Origin: an uncultured Candidatus Saccharibacteria bacterium
Lineage (GTDB): Bacteria > Patescibacteriota > Saccharimonadia > Saccharimonadales > CAIOMD01
Reading direction: 5' to 3'
NCBI GenBank assembly: GCA_903859365.1
Contig: CAIOMD010000013.1
Coordinates: 1,081 to 65,080, forward strand
DNA: 64,000 bases
Below the pieces are notes generated by a model. It saw only the letters and a list, made by a program, of their open reading frames with translations, did not search any database and was not told where the DNA came from. Shown here piece after piece: positions 1-64,000 of the stretch (its first letter is position 1; every line of letters begins with the position of its first letter). Both the position numbers and the translations under genes were made by a program.

Positions 1-48
1 GATACGCACCCAATAAAAAAGGCCTTTCTATGGTAGAAAAGTCCTCTT

Positions 49-123
49 TGGTGATCCCAAGGAGAATCGAACTCCTATTGCCAGGATGAGAACCTGGTGT
101 CCTAACCGTTAGACGATGGGACC
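49..123 (-). tRNA. tRNA-Glu (anticodon CUC), CCA encoded
   Basis: The reverse complement folds as a 75-nt cloverleaf. Acceptor stem GGTCCCA/TGGGATC; anticodon stem CCAGG/CCTGG with loop TTCTCAT (CTC); T-arm AGGAG-TTCGATT-CTCCT; 3' end ACCA. Confidence 0.9.
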
Positions 124-229
124 AAATAATTTTCTCGATAATAGTAGCACAAGTTTAATAAGATAGCCACCTCTGTTAATTAAGCTTGCTTTTATCAAGA
201 TATAAATGAATAATAGAAAGCAACATTAA

Positions 230-1399
230 ATGATCTTATGGTGGGCAAATATTTTGTTTGGTTTTAAGAAAAAAAATAAAATTGGAGAGAATATTCAAGG
301 GCTTTTCGATGAAAATGCTTTATCGGAAACTGCACTAAATAATCTTATGTTAGGTGTTTTTATGTTAGATAAATCTGGTTCCATAATTCTCAGTAATTTT
401 GCTGGGAACCAGATGATTGGGTACGAATCTAAAGAGACGAAAAATAAAAATTATACCAATTTTATTAAAATAACAGATGCTAAGGGTGTTCTCATAGAAT
501 CTTCAATAAATCCTATTGCGAGGAATCTTATTGAGGGTGGAAAAATAACTACCGATAAGTATTTCCTCTCCAGCAGAAATAATGTACTTCGGCCAATTGG
601 CTTAGTAATAAATGAAATTTTAGATCAAGCTCAGAAAAGCAAAGGAACGATTGTCGTCCTTCGTGACTTAACAAGAGAAAAATTCTTAGATCAACAACGT
701 TCAGACTTCATTAGTACCGCAAGTCATGAAATGCGTACACCTGTCGCTGCAATTGAAGGATATCTTGCTCTCGCCCTTAATGAAAAAATGGCAAATATTG
801 ATGAAAAAGCTAGATACTATCTAGAAAAAGCGCATGCTAGCGCAGAACGTCTCGGTAAACTCTTTCAAGACCTCCTTAACAGCGCTAAAGCTGAAGACGG
901 TAGATTACAGAACAACCCCGAAGTTATCGACATTGCTGAATTTTTAGAAAGTTTGACAAGTAACATGAAATTTATGGCTGAGAAAAAAGGCTTAAATTTC
1001 GAATTTCTGATTAACGCTAGCAAGGACACATCCAAGGAACATTATTTGGTGAATGTGGACAAAGATAGGCTTGGCGAAATAATAAATAATCTTTATGAGA
1101 ATGCCGTTAAATATACTGAAAGTGGCCAGATAACCATTGGCCTTACCGGAAACCCTAAAGTTGTGCAGCTTCGAGTGCAGGATACCGGAGACGGAATTCC
1201 CGCGGAAGCAATTCCTCATTTATTTGAAAAATTCTATAGGGCAGATAACTCTAGCACCCGAGAGATCGGTGGAACCGGACTTGGACTTTATTTAGCAAAG
1301 GAAATCGTAAAACTCTATGATGGACGTATATGGGTTGAAAGTGAAATCGGTAAAGGTAGTACTTTCTATATTAATCTACCGAGAATCAATAGGAGTTAA
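230..1399 (+). CDS. PAS-domain sensor histidine kinase, apparently cytoplasmic
   Basis: H-box FISTASHEMRTPV, N-box NLYENAVKYT, G1 QDTGDGIP, G2 GGTGLGLYLAKE. The N-terminal half is PAS-like and has no clear membrane-spanning sensor. Confidence 0.85.
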   Translation: MILWWANILFGFKKKNKIGENIQGLFDENALSETALNNLMLGVFMLDKSGSIILSNFAGNQMIGYESKETKNKNYTNFIKITDAKGVLIESSINPIARNLIEGGKITTDKYFLSSRNNVLRPIGLVINEILDQAQKSKGTIVVLRDLTREKFLDQQRSDFISTASHEMRTPVAAIEGYLALALNEKMANIDEKARYYLEKAHASAERLGKLFQDLLNSAKAEDGRLQNNPEVIDIAEFLESLTSNMKFMAEKKGLNFEFLINASKDTSKEHYLVNVDKDRLGEIINNLYENAVKYTESGQITIGLTGNPKVVQLRVQDTGDGIPAEAIPHLFEKFYRADNSSTREIGGTGLGLYLAKEIVKLYDGRIWVESEIGKGSTFYINLPRINRS

Positions 1400-1463
1400 C
1401 ATATTTTACATACATGATACAATATGAACATATAAGCAAAAGCACTAAAAAAGGAATATATTA

Positions 1464-2378
1464 ATGGCTAAAATAATGCTCGTCGAAGATGACAATAACC
1501 TTAAAGAAATTTACGGTGAGAGGTTGCAGGCTGAAGGTTATGAAATAGTGACGGCTGGTGATGGCGAAGAGGGCTTATCGACTGCTATCAAGGAACGACC
1601 GGATCTTATTATTTCAGATGTAATGATGCCAAAAATTAGTGGCTTTGATATGCTGGATATTCTTCGGCAAACTCCTGAAACTATGAATACAAAGGTTATC
1701 ATGATGACTGCCCTCAGTCAGGCTGAAGATAAAGATCGAGCAGAAAAACTTGGTGCTGATAAATATCTCGTTAAATCACAAGTAACACTAGAGGATCTAG
1801 CTCGAGCCGTACACGATCTACTCAACGATAGCCCGGCAGATACCGAATCTGAAACTGAAGTTTCGACTCCAGTTGTTACGAGTAACGTACCAGTTACCGA
1901 TCCTCCAGTAGAAAATTCTGAAGAAAGTACTTCAATTCCAACAAGTTCAACAAATGAAACAGAAACAAATAAAGGAGCAGAAATGCAAGAAGACGTTACA
2001 ACACAAACCGATAATACTTCTATGGCCCAACCAGTAGATCCAGTAGCAGCATCTCCGATGCCAACTACTCCAGTAATGCCAGAAGCGATGGCTGAAGCTC
2101 AAGAGAAAAATGAGTTTGAGGCTAACGCTAAAGCATTTGAAGATAGCATCGATACAACACCGCCTACTCCTGAAATGCAGAGCCCAGCAATGCCGACCGA
2201 AGAAGTTGCTACTCCAGCGTCTGATACTATGCCAACTCCTCCCGTAAGTGAAGAGCCTGTGATGGCAGCTCCAACTATGGAGACACCGGCACAGATGCCG
2301 ACCGAAGAACCAGCAATGCCAACTGACATGGCTGAAGTTCCCAAAGAAGAAGATCCAGAACACCCTTCGGCTGTTTAG
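1464..2378 (+). CDS. Response regulator: receiver domain plus a ~185-aa acidic Pro/Thr/Glu/Met-rich tail, no recognisable output domain
   Basis: Receiver motifs VEDD, DLIISDVMMPKISG, MMTA and YLVKS. The C-terminal part is low complexity with repeated MPTEE units. Confidence 0.85.
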   Translation: MAKIMLVEDDNNLKEIYGERLQAEGYEIVTAGDGEEGLSTAIKERPDLIISDVMMPKISGFDMLDILRQTPETMNTKVIMMTALSQAEDKDRAEKLGADKYLVKSQVTLEDLARAVHDLLNDSPADTESETEVSTPVVTSNVPVTDPPVENSEESTSIPTSSTNETETNKGAEMQEDVTTQTDNTSMAQPVDPVAASPMPTTPVMPEAMAEAQEKNEFEANAKAFEDSIDTTPPTPEMQSPAMPTEEVATPASDTMPTPPVSEEPVMAAPTMETPAQMPTEEPAMPTDMAEVPKEEDPEHPSAV

Positions 2379-2392
2379 TCTATACTTCTACT

Positions 2393-3052
2393 ATGCGAAT
2401 CAATAAATTAATTGCCGGAAGACTTGGTATTTCTCGAAGAAAAGCCGATGAATTTATTGAAAAAGACCGTGTCCTCGTTAATGGCATACTCCCATCCCCA
2501 GGAATGGATATAACTGATCCATCGACTGTTTTAGTAGATAAAAAACCGCTGCCAGAGGAGAAGAAAACGATTACTATACTTCTCAATAAACCAGAAGGTT
2601 ACGTCTGTAGCCGTGATGGCCAGGGAAGCCACACGGTCTATGAGCTACTTCCATCCGAGCTTCGATTCACTAATATCGTAGGTAGGCTAGACAAAGACAG
2701 CAGCGGACTACTTCTTTTTACTAATGATGGAGAACTGCATAACGACCTGACGCATCCTTCAAAAGATAAAGAAAAAACATACCATGTAACGTTAAATAAG
2801 AAGATTTCCGAAAATGATCTCGAGATACTGTCTAAAAAAGGAGTGCCCCTGAGAGATGGTATTTCTCGATTTATTATTCTAAATCTAGACACAGATTCCT
2901 TCCTGTACGAGGTAACATTAAGAGAGGGTCGCAATAGGCAGATCCGCCGAACTTTCAATGCAATGGGGTATAAAATAACCGCCCTTCAGAGAACGGCAGT
3001 CGGAGCTTTTTCTTTAAGCGAACTTAAGCCAGGTGAATATAAAATAGTTTGA
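2393..3052 (+). CDS. Pseudouridine synthase, RsuA/RluB family (S4 domain plus catalytic domain)
   Basis: S4-like N-terminus MRINKLIAGRLGISRRKADEFI, catalytic GRLDKDSSGLLLFTNDG, REGRNRQIRR. Ends at a TGA stop at the expected length. Confidence 0.85.
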   Translation: MRINKLIAGRLGISRRKADEFIEKDRVLVNGILPSPGMDITDPSTVLVDKKPLPEEKKTITILLNKPEGYVCSRDGQGSHTVYELLPSELRFTNIVGRLDKDSSGLLLFTNDGELHNDLTHPSKDKEKTYHVTLNKKISENDLEILSKKGVPLRDGISRFIILNLDTDSFLYEVTLREGRNRQIRRTFNAMGYKITALQRTAVGAFSLSELKPGEYKIV

Positions 3053-3123
3053 AAACATAAAATATAATTTGTCAATTTTTCACTAGCTTTTTACCTCTGT
3101 TATTGCTATAGTAAATAGAACTT

Positions 3124-4473
3124 ATGAGTAAAAAAGTCCCTATCGTTGCAATTGTTGGAAGAGCCAATGTCGGAAAGAGTAGTCTTTTCAATACAATAAT
3201 TGGTCATCGCGAAGCAATTGTAGCCAATGAACCCGGTACAACTCGAGATAGTATTATGTCGAAGGCTACTTTTAGTGGCCAAGATTTTTGGCTCATTGAC
3301 ACAGCCGGAATGAAAGACGCTGAAGATGATTTTGAATTCACCATTCAAGAGCAGATAATCCAAGCGGCAGATAGCGCTGACATCATTATGGTGATGGTAG
3401 AAGCGGATATCATGATTACTGAAGAAGATAGACGAGTTGCTAAGCTTGCCCTTAAGAGTAAAAAAACCGTAATTCTAATTGTTAATAAAATTGACAAGAA
3501 CGTACACGTCGACCTTGATGACTATAGAAAATTAGGAATTAAAGAAATTTTTGGAACCAGTACAACGCAGCGATCTGGCGTCGAAGAACTTCTTGAAGAT
3601 CTAACCAAAAAACTTCCAAAAGCAAGTATCAAAGTTGAAGACGATCGACTGAGGATTGCAATCTTAGGCCGCCCTAATGTCGGTAAGAGCCAGCTCTTCA
3701 ATACCCTAGCCAAAAAACAGCAGGCAATTGTCGCGGACAAAGCGGGTACGACCCGAGATGTAAACCGAACTATCATCAAATATGCTGGTAGGGAGATTGA
3801 ACTGCTCGATACTGCAGGTATTAGAAAAAATGGAAAAATAGAAGTTGGTGTCGAGAAATTTAGTGTTATTCGAAGTCTTGCTGCTATCGAACAAGCTGAT
3901 GTTTGTTTTCTTTTGATCGACGTTAATGATCTAACCGTTCAGCTTGATCAAAAAATTGGTGGAATCATTAAAGATGCAGGCAAGGGCATGGCGCTGGTTG
4001 TTAGCAAGTGGGATTCAGTAATCGAAAAAGATGCATTCACTAGGGACGACCTTGCCCCAAAAGTTAAATACCAGTTTGAATTTGCACCTTGGGCGCCTCT
4101 CATCTTTACGAGTAGCGTGACAGGACAGAATGTCTCAAAGCTTTTTGAACTCGCATTAGAGATTGATACCAATCGACACAAGAAAGTTACCACTGGTGAG
4201 TTAAATCGTTGGCTTAGAGCTTGTGTTGACGCGCACCCTCCTGCAGGACTTAAGAATAGCTATCCTCGATTAAATTACATTACTCAGACTGATGATGATA
4301 CTCCGACCTTTAAAGTCTTCGGTAGCCATACTAAATTGCTCCATTGGAGCTACAAAAGATATCTCGAAAGACAACTGAGAGAAAAATATGGGTTTGAAGG
4401 TACTGCCGTTAAATTTTACTTCAGCGAAAAACACGAGCATCAGCCAAATGCTCCAAAACCTAGAGGCCGTTAA
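3124..4473 (+). CDS. der: Ribosome-associated GTPase Der/EngA
   Basis: Two tandem G domains (GRANVGKSS..DTAG..NKID and GRPNVGKSQ..DTAG..SKWD) plus a KH-like C-terminus. Confidence 0.95.
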   Translation: MSKKVPIVAIVGRANVGKSSLFNTIIGHREAIVANEPGTTRDSIMSKATFSGQDFWLIDTAGMKDAEDDFEFTIQEQIIQAADSADIIMVMVEADIMITEEDRRVAKLALKSKKTVILIVNKIDKNVHVDLDDYRKLGIKEIFGTSTTQRSGVEELLEDLTKKLPKASIKVEDDRLRIAILGRPNVGKSQLFNTLAKKQQAIVADKAGTTRDVNRTIIKYAGREIELLDTAGIRKNGKIEVGVEKFSVIRSLAAIEQADVCFLLIDVNDLTVQLDQKIGGIIKDAGKGMALVVSKWDSVIEKDAFTRDDLAPKVKYQFEFAPWAPLIFTSSVTGQNVSKLFELALEIDTNRHKKVTTGELNRWLRACVDAHPPAGLKNSYPRLNYITQTDDDTPTFKVFGSHTKLLHWSYKRYLERQLREKYGFEGTAVKFYFSEKHEHQPNAPKPRGR

Positions 4474-4497
4474 CCGCTAACTGGTACAATACTTTTT

Positions 4498-5139
4498 ATG
4501 GGACTTTTTCAAAAACAACCAATCAACTTAAAGCAAAATCTTCCCTATTCAATCTCTATAAATACAGGGACCGTTTTGATAGTAGGTCTCGGAAACCCAG
4601 GTAAAGAATACGACTTGACGAGACATAATTTAGGATTTATGGCAGTCGATTCTTTCGCAACAAAAAACGAATTCCCAGAGTGGTCTGAAGAAAAAAAATT
4701 TAAAGGACTCGTCACTTCAAAGAATGTTGGACCTGTTAAAGTTTTCCTTTTTAAACCCACTACATTCATGAATGACAGCGGACAGGCTGTGCAAGCCTTG
4801 GCAAGTTTCTTCAGGATCGACGAACGTCGAATTGTTGCAGTACACGATGAACTGGCGATTCCTTTTGGTCAAATAAGAAATCGGGTTGGCGGACAAGCTG
4901 CCGGTCATAATGGAATTAAATCCCTCATCCAACACATTGGACCTAATTTTGGAAGAATAAGAATTGGCATAAAAAATAGCCTCAGTGCTAAAAAAGATAC
5001 GAGTGATTTTGTTCTTAGTAAATTCAGCAAAACCGAACAGCAGCTATTGCCTGAACTAATTGGTGAAGTAGACGCTATAATGACTGAATATATCTATGGT
5101 AGTGAATTACCCCTCGATACTAGAAAAATAATTTTATAA
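4498..5139 (+). CDS. pth: Peptidyl-tRNA hydrolase
   Basis: VGLGNPGKEYDLTRHNLGF and HNGIKS motifs. The ATG start gives a ~25-aa N-terminal extension; an in-frame TTG at 4576 after AGGGA is an alternative start. Confidence 0.88.
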   Translation: MGLFQKQPINLKQNLPYSISINTGTVLIVGLGNPGKEYDLTRHNLGFMAVDSFATKNEFPEWSEEKKFKGLVTSKNVGPVKVFLFKPTTFMNDSGQAVQALASFFRIDERRIVAVHDELAIPFGQIRNRVGGQAAGHNGIKSLIQHIGPNFGRIRIGIKNSLSAKKDTSDFVLSKFSKTEQQLLPELIGEVDAIMTEYIYGSELPLDTRKIIL

Positions 5140-5140
5140 T

Positions 5141-6793
5141 ATGCTCGTTTCTATTGATATAAGCGATAAACACTTCGGTGATAAGGTTTTGTACAAAAAT
5201 CTTCAATTTACTTTAGAAAAAAACGAAAAAGTAGGGGTTATAGGCCGAAATGGTGCAGGAAAAAGTACACTATTTGGCATGCTAGCGGGAACCGATACAG
5301 AGTTCGATGGAGAAATTAAAACTGCCAAAAATACCGTCGTAATAAGCACTCGACAAGAACATTCAGACATTGATGATCTTATGGTTATAGATTATATTCT
5401 CGATGAATTACCGCAGTACAAAAAACTAAAGAAAATTATTGATTCTTTCGGTAGTGATGGGAATACAAGTACCAATGCGATGAATCGATATAGCGATGCC
5501 CTAGAGCAATTCAGTAGCCTTGGTTATTACACAATTGAAGATACTGTTATCGAGAAATTAAAAACGTATCAAATAGACGAAGATAAGTCTCGCGGCCCAC
5601 TTGAAAACCTAAGTGGTGGCCAAAAAAGATTTGTTGAACTCGTAAAAATTGCTAATGCAAATGCAGACTTAGCACTAATCGACGAACCTACTAACCACAT
5701 GGACTACATCGCTAAAAATGAATTCATTGATTGGCTAGATAATGTCAGAAATCTTGCAGTACTTGTGATTACCCATGATCGTGATGTGCTTGAAAAAGTT
5801 GATCGAATCGTTGAGATCAAGGAGGGGAAAGCCCTGATTTTCAAGGGAAATTATGATTCATATCTACTTCAAAATAGTTCATCAACAGTAACCGCTATAA
5901 AGAATTTTGAGATCGATGAAGCCACTATAGTAAATCTAAAGAAGCAAATTGAATTTGCCCGCGCACGATCAGCCAAGGGTGGACCACGTTGGGTTACTCT
6001 AAGGGAGCGATACGAAAGAGAATTGAAAGAAATTCTTGATAATAGAAAGAAGCCGAGTTTTTGGATTGATAGAGAATCATTATCGAAACTACATCCAAAA
6101 GCTGCAGAAGGCTACGGAAAATATAAGGCAAAAAATATTCGGATTGCAACGCAAGCTGGAACTTCCGATAACAAGGGGTATCAGCCAATTATAGAAGTAG
6201 ATAATCTTTCCCTTGGATATAATGAGCCCCTATTTGAACATATATCATTTAAACTCCTTGAGGGCGATAAGCTGCGATTCCACGGAAGGAATGGTGCCGG
6301 CAAGACGACACTTATTAAAACTATCCTCGCAACTGCCAACGAGGAGAAAATCTCCGCTACTATTTATCAAGGAACTGTTGAAGTACGCCCTAAACTTGCA
6401 ATAGGCACCTATGAGCAAGAAATAGGCGATAAATACATGGATATGGACTTAGAAAAGGCCCTAGAGCAACTTTATTTAGATAAAGATATTCCTGTTAATG
6501 AACAAAAAGTACGCCAACTAATGAGCGATTATTTATTTAATCCTTTAACTGACGCAAAAATACCTATACGACTTCTGAGTGGAGGACAAAAAGCACGGTT
6601 CCAAATCATCTCAATGCTCGCTAACAATCCTCAATTACTTATTTTGGACGAACCAACGAATCACCTTGACCTTCCAAGTATCGAAGAACTCGAAAACGCA
6701 CTGCACCGATTCAAAGGCGCGATCATATTCGTAAGTCATGACGGATTCTTCGTTAAGGGCTTTGAGCACGAAACACTTCCTGTAGGAAAATAA
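5141..6793 (+). CDS. ABC-F family ATPase (two ABC cassettes, no membrane domain)
   Basis: Walker A GRNGAGKST and GRNGAGKTT, signatures LSGGQKRF and LSGGQKAR, Walker B LALIDEP and LLILDEP. Confidence 0.9.
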   Translation: MLVSIDISDKHFGDKVLYKNLQFTLEKNEKVGVIGRNGAGKSTLFGMLAGTDTEFDGEIKTAKNTVVISTRQEHSDIDDLMVIDYILDELPQYKKLKKIIDSFGSDGNTSTNAMNRYSDALEQFSSLGYYTIEDTVIEKLKTYQIDEDKSRGPLENLSGGQKRFVELVKIANANADLALIDEPTNHMDYIAKNEFIDWLDNVRNLAVLVITHDRDVLEKVDRIVEIKEGKALIFKGNYDSYLLQNSSSTVTAIKNFEIDEATIVNLKKQIEFARARSAKGGPRWVTLRERYERELKEILDNRKKPSFWIDRESLSKLHPKAAEGYGKYKAKNIRIATQAGTSDNKGYQPIIEVDNLSLGYNEPLFEHISFKLLEGDKLRFHGRNGAGKTTLIKTILATANEEKISATIYQGTVEVRPKLAIGTYEQEIGDKYMDMDLEKALEQLYLDKDIPVNEQKVRQLMSDYLFNPLTDAKIPIRLLSGGQKARFQIISMLANNPQLLILDEPTNHLDLPSIEELENALHRFKGAIIFVSHDGFFVKGFEHETLPVGK

Positions 6794-6801
6794 AAGGAAC
6801 T

Positions 6802-6841
6802 AAAAAGAGCCTATAGAGGGGGTGGGCACCACTATAGGCTC
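6802..6841 (-). terminator. Rho-independent terminator, minus-strand orientation only
   Basis: Perfect 10-bp stem (6807-6816 with 6832-6841) and a 15-nt loop. It is followed by TTTTT only when read on the minus strand; on the plus strand it is followed by CATATTA. Confidence 0.6.
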
Positions 6842-7108
6842 ATATTAGCCTTCAACCCCGTACGACGAGCGTACAACGCTTTTAAAGCCCACCTCAATAA
6901 AACGAGGGGTTAAAGCTTACGGTTAAAGGCGTTAGTATGTTTTAGAACGCTTGAATAGTAAACTATTACGCTAGCGTGGAGGGTAACAACGCATGACGCA
7001 CGCTCTAAAACAATCTAACAGCGTTGAGCAGTTTATAAATAAACTGAACAACAGCTAGAATTTTTTGGGGGTATAAGGTACGTAAAACGTAAGAATTTAA
7101 CGTTTACG
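6802..7108 (-). ncRNA. Candidate ~300-nt structured small RNA of unknown family
   Basis: Lies between a near-consensus minus-strand promoter and the minus-oriented terminator. Nested long-range complementarity and no ORF of 60 aa or more. Visibly more G+C-rich than nearby spacers. Confidence 0.4.
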
Positions 7109-7114
7109 AAGCAA

Positions 7115-7143
7115 ATAATAGCATTTCCTTTATTTTTTGTCAA
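7115..7143 (-). promoter_or_regulatory. Sigma-70-type promoter for the candidate sRNA
   Basis: On the minus strand: TTGACA (7143-7138), 17-nt spacer, TATTAT (7120-7115). Confidence 0.45.
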
Positions 7144-7251
7144 TAATATTTTACTAGATGTTTATGTTTATGCTTACATGGTATTTGCTTGCAATTTCAT
7201 TCAATAGCATATAGTCTAAGTCTCGTTACAAATTAAATTTGATGTATATAT

Positions 7252-9543
7252 ATGAATAAAAAGAACCTTGTTATCGTTGAGTCACCAGCAAAAGCTAAGA
7301 CAATTGAAAAATTTCTTGGCAAAGATTATGTAGTTCGAAGTAGCTTCGGGCACATTCGTGATCTTCCAAAAAAAGGAATAAGTATAGATATTGAGCACGA
7401 TTTTGCTCCTACTTATGAAATACCTAGTGATAAAACCAAGGTTGTAGGCGAATTAAAAAAAGAAGCTAAGGGTGCTGAAGTTTGGCTCGCAAGTGACGAA
7501 GACCGCGAAGGGGAAGCCATCGCTTGGCATCTGGCCGAAGCACTCGGGCTTGATACTAAAACTACTAAACGTATCGTCTTTCATGAAATAACAGAAACTG
7601 CAATCAAGAATGCCATTGCGCACCCAAGAACAATAGATATTAATCTTGTTGATGCCCAACAATCAAGGCGAATCCTTGATAGGATCGTTGGTTACGAATT
7701 ATCTCCAGTATTATGGAAAAAGGTACGGCCAGGCCTTAGCGCTGGACGAGTACAATCAGTTGCTGTTCGACTTATCGTTGAACGTGAGAGAGAAATCAAC
7801 GACTTCCAATTTGAATCAAGTTTTAGAGTTCAGGCCACCTTTACTAAAAATAAAGATGAGATTCCTGCAGAGTTAAATAAACGATTTTCATCTGAAGAAG
7901 AAGCTAATAAGTTTCTAGAGCTTGCAAAAACTGCTGAATTTAAAGTTAAGGATATTACCTTAAAACCCAGCTTAAGAAATCCGTCGGCGCCATTTACGAC
8001 TTCAACCCTGCAGCAAGAAGCAGCCCGCAAATTAGGATTTAGCGTAAAACAAACAATGACTTTAGCGCAAAGACTTTATGAAAATGGTCACATCACCTAT
8101 ATGCGAACAGATAGCACAAATCTGTCCGGTCTAGCCATCGCCTCTGCACAAAGTTATATCCTTGATAATTTTGGCAAGGAATACCATCAAGTTCGACAAT
8201 TCAAAACTAAGAATTCATCTGCCCAAGAAGCCCATGAAGCTATTCGTCCAACTCATTTCGATAAGACTGTTTCGGGTGAAGATGAAAGTCAGAAAAAATT
8301 ATATCAATTGATATGGAAGCGGACACTTGCGAGCCAAATGACTCCCGCCAAAACTGATAAAACTGAAATAGCTATAGGCATTTCAAACCACTCAACATTG
8401 TTTATATCTAAGGGAGAAATGTTGAAATTTGACGGTTTCCTCAAAGTTTACGGTGGTGGTAAAGAGGACTCTATTTTACCCGCTCTAAGCAAAGACGACA
8501 TTCTTGCTCGACAAACTATTAACGCCCACGAAAGTTTCTCAAGGCCACCCGCGAGATACTCCGAAGCGAGCCTAGTGAAGGCACTCGAAGAACTAGGTAT
8601 TGGACGCCCTAGCACATACGCTCCAACCATCAGCACGATCCAAACTCGCGGCTACGTTGAAAAAGCTGATCTAGAAGGCATTGAACGGCCTGCCGTCGAT
8701 CTAACGCTAGAAAAAGATACTATCAATCGATCTGTGATAGACGAAGTGTACGGAGCAGATAAGGGTAAGTTACTCCCAACACATGTTGCAAATGTAACGA
8801 CTGACTTTTTAGTTAAATATTTCGGGGATATCATTAACTCTGGTTTTACTGCTACGGTTGAAAAAGATCTAGACGAAGTAGCTGAAGGAACTGTTATATG
8901 GCAAAAATCACTTAAAGAATTCTATGAAAAATTTCATCCTTTAGTTGAAAAAGCTGGCGATGCCACTAGGCAAGAAACATCGCAAGCGAGACTTCTAGGA
9001 AACGACCCTAAATCAGGAATACCAATTTACGCTCGATTCGGACGATTTGGACCGATGCTTCAAAGAGGCGAAGTTGAAGATGAGAAAAAACCCGATTTTG
9101 CCCCAATGCCTGCTGGCATCAAACTCGAGAACGTTACACTTGAAGAAGCACTCACGATGTTTACCTTGCCAAGACTCGTCGGGAACACGAAAGAGGGTGA
9201 TGAGATCAGGGCAAATATTGGAAGATTTGGACCCTATATACAGATAGGCAAAATTTTTGTTTCCATAAAGCCCCTTGATCCCTTTACTATTACACTTGAG
9301 GAGGCACTAGAGCTCTACGCAAAAAAACAAGAAACAATAGCCAATCGAGAAATTAAAATATTTGAAAAAGAAGGAATAAGCATACTTAATGGGCAGTATG
9401 GACCCTTCATAACAGACGGTAAAAAGAATGCAAGAATTCCAAAAACGACAGAACCAAAAGACATAACCCTAGAACAAGCAAAAGAAATGCTCGCTAAAGC
9501 AAAACCAGCGCGTAAAAAAATCACTCGACGGCGTAGTAAATAG
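7252..9543 (+). CDS. topA: DNA topoisomerase I
   Basis: Toprim VIVESPAKAKTIEKFLG and DEDREGE, active-site tyrosine region ITYMRTDS. Cys-free C-terminal repeats (FGRFGPM, GRFGPYIQ, QYGPFITDG) and a basic tail. Confidence 0.95.
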   Translation: MNKKNLVIVESPAKAKTIEKFLGKDYVVRSSFGHIRDLPKKGISIDIEHDFAPTYEIPSDKTKVVGELKKEAKGAEVWLASDEDREGEAIAWHLAEALGLDTKTTKRIVFHEITETAIKNAIAHPRTIDINLVDAQQSRRILDRIVGYELSPVLWKKVRPGLSAGRVQSVAVRLIVEREREINDFQFESSFRVQATFTKNKDEIPAELNKRFSSEEEANKFLELAKTAEFKVKDITLKPSLRNPSAPFTTSTLQQEAARKLGFSVKQTMTLAQRLYENGHITYMRTDSTNLSGLAIASAQSYILDNFGKEYHQVRQFKTKNSSAQEAHEAIRPTHFDKTVSGEDESQKKLYQLIWKRTLASQMTPAKTDKTEIAIGISNHSTLFISKGEMLKFDGFLKVYGGGKEDSILPALSKDDILARQTINAHESFSRPPARYSEASLVKALEELGIGRPSTYAPTISTIQTRGYVEKADLEGIERPAVDLTLEKDTINRSVIDEVYGADKGKLLPTHVANVTTDFLVKYFGDIINSGFTATVEKDLDEVAEGTVIWQKSLKEFYEKFHPLVEKAGDATRQETSQARLLGNDPKSGIPIYARFGRFGPMLQRGEVEDEKKPDFAPMPAGIKLENVTLEEALTMFTLPRLVGNTKEGDEIRANIGRFGPYIQIGKIFVSIKPLDPFTITLEEALELYAKKQETIANREIKIFEKEGISILNGQYGPFITDGKKNARIPKTTEPKDITLEQAKEMLAKAKPARKKITRRRSK

Positions 9544-9566
9544 AGTTTTAACTCCTTTGAATTACC

Positions 9567-9606
9567 CAATTGCATAAGAACTTTCTATGCGTTAAATATG
9601 CAATTG
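9567..9606. repeat. Perfect 10-bp inverted repeat CAATTGCATA..TATGCAATTG with a 20-nt spacer
   Basis: Arms at 9567-9576 and 9597-9606, downstream of the topA stop and ~40 nt upstream of the next promoter's -35. No T-run follows it. Confidence 0.8.
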
Positions 9607-9646
9607 TGTCTACTTTGTGCTACAATAAATCTAGAAAACCATATTG

Positions 9647-9675
9647 TTGACTAAATATAAGGTTTATTGTATTAT
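9647..9675 (+). promoter_or_regulatory. Sigma-70-type promoter upstream of the HARE-HTH gene
   Basis: TTGACT (9647-9652), 17-nt spacer, TATTAT (9670-9675). An AAGGAG Shine-Dalgarno sits 11 nt before the ATG at 9739. Confidence 0.5.
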
Positions 9676-9738
9676 ATACATAATAAATATGCACCCCTTG
9701 GGCAAACAGAGCACCATTTATAAGGAGTAACCATTCAT

Positions 9739-10791
9739 ATGCCAAGCAAATCTAAGTCAGCTATAAGTTCACTCGATCTCGAAGTGGCAACAAAAGCTGT
9801 CTTAAATTCAATCGAAAGAGAGCGAGAGCAAGAAATTATCTCTCGAAGATTTGGCCTCTTTGATCGCAAAGAAACTCTTGAACAAATAGGTGAATTTTTG
9901 GGAATCACGCGAGAGCGAGTTCGACAATTAGAAAAAGTTGTTGTTACGAAATTAAAATCTAGTGCTGCTAATAACAACCTTCAGGCAATTATTGACATAG
10001 ATAAAGAAATTCTTGATATCTTAAGCCGTAATGGAAACGTTATGCGCGTATCAGCGCTAGCAGGACTCTTGAGCAAGAATGGGGATAAAATAGACCAGGC
10101 TAGAATTGGATTCCTATGTGAGCTTTCTCCCCTATTAAGCGTTATCGAAGAAAGTGATCATTTCTATTACAGTGTTGGCTCCAGAGAAGTCAACGACGAA
10201 AAGAAAATCAGAGAACTATCTAATAAAATTGTTGAGATAATCAAAAAAAATGGTGTGCCGGCAGAAATTCAGAAAGTGGCAGAGCAACTAAAAGATAATG
10301 ATGTTACCCATGTTGCATCACTTGCAAGCACTTCAAAACACTTAGCTCAACTCAATGGCCAATGGGGACTCGCTAAATGGCCAACTGTTAATCCCCGAAA
10401 TATCCGTGACAAGATTTACGTTATTCTAAAAGAAAACCAAAAACATATGCATTTTAATGAAATTGCAGAAGCTATAAAGATTTCTGAATTTAAAAGAAAA
10501 GATGTCACCACACAAGCAATTCATAACGAACTTATAAAAGACAAGCGATTCGTATTGATCGGTAGAGGCATTTACGCACTTTCAGAGTGGGGTTACAAAA
10601 AGGGAACAGTTGCTGATACTATTTCTGAAGTACTAGCAGAAGCTGGAGAGGCACTGCATAGAGATGAAATTGTTAAAAGAGTACTCAAGCATCGCTTCGT
10701 AAAAGAAACAACCATACTTCTTAATTTACAGGGTAAAAACCAATTTAAGAGAGTTGCAAAAGCTACTTACGCGCTTGAAGACTTATCTTAA
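9739..10791 (+). CDS. DNA-binding protein with a sigma-70 region-4-like HTH and C-terminal HARE-HTH/winged-helix modules
   Basis: ISRRFGLFDRKETLEQIGEFLGITRERVRQLEKVVVTKLK resembles sigma region 4. HFNEIAEAIK..RFVLIGRGIYALSEWGY resembles HARE-HTH, and a second winged-helix-like module follows. Confidence 0.65.
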   Translation: MPSKSKSAISSLDLEVATKAVLNSIEREREQEIISRRFGLFDRKETLEQIGEFLGITRERVRQLEKVVVTKLKSSAANNNLQAIIDIDKEILDILSRNGNVMRVSALAGLLSKNGDKIDQARIGFLCELSPLLSVIEESDHFYYSVGSREVNDEKKIRELSNKIVEIIKKNGVPAEIQKVAEQLKDNDVTHVASLASTSKHLAQLNGQWGLAKWPTVNPRNIRDKIYVILKENQKHMHFNEIAEAIKISEFKRKDVTTQAIHNELIKDKRFVLIGRGIYALSEWGYKKGTVADTISEVLAEAGEALHRDEIVKRVLKHRFVKETTILLNLQGKNQFKRVAKATYALEDLS

Positions 10792-10813
10792 AGTGCAGTC
10801 TGATTAATTCGGA

Positions 10814-10821
10814 TGTATAAT
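10814..10821 (+). promoter_or_regulatory. Extended -10 element (TGTATAAT) ahead of the ATPase gene
   Basis: TG-n-TATAAT lies 33 nt before the ATG at 10855. The -35 is weak. Confidence 0.35.
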
Positions 10822-10854
10822 ACTTCTTGTGGCTAAATTAAAATTGTATTAAAA

Positions 10855-13395
10855 ATGTCTATCACTCATTCCAAACACGCACTATTATTGCTGCAAATTC
10901 CTCGCACCAATGATAAAAAAGAACTCGCTGCCGAACAAATGTTTGCGGCTCTTCATGGTATCTTAAAACCTAAGCGAGAAGTGGTTAAGGGGCTCCAGGA
11001 TCACATCAGTTTTGAAATTGCAGCCATAGGACAGCAGATTCGATTTTACGTATGGGTACCACGTTCATTACAAGGGTTCGTTGAAGGCCAAATATATGCC
11101 CAGTATCCGACTGCGCAGATATCTGAACTTGAAGAAGACTACGCAAATAGAATGATGCCTCAAACAACTATTCATACTGCCGAACTCACGCTCATAGATA
11201 ATGAGACAATACCGATAAAATCTTTCCCGAGTTTTGAAGTTGATCCGCTTGCCGCCATTACTGCAACTTTTTCAAAATTAGAACAACCCAATGAAGAAAT
11301 GTGGGTTCAGGTTATTGTGCGACCAATTTCTGATGACTGGCACAAGCAAAGTTCACGAATTGCCAATAGGATCAAAAGTGGTAAAGGTATAAGGGGGTCT
11401 AACGGGATTTCTGCAGGATTCAACTACCTAGGACAAGCCTTAGGCGCTTTAGTTCGTCCCCCGTCAGAATCAGGTAAAATTTACGAACCTTCCGAGCGAG
11501 ATAAGACAAGAATTGCGGCAATTGAAGAAAAAAGTCGAAAACTAGGGTATCAGGTTAAAATACGGATTGTTTACGCTGGCAATGATCAAGTAACTGCAAG
11601 AATGCGAATGCAGGCGATGGTTGGTACGTTCAAACAATTTAATACAACCAACCTTAATGGCTTTGAGAATAAGTTTCCGAGTTTTGACCCAAGTAAATTA
11701 GCTGATTATCATGCAAGAGCCTTTCACGATAGAGGTTTTATTCTAAATATTGAAGAGGTGGCCAGCCTGTACCACTTACCTCATACTACTGTCGAAACAC
11801 CAAATATAGTATGGGCTACAACAAAAACTGCAGAACCACCCTCCACGCTTCCTTCATTTGGCCAGCATGATGAAAAAACCATAAGTCTCTACGGAACTAC
11901 TAATTTCAGAGGAACAAAAACTATGTTTGGCCTGCTTAGGGCTGACAGGGGAAGGCATGTGTATGTTCTTGGCCAAACAGGCGCAGGAAAATCGGGACTT
12001 CTTGAACTACTGACTCTTTCTGACATCTACTATGATCAGGGTTTTGCTGTTATAGATCCGCATGGCGATTATGCCTCTAACGTACTACAGTTTATTCCCG
12101 AAAGACGAATTAAAGATGTTATTTATTTCAATCCGGCGGATACTGAATTTCCAATGGGCTTTAACCCCCTTGAAGTATCTGATTCCGCAAGCAAGGGGCA
12201 GGTGAGCAGTGAGCTGGTCGGAGTACTAAAGCGAATGTTTGATTCATGGGGGCCGAGGCTTGAATACATCCTTCGCTTCACTATTCTCGCTTTACTAGAT
12301 TACCCAAATGCTACTATGCTCGATATTACTCGAATGTTAACAGAAAAGAAATTTAGGGAAGAAGTTATTACGCACATTGATGACCCTATTGTTCGAAACT
12401 TCTGGGTAACAGAATTTGCAAGCTGGAATGAAAAATTCGCAAGTGAAGCGGTTGCTCCAGTGCTTAACAAGGTAGGTGCTTTTACTGCAAACCCTATTAT
12501 TAGAAATATAATTGGGCAGCCTAAGAGCACTTTCAATATCCGCAAAATAATGGACGAAGGAAAGATACTTATCGTAAATCTCTCAAGAGGGCTGATTGGT
12601 GAGGATAATGCTGCAATTTTGGGTGCAATGCTTGTAACCAAAATTCAACTTGCGGCCATGAGCCGCGCTGATATTCCTCGACTTGAGGATCGTAAACCAT
12701 TCTATTTATATGTTGACGAATTCCAGAACTTTGCTACTGATAGCTTTGCAGTTATTTTAAGCGAAGCTCGTAAATACGCCCTTAATTTAACAATTGCGAA
12801 TCAATACATATCTCAGATGGAAGACACTGTCAGAAGCGCTGTATTTGGCAACGTGGGTACAATTATAACGTTCAGGGTAAGCCCAGATGATAGCCCATTC
12901 TTAGTTAAATACTTCGAACCACAATTTGAAGCAAGTGATTTATCCAATTTTCATAATAGGAATTTCGTTACGAGCATGAGCATTAATGGTGAAAAAGCTG
13001 CGGCATTTTCGGGAACTACCTTAAATATCCCAGCTTCACAAGTAAATAATTCCTCAAAAATAATTGAATATTCTCGTAAAATGTTTTCGGCCGATAAGCC
13101 AACTGTCGAGGAAATGATTAGGATCCAAACCCAAAAAAAAATAATCGAACCACAGAAACCAGTAATAACCCCGATTAACCAAAAAATTCCTGCAGCAATC
13201 ACGGCAACGTTATTAGAAACTGTGACCGAAGGTTCCTCAGAGAAAATTAGCCCAGCTAAAAAGAGAAGATTGCGAAGAAAGAAACAGGCAATACTACAAT
13301 CGGAAACTACATCCCAAACAACTGCTACAAAACCTGCGGCCATAGTTTCAGACGAAACTACAGCAGTAGATGACACTATACTGCGACTTCGATAA
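10855..13395 (+). CDS. FtsK/HerA-superfamily P-loop ATPase, TraD/VirD4 (type IV coupling protein)-like, with an uncharacterised ~350-aa N-terminal region and a basic tail
   Basis: Walker A VLGQTGAGKSGLL, then AVIDPHGDY, Walker B PFYLYVDEFQNF, ARKYALNLTIANQYISQ. No N-terminal hydrophobic segments. Confidence 0.7.
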   Translation: MSITHSKHALLLLQIPRTNDKKELAAEQMFAALHGILKPKREVVKGLQDHISFEIAAIGQQIRFYVWVPRSLQGFVEGQIYAQYPTAQISELEEDYANRMMPQTTIHTAELTLIDNETIPIKSFPSFEVDPLAAITATFSKLEQPNEEMWVQVIVRPISDDWHKQSSRIANRIKSGKGIRGSNGISAGFNYLGQALGALVRPPSESGKIYEPSERDKTRIAAIEEKSRKLGYQVKIRIVYAGNDQVTARMRMQAMVGTFKQFNTTNLNGFENKFPSFDPSKLADYHARAFHDRGFILNIEEVASLYHLPHTTVETPNIVWATTKTAEPPSTLPSFGQHDEKTISLYGTTNFRGTKTMFGLLRADRGRHVYVLGQTGAGKSGLLELLTLSDIYYDQGFAVIDPHGDYASNVLQFIPERRIKDVIYFNPADTEFPMGFNPLEVSDSASKGQVSSELVGVLKRMFDSWGPRLEYILRFTILALLDYPNATMLDITRMLTEKKFREEVITHIDDPIVRNFWVTEFASWNEKFASEAVAPVLNKVGAFTANPIIRNIIGQPKSTFNIRKIMDEGKILIVNLSRGLIGEDNAAILGAMLVTKIQLAAMSRADIPRLEDRKPFYLYVDEFQNFATDSFAVILSEARKYALNLTIANQYISQMEDTVRSAVFGNVGTIITFRVSPDDSPFLVKYFEPQFEASDLSNFHNRNFVTSMSINGEKAAAFSGTTLNIPASQVNNSSKIIEYSRKMFSADKPTVEEMIRIQTQKKIIEPQKPVITPINQKIPAAITATLLETVTEGSSEKISPAKKRRLRRKKQAILQSETTSQTTATKPAAIVSDETTAVDDTILRLR

Positions 13396-13414
13396 TCATA
13401 TCCACCAAAAAATA

Positions 13415-13432
13415 GAACATTTTACGAACATA
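13415..13432. repeat. Direct repeat copy 1 (GAACATTTTACGAACATA)
   Basis: 17/18 identical to 13929-13946. Lies 20 nt past the ATPase stop codon. Confidence 0.9.
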
Positions 13433-13779
13433 AAATAAATGATGATAACGGGACGACAAAGGTAATTAATAATTGATACGTTGGATGGTTAGTTTCTTTA
13501 GCAGAGGACTGAATAAGGGATCAGATAAAATTAGCTGAACAAGATATATTCATATGAGAGATGACCTATAGAAGGGCTTATTTGTCTGGTTCTACAATGT
13601 CGCACAATATATCTTTTACGACATTAATTATACAAATAACCACGTTTCGTAGTGCGTTGCTAGCAGGGTATGTTTTACAAATATTTATATATTAAAGGGG
13701 CTACCGGTAGAAATTGATTATCACTTCTATACCGCTAAGATCAGCTCAGCTTTTCTTTTTAACAAAAGTGCTATATATA

Positions 13780-13790
13780 GTTATCCACAG
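13780..13790 (+). promoter_or_regulatory. Perfect DnaA-box-like motif GTTATCCACAG
   Basis: Exact match to the canonical TTATCCACA 9-mer, in an ORF-free spacer. Confidence 0.3.
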
Positions 13791-13928
13791 CTATATTTGC
13801 AATTTTGGTTCTTTTGTTGCTTTATTCACTTTTCCCCACCTCTTCCCCTTTTTTTTAAAATATTTGCTTTTTTAAGATATTGTTGGTGTTATATGGAAAG
13901 ATTAGCTAAACCTACGCAAATCTAATAC

Positions 13929-13946
13929 GAACAATTTACGAACATA
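13929..13946. repeat. Direct repeat copy 2 (GAACAATTTACGAACATA)
   Basis: 17/18 identical to 13415-13432. Lies 14 nt past the ftsQ stop codon. Confidence 0.9.
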
Positions 13947-13959
13947 GTGTAGTGGGGGG

Positions 13960-14850
13960 CTACAGATAAAAAACTTTATCAGTAAGTCGAACATCAATAT
14001 ACTGTGACGGAGATTGTCCCAATTGTTTTAGTTTCAACTCGGTCGCCCGTAGTGACCCATATTGAGATAGGATACTCGTATCGAGAGAGTACTTAGCGTA
14101 ATACGGCTTCCCTGCTTCTTTTACATTTATTTCATAAGGATTATTGGTTAAAGAAAAGGTTGGAAAACTGTTCTCAGTGCTGTATTGCGCGTTAAGTTGA
14201 AGTAAATCATTTGCTTCATCAGGAGAAAGCACTTGTTCCCCTGCTTTGTTGTTTAGCCCGGAGTTATTAATTATCCGTGGCAGCGATTGATACATTTTCA
14301 AGGCATCACCTACTGCTAGAAGTGCCTTACCAGATTGGCTGATGATATAATCTGGCGCACCTTTTTGCTCGAAAATCATAAAGGCCTTCCCCGTAACTAT
14401 TGTTATGACAGGGTTATGACCTAGAAGCGAGGAACCAACTTTAATAGACGACGCCTCTGGGAAAAGTTCCGCTAATTTAGAAGAAGCATCCTGAGACTGA
14501 AGTAAAAATTTTAGCCTGTTTCTTGCGTCGCTGGATAGTACTTGTTGGGCCAACTGTTGATATGATTTCAAAGATCTATATTGCACTCCATCAACCTTAA
14601 TAACAGGATCGGAGCCAAGGAGTGAAGAATATATGCAGATAAAGATAACAAAAATTATAACGACTGATCTCGTAATATTACTTTTTGTAATTTTTAGTTT
14701 CGGCTTGATCCGCATTGATTCTGCTCTTCCACGGCTTCTTTCGAATGTATCCAATTGCTTACGAGAAGCTGAATAATACGAAATGACTTTTTCAGAATTC
14801 TGAGAATTATTTGGTCGGCGCCCCACCTCTTTTACCTTTTTTTTAAACAT
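13960..14850 (-). CDS. ftsQ: Cell division protein FtsQ/DivIB-like
   Basis: Basic N-terminus, one TM segment (VVIIFVIFICIYSSLLG), POTRA-like region, C-terminal YIDVRLTDKVFY. It is the last gene of the dcw cluster and overlaps murG by 8 nt. Confidence 0.65.
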   Translation of the reverse strand: MFKKKVKEVGRRPNNSQNSEKVISYYSASRKQLDTFERSRGRAESMRIKPKLKITKSNITRSVVIIFVIFICIYSSLLGSDPVIKVDGVQYRSLKSYQQLAQQVLSSDARNRLKFLLQSQDASSKLAELFPEASSIKVGSSLLGHNPVITIVTGKAFMIFEQKGAPDYIISQSGKALLAVGDALKMYQSLPRIINNSGLNNKAGEQVLSPDEANDLLQLNAQYSTENSFPTFSLTNNPYEINVKEAGKPYYAKYSLDTSILSQYGSLRATELKLKQLGQSPSQYIDVRLTDKVFYL

Positions 14851-16015
14851 TTTTGTTAATGGCCTCCATTAAAACTCCTACGATATTCTTTGCGGCATGA
14901 GGCACCGCAAGTTTGCTTAAATTATGAGCCATTTTTATTCTTAAATTTTTATCATTTTCCAGCATTAAGATTTCATTAAGCAGAACTTTACCTTCTGATA
15001 TTTCTAATTCTTTTTCGTCTACTAAAATTCCAGCATCATTTGCCTTAATCATTTCCGCATTCTTGGTTTGATGCCCACCTGTTAAAATCGGGTTTGGTAC
15101 TAATATTACACATTTTTGTTGAGCGCTTAATTCATGAATACTGCTACCTGCTCGCGAAACAACTATATCTGATGCTGCGGTTATCGTCTTTAAATCATTC
15201 GTATACGATAATACTAGAATTTTTTTTCTGATAGCTTCTTCGTATTTACTATATTCATCCTGGATATCTTTAAAATGAGCCTTACCGGTAACATGAATAA
15301 TAATTCTTTCATCTGAACCAGCTAAATAGTCTTTTGCAATTTGCTGTACAGCATTATTTAAACGAAGTGCTCCCAGACTTCCTCCAATAAAAGAAACTAC
15401 AAAATTAGTGTCCTTTAATCCAAGATGCTTTTTAGCACTAGTTTCAATTTCGGGTGTAACTGTAACAATATCTTCATTAATCGGGAGGCCGGTGCGGCGA
15501 ATTGTTTTTCTGTCATACTTGTATGATTCTATAGGCATCGCAACAGCTTGCAATTTCGAGTACCTCGATAAAATTCTATTTGTAAGGCCAGGTACTGCAT
15601 CAGAATCATGAGTCACAACAGGAATCCTCAATAATGCACCAGCTAGCCCAACTGGAAGTCCCACGAATCCACCCTTTACAAAAATAACATCTGGCCTCCA
15701 AAAGACGAGATGACCAATGCTTTGAATAAAGCCAAATAAAAATAGAAATAAATCACGTATATTTTTTAAAGTAATACGTGGATCCTTTACGTACACCAGC
15801 TTACTTATCTTGTGATATCTTCTGAACTTACCAGCGAAGATTAAATAAGACTTTTCAAAATCTTTAGAGTTTTTAACAAGATTTCCGAAACTATCTCCAT
15901 AATTTCCGATATATCGAATTGACGCACTAGGTTGCTCTTTTTTAAGCTCAGATGCTACTGCGAGTAATGGTGTAACGTGGCCGGCTGTTCCTCCGCCTGT
16001 CATCATGACTTTCAT
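14843..16015 (-). CDS. murG: Lipid II synthase MurG (UDP-GlcNAc transferase)
   Basis: N-terminal TGGGTAGHVTPLLAV and C-terminal SRAGSSIHELSA, TGGHQTKNA. Confidence 0.95.
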   Translation of the reverse strand: MKVMMTGGGTAGHVTPLLAVASELKKEQPSASIRYIGNYGDSFGNLVKNSKDFEKSYLIFAGKFRRYHKISKLVYVKDPRITLKNIRDLFLFLFGFIQSIGHLVFWRPDVIFVKGGFVGLPVGLAGALLRIPVVTHDSDAVPGLTNRILSRYSKLQAVAMPIESYKYDRKTIRRTGLPINEDIVTVTPEIETSAKKHLGLKDTNFVVSFIGGSLGALRLNNAVQQIAKDYLAGSDERIIIHVTGKAHFKDIQDEYSKYEEAIRKKILVLSYTNDLKTITAASDIVVSRAGSSIHELSAQQKCVILVPNPILTGGHQTKNAEMIKANDAGILVDEKELEISEGKVLLNEILMLENDKNLRIKMAHNLSKLAVPHAAKNIVGVLMEAINKNV

Positions 16016-17189
16016 TCGAGCTCCTTTCGTCTTCGAATCCTTTTATATTCTGTCTAATATTCGTAAGTGAAGATATCTGGAAAACAACTCCCACTGCAGC
16101 CATAGTAAAGATCATACTAGTACCTCCATAGCTTATAAAGGGTAACGGAATACCCTTGAGTGGTGCAAGCCCTATCATGGCACAAATATTAAAAGTAGCC
16201 TGGAAGGCAATCCAAGTAAATGCAGCCACAGCAACAAGTTGATATGCTCGATTAGGTGCATATTTTATGACATCAATTATTCGGAATAATAGTGCTGCAA
16301 AAATACTAAGCAATACCATACAACCAATAAAGCCAAACTTTTCTGCAAAAATCGCAAAAATTGAGTCATTAGTCGATTCAGGTAAATAGCCAAAATCTTG
16401 TACACTATTCCCAACTCCAAGACCCAATAGTCCCCCACTTCCAACTCCTACGAGAGCCTGGCATTCTTGATAGCCCGTCGAAGAGCAATCTCTTTGAGGC
16501 TGTAAAAAATTAAGAAATCGATCTCTTCGATATGGAGTACTCGAGATCGCAATAATTATTAAAAATACTACTGCTAAAACCGTTATCATAAAACCTTTTA
16601 TTTTAACGCCCGCAATAAAAAGCATGGCAAAAAGCATCATAAGTAACACTATGGTGGAGCCAAGATCTTTTTGAAGAAAAATTATCGTGATTGCATAAAC
16701 CGCTACAATGGAAAGTTCTATTTTCATTTTTCGAATTGAAAAATGTTTATGTTCTTTAACAAAATTTGCTAAATAAAACCCACCTAAAATCATAAAAATA
16801 AATTTAACAAATTCAACTGGTTGAAAAGAAAGCATGCCAATCTGTAGCCACCTATTTCCAGTACCGCCAAGGATGATAGTGGCAACAATCATTAAGAAAC
16901 TGATGATAATGAGATGTTTCTGGTATTTAAGAAAATTAGGTAATGGAAATTTAAAGGCTGCAAAAAAAGCGACGAGGCCGAGAAGCACATCAACAAATTG
17001 TCTTCCAACAAAATAATTAGCCGTAACATTTCCCCCTTCAGCAGCAAGTGCTGGGCCAATTGAGTAAATAAGAATAAGCCCTATCCCCATGAGAATCAAA
17101 ACAAGAACGAGTATCCAATGATCGGGCCTATGTTTGCGCACTGGAAGCTCACCTACGCCATTCTGGCGGCGCTCAGTGCGCGAGATCAT
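15948..17189 (-). CDS. ftsW: SEDS-family peptidoglycan polymerase FtsW
   Basis: Ten-TM SEDS-like profile with a PLKGIPLPFISYGGTS motif. I moved the start to the ATG at 17189, which forms an ATGA overlap with the mraY stop. The 3' end overlaps murG by 68 nt. Confidence 0.88.
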   Translation of the reverse strand: MISRTERRQNGVGELPVRKHRPDHWILVLVLILMGIGLILIYSIGPALAAEGGNVTANYFVGRQFVDVLLGLVAFFAAFKFPLPNFLKYQKHLIIISFLMIVATIILGGTGNRWLQIGMLSFQPVEFVKFIFMILGGFYLANFVKEHKHFSIRKMKIELSIVAVYAITIIFLQKDLGSTIVLLMMLFAMLFIAGVKIKGFMITVLAVVFLIIIAISSTPYRRDRFLNFLQPQRDCSSTGYQECQALVGVGSGGLLGLGVGNSVQDFGYLPESTNDSIFAIFAEKFGFIGCMVLLSIFAALLFRIIDVIKYAPNRAYQLVAVAAFTWIAFQATFNICAMIGLAPLKGIPLPFISYGGTSMIFTMAAVGVVFQISSLTNIRQNIKGFEDERSSNESHDDRRRNSRPRYTITRSSI

Positions 17190-18226
17190 ACAAATCCCCC
17201 AACTATTGCCAGTAGTATGCCTACGCTTGCGAAAACGGTTCCTAGAACCCAAAACCGCATAGTAACTTTAGTTTCTGGCCATCCTATTGCTTCATAATGA
17301 TGATGGATAGGACTTATCCTGAAAATCTTTTTACCATTTCTAAGTTTCTTGGATAAAACCTGAAGTATTACAGACCCTGCTTCAGCAACAAATACGAACC
17401 CTATAACTGGTAATAAGAACAATGTATCAGTCATCATAGCAACAACTCCTAGAGTTGTACCTAGAGCAAAACTGCCTACATCCCCCATAAAAAAACGAGC
17501 GGGGAAAATATTAAACCAAATATATGATAATAGTGATCCTACGATAGTCAAGCAAAATGTCGCAAGTGCGTATTTTCCTTGGAACAAGGCGATTACGGAA
17601 TATGCCGTAAAAGATGTGGCCAAAAGTCCCCCTGCCAAACCATCCAATCCATCGGAAATATTCACCGCGTTGGCAGTAGCAACAACAACCAACACAAAAA
17701 TAGGAATTATAATCCAGCCGACCATCAGCGTTCCAGAACCGGGTAAATGAATAGAGTTAAATCCATCCTTTTGGTAGAACCACCACCCACTCACTGAGGC
17801 TACTGATGCTACAAGAAGTAATTTGATCTTGGATCGCAACCCAGCGACTCCTGAGCCATCCCCTTTAATATTAATGTAATCGTCGAGTAATCCCACTAAT
17901 CCAGCACCCAGGAGAGCAGCGAGCGGAAGCCAGGTTTGTCCTCTATCAAGATTGAATATGATGGTAACTACTGAAACGGCAACTACCATAATAAGTCCGG
18001 CCATTGTTGGTATATTTCTTCTATGCTTCTCACCATGTAATTTTTGTAGCTCAGTTGCTTTTTCACCAGTCAAGGTTGTTGTGCGCAGTTTTTTCCACCA
18101 ACGATACTTATAGGCAATAGTCGTGTAAATTGGAGTTAATAGAATGCTAAAAGCAAAACCAAAAAAACCTAACATAAAAATGTGAACCAAGGATGAATGC
18201 TGGATTGATAAGAGTGTATTTGTCAT
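17186..18226 (-). CDS. mraY: Phospho-MurNAc-pentapeptide translocase MraY
   Basis: NAVNISDGLDGLA, MGDVGSFALG and RISPIHHHYE motifs. Confidence 0.95.
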   Translation of the reverse strand: MTNTLLSIQHSSLVHIFMLGFFGFAFSILLTPIYTTIAYKYRWWKKLRTTTLTGEKATELQKLHGEKHRRNIPTMAGLIMVVAVSVVTIIFNLDRGQTWLPLAALLGAGLVGLLDDYINIKGDGSGVAGLRSKIKLLLVASVASVSGWWFYQKDGFNSIHLPGSGTLMVGWIIIPIFVLVVVATANAVNISDGLDGLAGGLLATSFTAYSVIALFQGKYALATFCLTIVGSLLSYIWFNIFPARFFMGDVGSFALGTTLGVVAMMTDTLFLLPVIGFVFVAEAGSVILQVLSKKLRNGKKIFRISPIHHHYEAIGWPETKVTMRFWVLGTVFASVGILLAIVGGFV

Positions 18227-18281
18227 AATTTTTTTGTATTTAGTGAGCTTTGCTTATTAAGTAATTATACCATAATATCCT

Positions 18282-20078
18282 TTAGCTGGATTTTGGTTGT
18301 ATGGGAAAATCGTCCAATATTTGATTACTTATAGTTGTCCATACTTTTGCCGCCGCTGCGCTTGCAAATCCTGACGTCTGAGGACCATCCAGGCGAACCA
18401 GAATTATATACTTAGCATTATCCCCACCAATAAAACCAACGTAGGCACCATTATAGGAGTTGGTTTTATAGCCACCTTTGCCATCAGCTTGCTGGGCGGT
18501 ACCACTCTTAGCGCCAATACTATACCCTGCTCTTGTTGCGCTGCTGTTATTGGCATTTAAAGAATTAATCATGAGCGCTCTAACTTCTTGACTTGCATTT
18601 GCAGAAACAACATTCGATTTCACTATTTGTGGCTTAAAGTTATAGACCACATTTCCATCAGAAGACTCTGATTGCACCAAAGATGGCATATAATAAGTTC
18701 CACCATTAGTGAGGGCAGCATACGCTGCTGCTAATTGTATTGGAGTTACCGTAATCCCTTGACCGAAAGCCATATTAGCATAACGTAGATCGACTGCTTC
18801 GCCTGCATTAGGTTTATTCACGAAACCGCTCGATTCACCGACCTGTTCTATATTCGTAGGATTTCCAAATTGATAATGATTAGTTAAATAATCATAAAAA
18901 TTTTGTCGCGCTTTATCAGTTATTGGTCCATCATTAATACTCGAATAATCTGCTTGTTGCAGTTGCTGTGGTGTTGCTCCGAGGGTCTTTAGAACAAATA
19001 CAGCCCCCACATTCAGTGATTTACTAATGACATCCTGAAGCGACATCATTTGTGGACCCCAATTAATAGAATTACTAATAGAAAACCCGTCTACTGTAAC
19101 TGAGTTAGTATCTTTATATGTGGTGCTTGGACTAGCAGTACCCAAGGTGAATGCAGCACCCATGAGAAGAGGCTTCATTACCGAACCAGGCTCCCACGCA
19201 TTTGACACAGCTAGATTTGAAAATACTGAGGGATCGCTAACGGTAGCAAAATTAGAAGGATCATACGTTGGAAAATCTGCCATAGCTTTAATCGCACCAG
19301 TGTTGGCATCCATAATAAGTGCGCTCCCCTGTGTTGCGCCGTCTTGCTGCACACCCTCTCGAAGCGCTCGCTCAACAATGTTTTGCATTGCAATATCCAA
19401 AGTGAGAGTTACATCTTTTGGAGTAATCTCTTTTTGCTTAACAACGGTATTTCCTAAAACAAGTGGTACTCCATTCACGTCTGTAACTTTATAAACTTCA
19501 CCAGCTTGACCAGCTAGATCCTTATTGAGTGCTTGCTCTACCCCATATTGACCTTGCCCATCATCATTAACGAATCCTAAAACTTGTGAAGCAAGCTGTC
19601 CTTGGGGATATGTACGCTCATTCTTTTCCTGTAGAGTTATTCCAACTAAATTGAGCGACTTTATTTTATCTGCAGTTACCTGATCAACTTTTTTAGCAAG
19701 AACTGAATATTGTGTTTTAGATATCAGTAATTTTTTTAATGAATCGGGATTCATGTTCAGAATTGGGCTAAGTTTAGAAACAGCATCATCAGCATTCTTA
19801 ATTATTGCAGGGTCTGCAATTACTGTATATTTGATGACATTTAAAACAGCTGGCACAGTGCCGCTTCCATCAGATAAATAGATAATACCTCTTGGTGATG
19901 AAGGGTTGAAAAGCCGTGAATGCTCTGACGACGCAGATTGCTGGTAATAATCATGTTTAATAATCTGAAGGTAAAATAATCTAGAAGTAAGAATAAAACC
20001 AGCAAGAATAAGGATCAATTTTAGCCAAATAATCCTATTAGAGCTATCAAATATAAAATTTGTTCTACTTTGCTTCAT
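18282..20078 (-). CDS. ftsI: Class B penicillin-binding protein FtsI (transpeptidase)
   Basis: N-terminal TM, then SxxK (GSVMKP) and K(S/T)G (AKSGTA). I moved the start to MKQSRTN at 20078; the longer ORF would overlap ftsL. Confidence 0.88.
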   Translation of the reverse strand: MKQSRTNFIFDSSNRIIWLKLILILAGFILTSRLFYLQIIKHDYYQQSASSEHSRLFNPSSPRGIIYLSDGSGTVPAVLNVIKYTVIADPAIIKNADDAVSKLSPILNMNPDSLKKLLISKTQYSVLAKKVDQVTADKIKSLNLVGITLQEKNERTYPQGQLASQVLGFVNDDGQGQYGVEQALNKDLAGQAGEVYKVTDVNGVPLVLGNTVVKQKEITPKDVTLTLDIAMQNIVERALREGVQQDGATQGSALIMDANTGAIKAMADFPTYDPSNFATVSDPSVFSNLAVSNAWEPGSVMKPLLMGAAFTLGTASPSTTYKDTNSVTVDGFSISNSINWGPQMMSLQDVISKSLNVGAVFVLKTLGATPQQLQQADYSSINDGPITDKARQNFYDYLTNHYQFGNPTNIEQVGESSGFVNKPNAGEAVDLRYANMAFGQGITVTPIQLAAAYAALTNGGTYYMPSLVQSESSDGNVVYNFKPQIVKSNVVSANASQEVRALMINSLNANNSSATRAGYSIGAKSGTAQQADGKGGYKTNSYNGAYVGFIGGDNAKYIILVRLDGPQTSGFASAAAAKVWTTISNQILDDFPIQPKSS

Positions 20079-20115
20079 AAGTCTGTAGGTATTTACTACT
20101 TGAATAAAGTATAAC

Positions 20116-20463
20116 CTAGTTTGTAACAGTCGCTGTCGGTACAACTGTCGGCATGGCTGTTGCAACGCTACTGTTTTGAACTTTATCTAGCCCTTGCTGC
20201 CTTGAGGCCTGAACTTGAAGACTTGCGTACTGTTCTTTGAGTTGTTGCTGTTGAGTAGTTAGATTATTAATAGTATAGCCAAGTGTATTTGTTTTGGTGA
20301 CCTGCGTTAAATAAAGCAGCCCTAGTAAACAAATAATTAATAATACAACTATTAAATTAGAGACAGGGCCAAGACCTGTCTTCATCACTCCTACAGTAAC
20401 AACATTATGGTTGCGTTGATAGGCGCTCGTTTTATTTGTAGATATTTGTTTTCCGTATGTCAT
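20116..20463 (-). CDS. ftsL: FtsL-like small bitopic division protein
   Basis: One TM segment (LIVVLLIICLLGLLYL) followed by a Gln-rich coiled coil. Sits between rsmH and ftsI. The ATG at 20463 is preferred over the GTG at 20481. Confidence 0.55.
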   Translation of the reverse strand: MTYGKQISTNKTSAYQRNHNVVTVGVMKTGLGPVSNLIVVLLIICLLGLLYLTQVTKTNTLGYTINNLTTQQQQLKEQYASLQVQASRQQGLDKVQNSSVATAMPTVVPTATVTN

Positions 20464-20477
20464 ATTTTTCTCTTGAA

Positions 20478-20502
20478 CCACTCACCTGTTTAGGGTGAGT
20501 GG
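20478..20502 (-). other. 9-bp perfect hairpin just upstream of the ftsL start
   Basis: CCACTCACC-TGTTTAG-GGTGAGTGG. On the minus strand it ends 14 nt before the ATG at 20463 and has no T-run. Confidence 0.6.
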
Positions 20503-20612
20503 TATTCGTTTGATTGCTTAAGGTGTTGCTGTTATAAAACAGAAACATGCACCTTATGAGCAACCGACCGACCAGTGATTTTGATTTTCATCGCTGGTCC
20601 TTTCTTTTATTT

Positions 20613-21470
20613 TTATTTTGCTGCGACTCGTAATTTTGCACTACGTGAACGCGGATTTAAAACTAATTCATTTTTGCTCGCAACTATGGCATGCTTGGAA
20701 ACTATTTTGAATTCTGCATCGTAACGATTACCGCCAAACTCATTAAAATAGTTTTTAACGATGCGATCTTCTAGGCTGTGAAAACTTATAATACCAAGTC
20801 TTCCTCCCGGATTGAGTAAACTAAACCAAATAGGGAGCGCCTGCTCAAGCTGCAGTAACTCGTTATTTACTGCTATCCTTAAACCTTGAAAAGTTTTAGT
20901 TGCAGGATGTTTTTTGAGCCATTTACCAGATGTACGAGCGATTATTGTTGCGAGTTCTTCTGTAGTCTTAAATGGCCTATTATCTACGATAATTTGCGCA
21001 ATCTTATTTGCATGCGGTTCCTCACCATACACTTTTAAAATATGCGCAATCTCTTCCTGGGTCCATTCGTTAACAATTGAAGCAGCTGTCAAAATTTGAC
21101 GCTGGTCCATACGCATATCCAATGGTCCTGGGTTTTGAAAGCTAAAACCACGACTCGCTATGTCAAGGTGCGGTGATGATACGCCTAAATCTGCTAGTAT
21201 AAGATCAAATTTTTTGCCTTTATCTTTAAGTTCTCGTGATGCTGTCAGAAAATCTGAATGCAATACTTCTACTTTTTTATTGAAAAGATTATTAAGATGA
21301 TCTACTGCCATTTGGTCTCTATCAACTAGTACACTTTCAGAAAAATTTTTAGTTACACTTAAAATTTCCCTACTGTGACCACCGTATCCGGCAGTTACAT
21401 CTAGGTATGTTTCCCCTTTTTGAGGGTTAAGGTATTTAATAACTTCTTCTAGTAATACTGGTTTATGCAT
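20613..21470 (-). CDS. rsmH: 16S rRNA m4C1402 methyltransferase RsmH
   Basis: MHKPVLLEEV..DVTAGYGGHS..DLGVSSPHLD..SFHSLEDRIVK. Confidence 0.95.
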   Translation of the reverse strand: MHKPVLLEEVIKYLNPQKGETYLDVTAGYGGHSREILSVTKNFSESVLVDRDQMAVDHLNNLFNKKVEVLHSDFLTASRELKDKGKKFDLILADLGVSSPHLDIASRGFSFQNPGPLDMRMDQRQILTAASIVNEWTQEEIAHILKVYGEEPHANKIAQIIVDNRPFKTTEELATIIARTSGKWLKKHPATKTFQGLRIAVNNELLQLEQALPIWFSLLNPGGRLGIISFHSLEDRIVKNYFNEFGGNRYDAEFKIVSKHAIVASKNELVLNPRSRSAKLRVAAK

Positions 21471-21501
21471 TTTGTTTTTATTTTTATTTTTGCAAGATCA
21501 C

Positions 21502-21517
21502 CGATTCAGTAGTCAAC
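21502..21517. repeat. Left arm of a long-range inverted repeat (CGATTCAGTAGTCAAC)
   Basis: Complementary to 21715-21730 at 15 of 16 positions. The single mismatch is a G-U pair if transcribed on the minus strand. Confidence 0.9.
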
Positions 21518-21550
21518 TTTTTGTTTTTTTGTTGTTTTTGTTTTTGTTTG
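21518..21550. repeat. T/G simple-sequence tract (irregular T-runs separated by single G)
   Basis: TTTTTGTTTTTTTGTTGTTTTTGTTTTTGTTTG. Read on the minus strand it is a C/A-rich unstructured stretch. Confidence 0.9.
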
Positions 21551-21714
21551 AAAATCAATCATTTAACTTGCGTTGCAAATTTAAAAAATTCGCCTAAAAG
21601 TTAAGGATCATTTTCTACTTAAGTTTTGAGAGACTTATGTGTGAGGTGGAGTTTTGGGAGGTGTTTTGTTGAGAAAGGTACAAGGGTTTTTAGCGTAGAC
21701 CCCTCTACCTACGT

Positions 21715-21730
21715 GTTGACTACCGAATCG
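21715..21730. repeat. Right arm of the long-range inverted repeat (GTTGACTACCGAATCG)
   Basis: Pairs with 21502-21517. A further TCGGTG (21742-21747) matches CACCGA (21499-21504) across a ~12-nt insertion. Confidence 0.9.
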
Positions 21731-21776
21731 CTAACCTCGAGTCGGTGTTTAGTACTAAGTTGTTAAAGTAAGCAGA

Positions 21777-22136
21777 CTACTGTGCACTTATTCGCCAATA
21801 ACTTCCTGCTCTGACTGCAACGATATCTTTTTTAATACCTGCGTATTTCAGATGATGTAAATCAAGAGTGATTCTCCCTTGCTTTACATCTAATACGCTT
21901 GTTGCTTTTCCTGATCTAAACTTCACATTGAGGTCTGCGACCTTTTCATCAAGAATGCTTCCAGAAAGCTCGGGTTCAACTTTCTTTTCCCATACCTGTT
22001 GTGAGTATAGATGCAGATATTTGCCAAAGCCGCGAGTGACGACTACACCGCTTTTGAACTCGCCTCGAACTTCGACTGGCATTGTCAGTCTTCGCTTATC
22101 GTCAAGCTTGCGTTCGAAGTAGTCTACGGTGGCCAT
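21777..22136 (-). CDS. mraZ: Transcriptional regulator MraZ (short form)
   Basis: Two SpoVT/AbrB-like halves: ERKLDDKRRLTMPVEVR and LDVKQGRITLDLHHLKYAGI. It is the first gene of the dcw cluster. Confidence 0.85.
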   Translation of the reverse strand: MATVDYFERKLDDKRRLTMPVEVRGEFKSGVVVTRGFGKYLHLYSQQVWEKKVEPELSGSILDEKVADLNVKFRSGKATSVLDVKQGRITLDLHHLKYAGIKKDIVAVRAGSYWRISAQ

Positions 22137-22176
22137 TATTAAAACTGCTTAGTGGTTTTTTGTTTCTTTGTGGTGT

Positions 22177-22224
22177 TACCCACTTTTACCCACTGAAGTA
22201 AGGATACTACCCATGATTACCCAC
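22177..22224 (-). promoter_or_regulatory. Putative MraZ operator: four GTGGGTA/ATGGGTA direct repeats
   Basis: Plus-strand TACCCAC at 22177, 22187 and 22218, and TACCCAT at 22208 (offsets 10, 21, 10 bp). They lie 41-88 nt upstream of the mraZ ATG and include AAAGTGGG. Confidence 0.6.
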
Positions 22225-22264
22225 TGCAAGCATTTTGTGCACATTACGCCCAAGAAGATACAGA

Positions 22265-22275
22265 GTTATCCACAG
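22265..22275 (+). promoter_or_regulatory. Perfect DnaA-box-like motif GTTATCCACAG
   Basis: Exact TTATCCACA in the spacer upstream of mraZ. A second exact copy lies at 22327-22335, inside the 3' end of the yvcK-like gene. Confidence 0.3.
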
Positions 22276-22301
22276 TTTGTTCGTTAATCATTCTTTAAAC
22301 G

Positions 22302-23336
22302 CTATTTGTAGGCTCTTTTTATGTACTTATCCACAATACTCTTGGAGGAGAGTATACTTATGACAACTTTGGAGATTTTCTTAGAATCGTGTCTAATTAA
22401 GGTGCGTTCAATTTTGTCATTTTTGTATTTTTTATGAATTTTAGTATCAAGAATATTCTCTCCGATAGCTTTATAAGTTTTTTTTGATAATTCTCTGTTA
22501 TTGTAAGTCACCGGATATTCTTTTTCTTTTGCATATTGGCTTAGCATTGATGTTGAAGGTTTTTTTGTATTATATATTACATAATCGATACTTTTCTTTC
22601 CGATGAACCGCTCTATTTCGCTAGCGTACTCCGCTACGTCCCATCCATCAGTTTGGCCCGGCTTAGTCACAAGATTCGTAATCTGTATTTTTAAAGCTTT
22701 GGTTTTTGATAGCGCCTCGGACACCCCATCCACAATTAAAGCTGGAATTATGGAGCCATAGAAATTGCCCGGAGCTATAATGATGGCATCAGCATCCAAA
22801 ATAGCTTTTTTAGCAGCTGGATTGATCCATGCGTGCGGGTGCAGCCGAAAATCTGGCTTACTTTTACCATTAAAAACACTGTTACCTATTTTATATTCAC
22901 CCTTAATTTCTTTATTATCGTCTAACATAAATAAATGTGTGTTATCAAGAGTTATGGGTATAACCCTCCCTGTAATATTGAGAATTTTGGATGCGAGCGC
23001 AATCGCTTCACCAAAATCATCAGTCATCTTTTCTACAGCAGTTAAAAACAAGTTTCCAAAACTATGCCCATCCATTGAACCTTCGCCAAAGCGAAAATTA
23101 AATAACGAACGAATTTGCTCACTAGAATTTGATAGCGCTACCAAGCACTGTCTTACATCACCTGGTGGCAAAACACCATATTGGTCCCTAAGCACACCAG
23201 TGGATCCACCGTCGTCAGCCATAGTTACTAGTGCAGTTATTTCATTAGTAAAGTTTTTAAGCTCACTAAGCAGTGTGTAAGATCCTGTTCCACCTCCAAT
23301 TACAACTATCTTTGGGTTTTTAAGATTTTTCTTCAT
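22302..23336 (-). CDS. YvcK/CofD-family protein (UPF0052, gluconeogenesis-factor-like)
   Basis: VVIGGGTGSYTLL..MADDGGSTGVLR..LPPGDVRQCLVALS. I moved the start to MKKNLKN at 23336. Confidence 0.85.
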   Translation of the reverse strand: MKKNLKNPKIVVIGGGTGSYTLLSELKNFTNEITALVTMADDGGSTGVLRDQYGVLPPGDVRQCLVALSNSSEQIRSLFNFRFGEGSMDGHSFGNLFLTAVEKMTDDFGEAIALASKILNITGRVIPITLDNTHLFMLDDNKEIKGEYKIGNSVFNGKSKPDFRLHPHAWINPAAKKAILDADAIIIAPGNFYGSIIPALIVDGVSEALSKTKALKIQITNLVTKPGQTDGWDVAEYASEIERFIGKKSIDYVIYNTKKPSTSMLSQYAKEKEYPVTYNNRELSKKTYKAIGENILDTKIHKKYKNDKIERTLIRHDSKKISKVVISILSSKSIVDKYIKRAYK

Positions 23337-24585
23337 ATGTAGCTCTTGAATACTCTTTGAGTTCATCGGCCCACCATAAAGCACTTTTTCTGATTATTCG
23401 TGCCATATCCTGTTCTCTATTGACGCTCACTAGTCCAAATTTAGGCCACCAACCAAATGCCCACTCAAAATTATCCAAAAGACTCCAGTGAAGATAGCCC
23501 TGAACATCAATATTTTGAGATTGCGCTGTTTTGATGGCTTTCATGGTTTCGCTCAACCACCACTGCCTGTATGTATCATGCTCATCTGCTAGTCCATTTT
23601 CTGTGATAATTATTGGCTTATTGGGAAAGCGTGCTTTAATTGTTTCCAGCAAAGGTAAAATTCCTTGAGGATTTAAATACCAGCCGAGGTCACTCACGGG
23701 ACTACCAATGATTGTTTTTCTGAAACCTTTGTAATAATCAGTAAAATAATAATTAAAGCCAATGAAATCTTGGTAACTACTAATTCTATCTAACCACCAC
23801 CAATTCCAGCAATATCGAATAATTCGAACTGATATTTCGTCTATAAAATTATGTTGACGAGAGGGTTGCACATTAATAAGATGTTGGGCTACACCTATTT
23901 TCATCTCAGGGTATTTTTTCTTAATGATTCTCCAGGCTACTTTATGCGCTTTTGCAAGATTGGCGTACACCCTGATTGCTGTAAAAATATTTTTTTTCTG
24001 GGGTGGCCAGAGTCCTTGCTGGTAGCTAAATATGGAATAAACATTTGGTTCATTTAACGTAATTATATAGTCGATATTTTCAAAAAGTTCAGTCGTTATT
24101 CGTTCCACGAAGCGCTCGAAGTATTTCAAATTTTTTCTTTTTTTAAATCCCCCTTTTTGAGAAAACCAAATTGGTACTGTCCAGTGCCAGATATTTAAAA
24201 GTGGTTCGATGTTACGGCTTCGTAATTCATTAATATACTCTTTATAATGTTCAATTACTTGCTCGTCCCAGATGTCTTCTTGGGGCTGTATTCGGGACCA
24301 TTCAATTGTGAATCTAAACGCGTTAAGGTTTAATTTTTGAATAATATCGAAATCTTCCTTAAATCGATTGTAATGATCAACGCCTAACCCAGAAATATAA
24401 TTATCCGGTGATTCGGCTCTGGATTTAATTTCTTTCCAATTCTTGAGTTGCTCAAGATTAGTAGCTGCGTTTTTAGCCGAATTCACCGCAGATTTTTTTT
24501 CCCACTCAGTCCATTGATTAACATTATTGCCTTCTACTTGATGGCTTGCTATACTGGCACCCCAAAAAAATTTCTGTGACTTCAT
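23320..24585 (-). CDS. Glycoside hydrolase family 1 (beta-glucosidase-like)
   Basis: FFWGASIASHQVEGN, acid/base TLNEPN, nucleophile ITENG. Confidence 0.9.
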   Translation of the reverse strand: MKSQKFFWGASIASHQVEGNNVNQWTEWEKKSAVNSAKNAATNLEQLKNWKEIKSRAESPDNYISGLGVDHYNRFKEDFDIIQKLNLNAFRFTIEWSRIQPQEDIWDEQVIEHYKEYINELRSRNIEPLLNIWHWTVPIWFSQKGGFKKRKNLKYFERFVERITTELFENIDYIITLNEPNVYSIFSYQQGLWPPQKKNIFTAIRVYANLAKAHKVAWRIIKKKYPEMKIGVAQHLINVQPSRQHNFIDEISVRIIRYCWNWWWLDRISSYQDFIGFNYYFTDYYKGFRKTIIGSPVSDLGWYLNPQGILPLLETIKARFPNKPIIITENGLADEHDTYRQWWLSETMKAIKTAQSQNIDVQGYLHWSLLDNFEWAFGWWPKFGLVSVNREQDMARIIRKSALWWADELKEYSRATYEEKS

Positions 24586-24591
24586 TTATTA

Positions 24592-25875
24592 TTACAACCC
24601 ATTCAAAACAATTAAACTTTCTATGTGTGGTGTTCTGGGAAAAAAATTATAACCTTTGGCGAACTCTATATTAAATCCACCATCTACCAACAATTTTACA
24701 TCCCTAGCTTGTGTACTCGGATTACACGATAAATAAATAATTTTCCTTGGTTTAGAACTTATCAACTTCTCAATGACATTGCTATGCAAGCCAGCTCGTG
24801 GTGGGTCGACAATAACTGTACTATCTTTTTTTATATAATCTATTGCGTCTTCTGACCGAGCCTTTAAGACTTCAACATTCTTGAGTTTTGCACTATTTAT
24901 TTTAGCGATGCTTATGGACTCATCGTCACTATCAATTAATAGTAATTTTTTATGCGCAGCAACACTCAACCCAATACTTCCGACTCCTGAATAATAATCA
25001 ATTATATCTAGGTCTTCTTTATCAATGTTGCTTTTAATATCCAGAAGGGCTTGTTCATAGACAGGAACGTTAACTTGAAAAAAAGATCGAGTTGTATAAA
25101 GGTACGCGCTATCAACTAAATCATCTGATAACATATCCTCGCCGTAGCTACCCAGCACTTCCGTAGCGACGGAAGCGGGGCTTTTTGGATTGGAAAAGAT
25201 TACTTCTAAGCCTTGAACCTCGTTACTAAATTTTTCAAATTTATCAGAACAGCTAGGATCTTTCAGAAATAAACTAGCGAAAACTTCCTTATCTTGGGTT
25301 GAGCGAAAAATAACACTCTTGAGCATTCGAGCTTGAATTTGATTTTTATTTATAAAATTTATGAGTTTTTTTCCTGCATCGTTGATTTCAACAGAAGCAA
25401 TATCAGATTCTAGAAGAACAATTTTCTGATGAGTACCTCGCTGATGCAACGCAAGACTTACTTTTTGCGTTTCTTTGTCAAACCAAAAGTTATATTCCAT
25501 TTTATTTCTATAATGCGAGTCTTTGCTATTTTGGAAAAAATTGCTCCAATTAACCTCAAGTTTTGCACGATGAAATAAATCTTTTAAAATATCTTCCTTT
25601 AATTTTTCCTCGTAATCATAATCAACGATTTGCCAAGGGCTTGTTGACATAAAAGTAATAGGATCCTTCGGGATAATTCTTTTTGGATTAGCACTGATTA
25701 CTTTTACTACTACGCCCTCACACCAATCTTTTTTATTTTTCGTAATCTCAATTTCAACTTTTTCATTATCGAGTGCCCCCCAAATGAAACATTTTTTTCC
25801 ATCTTGAAGGGTTGCTAGAGCTTGCCCGCCGTAAACCATCTTTTCGGTGGTAACAATTATATTTTTATCCGCCAT
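24592..25875 (-). CDS. SAM-dependent RNA (uracil-5)-methyltransferase, TrmA/RlmD family
   Basis: TRAM-like N-terminus, then FFQVN, DPPRAGL, LSCNPSTQARD. No obvious Fe-S cysteine cluster. Confidence 0.8.
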   Translation of the reverse strand: MADKNIIVTTEKMVYGGQALATLQDGKKCFIWGALDNEKVEIEITKNKKDWCEGVVVKVISANPKRIIPKDPITFMSTSPWQIVDYDYEEKLKEDILKDLFHRAKLEVNWSNFFQNSKDSHYRNKMEYNFWFDKETQKVSLALHQRGTHQKIVLLESDIASVEINDAGKKLINFINKNQIQARMLKSVIFRSTQDKEVFASLFLKDPSCSDKFEKFSNEVQGLEVIFSNPKSPASVATEVLGSYGEDMLSDDLVDSAYLYTTRSFFQVNVPVYEQALLDIKSNIDKEDLDIIDYYSGVGSIGLSVAAHKKLLLIDSDDESISIAKINSAKLKNVEVLKARSEDAIDYIKKDSTVIVDPPRAGLHSNVIEKLISSKPRKIIYLSCNPSTQARDVKLLVDGGFNIEFAKGYNFFPRTPHIESLIVLNGL

Positions 25876-25877
25876 AT

Positions 25878-27167
25878 TTACAAATCTTTTACAGCTAGCC
25901 TTTTTTGCTTAGTCGTATCCCTGTCTCTGACAGTTACAGTCCCATCGGTTAGGGTATCGAAATCAATAACAACACACTTTGGTGTGCCAATTTCATCCTG
26001 TCTTCGATATCGTTTACCGATGTTGCCATTATCATCCCACATAACATTATGATATTTTTTTTGCAGAATTGTATAAATTTCTCTGGCTTTTTTTACAAGT
26101 TCGGGCTTGTTTTTTAAGAGTGGACTTACGCAAAATTTTACTGGTGCTAGTTCAGTTGGTAATTTTAAAAATATTCTTTTTTCTCCGTTAATCTCGTCTT
26201 CTGTATAGGCTTCAGCAAGTACTGCCATCATAACTCTTTCGACTCCAAAACTAGGCTCAATAACATGCGGAACGAATTTGTTATTACTTCCTTTTTGAAT
26301 ATATTCCATGGACTTACCAGTAGCCTTCTGAATATTCAAAAGATCAAAATCTGTTCTATAAGCAAGGCCCATCAACTCTTCTTTACCTATTGGAAAATCA
26401 TATTCAAAATCTATTGTTCTTTTGCTGTAATGCGCCCTATCGCTCTCAGGGACATCCAGCTCATGAATTCTTGCTTCATCAAGTCCAAGTGCTCTAAACC
26501 ATTCATATATATCAGCTCTCCATTTTTCGAAAGATTTTTCCCAGTCATCGGGATGAACAAAATATTCTATCTCCATTTGCTCAAGCTCTCTCACTCTGAA
26601 AATAAAATCTCTAGGGCTAATTTCATTCCTGAATGCCTTGCCAATTTGCGCAACTCCAAAAGGCATGTCAGGATAAATTGTATCGACTATATTCTTATAA
26701 TTGGTAAAAATACCCTGCGCAGTCTCAGGTCTTAAATAAGCTATAGAATCTTCACTATCAATTGGACCCACATTTGTTTTAAACATCATGTTAAACATTT
26801 TAGCTTTACCAAAGGTACCCAACTTGGAACAATTCGGGCATTTTGAAATATCTATTTTGTCTGCTCTAAATCGGGAATTACAGTTATTGCATTCAACAAG
26901 CGGATCAGTAAAAGTATCGACGTGCCCACTCGCCTTCCAAACCTTTGGATTCATTATAATAGCAGCATCTATACCAAAGACATCATCTCTGCCATCAACG
27001 AACATACGCCACCATAAATTAGTAATATTTCTTTTTAGAGATACCCCGAAAGGACCGAAATCATAAAACCCTGATATACCACCGTATACTTCACTGCCTT
27101 GATATATAAAACCTCTTCGCTTAGCGAGACTAACGATATCTTCAAGATTTGTTTTATTTTTTGTCAT
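25878..27167 (-). CDS. glyQS: Glycine--tRNA ligase (dimeric GlyQS type)
   Basis: RRGFIYQGSEVYGGISGFYDFGPFG..FRNEISPR..PHVIEPSFGVERV. Confidence 0.95.
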   Translation of the reverse strand: MTKNKTNLEDIVSLAKRRGFIYQGSEVYGGISGFYDFGPFGVSLKRNITNLWWRMFVDGRDDVFGIDAAIIMNPKVWKASGHVDTFTDPLVECNNCNSRFRADKIDISKCPNCSKLGTFGKAKMFNMMFKTNVGPIDSEDSIAYLRPETAQGIFTNYKNIVDTIYPDMPFGVAQIGKAFRNEISPRDFIFRVRELEQMEIEYFVHPDDWEKSFEKWRADIYEWFRALGLDEARIHELDVPESDRAHYSKRTIDFEYDFPIGKEELMGLAYRTDFDLLNIQKATGKSMEYIQKGSNNKFVPHVIEPSFGVERVMMAVLAEAYTEDEINGEKRIFLKLPTELAPVKFCVSPLLKNKPELVKKAREIYTILQKKYHNVMWDDNGNIGKRYRRQDEIGTPKCVVIDFDTLTDGTVTVRDRDTTKQKRLAVKDL

Positions 27168-27182
27168 TAATTTATTATATGT

Positions 27183-27869
27183 TTAAAACTGATATTCTAC
27201 AAAACTGTTTAGATATGGAGCGATTGTAGTCGCTAATTCGTCACCCCCTTTTACGAGCGCTAACCATTCCGGACCCTTTAGTAATGCCAAACGTAGGTAC
27301 TTAATGTGTGCTGATGCGAATTTTCCATCTGCTGCTAATCTGAAACCAGCCATCTCATATTCAAATGAATATCGGCCATTTTCTTCAAAACCTTTTTCGT
27401 CAATGGTTGCCTCTATGTTGATAGAATGTCCGGTAACATTACTGAGCTGTACTGCCCACCAGACCGATACGGCTGCATTTGATAATTTTGGATTATCAAG
27501 TGCCTCAAAAAGCTGCTTTAAGAGATGAAAATACTCCATACCAGTTTCAGTGGTCGTGTATTTATTAATAAGTTTGAGACAGTTATAGCCGAATTCAATT
27601 TTGGTTAAATCATTAAAAAAACTGTTGTATTGCTTGGTAAGCCTGGCTGCCGTGAGAGTGCCAAGATCACCCTTACCTTCAACAAACCCAATGTCACTCA
27701 CAGAAAATAGCTCTATGCCACCAGCAAGTTTACTTTTCTCTTTTCTTGTCCCTTTCGCTATTAGACTTACTTTTCCAAAATCTCTCGTAAGCACGGTTAA
27801 TATTCTGTCTGCTTCGGCATAATTAATTCGTGCCAAAATTACGCCTTGAGTATTTTTAGGAATTTTCAT
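27183..27869 (-). CDS. recO: DNA repair protein RecO
   Basis: OB-fold N-terminus GVILARINYAEADRILTVLTRDFGKVSLIAKG. Length is typical. Confidence 0.85.
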   Translation of the reverse strand: MKIPKNTQGVILARINYAEADRILTVLTRDFGKVSLIAKGTRKEKSKLAGGIELFSVSDIGFVEGKGDLGTLTAARLTKQYNSFFNDLTKIEFGYNCLKLINKYTTTETGMEYFHLLKQLFEALDNPKLSNAAVSVWWAVQLSNVTGHSINIEATIDEKGFEENGRYSFEYEMAGFRLAADGKFASAHIKYLRLALLKGPEWLALVKGGDELATTIAPYLNSFVEYQF

Positions 27870-28236
27870 AATGAATTAAACTCACTGAATCAACGAGCCT
27901 ATCAAGGCTAGTTGTGGCTTTATATAAATATTTATCAATACCTAGTTGTTTCCATATTCTTGAATTTAAATTGAGAGATGTCTTAGGGACGCTACTGTGT
28001 ATGATTACTCTAATATTTGTCCAATCTTCATAACTTCTGAACTCATGGAGAAATTCAATACCACTATGACCAGAAAGCTGTAATTCTAATATAATCACTG
28101 AGGGCTTCAGCTCATCTATCATTGAAATAGCCTTTTGCGCAGTTTGGGCAATATAAGCATTTTTTCCAGTATTAAGCATGGCCTTTTGATATACCTTAGC
28201 TAAAATTCCATCAGGTTCAATTATTAAAACATTCAT
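27856..28236 (-). CDS. Stand-alone receiver-domain protein with Glu in place of the phospho-acceptor Asp
   Basis: Receiver-like layout, but the expected DxxxP position reads IILELQLSGHSG (E51) and the acidic pocket reads IIEPDG. It overlaps recO by 14 nt. Confidence 0.7.
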   Translation of the reverse strand: MNVLIIEPDGILAKVYQKAMLNTGKNAYIAQTAQKAISMIDELKPSVIILELQLSGHSGIEFLHEFRSYEDWTNIRVIIHSSVPKTSLNLNSRIWKQLGIDKYLYKATTSLDRLVDSVSLIHYENS

Positions 28237-28246
28237 GTTTTTACAA

Positions 28247-28939
28247 TTAAAGAAAAGTTAATTGTCCCGACAGTGGTAAATAAAATCCAATTCCCTTTTG
28301 TTTTTTGTGCGCAAAGTTTTTAAGTTCACTTCCTAGCGCTTCAACTAAATGATTTGAAATCAGAAGACCAATTGCTGAATTATACATATCCTTAGGTGCT
28401 GAAGCTCGAGCGGCTTCACTCAATTGTCCTATCTTTCTTATGGATTCCATTTGAATATAACTGTCAGTTGAATAAACGCCAATCCTTTGCACATTTGGTG
28501 CTGTTTGTTGAGCAGCAATAACAAGGCGAGTTCTTTTTGAGCTATCTTGTTGAGCAGCAATATGGCTTGATGCCAAACCGAACAACGCACCCCTGACTGC
28601 CGCTTCATTGGCATAAATTGGTTCTAGTTTCTTTGAAGTATCAAGTTCAATCTCAACGTTGTATGCTTGAGCTAATTTGTATAAATCATGAGCTACATCT
28701 TGCGCAAGTGCCGAAGCAGATACACTTGTAAGTGGTAGCTCTGATTGCAGTGTATTCATAGCAAATATTGCATGATCTATCATCATAAGTGCATTTTTTG
28801 TTAGTAAAACTGTGTTTTGTTGTGCTGAATTATCCAAAGGAACTGTTTCTGCAATTGCTTTGATTTGCAAAAAACGCATCTGTAAATCATACAGTAACAA
28901 TGAAATGTTGTTATCTTTTTCTAAATATATAGACGACAT
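28247..28939 (-). CDS. Hypothetical protein, possibly a degenerate histidine-kinase-like fold
   Basis: The C-terminal GLLISNHLVEALGSELKNF..KGIGFYLPL resembles the end of an HATPase_c domain. I could not recognise an H-box His, an N-box Asn or DxGxG. Confidence 0.4.
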   Translation of the reverse strand: MSSIYLEKDNNISLLLYDLQMRFLQIKAIAETVPLDNSAQQNTVLLTKNALMMIDHAIFAMNTLQSELPLTSVSASALAQDVAHDLYKLAQAYNVEIELDTSKKLEPIYANEAAVRGALFGLASSHIAAQQDSSKRTRLVIAAQQTAPNVQRIGVYSTDSYIQMESIRKIGQLSEAARASAPKDMYNSAIGLLISNHLVEALGSELKNFAHKKQKGIGFYLPLSGQLTFL

Positions 28940-28999
28940 AAAATAATGTAGATTAATTAAACCTCAATAACCCCTATCTTTCTAGATTATAGCACGCGC

Positions 29000-29752
29000 T
29001 TATGGAGCAAAGGTAAGATTCGGGAGTATCGTAGCGTTGAAATCATCTAAAGCTGCCGCGTTTTCAGACCAAACTTCGATTGTTTTATCCCTCAAAGGTA
29101 GCACTACCATAGTGCCAGTTGAATTGGGTTGATTTGGGTCTATAGCACCCGTAACCATTGAACCAGTAACTGAAGGTACATTTTTAGGAATATAAGCCGT
29201 TATTTGTAATTTTCCACCTGCTACCTGACCAGTAAACTGATCCATAATTTGTGCATAAGGTGTGTTAATGACTTGCATTCGTAAACTAAATATATTTGCC
29301 TGATTGGCGACATCAGGTACGAAATTTGGATAGAAATACGCATTCACGGGATTAGAGCTTTGCTGTGATTCAACAATATACGCACTCCATGTTTTAGGAT
29401 ATACAATTTTCACTGAACCTGCTGCTGAGGGAGTGATATAAGTTTTATTGGGTGATTTTGCCTCAGTTTGATATTTCGTGTCATCTGCGGTTTGTGTTTG
29501 CTGTATGGCGTTATTTACTGCAGTGCTAATAAGTGCATCGACATTATTTTTATATTTATTCATTTTAGTAAAAGATACTAATCCAAAGATTAGTAAGCCC
29601 ATAATAACAAGGCCTAAAACTGAGTAAATTATAATCGAAATCTTATTGCTTTTCTGTTGCGGCAATAAGGGTCCCCGAGGAACAGTATTTTGAGCCACGG
29701 GTGGGATATAGGGCTGTTGAGCGATATTTTGAGGATTTGAATCTGGTTGCAT
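29000..29752 (-). CDS. Bitopic membrane protein of unknown function
   Basis: Pro/Gln-rich N-terminus, a single TM segment (ISIIIYSVLGLVIMGLLIFGLV), and a ~180-aa predicted external domain. Confidence 0.6.
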   Translation of the reverse strand: MQPDSNPQNIAQQPYIPPVAQNTVPRGPLLPQQKSNKISIIIYSVLGLVIMGLLIFGLVSFTKMNKYKNNVDALISTAVNNAIQQTQTADDTKYQTEAKSPNKTYITPSAAGSVKIVYPKTWSAYIVESQQSSNPVNAYFYPNFVPDVANQANIFSLRMQVINTPYAQIMDQFTGQVAGGKLQITAYIPKNVPSVTGSMVTGAIDPNQPNSTGTMVVLPLRDKTIEVWSENAAALDDFNATILPNLTFAP

Positions 29753-29803
29753 TATTCTTATGCTATCATAAATTACTATTTATTTTTAAGAAATTTTTAT
29801 ATT

Positions 29804-30286
29804 TCAATATTGGTACAGAAAAAGTGCACCCTTTTTCTGTACGTATTTCTTTTTTGGTACCTTAAAGGCATAACTTACTAGTTTTAGAGGAACCTTTTTT
29901 TCTCTATTAAGAATTTTTTTATTTAATTTTTCCATATACCTATCAAGTAAAAATACATAAATCCCATTCGCGTCTGGAAATTCTTCTGTCCAAAAATTAG
30001 CCCATTTTATCGTGACAAATTTTCTTTGTGGCCAACATATTAACCTTGAAATTAGAACCAGTATTGGATTAAGCTCGTATCCTACGCAAAATACTTCTTT
30101 TTTTGCCATTTCCTTAAGCATTCTGCCGTCTCCTGAACCGAGCTCCAACAAGAGCTCACCTTTTTTTAAATCAAGTAACTCTATAGCTGCCAGTTTCTCT
30201 TTTTTTAGAGTCGGCAGATATGGCGCACCAAAGAAAATAACAATAGAAAAACAAATCAATATAACTATTAAAATAGCTGCCAGCAC
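29804..30286 (-). CDS. Small membrane-anchored class I SAM-dependent methyltransferase
   Basis: N-terminal TM segment, then motif I LLELGSGDGRML. Confidence 0.55.
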   Translation of the reverse strand: MLAAILIVILICFSIVIFFGAPYLPTLKKEKLAAIELLDLKKGELLLELGSGDGRMLKEMAKKEVFCVGYELNPILVLISRLICWPQRKFVTIKWANFWTEEFPDANGIYVFLLDRYMEKLNKKILNREKKVPLKLVSYAFKVPKKKYVQKKGALFLYQY

Positions 30287-30496
30287 TTATTCAGCAGCTC
30301 CGTTTTTGATAATAAGGTCGATAGATTTTTTCTTTACAGAAAGGTAAGCTTCTAATTCATCAATAATTTTTTTCGCTTGTTCATATTTTTCAATAGACTG
30401 TTCTATAGAAACGTGGTCACCCTCAAACCAACTCATTACTTCTTCTAGATCTCTCTTTTTTTGTGAGTAATCGAAATTGTCTTTAGCCATAATCAA
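30287..30496 (-). CDS. xseB: Exodeoxyribonuclease VII small subunit
   Basis: 69 aa, SIEQSIEKYEQAKKIIDELEAYL. Overlaps xseA by 4 nt. Confidence 0.85.
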   Translation of the reverse strand: MIMAKDNFDYSQKKRDLEEVMSWFEGDHVSIEQSIEKYEQAKKIIDELEAYLSVKKKSIDLIIKNGAAE

Positions 30497-31623
30497 TCCT
30501 TTCCAATCTTATTTATAGCTAGTATACGCGCTTCTATATCAGCATAGTGAGTACTGACTGTTATAGCGTCACTAACTTTAAGGGTTTCTACCTTTATGAT
30601 TTTTCCTTCTTTTTTCACCAAACTGTAACCTCGCTTAAGTATATTGTTCGGATTATACGCAACAAAGAGATCCTTAAAATTCTCGACTTTTTGTTTTTCT
30701 ATTTCAAAAATTATTCTTAAATTTCGTACCAAATTGAGCCTAACCTGATGAAGGTTAGTTTCTTCTGCCTGCAAAGGAGCATTTAAATATTCTACTAGTA
30801 GCGTTTTAGATTGCTGTAAATACTTTCGCTCGAATTGAAGATCGGGAACCATTAATTCCGCGGCATTACTAGGAGTTGAAGCTCGTTTGTCCGCCGCAAG
30901 CTCCCCTAAACTTAAATTTATTTCATGTCCAATAGCCACAAGGGTTGGTATTCTACTGCTTGAAATTTTCCTCACCACTCGTTCGTCGTTGAATGCACTT
31001 AAATCATCCTCAGAACCGCCTCCTCGAATAATGACAAGTGCATCTAGGTTACTATTTGATTCATTAAAGTAATCGATTGCTTGAACGATTTCCGCAGGAG
31101 CACCCTCCCCTTGCACTAACACATTACATACTTCAACTGTGATAAAAGGCCAACGCGCATTTAAAATTTTTATAAAATCAGCATAGGCTGCGGAATGCAA
31201 TGACGTAATGAGCCCTATTCCTACAGGGGGATATTTAATCATCCTTTTTCGATCTTGCTTGAAGAGGCCTTCATTTTCGAGTTTCATTTTTAGCGCATCA
31301 AGTAGCTTCTTTATGGTGCCTTCACCACTTGGTGTAATTGTTTGAACGCTTATAGAAAAACCAAATTTATTGTGCAAATGTGGTCGACCGGTGACCTTAA
31401 CCACCATTCCATTCTCAAGTGGCCCCGGCAAATGAAAGATAGTCCCGAAAAAACTGACCTTTGACTCACTATCTATTACATCAAAATATAGCCATTTATT
31501 TTTACTAATTCTAAAATTAGAAATTTCACCTTCAATACAAACAATACCGAGCGCGTATTCGAGTGTTTGATTTGTAATCGCTACAAAATCACTAGGCGAT
31601 AAAATCAATTCGGTTTGCATCAC
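30493..31623 (-). CDS. xseA: Exodeoxyribonuclease VII large subunit
   Basis: OB-fold N-terminus (VCIEGEISNFRISKNKWLYFDV), IIRGGGSEDDLSAFNDE, SAIGHE-like AIGHEINLS. Confidence 0.9.
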   Translation of the reverse strand: MMQTELILSPSDFVAITNQTLEYALGIVCIEGEISNFRISKNKWLYFDVIDSESKVSFFGTIFHLPGPLENGMVVKVTGRPHLHNKFGFSISVQTITPSGEGTIKKLLDALKMKLENEGLFKQDRKRMIKYPPVGIGLITSLHSAAYADFIKILNARWPFITVEVCNVLVQGEGAPAEIVQAIDYFNESNSNLDALVIIRGGGSEDDLSAFNDERVVRKISSSRIPTLVAIGHEINLSLGELAADKRASTPSNAAELMVPDLQFERKYLQQSKTLLVEYLNAPLQAEETNLHQVRLNLVRNLRIIFEIEKQKVENFKDLFVAYNPNNILKRGYSLVKKEGKIIKVETLKVSDAITVSTHYADIEARILAINKIGKD

Positions 31624-32659
31624 GATTTGGGACCTCTGCTTGCCCCTTCCTTAACGCTATTTGGTAATAAATAAATCCTATGGGTAAGAAAATTACTCCG
31701 GTTAAAATTCGATAAATCAGTGTTGCTGAGAGTGCTAGCGCCTTGGGAACTCCGGCTCCAGTTAGTGTAGCTGTCATGAGTGCTTCGTATATCCCGATTC
31801 CTCCTGGCAAAATTGAGACTAAACCAGCGAAACTCGCGACAGCATAGGCTAGAATAACTGCCCCAGGATTAACTGGGTGTCCGAGCGCAACGTAGGCAAG
31901 ATAAACGGTACCAACTTCAGACACGTTCATTATAAGGGACCAGAAAAACGGTACTTTAAGTTTTCGCCAATCTTTAGCGATTATTGAATAATCTTTATTA
32001 AGCCCTTCAAAAAGTCGTTCTAGTCGCGATAGATCAATGGTGTTTTTTCCTTTTTTAAATGGACGGAGAATTCCGTTCAAGATTCTAGGTATAAATGCAG
32101 TAAACGTCTTAATTCTTTTCTTATCACTAATAACATAAGTGCCCACAAGAACTCCAAAAAGAGTCAGGAAAGTAATTGAGAGGCCTACGAAAAGCGCAAC
32201 GCCGCTGTGACCTCTGCCGCTGCCAAAACTAAGAAAAAACATACCAATAAACAAAATTATGAGAAAAGATACAAACGTTAATGCAAACCGCATAACTTGT
32301 GCGAGGGTTGACCTCGATGACGCAATACCGTATTGCTTGAGCCGTAGAGATAAATAAGAAAAACCCACTACCCCACCACTAGGAAAAACCTGATTAATAA
32401 AATTAAGTTCAAGTGCAACTCGATACATAGATTTTCTAGATAATGTTTCGCCAGTTTGTTTAAAATAACTTCTGTAAAGTTCGGCAACTGAGTAGAAATT
32501 TAAAATTTGCATAGGTATCATGAGTAAAATTATCGATGCCTTGGCCCCGCTCATTTCTCTGAATCCATCAGTTAATTGTGGCCACGAAGTATAAATAACA
32601 AAGGCAAATGCCACGAATGTGACAATATTTACAATCAGTTTTAATCTACTATTCAACAT
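31592..32659 (-). CDS. UPF0104 / lysyl-phosphatidylglycerol-synthase-TM-like (flippase-like) membrane protein
   Basis: Eight or so hydrophobic segments and LPGGIGIYEALMT. Confidence 0.7.
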   Translation of the reverse strand: MLNSRLKLIVNIVTFVAFAFVIYTSWPQLTDGFREMSGAKASIILLMIPMQILNFYSVAELYRSYFKQTGETLSRKSMYRVALELNFINQVFPSGGVVGFSYLSLRLKQYGIASSRSTLAQVMRFALTFVSFLIILFIGMFFLSFGSGRGHSGVALFVGLSITFLTLFGVLVGTYVISDKKRIKTFTAFIPRILNGILRPFKKGKNTIDLSRLERLFEGLNKDYSIIAKDWRKLKVPFFWSLIMNVSEVGTVYLAYVALGHPVNPGAVILAYAVASFAGLVSILPGGIGIYEALMTATLTGAGVPKALALSATLIYRILTGVIFLPIGFIYYQIALRKGQAEVPNRDANRIDFIA

Positions 32660-32704
32660 ATTGCTTGGACTTAGTATACATTATCCAGTTATAATAATTT
32701 AAAC

Positions 32705-33892
32705 ATGAATTCATTACTTTTCTTGGGACGACAACCCAATCTTGGCATTGCTGAACTTGAGTCAGTATATGGTGCAGAGCATTTAACCTTTATTTGGGAT
32801 AAATTCGTGATATCAGATTTACCAAATAATTCTTTTGATTTGATGAGACTTGGTTCAGTGCTTAAAATTACCGAGATTATAGAAGAAATATCTCTAGCAA
32901 AAATTAAAGATTTAGATTTTACAATTACCAAGATAGTCTCTAAACATATCAAAGATAATGATATTTCTTCGAAATTTAACCTTGGCATTAGTTCTCACAA
33001 CAGTGGCATGGATAAAAACGAATTAACAAAATTAGCTTTGACCGTAAAAAAAAATCTCAAAAAGGAAGCCTTCTCAATTAGAATTATCCCGAACAAATAC
33101 GAGATAATCTCCACCGCACAGGTAATTCACAACGATTTAACCAACGCCATGAAAGGTCTTGAAATTGTTCTGGTACGAAAAAAAGATTTATTATTAATAG
33201 TAAAGACAGCGCAAGAACAAAATATTGAGGCATATGCAGCCAGAGACCAAGCGCGACCCTACAGGGATGCGTATGTGGGTATGCTACCTCCAAAACTTGC
33301 ACAAACAATTATTAATTTTGCCGTGGGTAAAAAAGATTTAAAAAGCATAGAGATCCTAGATCCATTTTGCGGGACTGGTGTTTTACTTCAAGAGGCGTTA
33401 CTAATGGGATGCCCGGTAGTAACGGGCACTGACCTAGAAGAAAGAATGATTGAATATTCTCGGGGAAACATTGATTGGCTAGAAAAAAAATATAATGCGA
33501 GTAAACAATCAATAATCATAGAACAGGATGACGCAACCTCAGCGGCTTGGTCTGAGTTTAATTGTGTTGCCTCCGAAACCTATCTCGGAAAACCACTGTC
33601 AACCATTCCTCGAAAAGACTTTTTAAGAGAACTAATAGAACCCGTTAACTTACTGCATAAAAAATTCTTAAAAAATATTTACACTCAGTTAGCTTCTGGT
33701 GCAAGAATATGTTTAGCAGTCCCCGCCTGGAAAACGGATAATAACCAATTTATACACCTTCCAGTTCTTGACCAATTAGCAGAATTAGGGTACAATCGAA
33801 TAGCTTTAGAAAAAGTAAGTTCAAAAGATTTACTCTACTTTCGACCCGATCAAATAGTAGCGAGAGAATTAGTAATACTCACAAGGAAATAA
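32705..33892 (+). CDS. Putative RNA N-methyltransferase (UPF0020/Trm11-like)
   Basis: MLPPKLAQTIINFA..ILDPFCGTGVLLQEALLMG. Confidence 0.6.
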   Translation: MNSLLFLGRQPNLGIAELESVYGAEHLTFIWDKFVISDLPNNSFDLMRLGSVLKITEIIEEISLAKIKDLDFTITKIVSKHIKDNDISSKFNLGISSHNSGMDKNELTKLALTVKKNLKKEAFSIRIIPNKYEIISTAQVIHNDLTNAMKGLEIVLVRKKDLLLIVKTAQEQNIEAYAARDQARPYRDAYVGMLPPKLAQTIINFAVGKKDLKSIEILDPFCGTGVLLQEALLMGCPVVTGTDLEERMIEYSRGNIDWLEKKYNASKQSIIIEQDDATSAAWSEFNCVASETYLGKPLSTIPRKDFLRELIEPVNLLHKKFLKNIYTQLASGARICLAVPAWKTDNNQFIHLPVLDQLAELGYNRIALEKVSSKDLLYFRPDQIVARELVILTRK

Positions 33893-33893
33893 A

Positions 33894-34166
33894 ATGTCAC
33901 ACGTTAAAGCAGGTGGAACCAGTAAAAATAACCATGATAGCCCCGGTCAAAGACTTGGTGTTAAGAGATTTGGTGGCCAAAAAGTTAGAACTGGTGAAGT
34001 AATCATCCGTCAAGTTGGTCAAACAAAGTTAGCAGGTGACGGCACCTTCATGAGCAGAAACTTTACCATACACGCCGCAAAAGACGGTATCGTCTCTTTC
34101 AAGCAAAGAGCATCTCGTAAATTTACAGGTAAGACAGTTCGAAGAACTGAAGTAGTTGTAGAATAA
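33894..34166 (+). CDS. rpmA: 50S ribosomal protein L27
   Basis: MSHVKAGGTSKNNHDSPGQRLGVKRFGGQ. Confidence 0.95.
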   Translation: MSHVKAGGTSKNNHDSPGQRLGVKRFGGQKVRTGEVIIRQVGQTKLAGDGTFMSRNFTIHAAKDGIVSFKQRASRKFTGKTVRRTEVVVE

Positions 34167-34187
34167 GTAACTAGATATAAACTGATT

Positions 34188-34216
34188 AGTCTCCTTTTAC
34201 TAGGAGACTTTTTTTA
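34188..34216 (+). terminator. Rho-independent terminator after rpmA
   Basis: AGTCTCC-TTTTACTA-GGAGACT followed by TTTTTTT. Confidence 0.75.
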
Positions 34217-34591
34217 TTGTAATTGTTTTTTAATTCTATCAAGAACATCTACAATTAATACTTGTGATTTAACGAGGTAATCATCAGCGCCTAATTCCAT
34301 CGCCCGTTTTTTATCAGATTCCTGGCCCATAGCAGTTAGCATGACGATCTTTATGGCGGCAGTTTCGGGCGTATTCTTCAAAATATCTAAAACATCAAAG
34401 CCACTTACTTTTGGCATCATAATGTCTAGGAGAATTAAATCTGGCTGAAAATCAATTGCAGCTGCCAAAGCATCTTCCCCATTATTGACCCTGTTTAAAG
34501 AGTAACTTTCATTGCTTAGGCGTACCTCATAAATACCAGCCAGGCTATCATCATCTTCAACAATTAAAATTTTCTTTGAATTTGATTCCAT
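34214..34591 (-). CDS. Stand-alone CheY-like receiver protein (canonical Asp)
   Basis: IVEDDD, DLILLDIMMPKVSGFDVLDIL, MLTA, YLVKSQV. It is a close paralogue of the receiver part of 1464-2378. Confidence 0.85.
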   Translation of the reverse strand: MESNSKKILIVEDDDSLAGIYEVRLSNESYSLNRVNNGEDALAAAIDFQPDLILLDIMMPKVSGFDVLDILKNTPETAAIKIVMLTAMGQESDKKRAMELGADDYLVKSQVLIVDVLDRIKKQLQ

Positions 34592-34651
34592 TTATGCTTT
34601 AATCTTATGCCAAACAGATAATATCTGCAAGTATCCACTATAATCACGAAT

Positions 34652-35887
34652 TTATTTAGAGTTCAGATAATCTTCTGCTGCTTGAAGCTGTACATCTTGG
34701 CCAGCTGATATCTGAGCGTCTGTAATGGGAACAATTTTTACAGGATTCAAGCCCGTTTTGTTTATAGTTTTACCAAGTGGTGTAAACCAATGTGCTACAG
34801 TAACTTTTAGCATTTCACCATTAGCAAAGTTACTGAATTCTTGTACACTTCCTTTTCCGAATGATTTAGTACCAAGGGTTATAGCGGCATTATTGTCTAC
34901 AAGAGCACCTGCTGTAATCTCGCTTGCACTTGCACTACCACCGTTAATTAAAACTACGGTTGGTATTCCGACTAATTGTCCATTTTGTGGAGCTGAATAA
35001 GTTTGTGTGACAATATTATTAGTCTTCTTGATCACTACAACTTGGCCTTGCTTAAGCCATTCGCTTGAGACATTTTCAGCTGCCTCAAGGTAACCGCCCG
35101 GGTTATCTCTGAGATCAAGGATGATTGAATTACAATGCTGAGCTTTGAAGCCAGCTGCAGCAGTATCAACTAGCTGAGTTGTATCTTCACCAAATTGACT
35201 TATCTGTATATATCCAATATTTCCAGCTAATGTTTTAGTAGTCACACTCGGAATTGTTATAGACTTTCTTACAATAGAAAAATCTAAGTTCTGCGATCCT
35301 CGTAGAATCGTTAATTTTACTGTAGTGTCGGGGTTTCCTCTTATAAGGGAAATCGCTTGATCTATGGTCATTCCAGAAGTTGATACATCATTAATTTTGA
35401 TAATAATATCCTGAGCCTTGATACCCGCTTTGTCTGCAGGTGAACCCGCAATTGGGGCTATAACAATTATCGAGCCTTGCTGGTCACCTAATTGTGCCCC
35501 AATGCCAGTTATTGTCCCACTTAGTTGATTATTAAAGTCTTTGGCTTGGGTAGCATCAAAATAAGTCGTATAAGGGTCACCTGCAGCAGAAACGAGCCCC
35601 TGCTTGAGGCCTACCATTAGTTTATTTACATCAAGCTTACCATCGTACTTCTGTTTCAACTGTTGATATACGGCATTAACAGACGAATAATCGAGTTTAT
35701 CAGGTAAGTTGTTATTTTGTTTATTCTTACTAAAATAATTAATCTGCCAACTACCGTTACCGACTTGCAGACCTGCAAAAAAAACAAAACTCACAGCTAT
35801 GACCGAGCTAATACTTTTAAGTACCCTGCTATGCTTTTTATAAGATTGGCTCAACTTCTTGTGTATTTTTTTTCCCATGTAATACAT
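34652..35887 (-). CDS. C-terminal processing (S41) peptidase with PDZ domain
   Basis: N-terminal TM, PDZ region, INGGSASASEI (Ser) and KSFGKGSVQ (Lys). The start could be the ATG at 35878. Confidence 0.88.
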   Translation of the reverse strand: MYYMGKKIHKKLSQSYKKHSRVLKSISSVIAVSFVFFAGLQVGNGSWQINYFSKNKQNNNLPDKLDYSSVNAVYQQLKQKYDGKLDVNKLMVGLKQGLVSAAGDPYTTYFDATQAKDFNNQLSGTITGIGAQLGDQQGSIIVIAPIAGSPADKAGIKAQDIIIKINDVSTSGMTIDQAISLIRGNPDTTVKLTILRGSQNLDFSIVRKSITIPSVTTKTLAGNIGYIQISQFGEDTTQLVDTAAAGFKAQHCNSIILDLRDNPGGYLEAAENVSSEWLKQGQVVVIKKTNNIVTQTYSAPQNGQLVGIPTVVLINGGSASASEITAGALVDNNAAITLGTKSFGKGSVQEFSNFANGEMLKVTVAHWFTPLGKTINKTGLNPVKIVPITDAQISAGQDVQLQAAEDYLNSK

Positions 35888-35934
35888 AAATTATAACATA
35901 AATTTGATTAACATAAGCCTTAAAAGAATACCTA

Positions 35935-36615
35935 CTACGGAAAATGTATAAATAACATTGGGCCCAGGAATGAATCATCCGCTGAAAGTGTCATCTCGCT
36001 CCACTCACCCCATTGACCGTTTACGGGCCAGTTATATTGGCTTACAGTGACATCCCTTCCATTAACGGCTTCAACATACATCGCATGCCCATTCTCACTA
36101 CTGTATGCTATTGCAATATCCCCTTTTAATGGATTACGCTCTACAGATATATTATTCAGTAAAGCATTCATCGGCCATTGATTGGCATTTCCGAAACCAC
36201 CCCAGTTTGGCATCGTTCTACCCGATTGAGCAACCTTAAAGGCAGCATAACTAACACATTCCCTGTTATACATCCCCCATGGATCAACGAGTGAATCTTT
36301 GGGTGCTTTAGCTAATACAAATGGGTAACGATTGGCGGATTCATTTATGATCAAATTATGTTGGGAATTCATGAGACTAGAAATTGCGTTCATTATCATG
36401 AATGTGCTCTGCTCGAAATACCCAAATTTAGATTTGTATTGCAAATTTGACCATTGATCAAAGTTATATAAAGCAGTGCGACTCAACAGCACATCATAAT
36501 AGGTATCTACATGCCTATTCGGCTGGAGAAAAAAATTAGAAAAAACGTACAGTTGAAAGATGATAAGCAACCCTACATAGGCTAGAATAATTTTGCTTTC
36601 GAGGATACGTTTCAT
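35935..36615 (-). CDS. Membrane-anchored CHAP-domain peptidoglycan hydrolase (no coiled coil)
   Basis: N-terminal TM. CHAP Cys in NRECVSYAAF and His in GHAMYVEAV. The C-terminal ~125 aa are nearly identical to those of the next gene. Confidence 0.8.
   Translation of the reverse strand: MKRILESKIILAYVGLLIIFQLYVFSNFFLQPNRHVDTYYDVLLSRTALYNFDQWSNLQYKSKFGYFEQSTFMIMNAISSLMNSQHNLIINESANRYPFVLAKAPKDSLVDPWGMYNRECVSYAAFKVAQSGRTMPNWGGFGNANQWPMNALLNNISVERNPLKGDIAIAYSSENGHAMYVEAVNGRDVTVSQYNWPVNGQWGEWSEMTLSADDSFLGPMLFIHFP
35977..36091. repeat. 115-bp block identical to 36694-36808
   Basis: Exact nucleotide identity at a constant 717-bp offset. A second block, 36208-36285, matches 36925-37002 with 1 mismatch. 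Confidence 0.9.
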
Positions 36616-36651
36616 TATCTCTGCACCTTTAATAAGTATAGAAACTTTACA

Positions 36652-37794
36652 TTATGGGAAGTGAATGAAATACATTGGGCCTAGGCCTGAGTTATCCGCT
36701 GAAAGTGTCATCTCGCTCCACTCACCCCATTGACCGTTTACGGGCCAGTTATATTGGCTTACAGTGACATCCCTTCCATTAACGGCTTCAACATACATCG
36801 CATGCCCAAACGGCGCATTATAAGTAATTGCGACATCACCGACTTGAGGGTTCCTGTCAACTGGAATACCATCAGCTCTTGCATCATCAGGCCATTGCTG
36901 GGCATTACCGACACCTCCCCAATATGGCATCGTTCTACCCGATTGAGCAACCTTAAAGGCAGCATAGCTAACACATTCCCTGTTATACATCCCCCATGGA
37001 TCGGTAAGAGAATCTTGTGGGGCACTCGAAAGATACGCTGGATAGCCGCCATTAGAGCCATCACTGCTAATAAGGACCGTACCAGATGCGGCCATTTGGG
37101 CTGCAATAGCCCCGAGGACTTGCTGCTCCTGTGCTCTTAAATCTGCAAGCCGCTGCTGGTAGGATGACTCTTGGCCTTGCGTTGATGCAAGCAAAGAAGA
37201 AACTTGATTTTGACTCGTTTGAAGCTGCTGCTGTTGAGCGGTTTGCTGTGCTAGAAATTTCTTCTGATCATCCTGCTGACTTTGAATCTGAGCTTTAAGC
37301 TGCACAATTTTCTGCACCGAACTCGTGATATCGTCTTTAAGATTTTGTAAATATGTCTGGCTATCAACAAATTTCGTAAAACTATCGCTTCCGATTAACA
37401 ATTCAACCGTTGAGGCTCCGGCATTTTTATAAAGCATATTTACGCTTGCCTGAAGTACTATTTTTTGTTTATCTAAATTTAACTGCGCTTGATCTAAGCT
37501 TGCCTGTAAAGAAGAAATCTTATTTTTTGTTTCACTAATTTGATTTTGCATTACCGCTATCTGGGCATTCATAAAAGCAACTTGGCCCTGAAGTGTGTTA
37601 GCCTTGTCTGTAAGTCCTTGAAGTTGCTGATTACTATCATTGATTGCTGCAACAATAGTTGCATTTTGGGCGCGTAAATCACTAAGCTTGCTGGCTGATG
37701 AGTTTGTCTGTGGCAATAAAAGTGCTGCTACTATAATCACAATAGCGAAGCTGCTCAAAATAATTTTTTTAGTAGTTTTTTTTCTTTTATTCAT
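36652..37794 (-). CDS. PcsB-like secreted hydrolase: long Gln-rich coiled coil plus C-terminal CHAP domain
   Basis: Signal/TM segment, ~230 aa of heptad-like Q/L-rich sequence, then the same CHAP motifs as 35935-36615. It lies directly downstream of ftsEX. Confidence 0.8.
   Translation of the reverse strand: MNKRKKTTKKIILSSFAIVIIVAALLLPQTNSSASKLSDLRAQNATIVAAINDSNQQLQGLTDKANTLQGQVAFMNAQIAVMQNQISETKNKISSLQASLDQAQLNLDKQKIVLQASVNMLYKNAGASTVELLIGSDSFTKFVDSQTYLQNLKDDITSSVQKIVQLKAQIQSQQDDQKKFLAQQTAQQQQLQTSQNQVSSLLASTQGQESSYQQRLADLRAQEQQVLGAIAAQMAASGTVLISSDGSNGGYPAYLSSAPQDSLTDPWGMYNRECVSYAAFKVAQSGRTMPYWGGVGNAQQWPDDARADGIPVDRNPQVGDVAITYNAPFGHAMYVEAVNGRDVTVSQYNWPVNGQWGEWSEMTLSADNSGLGPMYFIHFP
36694..36808. 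repeat. 115-bp block identical to 35977-36091
   Basis: See the paired copy at 35977-36091. Confidence 0.9.
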
Positions 37795-37832
37795 GACTTA
37801 GGCTTAGCCAGATCTTTATTAGTTACATTTAC

Positions 37833-37861
37833 ATCTTAGCAAACATAACCACTTCGGTCAA
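37833..37861 (-). promoter_or_regulatory. Sigma-70-type promoter for the PcsB-like gene
   Basis: On the minus strand: TTGACC (37861-37856), 17-nt spacer, TAAGAT (37838-37833). Confidence 0.45.
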
Positions 37862-37871
37862 TTAGCGCTCC

Positions 37872-38810
37872 CTACCAAGTCTTAAGCCGTAGATGTTTTT
37901 TCATCGCAAGCAAACTCGAGAATACACCAACCACGATTCCTACAACTATTAAGCCGATAATCATGGCGGCTATAATTTTGGCACTAGTGAAATAGTGGTA
38001 GGTTTTAGTGAATTCGGCTTGATTCGAAATCTTCTCACCTAATGAAAATATACCTGCCAAAACTATACCACTCGAAATTAACCCCGCTATTAGCCCATAC
38101 ATACTCGCCTCTACTAAGAAAGGACCTCTTATAAAAGTGGGTGTTGCACCTATCAATTTCATAATTTTAATTTCATCAGCTCGAGTAAAAATAGCCATCC
38201 TAATAGTGTTGAAAATAATAAGCATACTTACTAGGCCAAAAATAATTGCCATAACGACGCTCGCAACTGTTATAAAATGTTGAGCAGACGCCGCACGAGC
38301 AATAGTCTTCTTAACGTCTGTCTTTCCAATTGTAACGCTATCTACTATGCCACTATATTTAGCTTCATTAGGAACAGCTCCAACCTGATTTATTTGTCCT
38401 AAATCTGTAAGACTAACCTCAAGTGATGCAGGTAGTGTATTTGTTCCAAGAATCTGAAGACCTGCAACTAAGGTTGGATCGGATTGAAAAGTTTGGTCGA
38501 ATTGTTTTTGTGCGTCTGATTTCGATACAAAAGTGACTGATGCTACGGCTTTATTTGATTTAAGATCTTGAGTTAATTGATTGATCATATTCTGACTGGC
38601 GCTATCTTTTAAATAAATTGAGATTTGAAGATTTTTCGACAATTCAGAAATGGCGTTTTTAGCCGTTACATTTAATACCACTGCTGATGCGATGATTGTT
38701 AGTGATACAACCATCACGGCAGTAGCAGCAACAGTAAGCCAAGAATTTCTGAAAAAATTCTTCATTCCAGAAACGGTAACTCGCCTTAATCCGGTCAATC
38801 TCCTACCCAT
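37872..38810 (-). CDS. ftsX: Cell division permease-like protein FtsX
   Basis: TM1, a large external loop, then three C-terminal TM segments. Abuts the ftsE stop. Confidence 0.85.
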   Translation of the reverse strand: MGRRLTGLRRVTVSGMKNFFRNSWLTVAATAVMVVSLTIIASAVVLNVTAKNAISELSKNLQISIYLKDSASQNMINQLTQDLKSNKAVASVTFVSKSDAQKQFDQTFQSDPTLVAGLQILGTNTLPASLEVSLTDLGQINQVGAVPNEAKYSGIVDSVTIGKTDVKKTIARAASAQHFITVASVVMAIIFGLVSMLIIFNTIRMAIFTRADEIKIMKLIGATPTFIRGPFLVEASMYGLIAGLISSGIVLAGIFSLGEKISNQAEFTKTYHYFTSAKIIAAMIIGLIVVGIVVGVFSSLLAMKKHLRLKTW

Positions 38811-39487
38811 TATTTGTATTTCCCTCCCGCTTTATCACTCACCACCTGTCCATCACGTATGGTAATAACTCTTCGTTTGAGTTTATTTACAATTTCTTGA
38901 TTGTGGGTAGTTAGAATAACAGTAGTTCCGTACTTATTGATTTTTTCGAGCACACGAATAACATCCCACGCGTGATCGGCATCCAGATTACCCGTCGGTT
39001 CATCTGCAATAAGAATTTTTGGTTGTCTTGCAATTGCACGGGCAATAGCAACCCGTTGACGCTCACCACCTGAAAGTTCTGAAGGATAACTTAATTCTTT
39101 GCCCGTTAAACCGACTATATCCAAAACCTTAGGGATAGTTCGAGCTATTTCTTTATTCCCCATCCCAACAACTTCAAGGGCAAATGAAACATTTTCATAA
39201 ACATTTTTATTAGCAAGCAACTTGAAATCCTGGAATACTACGCCTATTTTTCGTCTTAGTAGAGGGATCTTTCTATCTTTTAAAGTTTCATAATCAATTC
39301 CACCAACAATAATCTTGCCGGATGTTGGTTTCTCTTCTCTCGTTAAAAGTTTTAGAAGCGTCGATTTACCGGCTCCACTTGGGCCAACAATTATTACAAA
39401 TTCCTTTGGCTCAACGTGCAGTGAAATACTTTTAAGCGCAGTGCCTCTTTTATTATAATTTTTTGTTACACGGTCTAATAAAATCAT
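38810..39487 (-). CDS. ftsE: Cell division ATP-binding protein FtsE
   Basis: GPSGAGKSTLL, LSGGERQRVAIARA, ILIADEPTGNLD. Confidence 0.9.
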   Translation of the reverse strand: MILLDRVTKNYNKRGTALKSISLHVEPKEFVIIVGPSGAGKSTLLKLLTREEKPTSGKIIVGGIDYETLKDRKIPLLRRKIGVVFQDFKLLANKNVYENVSFALEVVGMGNKEIARTIPKVLDIVGLTGKELSYPSELSGGERQRVAIARAIARQPKILIADEPTGNLDADHAWDVIRVLEKINKYGTTVILTTHNQEIVNKLKRRVITIRDGQVVSDKAGGKYK

Positions 39488-39540
39488 TCTGCTTTTGATT
39501 ATATCAAAAGATACGGATAATTGAGCACCTTAGAAGTTTT

Positions 39541-40623
39541 CTACTCAGCAGATATTAAAGTTGATTTTAAGTAAGCATCAATAAATGGGTCGATTTTTCC
39601 ATTGAGAACCTCATCTGGATTGCTTGATTCATATTTCGTACGTGTATCCTTAACTTGTTTATATGGATGAAGAACATAATTACGAATTTGATTACCCCAC
39701 TCCGCGGACAAATTTGGTCCTTTAATATTAGATAATTTTTCTTGATGTTGCTCAATTTTCAATTGTAAAAGTTGTGACTTCAAAATTTTAAGGGCAGTTT
39801 CCTTGTTTTGTAATTGTGAACGCTCATTTTGAATCGCAACCGTGATACCCGTTGGAATATGAGTAATTCTTACTGCGCTATCTGTAGTGTTAACACTTTG
39901 ACCTCCATGCCCCCCGGCACGGTAAACATCAATTTTGAGAGTTTTCTCATCAAGTTCCAACTCGTTCTCATTTTCTATTTGGGGCACTATCTGCACCTTG
40001 GCAAAACTTGTTTGCCTAAGATTATCCGAATTAAATGGGCTAAGTCTTACGAGTCTATGCACTCCAGCTTCACCCTTTAGAAGACCATATACATGATCTC
40101 CCTCGATCGACATAGTAACTGTTTTTATTCCTGCTTCTTCACCATTTGATTGATCGATGATAGATAATTTAAACTTTTTATCTTCAGCCCATCTACTATA
40201 CATTCTGAAAATTATTTGTGCCCAGTCTTGCGCATCAGTACCGCCGGCGCCAGCGTATATGCTCATCAAAACATCATGATTGTCGTAAGCGCCCGTAAAC
40301 AATAAATCTTTTTGTAGAATTTCAAAATTTTTTATCAGTGTATCTAATAATGCAATAATCTCAGATTGCAATGAAGTATCATTCAACTCTAAGAGATTAC
40401 TCAATTCTTCAATTTCTGTTTTTAGTTTAATCCACGGGTTAATCTCATGCTGCAATTTTGATATTTTTTTTGATTTGGCTTGTGCCATTACAGTATCATC
40501 CCAGTAATCTGCAAGCTCTCTCTCCCCGAGCAAGTTATTCAAAGTTTCTTTCTTTGCGTCAATACCCAACTGACTATATGCGTGATTAAAATCATTTTGC
40601 AAAATAAGAAGTTTGTTATTCAT
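39541..40623 (-). CDS. prfB: Peptide chain release factor 2 (single uninterrupted ORF)
   Basis: SPF motif (RLSPFNS) and GGQ (GGHGGQSVN). The N-terminus is contiguous, with no in-frame TGA frameshift site. Confidence 0.95.
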   Translation of the reverse strand: MNNKLLILQNDFNHAYSQLGIDAKKETLNNLLGERELADYWDDTVMAQAKSKKISKLQHEINPWIKLKTEIEELSNLLELNDTSLQSEIIALLDTLIKNFEILQKDLLFTGAYDNHDVLMSIYAGAGGTDAQDWAQIIFRMYSRWAEDKKFKLSIIDQSNGEEAGIKTVTMSIEGDHVYGLLKGEAGVHRLVRLSPFNSDNLRQTSFAKVQIVPQIENENELELDEKTLKIDVYRAGGHGGQSVNTTDSAVRITHIPTGITVAIQNERSQLQNKETALKILKSQLLQLKIEQHQEKLSNIKGPNLSAEWGNQIRNYVLHPYKQVKDTRTKYESSNPDEVLNGKIDPFIDAYLKSTLISAE

Positions 40624-40645
40624 GTTAGTTAGTTATTTTCTGCCA

Positions 40646-41932
40646 TTAATGGTACATGCTGTCGAATTTGGCATACAATTTGTTCGCCTCGACTTCATTA
40701 ATATTCCCGTAAAAAGCGAGGATCCATATAGCATCTTTTCTTAAAAATTTAGCTGCAATATCAATAATTGCTTCTCGAGTAATATTTTTTATCCTAGCCG
40801 GTAATTCATCAAAATTTTCAATTCTATTTTCGTACAGGAATGGGCTAGCGTAAGCATCGAGTATCGACCAAGCCGTTTGATATCTTCTTTGCATGTCGCC
40901 AAGAAGCGTTGACTTAGCTTCATCTAATTCTTTTTCGGTAAATTCTCCGTTTGCCATTTTTTTTAATTCTTGAGTGATTATACTGAAAAGTTCGTTAATG
41001 TTCGGGACTGAAACCTCGCCCGATATAGAAAAAAATTGATTATCTTTACTAAAATATGTGCTGTAATCAATTCCATATACCAACCCTTTTTCCCTCGCTT
41101 TGCCATATATCCTTGAGTGCATTGTCCCTAATAAAATAATACCAAGCGCGCTAAAGGCCTGTGCTTCCTGGGGGCTGAATCTTGTCTCTATCGCCGAATC
41201 CCAGCGATAAAAAATATTTTCTACGCTCGTATCGCTTACTACAACTGACTTTTTAGGCGAATGTATGGGTTCGCTAATCAAAGGAATTATTCCAGTTCCT
41301 TTCGATAGTGTCGTTGCATTAAGTCGTTTGATAAAGTTCTTTTCTCTGTTTTTAATTGCACCGGAAATTATAAATCTCATGTTTGTTGCAGTGTGAGTAG
41401 TAACGTAATGTTTTTTGATGTCCGAAAGCTGAATCTTATCTAATTCCTTGAGTCGTTTTCGGTATGGCATTTCAATAAGCCCCATCTTCTCACCCGAAAT
41501 TAGACTTAATTCAATACCGTGATCATTCATCCTGCTCATTAATTCTTCTCTGACATTTTCCTTTTCTGTCTTGAATTCTTTTTCCAAAAATAATGGCTCT
41601 TCAATAGCAAGTAACAATAAGTCGATAATTCTTTCCGCCTCAAAGTCAGCACATTCTGCAACATAGGTCATATGGTAAGAGCCGGTTGAAGCATTTTGGT
41701 AGGCCCCATTCTTAACAAACTCTTTGCTGTAATCAGAAGCTGTTTTAAATTTTTTATTTGCTCCAAGAGCAATATGTTCCATCAAATGCGCGGTATCCAT
41801 CTTACCCTTAGGAGATAAATAATCACCTGCTCTAAAAGTAAATTCGAAACAAACAACACTTGAATCAGGAACATCAATGAGCAGTCCTTGCGCTCCATTA
41901 TCTAACTCTACGCTTTTTGCGAACTGCTTCAT
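40646..41932 (-). CDS. M16-family (insulinase-like) zinc peptidase
   Basis: Inverted zinc motif HLMEH near the N-terminus. 428 aa, with a two-lobed length. Confidence 0.8.
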   Translation of the reverse strand: MKQFAKSVELDNGAQGLLIDVPDSSVVCFEFTFRAGDYLSPKGKMDTAHLMEHIALGANKKFKTASDYSKEFVKNGAYQNASTGSYHMTYVAECADFEAERIIDLLLLAIEEPLFLEKEFKTEKENVREELMSRMNDHGIELSLISGEKMGLIEMPYRKRLKELDKIQLSDIKKHYVTTHTATNMRFIISGAIKNREKNFIKRLNATTLSKGTGIIPLISEPIHSPKKSVVVSDTSVENIFYRWDSAIETRFSPQEAQAFSALGIILLGTMHSRIYGKAREKGLVYGIDYSTYFSKDNQFFSISGEVSVPNINELFSIITQELKKMANGEFTEKELDEAKSTLLGDMQRRYQTAWSILDAYASPFLYENRIENFDELPARIKNITREAIIDIAAKFLRKDAIWILAFYGNINEVEANKLYAKFDSMYH

Positions 41933-41937
41933 TTTTT

Positions 41938-44520
41938 TTATCGCCTATTCTTTTTTCTGTTTTGTCGCTGCGCTTTTCGGGCATCCTTTTTCTTCTTAGT
42001 GCTACTACCCTTAAGGGTTGTTTTTTTAACATTAAATGAGTTCTCAGAAATTATTTCGGCTTCTGTTATATTTGCGGCATTATCTATCGAATTTTTTGCT
42101 GCTCGCGTCAACTCCGTATCATGCATATGATCTAAGTGCTCGGTCATAGGTACAGCATGCATGATATTCCTAAGCACTTCACGTCGTAATACATGCTGCA
42201 TAGCCTCAAACATTGCCTGACCGCGCCTTCTATATTCAACCAGTGGATCACGTTGCCCTACACTAGCCCAGTGAATACCCTCGCGAAGATGTTCCATATC
42301 TTCAAGGTGCTGCATCCAAAGATTATCTAATATTTGAAAATAAATATCCCTTTCAATTTCACGCATAAGATCAGGACTAAAAGTCATTTCTTTCGATTCA
42401 TAGAGTTCAAGCGCTTCCTGTTCTAAAACAGTTGAGAATTTATCTGCTTCAGCATCAAACAGTCTACTTAAGGTTTCTTCATCAAATGGAAATACTTCTG
42501 TAACTGTTTTTTCAAAATTTTTATCATTACCTAACAGTACGCTGAGTGATATAGATTCCTCTTTGATGAATTGCTTGATGCGGTCTGCGATGTTGGCATT
42601 TTCAAGAAGTGCACGTCTCGTCTCGTACGTAGCTTTACGATGTCTATTCATGACATCATCGTATTTAACGACATTTTTTCGAGAATCAAAGTTAAAACCT
42701 TCTACTTTTTTCTGGGCACCTTCAAGGCTCTTGCTTACGACACGATTTTCTAAAGGCATGTCTTCGTCAACCTTAAGTCTATCCATAAGATTGGCTATCT
42801 TTTCGCCACCAAAAATTCTCATTAAATCATCTTCTGTAGACACATAGAATTGGGTAATACCCGGATCTCCCTGCCGGCCAGATCGTCCACGAAGTTGGTT
42901 GTCGATTCGACGTGACTCATGCCGTTCAGATCCTATAACGAAAAGGCCACCTAGTTTTTTTGTTTCTTCATCTAGGACAATGTCAGTACCACGCCCTGCG
43001 ATATTTGTAGCGAGCGTAACTGCACCTTTTTGCCCAGCTTTTGCAACAATTGCTGCTTCACGTTCGTTATTCTTAGCATTAAGAACTTGGTGCGGTATTT
43101 TTGCCTTGTTCAGTGCTGCACCGAGTTCCTCATTATTTTCAATTGAAACAGTACCAATGAGCACCGGCTGTCCTTTTTCATGAAGCTCCTTGACTGCCTT
43201 AGCAATTGCGCGAGTTTTGGCAGCCTTTGTTTTATAAATTCTATCGGGAAGATCTTTTCTTCTTTGTGCCTGATTTGTTGGAATTTCGATAACGTTAAGT
43301 TTGTAAATTTGATGAAATTCTTCGCTTTCTGTCAATGCGGTTCCTGTCATACCAGAAAGTTTTTCATATAATCTAAAGTAATTTTGGAAACTAATAGTAG
43401 CCAGAGTCATTGATTCTTGTTGTACGGCAACACTTTCTTTGGCTTCAATCGCTTGGTGAAGGCCTTCATTGTATCTCCGACCTTTTAGGAGTCTTCCAGT
43501 AAACTCATCGACTATAACTACTTCGCCATCTGAGGTTACTACATAATCTTTGTCTCGGATAAAGAGCGTTTGAGCTCGAAGAGCTTGCTCTAGGTGATAT
43601 ATAGTTCTAATATTCCCCTCTTCGTAAAGATTTTTAACACCCATCAATTTTTCAACTTTTTCAACACCCTCGTCATTAAGTGAAACTCTCTTTTCTTTTT
43701 CATCTACCGTGTAATGCTCTGGCTTTAACTGGCTAACCACTCGTGCAAACTGAGTATATGCTTGTCCACTTGAAGTACTGGGAGCACTTATGATCAGTGG
43801 GGTTCTGGCCTCGTCAATAAGAATAGAGTCGACTTCGTCAACAATTGCGAAATGTAATTTTCTTTGACGCAGCTGATCAACTTCACGAACCATATTGTCT
43901 CTCAAATAATCAAAGCCAAATTCATTATTAGTGCCATAAGTAATGTCGGCATTATATGCCTCTTGTCTCGAACAAGGGCGCAGATGGCGAAAGCGCTCAT
44001 CTGCATGATCTTTATTGGTATACGATGCGTCATAAACATATGAAGCATCAGGAATAATAACTCCTGTAGTTAAGCCAAGTGCATCATAGACCTGCCCCAT
44101 CCAACCCGCATCACGCTGGACGAGATATTCATTTACCGTAACAACATGAACCCCTTTTTCAGTAAGCGCATTGAGATATACAGGTGCAGTAGCAACCAAA
44201 GTTTTACCCTCACCAGTTTTCATTTCTGCAACGTTACCTTCATGAAGAGCCATGCCGCCTATCAGCTGAACATCGAAATGTCGTTGACCAAGATTGCGCC
44301 TTGCGGCTTCGCGTACTACCGCAAACGCGTCTGGCAAAATTTTATCCAATGATTCTTTTTCTAAACGTTTCTTCAAAACTTCTGTTTGTTTTTTCAAATC
44401 CGGATCTTTCATTTTTTTGTATTTGTTCTCAAGTGCATTAATATCATTAACACGCCGTCTTAAGCGTCTCATTAATGCATTCTGATTATCACCTAAAAGT
44501 GACTTAAAAAAATTTGCCAT
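41938..44520 (-). CDS. secA: Preprotein translocase ATPase SecA
   Basis: MKTGEGKTLVATAP, DEVDSILIDEARTPLIIS, TNIAGRGTDI. The C-terminal tail is basic and lacks the Cys-rich zinc motif. Confidence 0.97.
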   Translation of the reverse strand: MANFFKSLLGDNQNALMRRLRRRVNDINALENKYKKMKDPDLKKQTEVLKKRLEKESLDKILPDAFAVVREAARRNLGQRHFDVQLIGGMALHEGNVAEMKTGEGKTLVATAPVYLNALTEKGVHVVTVNEYLVQRDAGWMGQVYDALGLTTGVIIPDASYVYDASYTNKDHADERFRHLRPCSRQEAYNADITYGTNNEFGFDYLRDNMVREVDQLRQRKLHFAIVDEVDSILIDEARTPLIISAPSTSSGQAYTQFARVVSQLKPEHYTVDEKEKRVSLNDEGVEKVEKLMGVKNLYEEGNIRTIYHLEQALRAQTLFIRDKDYVVTSDGEVVIVDEFTGRLLKGRRYNEGLHQAIEAKESVAVQQESMTLATISFQNYFRLYEKLSGMTGTALTESEEFHQIYKLNVIEIPTNQAQRRKDLPDRIYKTKAAKTRAIAKAVKELHEKGQPVLIGTVSIENNEELGAALNKAKIPHQVLNAKNNEREAAIVAKAGQKGAVTLATNIAGRGTDIVLDEETKKLGGLFVIGSERHESRRIDNQLRGRSGRQGDPGITQFYVSTEDDLMRIFGGEKIANLMDRLKVDEDMPLENRVVSKSLEGAQKKVEGFNFDSRKNVVKYDDVMNRHRKATYETRRALLENANIADRIKQFIKEESISLSVLLGNDKNFEKTVTEVFPFDEETLSRLFDAEADKFSTVLEQEALELYESKEMTFSPDLMREIERDIYFQILDNLWMQHLEDMEHLREGIHWASVGQRDPLVEYRRRGQAMFEAMQHVLRREVLRNIMHAVPMTEHLDHMHDTELTRAAKNSIDNAANITEAEIISENSFNVKKTTLKGSSTKKKKDARKAQRQNRKKNRR

Positions 44521-44600
44521 TTGGTCTGATTCCCCTCGCTGATAATGTAGTCTATTGTAGCGCGCTTCACCGATGATGTCGATGTAAATTAATAGATAAC

Positions 44601-44984
44601 TTAACTTTTGTTATTTCTTCTGACAATTTTCCCCAAAAAAGTTCTAATCTTTTTTTCATTTTTTGAGTTATTATCGGAATTAAGAGATTTATATTTCCTA
44701 AGTTGCGATTTAATTTTTTGTTCAACAATATCGATAGCTGCATAAATATTCACTGTTGTTTCTTTAGCAGTAATAGTTTCTCCAGGAAGAAACATGACTA
44801 CTTCAGCTGTAGATTCTTTCTTATTTTTGGCGTGTTCTTCCTTGAGCCAAACTTCAAGATGGACACTTTCTCTTGCATGTCGGGGCATATACGTGTCAAG
44901 TTTGCCAAGTTTTTTCTCTACGTAGTCTCTGATATCCTCGGTTGCTTCTGTGTGCACTCCAGTTATTTCTAATTTTTTAATCAT
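44601..44984 (-). CDS. hpf: Ribosome hibernation promoting factor (HPF/RaiA family)
   Basis: MIKKLEITGVHTEATEDIRDYVEKKLGKL. Has the conserved hpf-secA neighbourhood. Confidence 0.85.
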   Translation of the reverse strand: MIKKLEITGVHTEATEDIRDYVEKKLGKLDTYMPRHARESVHLEVWLKEEHAKNKKESTAEVVMFLPGETITAKETTVNIYAAIDIVEQKIKSQLRKYKSLNSDNNSKNEKKIRTFLGKIVRRNNKS

Positions 44985-46228
44985 ATTGTTTGGACTCCTC
45001 CCATATATTGAAGTAGAACTTCTGGAACTACTAATTCGCCTTTATCATTCTGATGATTTTCTATGATAGCAATCATCATTCTGCTCATTGCAGCTGCAGT
45101 TCCATTCAATGTGTGAAGATATTCTATCTTGTTATTTTTATTACGATATCTAATATTCAGTCTCCTCGCTTGATAGTCTGTAATATTAGAACAACTCATC
45201 AATTCTTTATAAGATTGATCAACTGGGCTCCAATACTCAATGTCGAACTTCTTATATGCGGGTGCTCCTAAGTCACCTGCTGCAATTCTCACTAATTGGT
45301 ACGGTAGGTTAAGATTCTGACAGAGCTCTTCTTCTAAAGCAATTAATTTTTGATGCCACTCTTCGCTCTGAGATGGTAGGCAAAATACGTAAAGTTCTAC
45401 TTTATTAAATTGATGAACTCTATATAAGCCTCGACTGTGCTTTCCATAAGCACCGGCCTCCATCCTATAAGCAGGACTTATCCCTGCATAAAGAAGTGGT
45501 AATGTCGCTTCATCTAGTATTTCATCAGAATGATAGCCAGTGATGGGTATTTCAGCAGTTGCTATTAAATTAAGATCTTCACCCTCAATTTTGTATACTT
45601 GCCGTTCTTCACCACGAGGAAGATAGCCTGTTCCATTCATAGTCCTTGTATTAACCATGTGAGGAACGGTAATAGGAGTAAAGCCTTTTTTTCTAGCAAT
45701 TTCCATCACATACAGTGAGAGTGCTAACTCAAGACTAACAAGATCTCCTTTTAGGAAGTAGAATTTATTTCCTGCAACTTTTGTTCCTCTCTCAAAATCT
45801 ACAAGATTTTTATTCTCTGCCCACTCAAGATGATCTATAGTCCTCTTATTTGTTGGCTCACCCCATTGTTTGACCATTATATTGGCTTCTTCTCCGCCGA
45901 GTGGCGTGTCATCGGGAATGATATTTGGTATTTCACCTAAAAGGTCTTGGTACTCCTTTTCAACAACTTCAAGTGAACTTTCACTTTCTTCAATTTCCTT
46001 GCGGATTTTTCTCCCTTTAGCAATAAATTCTTCTGTTGGCTTTGTAGATGAATCTTTCGAAGCAAGTAGCTGATTTCTCTGCTCCCTTAATTTCTCAGTT
46101 TTTTGGATTAATTCTCTTCTTTTTTCATCGATACTCAGGAGCTTTTTGATATCAGCTTTCATCCCTTTTTGTTTTGTTTTTTCGGCAACCTTTTCTGCAT
46201 TTTCACGAATATATTGAATGTCTAACAT
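44981..46228 (-). CDS. serS: Serine--tRNA ligase
   Basis: N-terminal coiled-coil arm, then a class II core (FRVHQFNKVE-like YRVHQFNKVELY, GTAAAMSRMMIAIIENHQ). Confidence 0.95.
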   Translation of the reverse strand: MLDIQYIRENAEKVAEKTKQKGMKADIKKLLSIDEKRRELIQKTEKLREQRNQLLASKDSSTKPTEEFIAKGRKIRKEIEESESSLEVVEKEYQDLLGEIPNIIPDDTPLGGEEANIMVKQWGEPTNKRTIDHLEWAENKNLVDFERGTKVAGNKFYFLKGDLVSLELALSLYVMEIARKKGFTPITVPHMVNTRTMNGTGYLPRGEERQVYKIEGEDLNLIATAEIPITGYHSDEILDEATLPLLYAGISPAYRMEAGAYGKHSRGLYRVHQFNKVELYVFCLPSQSEEWHQKLIALEEELCQNLNLPYQLVRIAAGDLGAPAYKKFDIEYWSPVDQSYKELMSCSNITDYQARRLNIRYRNKNNKIEYLHTLNGTAAAMSRMMIAIIENHQNDKGELVVPEVLLQYMGGVQTI

Positions 46229-46258
46229 AGTTATATTATACCCTCAATTTTGTTCAAT

Positions 46259-47035
46259 TTATACGGTAAGATTATTTTTTAAATATTTGAGAGTTAACTC
46301 AGTTCTACTTCGAGCATAAGCACAAAAGGCACATTCGCCCCCCATAATATTATTCCCAATTTCAGGGATATCTCCTTCAAGGCATTCTTTCATCGAGAGC
46401 ACAACTTGCTCTATCCAATCAGTAGTTCCTTCGTACGGGATAAGTTTAGTTTTAAAATGAAGGGTATCATTAAATTCTTCAAAATTAGACAGTCCGTTCG
46501 CATAAACAAAATATCCGGTTGTGCTTACTTTAAAGTCATTCGACTTTAGGAGCCATTGATATATTTCAAGCTGGCGTTTATAGGTAATTTGCCAGTCAGC
46601 ATCAAGTGAAACATCAGTTTTTTTTGAAGTTGCCTTGTAATCGACAACGATAAGCTCATCGTTTGCGTTAATCCAAATATCATCCACAGCACCAAAAAAA
46701 TTTATATTTGTAGGTTTATGATAATAGCGTATTCCAATAAAATTCTCACGCCATTTATTTAAATCTTTATGGGCAAACGGTATCGCATCAACATGGTTTT
46801 TAAGCATTATTGGATGAGGTTTTTTGAGCAAACGATATCCATCGAATTCTTTTTTGAATAATTCATCAATCAATTTGTTGATTTGAAATGGAGGACCGTC
46901 AGGTCGCTTTATCTTTAATCTTGTATCAAGCCAAAAGCAGCGCTTACACTGCATAAAAAGCTCTATCTTACTTCTACTAAGATCAAAAGAATTTTTTTGC
47001 CCAGGTACATAAGGTAAGGATCTTGCGTATGCCAT
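46259..47035 (-). CDS. PD-(D/E)XK nuclease, Cas4/AddB-like, with four cysteines
   Basis: GAVDDIW, IVVDYKAT (D-x-K), QLEIYQWLL. A CKRC pair near the N-terminus and a CAFC pair near the C-terminus. Confidence 0.65.
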   Translation of the reverse strand: MAYARSLPYVPGQKNSFDLSRSKIELFMQCKRCFWLDTRLKIKRPDGPPFQINKLIDELFKKEFDGYRLLKKPHPIMLKNHVDAIPFAHKDLNKWRENFIGIRYYHKPTNINFFGAVDDIWINANDELIVVDYKATSKKTDVSLDADWQITYKRQLEIYQWLLKSNDFKVSTTGYFVYANGLSNFEEFNDTLHFKTKLIPYEGTTDWIEQVVLSMKECLEGDIPEIGNNIMGGECAFCAYARSRTELTLKYLKNNLTV

Positions 47036-47052
47036 ATAACGTATTGTAACAG

Positions 47053-47763
47053 CTAAGCCAAAAAGGCTGCTGAAACTGCTGCGATTGCTGCCGTTTCAGC
47101 CCGTAAAGTAAATTGACTTAAGGAAATTTTCTTTATACCAGACTGTTCAAAAAGTTTTTTCTCATCCGGCGACCAACCCCCTTCAGGACCAATATAGAGT
47201 CCAAGTTCAGTATAATCTTTAAAGAGTTCGGTAGTACTCCCATCACCCTCAAGGATAAACTTTTGAATTGATTCGTATTCTTTGAATGATTCCCCCAGGG
47301 TTATTGGTTCACGAAGTCTTGGAATATCACTGCGACCGCATTGCTCTGAAGCTTCAATGATAATTTTGATGGCTCGATCAAAATTAAAATTCTGCTTTTC
47401 GGTTCGTTCACAATTAAGTGGAATGAAGTTTGTTACTCCTAGTTCAGTAGCCTTTTGAAGCACCCAATCATTTTTGTCTTTTTTCAAAACTGACCAAAAT
47501 AGATAGATTTTTTTTCGTGGAAATTTTCTTTCATATTCAGTTACATATTCAAGATGAACACTATCATTCTTGGAGATGGACACAATTCTATAAAGGCACT
47601 CTCGCTCGTCATCAAACAATACAAGTTCTTGACCTTCTTTATATCTTAGAACTTTTTGCCATTGCGCCAATAGTCCACTTTTATGCACCCATAGAGATTT
47701 AGCTCCAAGATTTTGATCTTTAGCATCACTTGTATTTGGAAGATAAAATCTATGAAGGCGCAT
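47053..47763 (-). CDS. rsmE: 16S rRNA m3U1498 methyltransferase RsmE
   Basis: MRLHRFYL start, IGPEGGWSPDE and RAETAAIAA motifs. Confidence 0.85.
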   Translation of the reverse strand: MRLHRFYLPNTSDAKDQNLGAKSLWVHKSGLLAQWQKVLRYKEGQELVLFDDERECLYRIVSISKNDSVHLEYVTEYERKFPRKKIYLFWSVLKKDKNDWVLQKATELGVTNFIPLNCERTEKQNFNFDRAIKIIIEASEQCGRSDIPRLREPITLGESFKEYESIQKFILEGDGSTTELFKDYTELGLYIGPEGGWSPDEKKLFEQSGIKKISLSQFTLRAETAAIAAVSAAFLA

Positions 47764-49286
47764 TAATCTTTACGTAATTTCTTAAAGATTTCAGGATAAA
47801 TAGTTTTTGTTGTAGCATCTATTTCATGGCGCATCTGCGGAAACGGCACTCCTTCGCGCGCGCTTACTCCTTCAAGAACCCAAAATACTCGCTCAGTATA
47901 CCCCCAACCACACGCTGGTGGCATCCCATATTCAAGCATCTCGACAAAATCAATATCAAGCATCATCGCCTCTTCGTCTCCTGCATCACGCATTCCCTGT
48001 TGCTCCATGAATCGCTCAAGCTGATCAATAGGGTCGTTGAGTTCACTAAAACCATTACCAAGCTCAGATCCTGCGATAATGGGTTGAAAACGCTGCACAG
48101 TGTTTTCATTATCTAGATTTACCTTACTTAAAGGGCTTATGAACTTTGGTGTATTAATGAGCCAGACGGGGCCAGCGATATCTTTACGAAGATTCTTCCA
48201 TAGTTTATCTATTCCTCGCGCTATATTATCGGTCTTCTCAACCTCGAGTTTATGTTTTTTAAGTGCAGCTTTAACTTCTTCTATCGTGCAACCAAAAACG
48301 TCTAAGCCATAATTCTCTTTTATCACCGTAGCGTAATCAAGTTCTTTCCAATCTTTTGAAAGATCTATGTCAAAAGAGCCTTTTTTAAACTTAAGTGTTC
48401 CAAATGTTTTTTCAATAACATATCGGTACAGTTCAGTCATGAATTTCATTCCGTCGCGCCAGTCGGCATACGCCCAGTACCACTCCATTGCTATATGCTC
48501 GGGTAGGTGCTCATCGCTGTAGTTTTCATTTCGAAAACGAGGGCCAATGTCATACACTTTCTCATAACCGCCACCCAGTAATCGCTTGAGGGGCAATTCT
48601 TGGCTAATGCGAAGGTAGAAATCTTGATCAAGTGCTGCCATATTTGTGACAAAAGGATTTGCGTCAGCGCCACCTGTTGTGTGTTCAAGAACAGGAATAT
48701 TTATTTCTACAAACCCGTTTTTGTTCAAAAAATCTCTTGTTGCTTGCCAAAAAACACTTCGTCTAATGAATCTATCGTATACATCTTGATTAATGTTTGT
48801 GTCGATATATCGTCGTCTGAGGCGCTCTTCTTTATTTGTAAACCCTTCTACTTTTGTAGGCAGAGGTCGTAGTGTTTTAACAAGTAGCCTTAATTCTGTT
48901 ACTTCAATAGAAATTTCGCCTGTTTGGGTCTTAATTACTTTCCCCTCAGCTTGAAGAAAATCCCCCGAATCAAGTAAGTGCAGTTCTTCAAGGCCTACAA
49001 TACCCTTTTTGCTATCAAGTTTTTCCACTATGCCGTCTTTAAGAAAAAGCTGAATTTGACCACTTGCATCTTTAAGAACAATGAATGCGATCTTGCCAAA
49101 TTTTCTTATAGATAGAATTCTACCTGCTAAAGAAACAGTTTTATCTTTGAATTGCTCAAAATGTTGCGCTACATCACCAGCCATATTGCTACGGTGAGTA
49201 TCTGATGGGTATGGATTAATGCCTAATGCTCTAAGCTCTTGAAGCTTTCGCAGTCTTTCATCTCTTAGTTCTTTTAATGTAGCCAT
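47763..49286 (-). CDS. lysS: Lysine--tRNA ligase (class II)
   Basis: OB anticodon-binding N-terminus, FRNENYSDEHLPEHIAMEWY, GWGYTERV. Confidence 0.95.
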   Translation of the reverse strand: MATLKELRDERLRKLQELRALGINPYPSDTHRSNMAGDVAQHFEQFKDKTVSLAGRILSIRKFGKIAFIVLKDASGQIQLFLKDGIVEKLDSKKGIVGLEELHLLDSGDFLQAEGKVIKTQTGEISIEVTELRLLVKTLRPLPTKVEGFTNKEERLRRRYIDTNINQDVYDRFIRRSVFWQATRDFLNKNGFVEINIPVLEHTTGGADANPFVTNMAALDQDFYLRISQELPLKRLLGGGYEKVYDIGPRFRNENYSDEHLPEHIAMEWYWAYADWRDGMKFMTELYRYVIEKTFGTLKFKKGSFDIDLSKDWKELDYATVIKENYGLDVFGCTIEEVKAALKKHKLEVEKTDNIARGIDKLWKNLRKDIAGPVWLINTPKFISPLSKVNLDNENTVQRFQPIIAGSELGNGFSELNDPIDQLERFMEQQGMRDAGDEEAMMLDIDFVEMLEYGMPPACGWGYTERVFWVLEGVSAREGVPFPQMRHEIDATTKTIYPEIFKKLRKD

Positions 49287-49326
49287 TTTGCGCTATTCCT
49301 CTAGATATCTCTTTATTGTTAACTGT

Positions 49327-49785
49327 CTAGCTTATTGAGTCTATGGTGTAGAAACTTGTTTCAGCCGGAGTAACAATCTCCACTTTTTCACCTACTTTTT
49401 TTCCAATCAGGGCCTTACCAATTGGTGATTCATCGCTAATTTTACCATTCATAGGGTCTGCCTCAACCGTTCCAACTATTTGAAATTTTTTGGTCTTACT
49501 GCCACCACTAAGCGAAACAGTTGAGCCCAAACCGACTAGTTTTCCATTTTTTGGTGCTTTAATAAGTTCTACGTTCAATAAAATATGGTCAATATCCGTG
49601 ATTCTGTTTTCGTTTCGTTCTTGTTCCGATCTCGCTGATGCGTATTCAGCGTTTTCGCTCAGATCACCAAGCTCTCTGGCGGATCTAATTCTTTCAGTAA
49701 TTGCACCGCGCTCAGATATCAGCTTTTCCATTTCAAGCCTAAGTTCATCGATACCGTCTTGCGTTAATTTAAATAATTTCTTCAT
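49327..49785 (-). CDS. greA: Transcription elongation factor GreA
   Basis: LTQDGIDELRLEMEKL..LGDLSENAEYASAR. I moved the start to the ATG at 49785, which is preceded by GAGGA. Confidence 0.9.
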   Translation of the reverse strand: MKKLFKLTQDGIDELRLEMEKLISERGAITERIRSARELGDLSENAEYASARSEQERNENRITDIDHILLNVELIKAPKNGKLVGLGSTVSLSGGSKTKKFQIVGTVEADPMNGKISDESPIGKALIGKKVGEKVEIVTPAETSFYTIDSIS

Positions 49786-49855
49786 AATTTCCTCTTGAAT
49801 AATTTGGTTATATCCCCATCTCAATAACTTGATTGTAAGTATACTTCAATTGAGC

Positions 49856-51106
49856 TTATCTTGCCAGTAAGTTTAGGAGTTCATCGATGGTAAGATTATT
49901 TGCTTCTTGCTGATCTCGTCTTTTAACTTCATACTCATTAGCCTTAGTAGTATTTTGACTAATTACTATTCTGTAAGGAAAGCCATATAAGTCAGCATCA
50001 CTAAATTTCTCACCTGGACGAGCATCTCTATCGTCCCAAAATACTTCAACATTATTCTTGATCAATATATCGTAAAGCCGCTTTGCAGCGTCGAGGACCA
50101 CCTTATCCTGACCTAACTGGGCTAGATATACTTTATATGGTGCTATTGATTCAGGCCACACCATTCCCTTCTCGTCTGAGAATAATTCTACAATAACTCC
50201 CATAAGTCTCGTGATGCCTATTCCGTAAGATCCAAGTACGACGTACTCTTCTTTACCTTCTTTGTTAGTAAATTTTAAATCAAGTTGTTTGGACTTGGCT
50301 GTTCCGAAACTAAATATATTTCCTACTTCAGCAGTTTTTACCTTTTTTAGGGTTTTCTTATTGAGTGATAATCGAGAAATAATTTCGTCGTTATATACTT
50401 CTTCGTTTATAGCTAATTTTTTGCTTTCATCGAGATACACAATATCCTCTCCCGCGTCTGTAATAGTCTGAAATTCATGGCTAAATTCCGTGAAAGCACC
50501 GCCTGAAGCGTATGTGAGATACGTTTTGTCACCAACCCCTAATCTATCAAAAATTTTCAAATAAGCTTGCGTAACCTTATCATAGATTTTTTGATGCTCT
50601 TCATCAGAATGGGCATAAGTATACATGTCCTTCATTACGAATTCCCGGCCTCGCATTATGCCACTTTTAGCCCTTAGTTCGTTACGAAGTTTGGTTTGGA
50701 ATTGATACATAGATTGAGGAAGATCTTTGTAGCTATGTACAAAGTTTCGCATCATATTTGTTATCTGTTCTTCATGAGACCAACCAAAGCCTACTTCAGT
50801 TCCATTTTTAAGAGCAGATTTGAACCAAATGTCTACTTTTTCGTCATCCCAACGATCTGTCTTTTCCCACAATTCCTTTTGTTGCAATGAGGTCATTATT
50901 ATTTCTTGACCGTCAATTGCATTCATCTCTTCCCTAACGATTGCTTTTATTTTCTCAATAACTCTGAGGCCAAGCGGAAGATAGGCGTACACCCCTGCCA
51001 TTTCTTTGGAAATAAATCCAGCTCTTAATAGTAGCTGAGCATTTTTTGAAGTTTCGTCTGAAGGAATTTCTTTAGTGCTATGGGTAAAGAGTTGTGTTGC
51101 TTTCAT
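49856..51106 (-). CDS. proS: Proline--tRNA ligase, bacterial-like but lacking the INS editing insertion
   Basis: Motif 2 region LRNELRAKSGIMRGREFVMKDMY and a C-terminal anticodon-binding domain. It is only ~416 aa from the ATG at 51106. Confidence 0.88.
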   Translation of the reverse strand: MKATQLFTHSTKEIPSDETSKNAQLLLRAGFISKEMAGVYAYLPLGLRVIEKIKAIVREEMNAIDGQEIIMTSLQQKELWEKTDRWDDEKVDIWFKSALKNGTEVGFGWSHEEQITNMMRNFVHSYKDLPQSMYQFQTKLRNELRAKSGIMRGREFVMKDMYTYAHSDEEHQKIYDKVTQAYLKIFDRLGVGDKTYLTYASGGAFTEFSHEFQTITDAGEDIVYLDESKKLAINEEVYNDEIISRLSLNKKTLKKVKTAEVGNIFSFGTAKSKQLDLKFTNKEGKEEYVVLGSYGIGITRLMGVIVELFSDEKGMVWPESIAPYKVYLAQLGQDKVVLDAAKRLYDILIKNNVEVFWDDRDARPGEKFSDADLYGFPYRIVISQNTTKANEYEVKRRDQQEANNLTIDELLNLLAR

Positions 51107-51122
51107 TAATAAATTGTAACAG

Positions 51123-51866
51123 TTACCTTGTCGCAAATAAAAAGATTGTTGCGAAGGCTATAAAATTTTTTGCAGCGTGCAGAAAGACACACATCCAAAG
51201 ATTTTTAGTTTTTTCTAAAAGTGCTATCAAAACGAGCGAGAGAACAAATACGTCTACACTGACATTCCATTGAAAGTGAAACAACGCAAATATAAAACTT
51301 GTAAGCAGCGCGGAAAAAATTTTAGGCCATTTGGATGAAAGTCCCTTATATAAAAAACCACGAAATACAATTTCTTCAGCAATTGGTGGTACGATAACCA
51401 AACCAATGAACGCAAGGCCAATTTGCCAACCTGCTGCGGCAGCGTACCCAACATCCTGTTTTTGGTTTGAATTAAACCCAGGAATAAATGAAGCCACATA
51501 AAGCACTATGGCGACAATAAAAATGTAGCTAATTATAGCCAAAAGGAGCCAGCCAAAATCACTAAATTTTATTTTCTTGAAACCTAAATCTCGAAGACTA
51601 CTTTTTCTTTTTTTAAGAAATATGATTATTACAGATAAAAGACCTAGGGCAGAAAATCCCGTCAATAACAACCCTATCCATGGAGAATTATCGATATAAT
51701 CTGAAAACTTGATTGAATTATCTAAATGTATTTTGCTTATCAAATATAGAGGAATTATTAAAATAAGTTGAGAAAAAATATAGGCTGCAATCGTGATGAA
51801 TATGGCTGCTGTCGGCCCCCAGCCAACTTTTTTGTTTTTTAACTGCTTGATTCCCACTTCTTGCAT
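51123..51866 (-). CDS. CPBP-family intramembrane glutamic endopeptidase (CAAX/Abi-like)
   Basis: EEIVFRG, FALFH and HAAKN motifs in a polytopic membrane protein. Confidence 0.8.
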   Translation of the reverse strand: MQEVGIKQLKNKKVGWGPTAAIFITIAAYIFSQLILIIPLYLISKIHLDNSIKFSDYIDNSPWIGLLLTGFSALGLLSVIIIFLKKRKSSLRDLGFKKIKFSDFGWLLLAIISYIFIVAIVLYVASFIPGFNSNQKQDVGYAAAAGWQIGLAFIGLVIVPPIAEEIVFRGFLYKGLSSKWPKIFSALLTSFIFALFHFQWNVSVDVFVLSLVLIALLEKTKNLWMCVFLHAAKNFIAFATIFLFATR

Positions 51867-51875
51867 CTTTAATCT

Positions 51876-53033
51876 CTAATAAAATCTCTTAATATCCACA
51901 ATTGCAATCACAACAAAAAGAATCATCAAAATCGCAAAACCTGTCCCATGTATTCTGTCTTCAGTTTTTGGAAGAAGAGGTTTTTTAATAATTTTAAAGA
52001 GCACTAGCAAAAAAGCTCTGCCTCCATCAAGGGCAGGAATAGGAAGTGCATTCATTATCGCGAGCGTCAGGCTTAACAAGCCTACGATGAATAATATAAA
52101 TTGATAGCCAAGTACGGACCCTCTACTAAGTAATGCGTATACACCAATTGGTCCTGTCACATTTTGGCTTGCTTGACTCGCTTGACTCTTTGCTTGGGTT
52201 CCGTGACCAATCACAAATAATCCAATGGAAGAACCTAGATGTGCTAATGTCGTTCCAAGCCCAACAATTGTTAGTTTAATAATCTGAAGTGACAATCCGA
52301 TTGCAACAATCGGAGATGACCAAGTGGATTTTACCAGCGTATAGTCAGTAGTTTCTATTCCTAGGTATCCTTTTGGGTTATTTGATTTAAGGCTATCTGC
52401 CACTGTCTGAGCAGACAAAAGTTGGACCTTTGACGTGATTAACGTTCCTTTTCGTATAAAGGTAATATCTACCGTTTTACCTGCATTTGTTTTAGTAAGT
52501 ACTCTGAGCTGATCTTGAGAAGCAACTGATGTTCCATTGAGAGATTTAATATTATCAGATATTTTTAAACCTGCCTTATCAGCAGGAGACCCTTTATCAA
52601 TAAAATTAATCAGAGCCTCCGATTTGGACACCTTAGTGTCACTGGCAACCGTAAACTGGTTATTTATTAATTTTGGCATCCCAAAAAAGGCAACAATGGT
52701 GAGAATTATAAATGCTGCGACTAAGTTCATAGCAACGCCGGCCAACATTATTTTTAATTTTGCTTTACTAGACGCGAGTTTAAAGCTACCTTTTTCGTTG
52801 TCATCTCCATTTTCACCTTTTAGTTTTACGAAACCTCCCAGTGGAAGCAAATTAATCGTATAATAACCCTCGAAAATACCCTTCCCAAGCCTCTTCCCCC
52901 ATATTTTTGGAGGAAAACCAATTCCAAATTCCTCAACATCAACACCATTTCTTTTGGCAACCAAAAAATGCCCATATTCATGCACAATTATGAGAAAAAT
53001 AAAAAGAATAATCCCCGTTATAATTAAAAACAT
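51876..53033 (-). CDS. rseP: Site-2 (M50) zinc metalloprotease RseP-like with PDZ
   Basis: HEYGHFLVAK (HExxH), PDZ region, NALPIPALDGG. Confidence 0.85.
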   Translation of the reverse strand: MFLIITGIILFIFLIIVHEYGHFLVAKRNGVDVEEFGIGFPPKIWGKRLGKGIFEGYYTINLLPLGGFVKLKGENGDDNEKGSFKLASSKAKLKIMLAGVAMNLVAAFIILTIVAFFGMPKLINNQFTVASDTKVSKSEALINFIDKGSPADKAGLKISDNIKSLNGTSVASQDQLRVLTKTNAGKTVDITFIRKGTLITSKVQLLSAQTVADSLKSNNPKGYLGIETTDYTLVKSTWSSPIVAIGLSLQIIKLTIVGLGTTLAHLGSSIGLFVIGHGTQAKSQASQASQNVTGPIGVYALLSRGSVLGYQFILFIVGLLSLTLAIMNALPIPALDGGRAFLLVLFKIIKKPLLPKTEDRIHGTGFAILMILFVVIAIVDIKRFY

Positions 53034-53046
53034 CTACATCATCCCC

Positions 53047-53742
53047 CTATTTACCGTATCTTCTTTGACGCGAGTTATAAAAATCTATCGCATCATCTAA
53101 ATCAGCATTCTTAAAATCTGGCCAAAACAGTTCAGTGAAATATAGCTCGCTGTAGGCAATTCGCCATAACATGAAATTGCTAATTCTCTGCTCACCCGAT
53201 GTACGTATCACTAGATCAAGTGGAGGTACATTATCTGCACCATACAATGCACTAGTAATACTTTCAATAGTCACCTTTTCGCCGAGCTTTATAATCTTAT
53301 TTACAGATTCAACAATTTCGGTATGTCCGCCATAGTTAACGCATAAATTAAAGCTACCGTTTGTATTATTTTTAGTAAGCTCTTCAGCATCCCTAAGCTG
53401 TTTAACAATTTTACTATTCATTTTTTCAGTTGTTCCCAACCAATTAAAACGAACACCTCTTTTGTGAAATTTTTTTATTTCATTTTTTAGCATTTTACTC
53501 AAAAAAGCAAAAATGAAGGCGACCTCATCTTTATCTCTTGACCAGTTTTCTGTCGAGAAAGCGTACACTGTTAAATTTTTTATACCCTTATCTAGTGCAT
53601 AGTCACCTATTGATTGCAAAATACTAAAACCTTTCCGATGGCCCTCAAGGGTCGGTAGGTTATTTTTTTTTGCCCATCTTCTGTTTCCATCCATTATGAT
53701 GCCAACATGATTAGGAAGAGTATCGGAGGATTCTTGCTGCAT
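53047..53742 (-). CDS. uppS: Undecaprenyl-diphosphate synthase
   Basis: HVGIIMDGNRRWAKK, IRTSGEQRISNFMLWRIAYSELYF. Confidence 0.95.
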   Translation of the reverse strand: MQQESSDTLPNHVGIIMDGNRRWAKKNNLPTLEGHRKGFSILQSIGDYALDKGIKNLTVYAFSTENWSRDKDEVAFIFAFLSKMLKNEIKKFHKRGVRFNWLGTTEKMNSKIVKQLRDAEELTKNNTNGSFNLCVNYGGHTEIVESVNKIIKLGEKVTIESITSALYGADNVPPLDLVIRTSGEQRISNFMLWRIAYSELYFTELFWPDFKNADLDDAIDFYNSRQRRYGK

Positions 53743-53747
53743 ATAAA

Positions 53748-54311
53748 TTAAATGGTCATTATTTCTTGTTCTTTGATTTTCGCAACAGCCTCAATTTCAT
53801 TTTTTGTTTTAGCCATTAAATCCTCAACCTGTTTAGTGCTTCGAGTTAAATCATCTTCACTTATTTGCTTATCATTTTTCATTTCTTTTAATGAATCCAG
53901 AGTCTCGTGACGAATACCTCTACAAGAAATTAATGCATTCTCGATTTTTTCTTTTAGTTGCTTAACAATTTCCTGTCTTCTTTCAGTTGTAAGAGGCGGA
54001 ATAGGAATTCTAATAATTCTTCCATCATCACTAGGATTCATTCCCAGCGAAGGGTTATTTCTAATAGTGTCTGAAATGACCGAGAGATTTGTGGGGTCAA
54101 ATGGACTTACCTGCAGTAATTGAGCTTCTGGGGTTGTTATGGTGGCCAACTGATTAAGAGGCATTTGAGTTCCATAGGCAACCACTAGAACACTATCTAA
54201 CTGACTTGGATGAGCCCTTCCAGTTCTAATTTTTTTCAAATCTTCAGCGAAATGACTTACGACGTTTGAAAACTTTGCTTTTGATCCATCAATAATTTGA
54301 CTCTGGTTCAT
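53748..54311 (-). CDS. frr: Ribosome recycling factor
   Basis: 187 aa, FAEDLKKIRTGRAHPSQLD, PPLTTERRQEIVK. Confidence 0.95.
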   Translation of the reverse strand: MNQSQIIDGSKAKFSNVVSHFAEDLKKIRTGRAHPSQLDSVLVVAYGTQMPLNQLATITTPEAQLLQVSPFDPTNLSVISDTIRNNPSLGMNPSDDGRIIRIPIPPLTTERRQEIVKQLKEKIENALISCRGIRHETLDSLKEMKNDKQISEDDLTRSTKQVEDLMAKTKNEIEAVAKIKEQEIMTI

Positions 54312-54346
54312 AATTTCCCTTTTTACTACTAGTCAGTATACAACAA

Positions 54347-54370
54347 TAAAACGAGCAGACACTCGTTTTA
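54347..54370 (-). terminator. Possible terminator after tsf
   Basis: TAAAACGAG-6 nt-CTCGTTTTA, followed on the minus strand by TTGTTGT. The stem is AT-rich. Confidence 0.45.
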
Positions 54371-54399
54371 TGTAGATATTTTTTTATTATTTAAAAAGT

Positions 54400-54996
54400 T
54401 TAGAGTACTTCACCAAGTGCCATACGATTAAATCGCTTGACTACAATATTTTCACCTAAAATAGCAATATTGTTTTTAATGTAATCACCGACACTAACTT
54501 CTTGATTCTTAATGAAAGGTTGCTCCAGAAGACATCGTTCAGCAAGTGCTTTTGCAAGCATGCCTTCAACGATTTGTGGAATCATTTTTGCGGGTTTTCC
54601 ATCTTTTGCTACTTTTTCCTCAAATTCTTTCTTAAGTGAAGATACTACTTCTTTTGGGACATTTTCTTGAGAAATAAATTCAGGGGCGCTTGCAGCAATA
54701 TGCATTGAAATATCTTTTACGAGCTCTGTGAACTTTTCGTTCCGTGCAACAAAGTCTGTTTCGCAGTTGACCTCAACAAGCACACCAATTCGACTATCAT
54801 GAACATAACTCCCAATGACTCCACTCCGAGCCTCTCTTTCACCGCGCTTGTCAGCCTTAGTCATACCTTTTTTTCGCATCGCTTCAAGCGCTTTGTCAAA
54901 ATCACCGTCCGTATCTACCAGTGCATGTTTAGCATCAGTTATACCCACTCCGGTTAGCTCTCTCAGCCTCTTGATAGTTTCTAAATCTATTTTCAT
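54400..54996 (-). CDS. tsf: Elongation factor Ts (short form)
   Basis: UBA-like LRELTGVGITDAKHALVDTDGDFDKALEAMRKKG. 198 aa. Confidence 0.9.
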   Translation of the reverse strand: MKIDLETIKRLRELTGVGITDAKHALVDTDGDFDKALEAMRKKGMTKADKRGEREARSGVIGSYVHDSRIGVLVEVNCETDFVARNEKFTELVKDISMHIAASAPEFISQENVPKEVVSSLKKEFEEKVAKDGKPAKMIPQIVEGMLAKALAERCLLEQPFIKNQEVSVGDYIKNNIAILGENIVVKRFNRMALGEVL

Positions 54997-55016
54997 AATT
55001 CTAAATTCCTTTTTTA

Positions 55017-55763
55017 TTATTTTTTTACTTCAGCTTTTTTACTAACTTCTGATGTTTCAGCTTTTTTAGCACGTCGTTCTTTTCCTGATTGAACTGCAGT
55101 ATTCACGTATTGGCATGCTAATGCGATAGTTCGAATAGCATCATCATTACAAGCGATTGGATAAGTGATCTTGCTTGGGTCGGCATTAGTATCGACGAGG
55201 GCAACAATGGGAATTCCTAAGCGTATCGCTTCTTTAACGGCATTATCTTCCTCAAGGATATCGACAACAAACAAAGCGCCAGGGCGACCTTGTAATTCTT
55301 TTATACCTCCGAAGATGACGTTCATTTCGTCAATTTGTTCTTGGAACCGCTGCACTTCCAGCTTATTGTATTTTGCTGAAAGTTCACCAGAAGCCATCTT
55401 AGCTTCAAGATCTTTTAACTTCTTTATGCGAACGTTAATAGTTGATGAATTAGTCAACATACCGCCGAGCCATCGCTCAACTACGTACGGTTGGTTGACT
55501 GCTATTGCCGCTTCCCTTAAAACATCTTTTGCCTGTCTCTTAGTACCAACAAAAAGAACCTGCTGACCTCGTGCGACAATCTCTTCTATAAAACTAAGTG
55601 CTTCATCAAACTGTTCAACAGTTTTCTCAAGATTAATAATGTGGTTTTCACCTCTTTTGCTGTGAATAAACGGTGCCATTTTTGGATGCCATCGACTTGT
55701 CTTGTGGCCAAAATGAGCTCCTGCTTCAAGCAGCGCCTTTATATCTACTTTTGTACTAGCCAT
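55017..55763 (-). CDS. rpsB: 30S ribosomal protein S2
   Basis: LLEAGAHFGHKTSRWHPKM. I moved the start to the ATG at 55763, which is preceded by AAGGA. Confidence 0.95.
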   Translation of the reverse strand: MASTKVDIKALLEAGAHFGHKTSRWHPKMAPFIHSKRGENHIINLEKTVEQFDEALSFIEEIVARGQQVLFVGTKRQAKDVLREAAIAVNQPYVVERWLGGMLTNSSTINVRIKKLKDLEAKMASGELSAKYNKLEVQRFQEQIDEMNVIFGGIKELQGRPGALFVVDILEEDNAVKEAIRLGIPIVALVDTNADPSKITYPIACNDDAIRTIALACQYVNTAVQSGKERRAKKAETSEVSKKAEVKK

Positions 55764-55896
55764 TATCCTTTTTCTCCCTTCGCCTTCTATTTTTTGCCCC
55801 AAGCGGGGAGGATAAACATAGAAGGTTGATTCATTAAAATTATTTTGTAAGTAAATAGTAACAGATTGAACTTGTTTTGTCTACTCTGTTATATGA

Positions 55897-55925
55897 TTGA
55901 CGATAAAGAGATTCCAATGTATAAT
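55897..55925 (+). promoter_or_regulatory. Near-consensus sigma-70 promoter for rpmE
   Basis: TTGACG (55897-55902), 17-nt spacer, TATAAT (55920-55925), ~85 nt upstream of the GTG start. Confidence 0.55.
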
Positions 55926-56014
55926 TAAAATCAAATGAGACAATAAAAACTGACTGCGATTGCTCGTCGCTAACCAGGGTTTCAAAATAACCTAAATGAG
56001 CATAAGGATTTATA

Positions 56015-56344
56015 GTGAAAAAAGAAATTCATCCATCAGATTACAGACCTGTAGTTTTTGAAGATCTCGGCAATGGCTTCAGAGTTTTAACAAAATCTAC
56101 AATCAAATCAGAAGAAACCACCAAATGGGAAGACGGTAACGAATACCCTCTTGTTAAAGTACATATTAGTAGTAGTACACACCCCTTCTTTACGGGCCAA
56201 GAAAAGCTTCTTGACATGGAAGGTCGAGTTGATAGATTTAAGGCTCGCGCAGAAGCTGGAGCTAAAGCCAAAGCAGCAAAACAACTCAAGCCTAAGACTA
56301 AAAAAGCATCTGTTAAAAAAGAAAAACAAGAACAAACAGTTTAA
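56015..56344 (+). CDS. rpmE: 50S ribosomal protein L31, Cys-less (type B-like), with a Lys/Ala-rich C-terminal extension
   Basis: [25 protein letters not shown]. No CxxC pairs. GTG start. Confidence 0.9.
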
Positions 56345-56412
56345 GAAATTTAAATCGACTTTTGCAGCACAGTTTAACTGTGCTGTTTTAGTAAAAAAGG
56401 TACAATGAAGAT

Positions 56413-57468
56413 ATGGAAAGCAAGTTACAGGTACTCGCACAAGAATTACAAGAGATAGAGGTTTCTTTATCTGATCCTTCAATTTTTAGTAGCCCTAACT
56501 ACCCTAAACTTGCTAAACGAAAAAATTTTATAGAAAATACACTCGCTATTTCAAAAAAAATAGAAATTATGAAACATCAATTAATTGGTGCTCAGTCTAT
56601 GATCGGTGGCGACAAAGAGTTAGATGAATTAGCCCAACTGGAAATCAAAGAACTTGAAGAACATATTCAAATTAGTTCTGAGCAACTAAATGAAGCACTA
56701 ACCCCGAGCGACCCAAACAATAATAAGGATGCAATCATTGAAATTAGAGCTGGTGCTGGTGGTGATGAGTCAAGTATTTTTAGCGGTGAAGTTTTTCGTA
56801 TGTATAGCCGCTACGCCGAACTTCACAACTTCAAAATAGAACTAATCAGTGAAACTGCTAGTGAAGTTGGAGGATTTAAAGAAATTATTTTTGTTATCAG
56901 GGGCGATGATGCTTATAAGACTTTCAAATTCGAAGCTGGTGTTCATAGAGTGCAACGCGTGCCTTCAACTGAAAGCCAAGGAAGAATTCACACAAGCACC
57001 ATTACTGTCGCCGTTTTACCAGAAGCAGAGGAAACTGATGTTGAAATTAATCAATCTGATTTACGCGTAGATGTTTATAGAGCCAGCGGGCATGGCGGGC
57101 AAAGCGTAAACACTACTGATAGTGCCGTAAGAATTACCCACATCCCTTCTGGGCTCGTAGTTACTTGCCAAGATGAGAAATCCCAGCTAAAAAATAAGGA
57201 TAAAGCTATGGGTGTACTTCGAGCGCGATTACTTCAAATGAAGATTGATGAAGAGCAAAAAAATATGAGCGAATCTCGTAGAAAACTTATTGGGAGCGGT
57301 GATAGAAGTGAAAAGATTAGGACATATAACTTCCCTCAGGATAGGATTACTGATCACAGAATTGGCTTCTCCCGCTCTAATATTCCAGCTGCGTTAACTG
57401 GGGATATTCAAGATTTGTTCGATGCCCTACAGGACTATGATAAGCATCTTATTAATGAAACTGAATAA
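56413..57468 (+). CDS. prfA: Peptide chain release factor 1
   Basis: PxT motif (VPSTES) and GGQ (GHGGQSVN). Confidence 0.95.
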
Positions 57469-58270
57469 AAAAAATTATAACGAGTGGCTTTTAGAGGCAA
57501 GAAAAAAACTCACGAAAGCAGGTATCCCTTCTGCAAATCTAGATGCCATATTATTACTCGAACATGTAGTAAAAAAAAATATAGAAACGATTTTAACCTA
57601 TCCAGAAACACTACTAGATAGATTTCAAATTAATAAACTTGAAAAACTACTCAAAAAAAGATTGCGACATGCCCCTATTGCTTATTTGGTTAATAAGAAA
57701 GAGTTTTATGGTAGGGAGTTTTATGTAAATAATAATGTGTTAATTCCTCGTCCAGAGACAGAAAGTTTCATATCGTTACTTGAAAAGCTATCTTTTGAAA
57801 AAAAACAAAAATTAATTGATCTCGGTACAGGCAGCGGTATCCTTGCTGTTACAGTCAAATCCCTGCATCCCGACTGGGATGTAACTGCAATTGATATTTC
57901 GAAAAAAGCGTTAAAGGTTGCTCGGTATAACGCAAAAAGAATAGGGGTAGAAATAAATTTTAAAAAATCCAATCTTTTTAATTCAATTGATAATAATTTT
58001 GATATTGTAATCGCTAATCTTCCCTACGTCCCCACGAAACTTCCTGTTCTTAATGAGGTAAAAAAAGAGCCCCAAGTTGCTATTTTTTCAGGTAAAGATG
58101 GCCTCAATCTTTATCGCAATCTCTTCAAGAGTTCATTTAAAAAAGATTCGTTTTTATTTCTTGAATCACTTGTTTCGCAACAAAAAAACATTAACTTATT
58201 AGCGGATAAAAATGGTTTTAAAGCAATTGCCCAAGAGGGTCTCGTGAGCGTATTTAAAAAAACTAAATAG
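57455..58270 (+). CDS. prmC: Release-factor glutamine N5-methyltransferase PrmC/HemK
   Basis: [11 protein letters not shown] and an NPPY-like IANLPYV. I moved the start to the ATG at 57455, which overlaps the prfA stop. Confidence 0.85.
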
Positions 58271-59012
58271 ACTTATCTTGCCAGTCGCCTACGATGATAA
58301 TTATAAAGACGACTACTGCCATAAGGCCGATAAGTTGATTCTTCAACACTGGTTTAAGTCTTTCGTTGTGATCAAGGTAGTAAAGCGTTGCAATGCCATA
58401 TCCTAAAATAGTTAAAAGAATGGCGATTTGAGGAAATTGGAAATACTGTATAACCCAGTGGCCTAAAATCCATGCCATAACTCCACCAAACCAAGCCCAT
58501 ATTTCACTAATAACTTTTATCATTGGTTCATCAAATGCACCTAAGAAATGTCGTGAGGCTGCATAACAAATGATCCACGTAACGAGAACTATGGTTATTA
58601 AAGAGGCGCTTGGGAATGAACGGTAAAATGCCACTAATGTAACAGCCTGCGACACTAGGGCCTGACTCATTACTGCAACCGGATTAGATTTCTGTTTTAG
58701 CCACACAAGCCAAATAATATAAAATATCATCCATACTAGCTGAGTAATCAATCTACTTGTTCCGCTCATGAACGCTACTGTGGATAATCCTATAAATATA
58801 TCTACCAAATTGCTTCTGACGATTGCCACCCAGTAGCGCGGCTTTACGGAAAACATTCTCCATTTTGATAGACCAATAAGAATCACTGCCACATATTCAA
58901 AATTCAAGCGAATTAAGATAAGCATCGCTATAGGCAAAAAAGTATTAAGACCTAAATGGAGTGCATTGGCGATTCCAGAAGCGGGTTTAATTTTATAAAA
59001 AATTTTCTTCAT
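58263..59012 (-). CDS. Polytopic membrane protein of unknown function
   Basis: Six to seven hydrophobic segments and no motif I recognise. Contains an exact TGTGGATAA at 58779-58787. Confidence 0.55.
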   Translation of the reverse strand: MKKIFYKIKPASGIANALHLGLNTFLPIAMLILIRLNFEYVAVILIGLSKWRMFSVKPRYWVAIVRSNLVDIFIGLSTVAFMSGTSRLITQLVWMIFYIIWLVWLKQKSNPVAVMSQALVSQAVTLVAFYRSFPSASLITIVLVTWIICYAASRHFLGAFDEPMIKVISEIWAWFGGVMAWILGHWVIQYFQFPQIAILLTILGYGIATLYYLDHNERLKPVLKNQLIGLMAVVVFIIIIVGDWQDKSI

Positions 59013-59084
59013 TATGTTTGAATTAAATTAATAACTTAATTTCTAATCAATAATACATTTTATAAGCTTAAATTAAAATGCTCG

Positions 59085-59405
59085 TCATAAATTAATTAGA
59101 ACAATAAGAAGAAGAATCAGAAAAAGAATAGATACTAATATAATCTTTGGTTTTTTTAATACAAAGTGAGCGCTGCTTTTTTTGTTCTTAATGACAACCT
59201 TTCGTGGAACTATTTGTTGCTCTATACCCTTCACGGTTCTTCTTCTGAAACCATCTTCCCTTACAAAATTATCAACTTTGTCGTGAATATTTTTTTTGTG
59301 ATCTGACCCTGTCACTGGTTGTCGGGTACCGTAAGTCCCAAAATGAGATTGTCGATGCCCAGGTATGTTCTTATTATTTTTGTGACTGTTTTGTTGTTTT
59401 TTCAT
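59085..59405 (-). CDS. Small basic protein with a C-terminal membrane anchor, unknown function
   Basis: Lys/Arg/His-rich N-terminal ~85 aa, then ILVSILFLILLLIVLINL at the extreme C-terminus. Confidence 0.4.
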   Translation of the reverse strand: MKKQQNSHKNNKNIPGHRQSHFGTYGTRQPVTGSDHKKNIHDKVDNFVREDGFRRRTVKGIEQQIVPRKVVIKNKKSSAHFVLKKPKIILVSILFLILLLIVLINL

Positions 59406-59430
59406 AATAAACTGCTACTTTATTTTACCA

Positions 59431-60174
59431 ATGTTTATGGAAAATGTCCTCCTTTCGTGTACAATTGGTTATATGCATGAAGAAGAAGAAAAAATAGTTG
59501 ATCATAAGCACTCTGAGCACCTTACTGATCATAAAAAAGAAACCAAGGAACAATCCAAAGATAAAAAAAATAGTATTTATACTATTTTACTATTTATCCT
59601 CGCCCCACTTTTTGCTCTTTTTATGATAATTTTTGTTTTCCAGAGCTACATTGTTGACGGAACAAGCATGACACCAACTCTACAAAATGGCGACAGAGTT
59701 TTTATACTAAAATTACCCAAAAGCTTTGATGGAATGATCGGTAAAACATACATTCCTTCAAGACATGAGATTATCGTTTTTAAAAAACCAAGCGACCCTA
59801 GCACACAACTTATAAAAAGAGTTATTGGACTCCCGGGAGACACAGTAGTAGTAAATAATGGCAAAATTACTGTGTATAACGCTCAAAATCCTAATGGGTT
59901 CAATCCAGACGCAAACACTGATTATGGCCCGACACTCGCTTCCACGATCGGAAACGTCGACATTACTGTAGGAGCAAATGAGCTATTTGTTTGTGGAGAT
60001 AATCGTGGGCCCGGCGGATCATTGGATTCTAGAACTGGTGTTGGACTAGTCCCTGTACAAAATATAATCGGTAGACTATGGGTGCGCTATTATCCCTTTA
60101 GCTCATTTAAGACATATTCAACAGAATTAAATAATCTCCTCAAAATTAAAAATCTGAATAGTATTTCTTATTAA
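59431..60174 (+). CDS. lepB: Signal peptidase I
   Basis: VDGTSMTPTL (Ser), LIKRVIGLPGD (Lys), GDNRGPGGSLDSR. The start codon is uncertain among three in-frame Met codons. Confidence 0.85.
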   Translation: MFMENVLLSCTIGYMHEEEEKIVDHKHSEHLTDHKKETKEQSKDKKNSIYTILLFILAPLFALFMIIFVFQSYIVDGTSMTPTLQNGDRVFILKLPKSFDGMIGKTYIPSRHEIIVFKKPSDPSTQLIKRVIGLPGDTVVVNNGKITVYNAQNPNGFNPDANTDYGPTLASTIGNVDITVGANELFVCGDNRGPGGSLDSRTGVGLVPVQNIIGRLWVRYYPFSSFKTYSTELNNLLKIKNLNSISY

Positions 60175-61058
60175 CTAAGATTTTTCATTTTATTTAAAAT
60201 GGCATTCAGCTCTTCTTCGTTCTTGTAATTTATAACAAGCTTACCCGAACCTCTTTTTGAATGTTGGATAAGAGTTTTAGCTCCAAGAACAATCCCAATT
60301 TGCTGGACTGATTTTTTAATTTTACTGTCAGATATCTTACTCTTAGCAGTTTTATCGATTACTTGTTCATTGTTCTTTTTTACAGAAACTACAAATTGCT
60401 CTGCTTGTCGAACGCTAATGCCTTTACCAACTATAAGATCAAACAATTTCTTTTGTTCTTTAGGGTTTTTTTGAAGTGCAAGTATCGAGCGCGCATGTCC
60501 TTCGGTAACTAATCTATCCTCAAAGGCCTTGAGTATATATTCAGGTAATGCAAGTAATCTTACTAAATTAATAATAGATGTATACGCTTTACCGAGTCTT
60601 TGCGCTATCTCTTCGTAACTTTGATTAAACTGCTCATGCAGCCTTACTACTGTAAGAGCTTGCTCAAATGAGCTGAGATCAGCTCGTTGTACATTCTCTA
60701 AAAGTGCCAGTTCCAGTTGCTGATGCTCGCTTGCCTCTCTAACAATCGCAGGCATTTCATTAAGCCCTGCGATTTGTGAAGCGCGCCAACGACGCTCACC
60801 AGCAATTATTGTATACATATTTTGTTTATTTTTTACTACAACAATTGGTTGTAAAATTCCTTGTTCAGAAATAGACCTAGCAAGTTGTTCAAGCTGTAGT
60901 TGATCAAAATTTTTTCTTGGCTGGTCAGACTTAGGAACTATAGTATCAATAGATAGTTTGTGTATTCGATCGTCACTTCCTGCGGTGACATTGGATACAC
61001 TAAAACCTTTTGGCATTAGAATATCAAACCCCTTACCTAAACCTTTATTAGTTGCCAC
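60171..61058 (-). CDS. parB: Chromosome partitioning protein ParB
   Basis: GLGKGFDILMP, IIAGERRWRAS, HTH region. Its stop overlaps the lepB stop. Confidence 0.9.
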   Translation of the reverse strand: MATNKGLGKGFDILMPKGFSVSNVTAGSDDRIHKLSIDTIVPKSDQPRKNFDQLQLEQLARSISEQGILQPIVVVKNKQNMYTIIAGERRWRASQIAGLNEMPAIVREASEHQQLELALLENVQRADLSSFEQALTVVRLHEQFNQSYEEIAQRLGKAYTSIINLVRLLALPEYILKAFEDRLVTEGHARSILALQKNPKEQKKLFDLIVGKGISVRQAEQFVVSVKKNNEQVIDKTAKSKISDSKIKKSVQQIGIVLGAKTLIQHSKRGSGKLVINYKNEEELNAILNKMKNLS

Positions 61059-61812
61059 GTTGTATAACCTCCTTTGTCAAAGCCTTGTAAGCTTTTGATC
61101 CTTTAGACCATTTATCATATTCAAAAATTGATTTTCCATGACTTGGCGCTTCTGCAAGACGAACATTACGAGGTATGACTGTAGAAAACACTATGTCGCC
61201 AAATACACGAAAAACCTCAGCTCGCACCTGCTCACTCAAGGATGTTCGGGAATCAAACATGGTTAAGAGCACGCCAAATATCTGTAGCGTTGGATTAAGG
61301 CCAGTCTGTATTTGTTGGACTACCTGGAGTAATTGACTCAGCCCTTCCATCGCATAATATTCTGTTTGAACGGGAACAATCACATCAGTTGAAGCTACTA
61401 ATGCGTTAACCGTTAAGAGTCCGAGGCTCGGGGGGCAATCTATTATAACGTAATCATAGCTACCTAAATTATTAACTAAGAACTCTTTTAATTTAAGCTC
61501 TCTTTTTTCTACCCCAGATAGCGATACCTCGGCGGCAGCTAAATCAGCATTAGTAGGTATAAGATTGATATTTTTCGATGATGTCACCATCGTTACTTGA
61601 TCAAAAGGAACACTCTCGAGTAGAGCATTATATGTGCCCATCACTATATCCATTTTTTCAACCCCAAGTCCACTAGTGGCGTTACCCTGAGGGTCGAGAT
61701 CAATAACTAAAATCTTGAAATCTTTTTTTGCAAGTCCTGCGGCAAGGTTAATAGTAGTCGTTGTTTTTCCGACTCCCCCTTTTTGATTTAAGATTGATAT
61801 CACTCTTGTCAT
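61048..61812 (-). CDS. parA: Chromosome partitioning ATPase ParA/Soj
   Basis: Deviant Walker A NQKGGVGKTTT, then IIDCPPSLG. I moved the start to MTRVISIL at 61812. Confidence 0.9.
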   Translation of the reverse strand: MTRVISILNQKGGVGKTTTTINLAAGLAKKDFKILVIDLDPQGNATSGLGVEKMDIVMGTYNALLESVPFDQVTMVTSSKNINLIPTNADLAAAEVSLSGVEKRELKLKEFLVNNLGSYDYVIIDCPPSLGLLTVNALVASTDVIVPVQTEYYAMEGLSQLLQVVQQIQTGLNPTLQIFGVLLTMFDSRTSLSEQVRAEVFRVFGDIVFSTVIPRNVRLAEAPSHGKSIFEYDKWSKGSKAYKALTKEVIQRGN

Positions 61813-62056
61813 ATACCCTGTTCCTGCAATATTTATTCCCTCTAATTTTACCATTTTACGATTTATTATTCATAACATAATGTTCTACGAATTAAGCGTA
61901 TGCTTTTTATACTTTAACTGTTGTAAAAAGTATATTTAACAGATGAAAGAAAATATAAGTTTTATATTAATTTTTTTAAAAAACGTTGTATTTTTTAAAA
62001 ATAAACTATCTCTTATCGACTTCAAATTTTATCTAGCTTAGAAATATGTTTTTAAA

Positions 62057-62090
62057 GTAATAATCGCTTCTTTTACGAAGCGATTATTAC
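62057..62090. terminator. 14-bp perfect hairpin (GTAATAATCGCTTC-TTTTAC-GAAGCGATTATTAC)
   Basis: Lies in the 413-bp spacer between the surface-protein stop and parA. T-runs on both sides are weak or offset, so its direction is unclear. Confidence 0.45.
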
Positions 62091-62256
62091 TGCTATTTAC
62101 TACTTTTTTAACAACAAGCCTGCGAGGTACTTACTGTTTATGTGTAGCCCGCCTTTTGTGGCAGTAGCTTTCTCAACACTTATGTTTATTTTTGTAATTT
62201 AAGTATGCCAAAATAATATATTTAATGCAAGCACATAAGAACAAATAATGTGCTCA

Positions 62257-62265
62257 TTATCCACA
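62257..62265 (+). promoter_or_regulatory. Perfect DnaA-box-like 9-mer TTATCCACA
   Basis: Exact match 2 nt outside the surface-protein stop codon. It is followed by G, as in three other copies. Confidence 0.3.
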
Positions 62266-62267
62266 GG

Positions 62268-64000
62268 CTACTGCGCTATAAAATAGTCTAACTGGTATGT
62301 GGTGTTAGGGGTTGGGCTATCTACGGTTTGAATGGTGAACGACGTAGAATTACTAGCCTTAAAATACTTGAGACTTGTCGTTGCACTATTGTCGGCATTT
62401 AGTATCACTCTAGGCGCCTTCCCATAAGGAGTATTGAAGGTAATGTTAGCAAGCGTTCCTGATGATGTATTTGCTCCTGTAGTTATGGTGATAGTACCGG
62501 CAGTATCATTACCATCTACAGTTACAGTAGGTGCTGCAATATTGTTAGTGGGATCAGCAGTGCCTGCTGCAGTGTCGACGGTTGCAGTTGGAGTATTCCC
62601 TGCTGTAATGATGTGGCCATTGATAGTGATGTTCTGTACGGAGATATTTTGAACTGTGAGAGTACCACTAAAGGTAGCGTCACCAGTGACAGTTAGCGTT
62701 GATGATATAGCTACGGGGCCTGAGGCGTTGAGGTTGCCTACTACCCTCATGGAACCAGTGATTGATAGGTCTCCATTTACTGTTCCACCGTTGATGATAT
62801 CAGCTGAGGCTTGAAGCGTGGCTACGTCTGTCTTCGTTTGATTGATTTGTTGTTGCTGTGCTTGCATACCAGCGACTATATATGGAGTAAGGCCAGCATA
62901 CGATAGCGAGAGCGTACCCGTATCGCTGTCAGTAGCGACGAGATCTGGTAGTATCTTTTGTACTTCTTGGGCGATGAAACCGGTATGGGTTGGGTCCAGA
63001 GAGCTATCTTCACTGTTCCAGTGATAGCTTACGGCGGTAAGACCAAGTATGTCATTAAGTGCAGTCGTTGTATTGTAGCCAGTAATATCTTTCTTGAGAG
63101 TTTCGTCGGAAGAACAAGAGAGTGATGTGGTTGTTGGGTTGATAGTACAGTAACCGGTGCTATTTCTGAAGGTTGCAACGGCGCCAGAGATGTTGGTATT
63201 GCCGACATCTAAAACATATGCAGGAGAAGTATTGTCTATGCCAACACGTTGGGTACCGCCGTTTTGGCCGATGTAGGTCGAGCCATTTCCATTAGTAGCT
63301 ATGTTTATAGTTCCGTAATTGTAACCATTGCCAACGGTCAGATTAATAGAGCCGCCAGTAAAACCGTTGCCAGCAGTAATGTTTACTGCGCCACCCGTTC
63401 CCAGCCCCGTACCAGTAACGCCACCATAAAGATTGAGCGCGGCTCCGTTGGCACCACAGGTTCCTGTACATGAACCTGTTACACTTCCCGGCTGAACAGT
63501 AAGAGCTGTGGTCGTATTCGTCGATGAAGAGTTTACGACACTCGGAGTACTAATATCTGCTGAGGTGGCTCCCCCAGTTAATACAAGCCCGTAAGTGCTC
63601 GACCCTAAACCGGTTGAAGTTAATGTAGCTGAGTAAAAACCACTCGATAGACTTACGGAAGGAGTATTACTTCCCCCCATCACAGAAATACTTCCACCAG
63701 ACCCCCCCCAGCCCCCACTATATGGAGAAGTTGTTAGTCCTATCGTATTTCCTCCATAAATATTTGTAGCACCCAAGCTATTAGTTCCACTCGCGAGATA
63801 TCCGATATTTATATTCGTAGTTCCATTGGGACTATTCCCTATATTAATAGTCTGAGTATTTGAGTTAGTTGCAATACTATTACCAATATTGATTGTATTA
63901 GTTGTTGTTTTTCCAATCTGAACCGTTGTCGCATTACTCGCCCCTATATTCAACGTTCCCCCAGCTGTACCATAATCTAAACCGGTTGCAGAGTTAAGTA
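62268..64000 (-). CDS. Large Gly/Thr/Asn/Ser-rich surface fibre protein with an internal peptidase-S74 (tail-fibre intramolecular chaperone)-like domain; 5' end lies outside the window
   Basis: The frame stays open to position 64000 upstream of the TTG the track reports as the start. Contains repetitive (T/I)NIGN units, VGIDNTSPAYVLDV, SSDETLKKDI..HTGFIAQEVQKILPDLV, and then a beta-strand-repeat C-terminal region. Confidence 0.75.
   Translation of the reverse strand, partial: LNSATGLDYGTAGGTLNIGASNATTVQIGKTTTNTINIGNSIATNSNTQTINIGNSPNGTTNINIGYLASGTNSLGATNIYGGNTIGLTTSPYSGGWGGSGGSISVMGGSNTPSVSLSSGFYSATLTSTGLGSSTYGLVLTGGATSADISTPSVVNSSSTNTTTALTVQPGSVTGSCTGTCGANGAALNLYGGVTGTGLGTGGAVNITAGNGFTGGSINLTVGNGYNYGTINIATNGNGSTYIGQNGGTQRVGIDNTSPAYVLDVGNTNISGAVATFRNSTGYCTINPTTTSLSCSSDETLKKDITGYNTTTALNDILGLTAVSYHWNSEDSSLDPTHTGFIAQEVQKILPDLVATDSDTGTLSLSYAGLTPYIVAGMQAQQQQINQTKTDVATLQASADIINGGTVNGDLSITGSMRVVGNLNASGPVAISSTLTVTGDATFSGTLTVQNISVQNITINGHIITAGNTPTATVDTAAGTADPTNNIAAPTVTVDGNDTAGTITITTGANTSSGTLANITFNTPYGKAPRVILNADNSATTSLKYFKASNSTSFTIQTVDSPTPNTTYQLDYFIAQ

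Follow-up and report, generated by a model that had tools for sequence, protein, structure and literature searches.

A conserved minus-strand gene for a large structured non-coding RNA in Saccharimonadales, with a terminator loop that recurs in phage operons

The 458-bp spacer between the plus-strand genes ABC-F and topA, in a 64-kb stretch of DNA from an uncultured Saccharibacteria bacterium (the window, by which the whole analysed stretch of 64,000 nucleotides is meant), almost certainly contains a genuine, independent gene for a structured non-coding RNA, located on the minus strand. As judged by sequence comparison, this gene belongs to a family that is a single-copy core gene of the Saccharimonadales (Saccharibacteria, CPR), vertically inherited at one locus, and in all likelihood this RNA family has not been described previously. 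The best explanation overall, and one that I consider somewhat probable, is an undescribed and stable RNA that probably binds protein and is organised as a two-domain scaffold.

The unit opens with a sigma-70-type promoter on the minus strand (7143-7115 in window coordinates), which consists of the -35 hexamer TTGACA at 7143-7138, a 17-nt spacer and the -10 hexamer TATTAT at 7120-7115; 11 of the 12 hexamer positions match, and an extended -10 TG is present at 7123-7122. At the other end, a terminator hairpin (6807-6841, minus strand) combines a perfect 10-bp stem, 6807-6816/6832-6841, with the 15-nt loop UGGUGCCCACCCCCU at 6831-6817. It is followed directly on its 3' side by a U-run (6802-6806), where the transcript is inferred to end, and this TTTTT at 6806-6802 adjoins the hairpin in the minus orientation only. 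Both the promoter and the hairpin with its one-sided T-run had been pointed out in an earlier sequence-only reading of this spacer, and both are present as described; the automatic terminator scan missed the hairpin because loops of more than 8 nt were excluded. The RNA would thus run on the minus strand from about 7108 to about 6802, a length of approximately 305-307 nt, with both ends inferred from the consensus and no expression data at hand.

The unit overlaps neither flanking gene: ABC-F converges on it at a distance of 9 nt, and topA is transcribed away from it. The earlier description of it as antisense to both flanking genes is loosely worded. The spacer had also been called visibly more G+C-rich than others, which is clearest for the RNA body (0.417, vs. 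0.384 in coding sequence and 0.26-0.34 in most true spacers); for the spacer as a whole G+C is only 0.36 because the promoter side has 0.24. The longest open reading frame in the spacer measures 36 aa, in agreement with the claim that none of 60 aa or more is found there. Fold energies lie far below those of shuffled sequences, with z = -7.0 for the minus strand and about -6.4 for the plus strand.

A comparison of the syntenic spacer among relatives had been proposed as a check, and its outcome is positive: homologues are found at the same locus in all seven related Saccharimonadales genomes with enough flanking sequence (7/7) and in at least 120 metagenome contigs, with promoter and terminator kept in the minus orientation. 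TTGACA, a spacer of 17 nt (94 sequences) or 16 nt (4 sequences), TG and TAnnAT are found in 98 of the 108 full-length homologues, while the remaining 10 show 1-nt promoter variants or were rejected by the script solely for a variant terminator loop. All 108 finish with the same hairpin, followed by a T-run. At the sequence level, two marks of an independent RNA gene are thus present, as the promoter hexamers, within the expected spacing of 16-18 nt, are conserved and the terminator stem is kept by compensatory changes. The gene is single-copy. Its neighbour on the promoter side is dprA or topA, in divergent orientation, in 77 of 78 loci; on the terminator side synteny is stable in 52 of 55 loci, and in 49 of the 55 the neighbour is a convergent pth. 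The gene content beside the 3' end of the RNA differs between lineages.

Family members measure about 280-510 nt, typically some 390 nt, with reduced forms of 266-310 nt, and the window copy (~307 nt) is a shortened member. This length variation is modular and restricted to fixed insertion points. Stretches of 15-22 nt do not vary between lineages in which TopA is only 64-78% identical, and in which DprA is about 44-55% identical to the DprA of one relative taken as query. However, blocks B and C are invariant by construction in the at least 120 metagenome loci; the search pattern fixed both blocks, and the sampled family is therefore skewed towards conservation. Among the best 120 DprA/TopA matches listed, all had at least 59% identity, and the cultured oral Saccharibacteria were not reached through them.

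Covariation was evaluated over 37 pairs in 84 homologues, using a MAFFT alignment not fitted to the structure and shuffles that ignore phylogeny. Of the cells, 99.6% are paired, compared with 90.2% in shuffles, and none of 500 shuffles attains as much; the covariation score amounts to 0.284 vs. 0.102 in shuffles, and sliding the partner columns leaves only 31-55% paired. This check, too, had been suggested beforehand, and the result is strong for the two long-range helices P3 and P4 and for the terminator stem. P3, the pairing of 7001-7019 with 6931-6949 that the sequence-only reading had noticed, was found again by a repeat search and stands in the 84 homologues, with 17 pairs and 99.9% of cells paired; one of its pairs is GC in 49, AU in 18 and GU in 17 sequences. 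In P4 (6930-6921/6857-6848) 98.9% of cells are paired, with compensatory changes at two pairs (CG 72 / GC 12 and CG 77 / GC 7), and in the terminator stem 8 of 10 pairs vary on both sides, e.g. CG 35 / GC 25 / AU 12 / UA 12. The variable hairpins, which were evaluated sequence by sequence against shuffles, fold far better than these.

The same pairs discern the strand. The 3' strand of P3 contains A-to-G substitutions facing U (giving U-G in 15, 3 and 3 sequences), which the minus strand alone can tolerate, and one P4 pair is UG in 75, UA in 7 and CG in 2 of the 84 sequences. Read from the plus strand, such frequent G-U pairs would turn into A-C mismatches, and the functional strand is therefore the minus strand, in line with the single G-U pair noted earlier in the window. 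Together with the conserved promoter and terminator, the covariation and the G-U pairs support the original proposal of a stand-alone minus-strand unit for a structured RNA of about 300 nt.

One earlier suggestion stands only in part. The complementarity between 7067-7078 and 6849-6859 exists, but it competes with the covariation-supported pairing of 6848-6857 with 6921-6930, and it was rejected as a consensus helix. As this outer helix, between the conserved blocks X and E, is energetically possible, I retain it as an alternative conformer. The two pairings of block E, X-E and D2-E, differ by a median of 0.2 kcal/mol across the family; D2-E is the better fold in 41 members and X-E in 34, with a tie in the window copy. 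Co-occurrence of the C-run in X with the G-run preceding E is only weak (both in 71 members, only the G-run in 5, only the C-run in 4, neither in 4).

From its 5' end, the minus-strand RNA starts with the terminal hairpin P1 (7081-7108), with an inferred, not mapped, start at about 7108, 7 nt past the -10 hexamer. A hairpin of at least 5 bp is present here in 82 of 83 homologues, in 78 distinct sequences and with a mean z of -3.3. It is followed by the conserved C-rich block X (7055-7079, ACCUUAUACCCCC..UUCUAG; family consensus ACCUUAUAUCCCCCAUUCUAAC), which is nearly invariant though absent from the search pattern, and which is either single-stranded or, in the alternative fold, paired with 6849-6859. 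In the P2 region (7015-7058), UCUAG and CUGUUAG surround a variable inserted hairpin at 7029-7046; this insertion forms a hairpin in 41 homologues (mean z = -4.4), while the others, without insert, have UCUAAC-loop-GUUAGA. The 5' strand of P3 (7001-7019, GUUAGAUUGUUUUAGAGCG) and its 3' strand (6931-6949, CGUUCUAAAACAUACUAAC) close an internal loop or junction that contains block C (6976-6990), the invariant GUUGUUACCCUCCAC, which is also invariant in 8 sequences found independently of it. The two sides of this internal loop differ greatly in length, with about 35 nt vs. 3-6 nt. A small hairpin within the P3 domain, at 6954-6968, is a site of variable hairpins, and the segment from C to D has a mean fold z of -2.5 over the 84 homologues.

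The second domain is closed by P4, of which the 5' strand is block D2 (6921-6930, GCCUUUAACC) and the 3' strand is block E (6848-6857, GGUUGAAGGC), overlapping the earlier proposed arm at 6849-6859. The enclosed domain 4 (6860-6909) has two hairpins in the window copy, 6888-6909 and 6860-6874; it spans 61-155 nt in the family, and larger members carry more hairpins. All three local hairpins of the sequence-only reading, 7081-7108, 7029-7046 and 6860-6874, are thus present, the first with altered sequence in the 78 distinct homologues and the other two as hairpins of variable size at the same positions. In the terminator hairpin the lower stem is variable and the apical part invariant, with a predicted G-C-rich extension, a bulged U and a CCCACC hexaloop; the first base of the loop is U or C across the family, and the other 14 nt, GGUGCCCACCCCCU, do not vary in any of the 84 sequences. 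Block X and the D/D2 junction have the motifs CUAAC, CCCC and CCUU(U)A in common. Tertiary contacts are possible but unproven between a UGGAG loop and CUCCA of block C, and between GUGGGC and GCCCAC of the terminator loop.

None of the known RNA families searched for was recovered. With Rfam 15 (4227 families), cmscan of the window copy at E <= 10 with lax filters gave no match better than E = 2.6, nine larger homologues gave nothing at E <= 5, and what output there was consisted only of chance-level matches to miRNA and leader models. At gathering thresholds, the whole 64 kb yielded only a tRNA and 14 viral loci nothing relevant; ARAGORN found only tRNA-Glu and no tmRNA in the window. Neither the window copy nor the nine homologues matched the RNase P, tmRNA or 6S models, and there was no match to the Rfam models of OLE, ROOL, GOLLD, raiA or HEARO. 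The RNase P strings CR-I (GGAAAGUCC), CR-IV (ACAGAA) and CR-V (GGCUUA) are found in only 1-11 of 93 members, which is chance level, as antisense-strand counts are similar, and the RNase P P4 helix formed by CR-I and CR-V is lacking. The hallmarks of tmRNA are likewise rare or missing among the 93 members (T-loop strings in 7, an ACCA end in 0, a tag-like end in 1), and the GGAA-loop motif of SRP RNA domain IV occurs in none of them, nor is there an Rfam SRP match. The absence of these three sets of hallmarks, first noted for the window alone, thereby extends to the family, and the original alternative of a very divergent known RNA or an undescribed one is supported. Searches of phage and plasmid databases gave no match, and I found no description in the literature on the loop sequence, CPR non-coding RNA or CPR RNase P.

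The terminator loop occurs once in the 64-kb window, and in 0.89 Mb of host DNA it is essentially confined to this gene, which rules out a generic host terminator motif. In viral contigs, the same 15-nt loop tops a hairpin in at least 50 of 87 occurrences, on stems that are unrelated in sequence, complementary and covarying. In all 33 inspected viral contexts the hairpin lies in sense orientation inside a phage operon, and, judged by gene size and context only, these 33 hairpins sit in structural and lysis modules. That phage hairpins carry the same loop suggests that a cellular factor recognises it; there are no binding data, and the hosts of the viral contigs are unassigned. A gene for a KhpA-type KH protein is linked to the loop in two viral contigs vs. 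0 of 56 controls, which makes this protein only a lead as the loop's partner.

The nature of the function can only be inferred. I propose that the RNA would be abundant and nuclease-protected, and would act through protein binding as a scaffold or sponge; its expression level, the binding and the role are all inferences. The scaffold would consist of the two domains that P3 and P4, both long-range helices with hardly any variation, close off, and it would display the invariant C-rich elements, i.e. block X, block C and the terminator loop, as a recognition surface. Phages put the same apical loop on hairpins in their own operons, where the cellular factor would recognise it. I favour a recognition surface over a base-pairing seed because of the invariance over 15-22 nt, the modular length variation, the confinement of the loop to this gene and its reuse by phages. 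Protein binding as the actual mechanism nevertheless remains tentative and could well prove wrong, and the identity of the partner is conjecture. A more far-reaching version, in which the RNA represents a new housekeeping-grade class of large structured RNA, an RNP or possibly a ribozyme, universal in Saccharimonadales, with a 3' loop that is a signal for a cellular factor (perhaps KhpA-type) and has been copied by CPR phages, is possible but rather doubtful.

Alternatively, the RNA could be a trans-acting regulator, in which X and other C-rich loops pair with G-rich targets and the switch between X-E and D2-E gates X. C-rich loops are used by regulators such as RNAIII, RsaE and RoxS. The two partners of block E are mutually exclusive, both conserved and nearly isoenergetic, so that a conformational switch or a base-pairing regulator would fit equally, and X has its motifs in common with the D/D2 junction. 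However, base-pairing small RNAs do not usually stay invariant over 15-22 nt between deeply diverged lineages, and no site complementary to X, C, F or D2 occurs elsewhere in the 64-kb window, which makes such a regulator improbable. Its variant as an anti-Shine-Dalgarno sponge was rejected: GGAGG lies upstream of only 2 of 54 long open reading frames and many mRNAs look leaderless, hence an anti-Shine-Dalgarno role is unlikely, and complementary targets are absent from the window. It is similarly unlikely that the RNA is the Saccharimonadales form of a known global housekeeping RNA, gone undetected by sequence models, most plausibly of an RNA polymerase-binding RNA like 6S or Ms1. A strongly promoted, terminated, single-copy, highly conserved and stable RNA would suit this role, and the P3 domain resembles a long closing stem followed by a large asymmetric internal loop with block C and a terminal hairpin; 6S RNAs are difficult to recognise in distant phyla, and none from CPR is known to me. 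Against this, no Rfam 6S model matches even at E <= 10 with lax filters, the branched two-domain RNA of 280-510 nt does not resemble the rod of ~180 nt, and the asymmetry of the internal loop (~35 nt vs. 3-6 nt) is pronounced. Still, sequence models by themselves do not suffice to exclude a functional analogue of a known housekeeping RNA such as 6S or Ms1.

Bacterial RNAs of this size and conservation are often catalytic or RNP-forming, and RNA-only assemblies or catalysis have been proposed or shown for some large orphan RNAs of bacteria. A new large ribozyme or RNA-only structural assembly would agree with how large and multi-domain the RNA is, with the nucleotides that do not vary in its junction and loops and with the possible, unproven tertiary contacts, but no catalytic signature or substrate is evident and a good part of domain 4 is missing from the reduced forms (266-310 nt); I regard it as very unlikely. 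Even less credible is a mobile origin, as an RNA gene of a phage or satellite, or as an att site conserved through recombination. One 'viral' contig does carry a full copy adjoining RecT, FtsK-like and methyltransferase genes, the loop is common to phage hairpins, degenerate partial loop repeats lie just downstream of the gene in two metagenome loci only, and gene content beside the 3' end varies by lineage. The gene is nonetheless single-copy in stable synteny on both sides (77/78 and 52/55 loci), phage and plasmid databases contain no match, and an att site would leave both the promoter and covariation through 300-500 nt unexplained. None of the 33 inspected phage hairpins lies beside an integrase-sized gene (size and context only, domains unchecked); with this, their sense orientation and no more than two loci with degenerate repeats, the notion of an attP in the phage hairpin and an attB at the RNA 3' end is weak and was set aside. 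Finally, a plus-strand cis-regulatory leader of dprA or topA could be suspected, as the plus strand folds well too (z = -6.35) and, read on that strand, the element precedes topA or dprA in 77 of 78 loci. But promoter, hairpin and U-run are conserved in the minus orientation only, and many G-U pairs of the minus strand would be lost on the plus strand, where they become A-C, as in the P4 pair that is U-G in 75 of 84 sequences. A small protein gene is contradicted by the lack of a conserved reading frame (36 aa at most in the spacer; median longest 48 aa in homologues, without consistent strand or position), and conservation at more than 100 loci excludes a chance structure. These last three readings are effectively refuted.

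Saccharibacteria and other CPR have genomes of about 1 Mb. In the family described here, segments of an RNA come close to rRNA in their degree of conservation, and a whole order-level clade keeps it at a single locus. The size of 300-500 nt, the strong promoter, the fixed locus and the tight conservation make a central role likely. A 2022 transcriptome preprint on strain TM7x states that such bacteria have no validated small RNAs. Owing to its invariant blocks and fixed synteny the family is easily recognised, and could therefore be annotated at once in thousands of MAGs. The loop common to the phage intercistronic hairpins provides an experimental handle, as one could ask what binds it, and it may mark phages that infect these uncultivated hosts. 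If the loop is indeed read as a signal, this would constitute an unknown host-phage axis of RNA recognition in a phylum whose RNA biology is almost entirely uncharacterised.

Several known systems resemble the scaffold-like RNA proposed here in part. By eye, the P3 duplex GUUUUAGAGC/GUUCUAAAAC resembles the CRISPR repeat:anti-repeat duplex of tracrRNA and single-guide RNAs. However, the 5' region is conserved and there is no variable guide segment; among direct neighbours no cas, iscB or tnpB was found, only pth/ABC-F and dprA/topA (the latter in 77 of 78 loci), and the window has no open reading frame of Cas9 size, the largest being 860 aa. With RNAIII of S. aureus and RsaE/RoxS, the RNA shares several exposed C-rich motifs on a multi-hairpin molecule, but it is far more conserved, its host rarely uses Shine-Dalgarno sites, and the window contains no targets. 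The 3' hairpin, with its variable lower stem and invariant apical part and its recurrence in phage transcripts, recalls protein-binding operator hairpins such as phage coat-protein operators and lambda boxB; the sequence is unrelated to theirs, though, the reader protein of the new hairpin is unidentified, and this hairpin doubles as an intrinsic terminator. RNase P RNA and tmRNA are comparable in size range, conserved core, variable hairpins at fixed sites, housekeeping-grade conservation and single copy number, but the new RNA has neither the CR-I, CR-IV and CR-V strings and P4 helix of the former nor the tRNA-like domain, ACCA end and tag reading frame of the latter. From 6S RNA, a rod of ~180 nt with a balanced central bubble, it differs by its 280-510 nt in two closed domains with variable hairpins; like SsrS and mycobacterial Ms1, it nevertheless stands alone, has a strong promoter and a terminator at its end, is stable and highly conserved, and probably acts via a protein machine instead of through coding or cis-regulation. 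OLE, ROOL, GOLLD, raiA and HEARO lack model similarity to the new RNA, which, unlike them, occurs in CPR hosts, where it keeps one chromosomal locus and has a consensus promoter to itself. Like them, it is large, limited to one lineage, intricately structured, without known function and linked to phages, in which GOLLD and ROOL occur, and it would add to the few large bacterial RNAs still awaiting a function, among them OLE, ROOL, GOLLD and raiA.

The 458-bp spacer at 6794-7251, between an ABC-F gene (550 aa, 5141-6793, plus strand) and topA (7252-9543, plus strand), contains an independent, conserved and structured RNA gene. As the sequence-only reading had proposed, the minus strand carries a promoter, with TTGACA at 7143-7138, a 17-nt spacer ending in TG-C and TATTAT at 7120-7115; with 11 of 12 matches and an extended -10 TG, it is the top promoter-like site in a 2-kb scan. 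The predicted terminator on the same strand (GAGCCUAUAG, a 15-nt loop, CUAUAGGCUC and UUUUU, 6841-6802) is likewise present, about 300 nt downstream. The spacer was said to lack open reading frames of 60 aa or more, and the longest indeed has 36 aa; its reported richness in G+C holds for the RNA body (0.417, versus 0.384 in coding sequence and 0.26-0.34 in most true spacers), but not for the promoter side (0.24). The two strands of 6797-7108 fold at -101 kcal/mol (minus) and -99.6 kcal/mol (plus), with z scores of -7.0 and -6.35 respectively, and the RNA structure is real; since both fold well, energy does not decide the strand. Other long gaps between open reading frames of at least 100 aa, at 13396-13959 (564 nt, G+C 0.33), 33893-34213 (321 nt, 0.40) and 61855-62267 (413 nt, 0.26), gave nothing at Rfam gathering thresholds.

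When reference genomes were scanned with TopA, the source MAG came up (L001, TopA 99% identical), together with relatives at 78%, 75% and 64% identity (L010 and L002, Candidatus Saccharibacteria, and L003, an unclassified MAG); Bacteroidota TopA reached only ~54%, and the protein homologues carry the name Candidatus Saccharimonadales. Two bins titled Bordetella parapertussis and Asaia bogorensis (L004, L013), with Bacteroidota-like TopA 54% and 42% identical to the query, are probably mislabelled or contaminated. The element was found in L010, in L003 and in four more syntenic loci reached via TopA homologues (L014-L017), which covers all related genomes that extend far enough upstream. Aligning eight copies reveals invariant blocks, with promoter and terminator retained on the same strand; the conservation in relatives left to be checked is found at the same locus.

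A pattern built from two invariant blocks of this alignment matched at least 120 metagenome loci, and nhmmer detected the full-length element in ~108 of those listed. Because the pattern itself demands blocks B (UUUUAGA.CG) and C (GUUGUUACCCUCCAC), these two cannot vary in the loci concerned (L160-L279); the terminator loop and blocks X, D, D2 and E, which lie outside the pattern, are nearly invariant all the same. Among the matches listed, the promoter side adjoins dprA in 63 loci and topA in 14, the neighbour being divergent in 77 of 78, and on the terminator side 49 of 55 loci have a convergent pth and 3 have ABC-F. As the neighbours are largely constant on both sides, the RNA gene belongs to the vertically inherited core, stays at one locus and is not a mobile element. 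The gene dprA, which separates the RNA from topA in most relatives, is missing from 7150-7251 of the window, where ATGTTTATGTTTATGCTTACATGG (~7160-7185) looks like a remnant of a dprA start (ATGCTTATGCTTCAT in L010); dprA has been lost at this locus in the window lineage.

Among the same matches, 98 of the 108 full-length copies have TTGACA, a spacer of 16-17 nt (17 nt in 94 copies, 16 nt in 4), TG and TAnnAT, the -10 box being TAAAAT in 49, TAGAAT in 29 and TATTAT in 12; eight of the other ten are one base off this motif. All full-length copies listed share the terminal hairpin, with a T-run after it. A promoter is also present in L173 and in one copy of L252, which were rejected by the exact-loop test alone. 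The latter, a 4.3-kb contig, carries two inverted copies (981-1425, minus; 2860-3306, plus) that are 97% identical; misassembly is the probable cause, not a true duplication. From inferred start to terminator the RNA measures ~280-510 nt (median ~390), and the window copy (~307 nt) is a reduced form.

In an alignment of 84 distinct homologues RNAalifold recovers three helices, and I counted pairs on these. Over 37 pairs, 99.6% of cells hold a standard pair, against 90.2% after shuffling (0 of 500 reach the observed value) and 31-55% when the partner is slid by 1-3 columns. The covariation score is 0.284, against 0.102 shuffled and at most 0.068 with slid partners; the covariation sought in relatives is thus strong in P3, P4 and the terminator stem. 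P3, the 19-bp pairing first noticed between 7001-7019 and 6931-6949, comprises 17 pairs with one unpaired cell of 1,428; one of its pairs is GC in 49, AU in 18 and GU in 17 sequences, and A-to-G changes opposite U occur in 15, 3 and 3 sequences. P4 (6930-6921 with 6857-6848) shows compensatory pairs (CG 72, GC 12; CG 77, GC 7) and a pair for which 75 of 84 sequences have U-G; both sides change at 8 of 10 pairs of the terminator stem. On the plus strand these G-U pairs would turn into A-C mismatches, and together with promoter and terminator they place the gene on the minus strand; the sequence-only reading had already pointed to one such G-U pair. As MAFFT misaligns the variable hairpins, they were assessed sequence by sequence: P1 (7108-7081) has a mean z of -3.3 (78 distinct sequences), an optional hairpin between UCUAAC and GUUAGA -4.4, and another before the terminator -5.0.

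The outer helix was originally drawn between X (CCUU..CCCC, 7078-7067) and 6859-6849, whereas covariation supports D2 (6930-6921) as the partner of the latter segment: UUUAAG/CUUAAA co-vary in 7 sequences, a U-G pair becomes C-G (CCUUCAAC), and the window group has G-C at a flanking pair where the others have C-G. Co-occurrence of the C-run in X with the G-run that precedes E is only weak (both in 71, G-run only in 5, C-run only in 4, neither in 4). Constrained folds of the two pairings are nearly isoenergetic (median difference 0.2 kcal/mol, 80 members), D2-E being better in 41 members and X-E in 34, with an exact tie in the window copy. X and the D/D2 junction carry common sequence motifs. 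Block E (6848-6859) can thus pair with X (7055-7079) or with D2 (6921-6930), both conserved, and an alternative conformer, a switch between conformations or a pseudoknot is possible; comparison cannot distinguish the pairings, since the nucleotides in question are constant.

The terminator-loop 15-mer occurs once in the window and, in 0.89 Mb of Saccharibacteria loci, essentially only in the RNA gene. In IMG/VR the search gave 87 occurrences in 86 stretches, and in at least 50 of the 87 the sequence (C/U)GGUGCCCACCCCCU (window 6817-6831) tops a hairpin as its apical loop, on stems unrelated in sequence and complementary over 6-17 bp (estimated chance expectation ~5). In 33 of 33 viral contexts inspected, the hairpin is sense with the adjacent phage genes and sits between cistrons or at operon ends of structural and lysis modules, without an integrase-sized gene nearby. 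Some of these hairpins precede a U-run, others a second hairpin (CCAGC-UUU-GCUGG) and the next gene's RBS. The viral hairpin looks like a portable RNA module whose reader is unidentified. One hairpin-bearing viral contig has an array of 16 tRNA genes (L025:9128-12020) and a 75-nt tmRNA-model match (53 bits) ~450 nt downstream of the hairpin.

A 38-kb IMG/VR contig (L090) contains, at its end, the complete RNA gene with promoter (7925-8372, plus), as well as a lone loop hairpin (6863-6877, minus); RecT, an FtsK/PD-(D/E)XK protein and Dam and C5 methyltransferases replace dprA beside the gene. The copy is either phage cargo or the host gene with a prophage next to it. L090 (2839-3084, minus) and another hairpin-bearing viral contig, L098 (6577-6822, plus), each encode a ~81-aa KhpA-type KH-domain protein (PF13083, E = 1e-15 and 3e-14), found in 0 of 56 control viral loci. 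Judged from sequence, with weak statistics and no binding data, such a protein is no more than a lead to what may read the C-rich loop. Direct repeats of part of the loop (GTGCCCACCCCCT) lie just after the terminator in the metagenome locus L169 and 185 nt downstream in another (L197:5184-5196), with no integrase seen beside them, and gene content beside the RNA 3' end varies across lineages; both features are reminiscent of tRNA-gene 3' ends that serve as integration hot spots.

I infer, without binding data, that the RNA would work through protein recognition, and that it may be abundant and nuclease-protected, with hairpins at both ends. The inference rests on X, block C and the terminator loop, probably single-stranded segments of 15-22 nt that stay invariant across lineages with TopA only 64-78% identical and DprA ~44-55% identical to the L010 query, on length variation confined to hairpins at fixed sites, and on phages copying only the apical loop module, which is sensible if a host factor reads the loop. 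A ribozyme or RNA-only assembly is quite unlikely. A phage-derived RNA or att site I consider very improbable, the neighbours being stable. A leader on the plus strand, a coding gene or a chance structure is hardly credible: the plus strand folds well, but promoter, terminator and G-U pairs point to the minus strand, conservation in more than 100 loci rules out chance, and the homologues' open reading frames (median 48 aa) are inconsistent in strand and position, with no conserved coding frame.

A 6S- or Ms1-like RNA polymerase binder is conceivable, though doubtful. In a cmscan of the locus with lax filters, none of the 4227 Rfam 15 families matched better than E = 2.6, the outcome on which novelty had been made to hinge; nine larger homologues gave chance-level matches only, and the whole window, at gathering thresholds, one tRNA and nothing else, with ARAGORN concordant. 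The 93 family members examined lack, on either strand, the strings typical of RNase P RNA, tmRNA and SRP RNA, already missed in the window copy; none of the defining features of known families that were tested is met, and literature searches (loop sequence; CPR ncRNA or RNase P) found no description of the RNA. The family appears to be undescribed, but sequence cannot exclude functional equivalence to a known class, such as 6S. A switchable base-pairing regulator, which could exploit the two partners of E, I regard as about as doubtful: pairing with Shine-Dalgarno sites is unlikely, as GGAGG precedes only 2 of 54 long open reading frames, many genes look leaderless, and the window offers no complementary targets. 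Upstream of these 54 frames Shine-Dalgarno motifs are rare, and the TAnAAT seen at many starts, 6-10 nt ahead of the ATG, suggests that leaderless mRNAs are widespread in the genome.

New ncRNA families are discovered regularly; one of 300-500 nt with housekeeping-grade conservation, universal in a CPR order and with a recognition hairpin mimicked by phages, is uncommon and directly testable. The closest functional analogues of this putatively protein-read RNA are 6S/Ms1 and, among large orphan RNAs, OLE, ROOL, GOLLD and raiA, and its length-variable hairpins at fixed sites are shared with RNase P RNA, tmRNA and SRP RNA.
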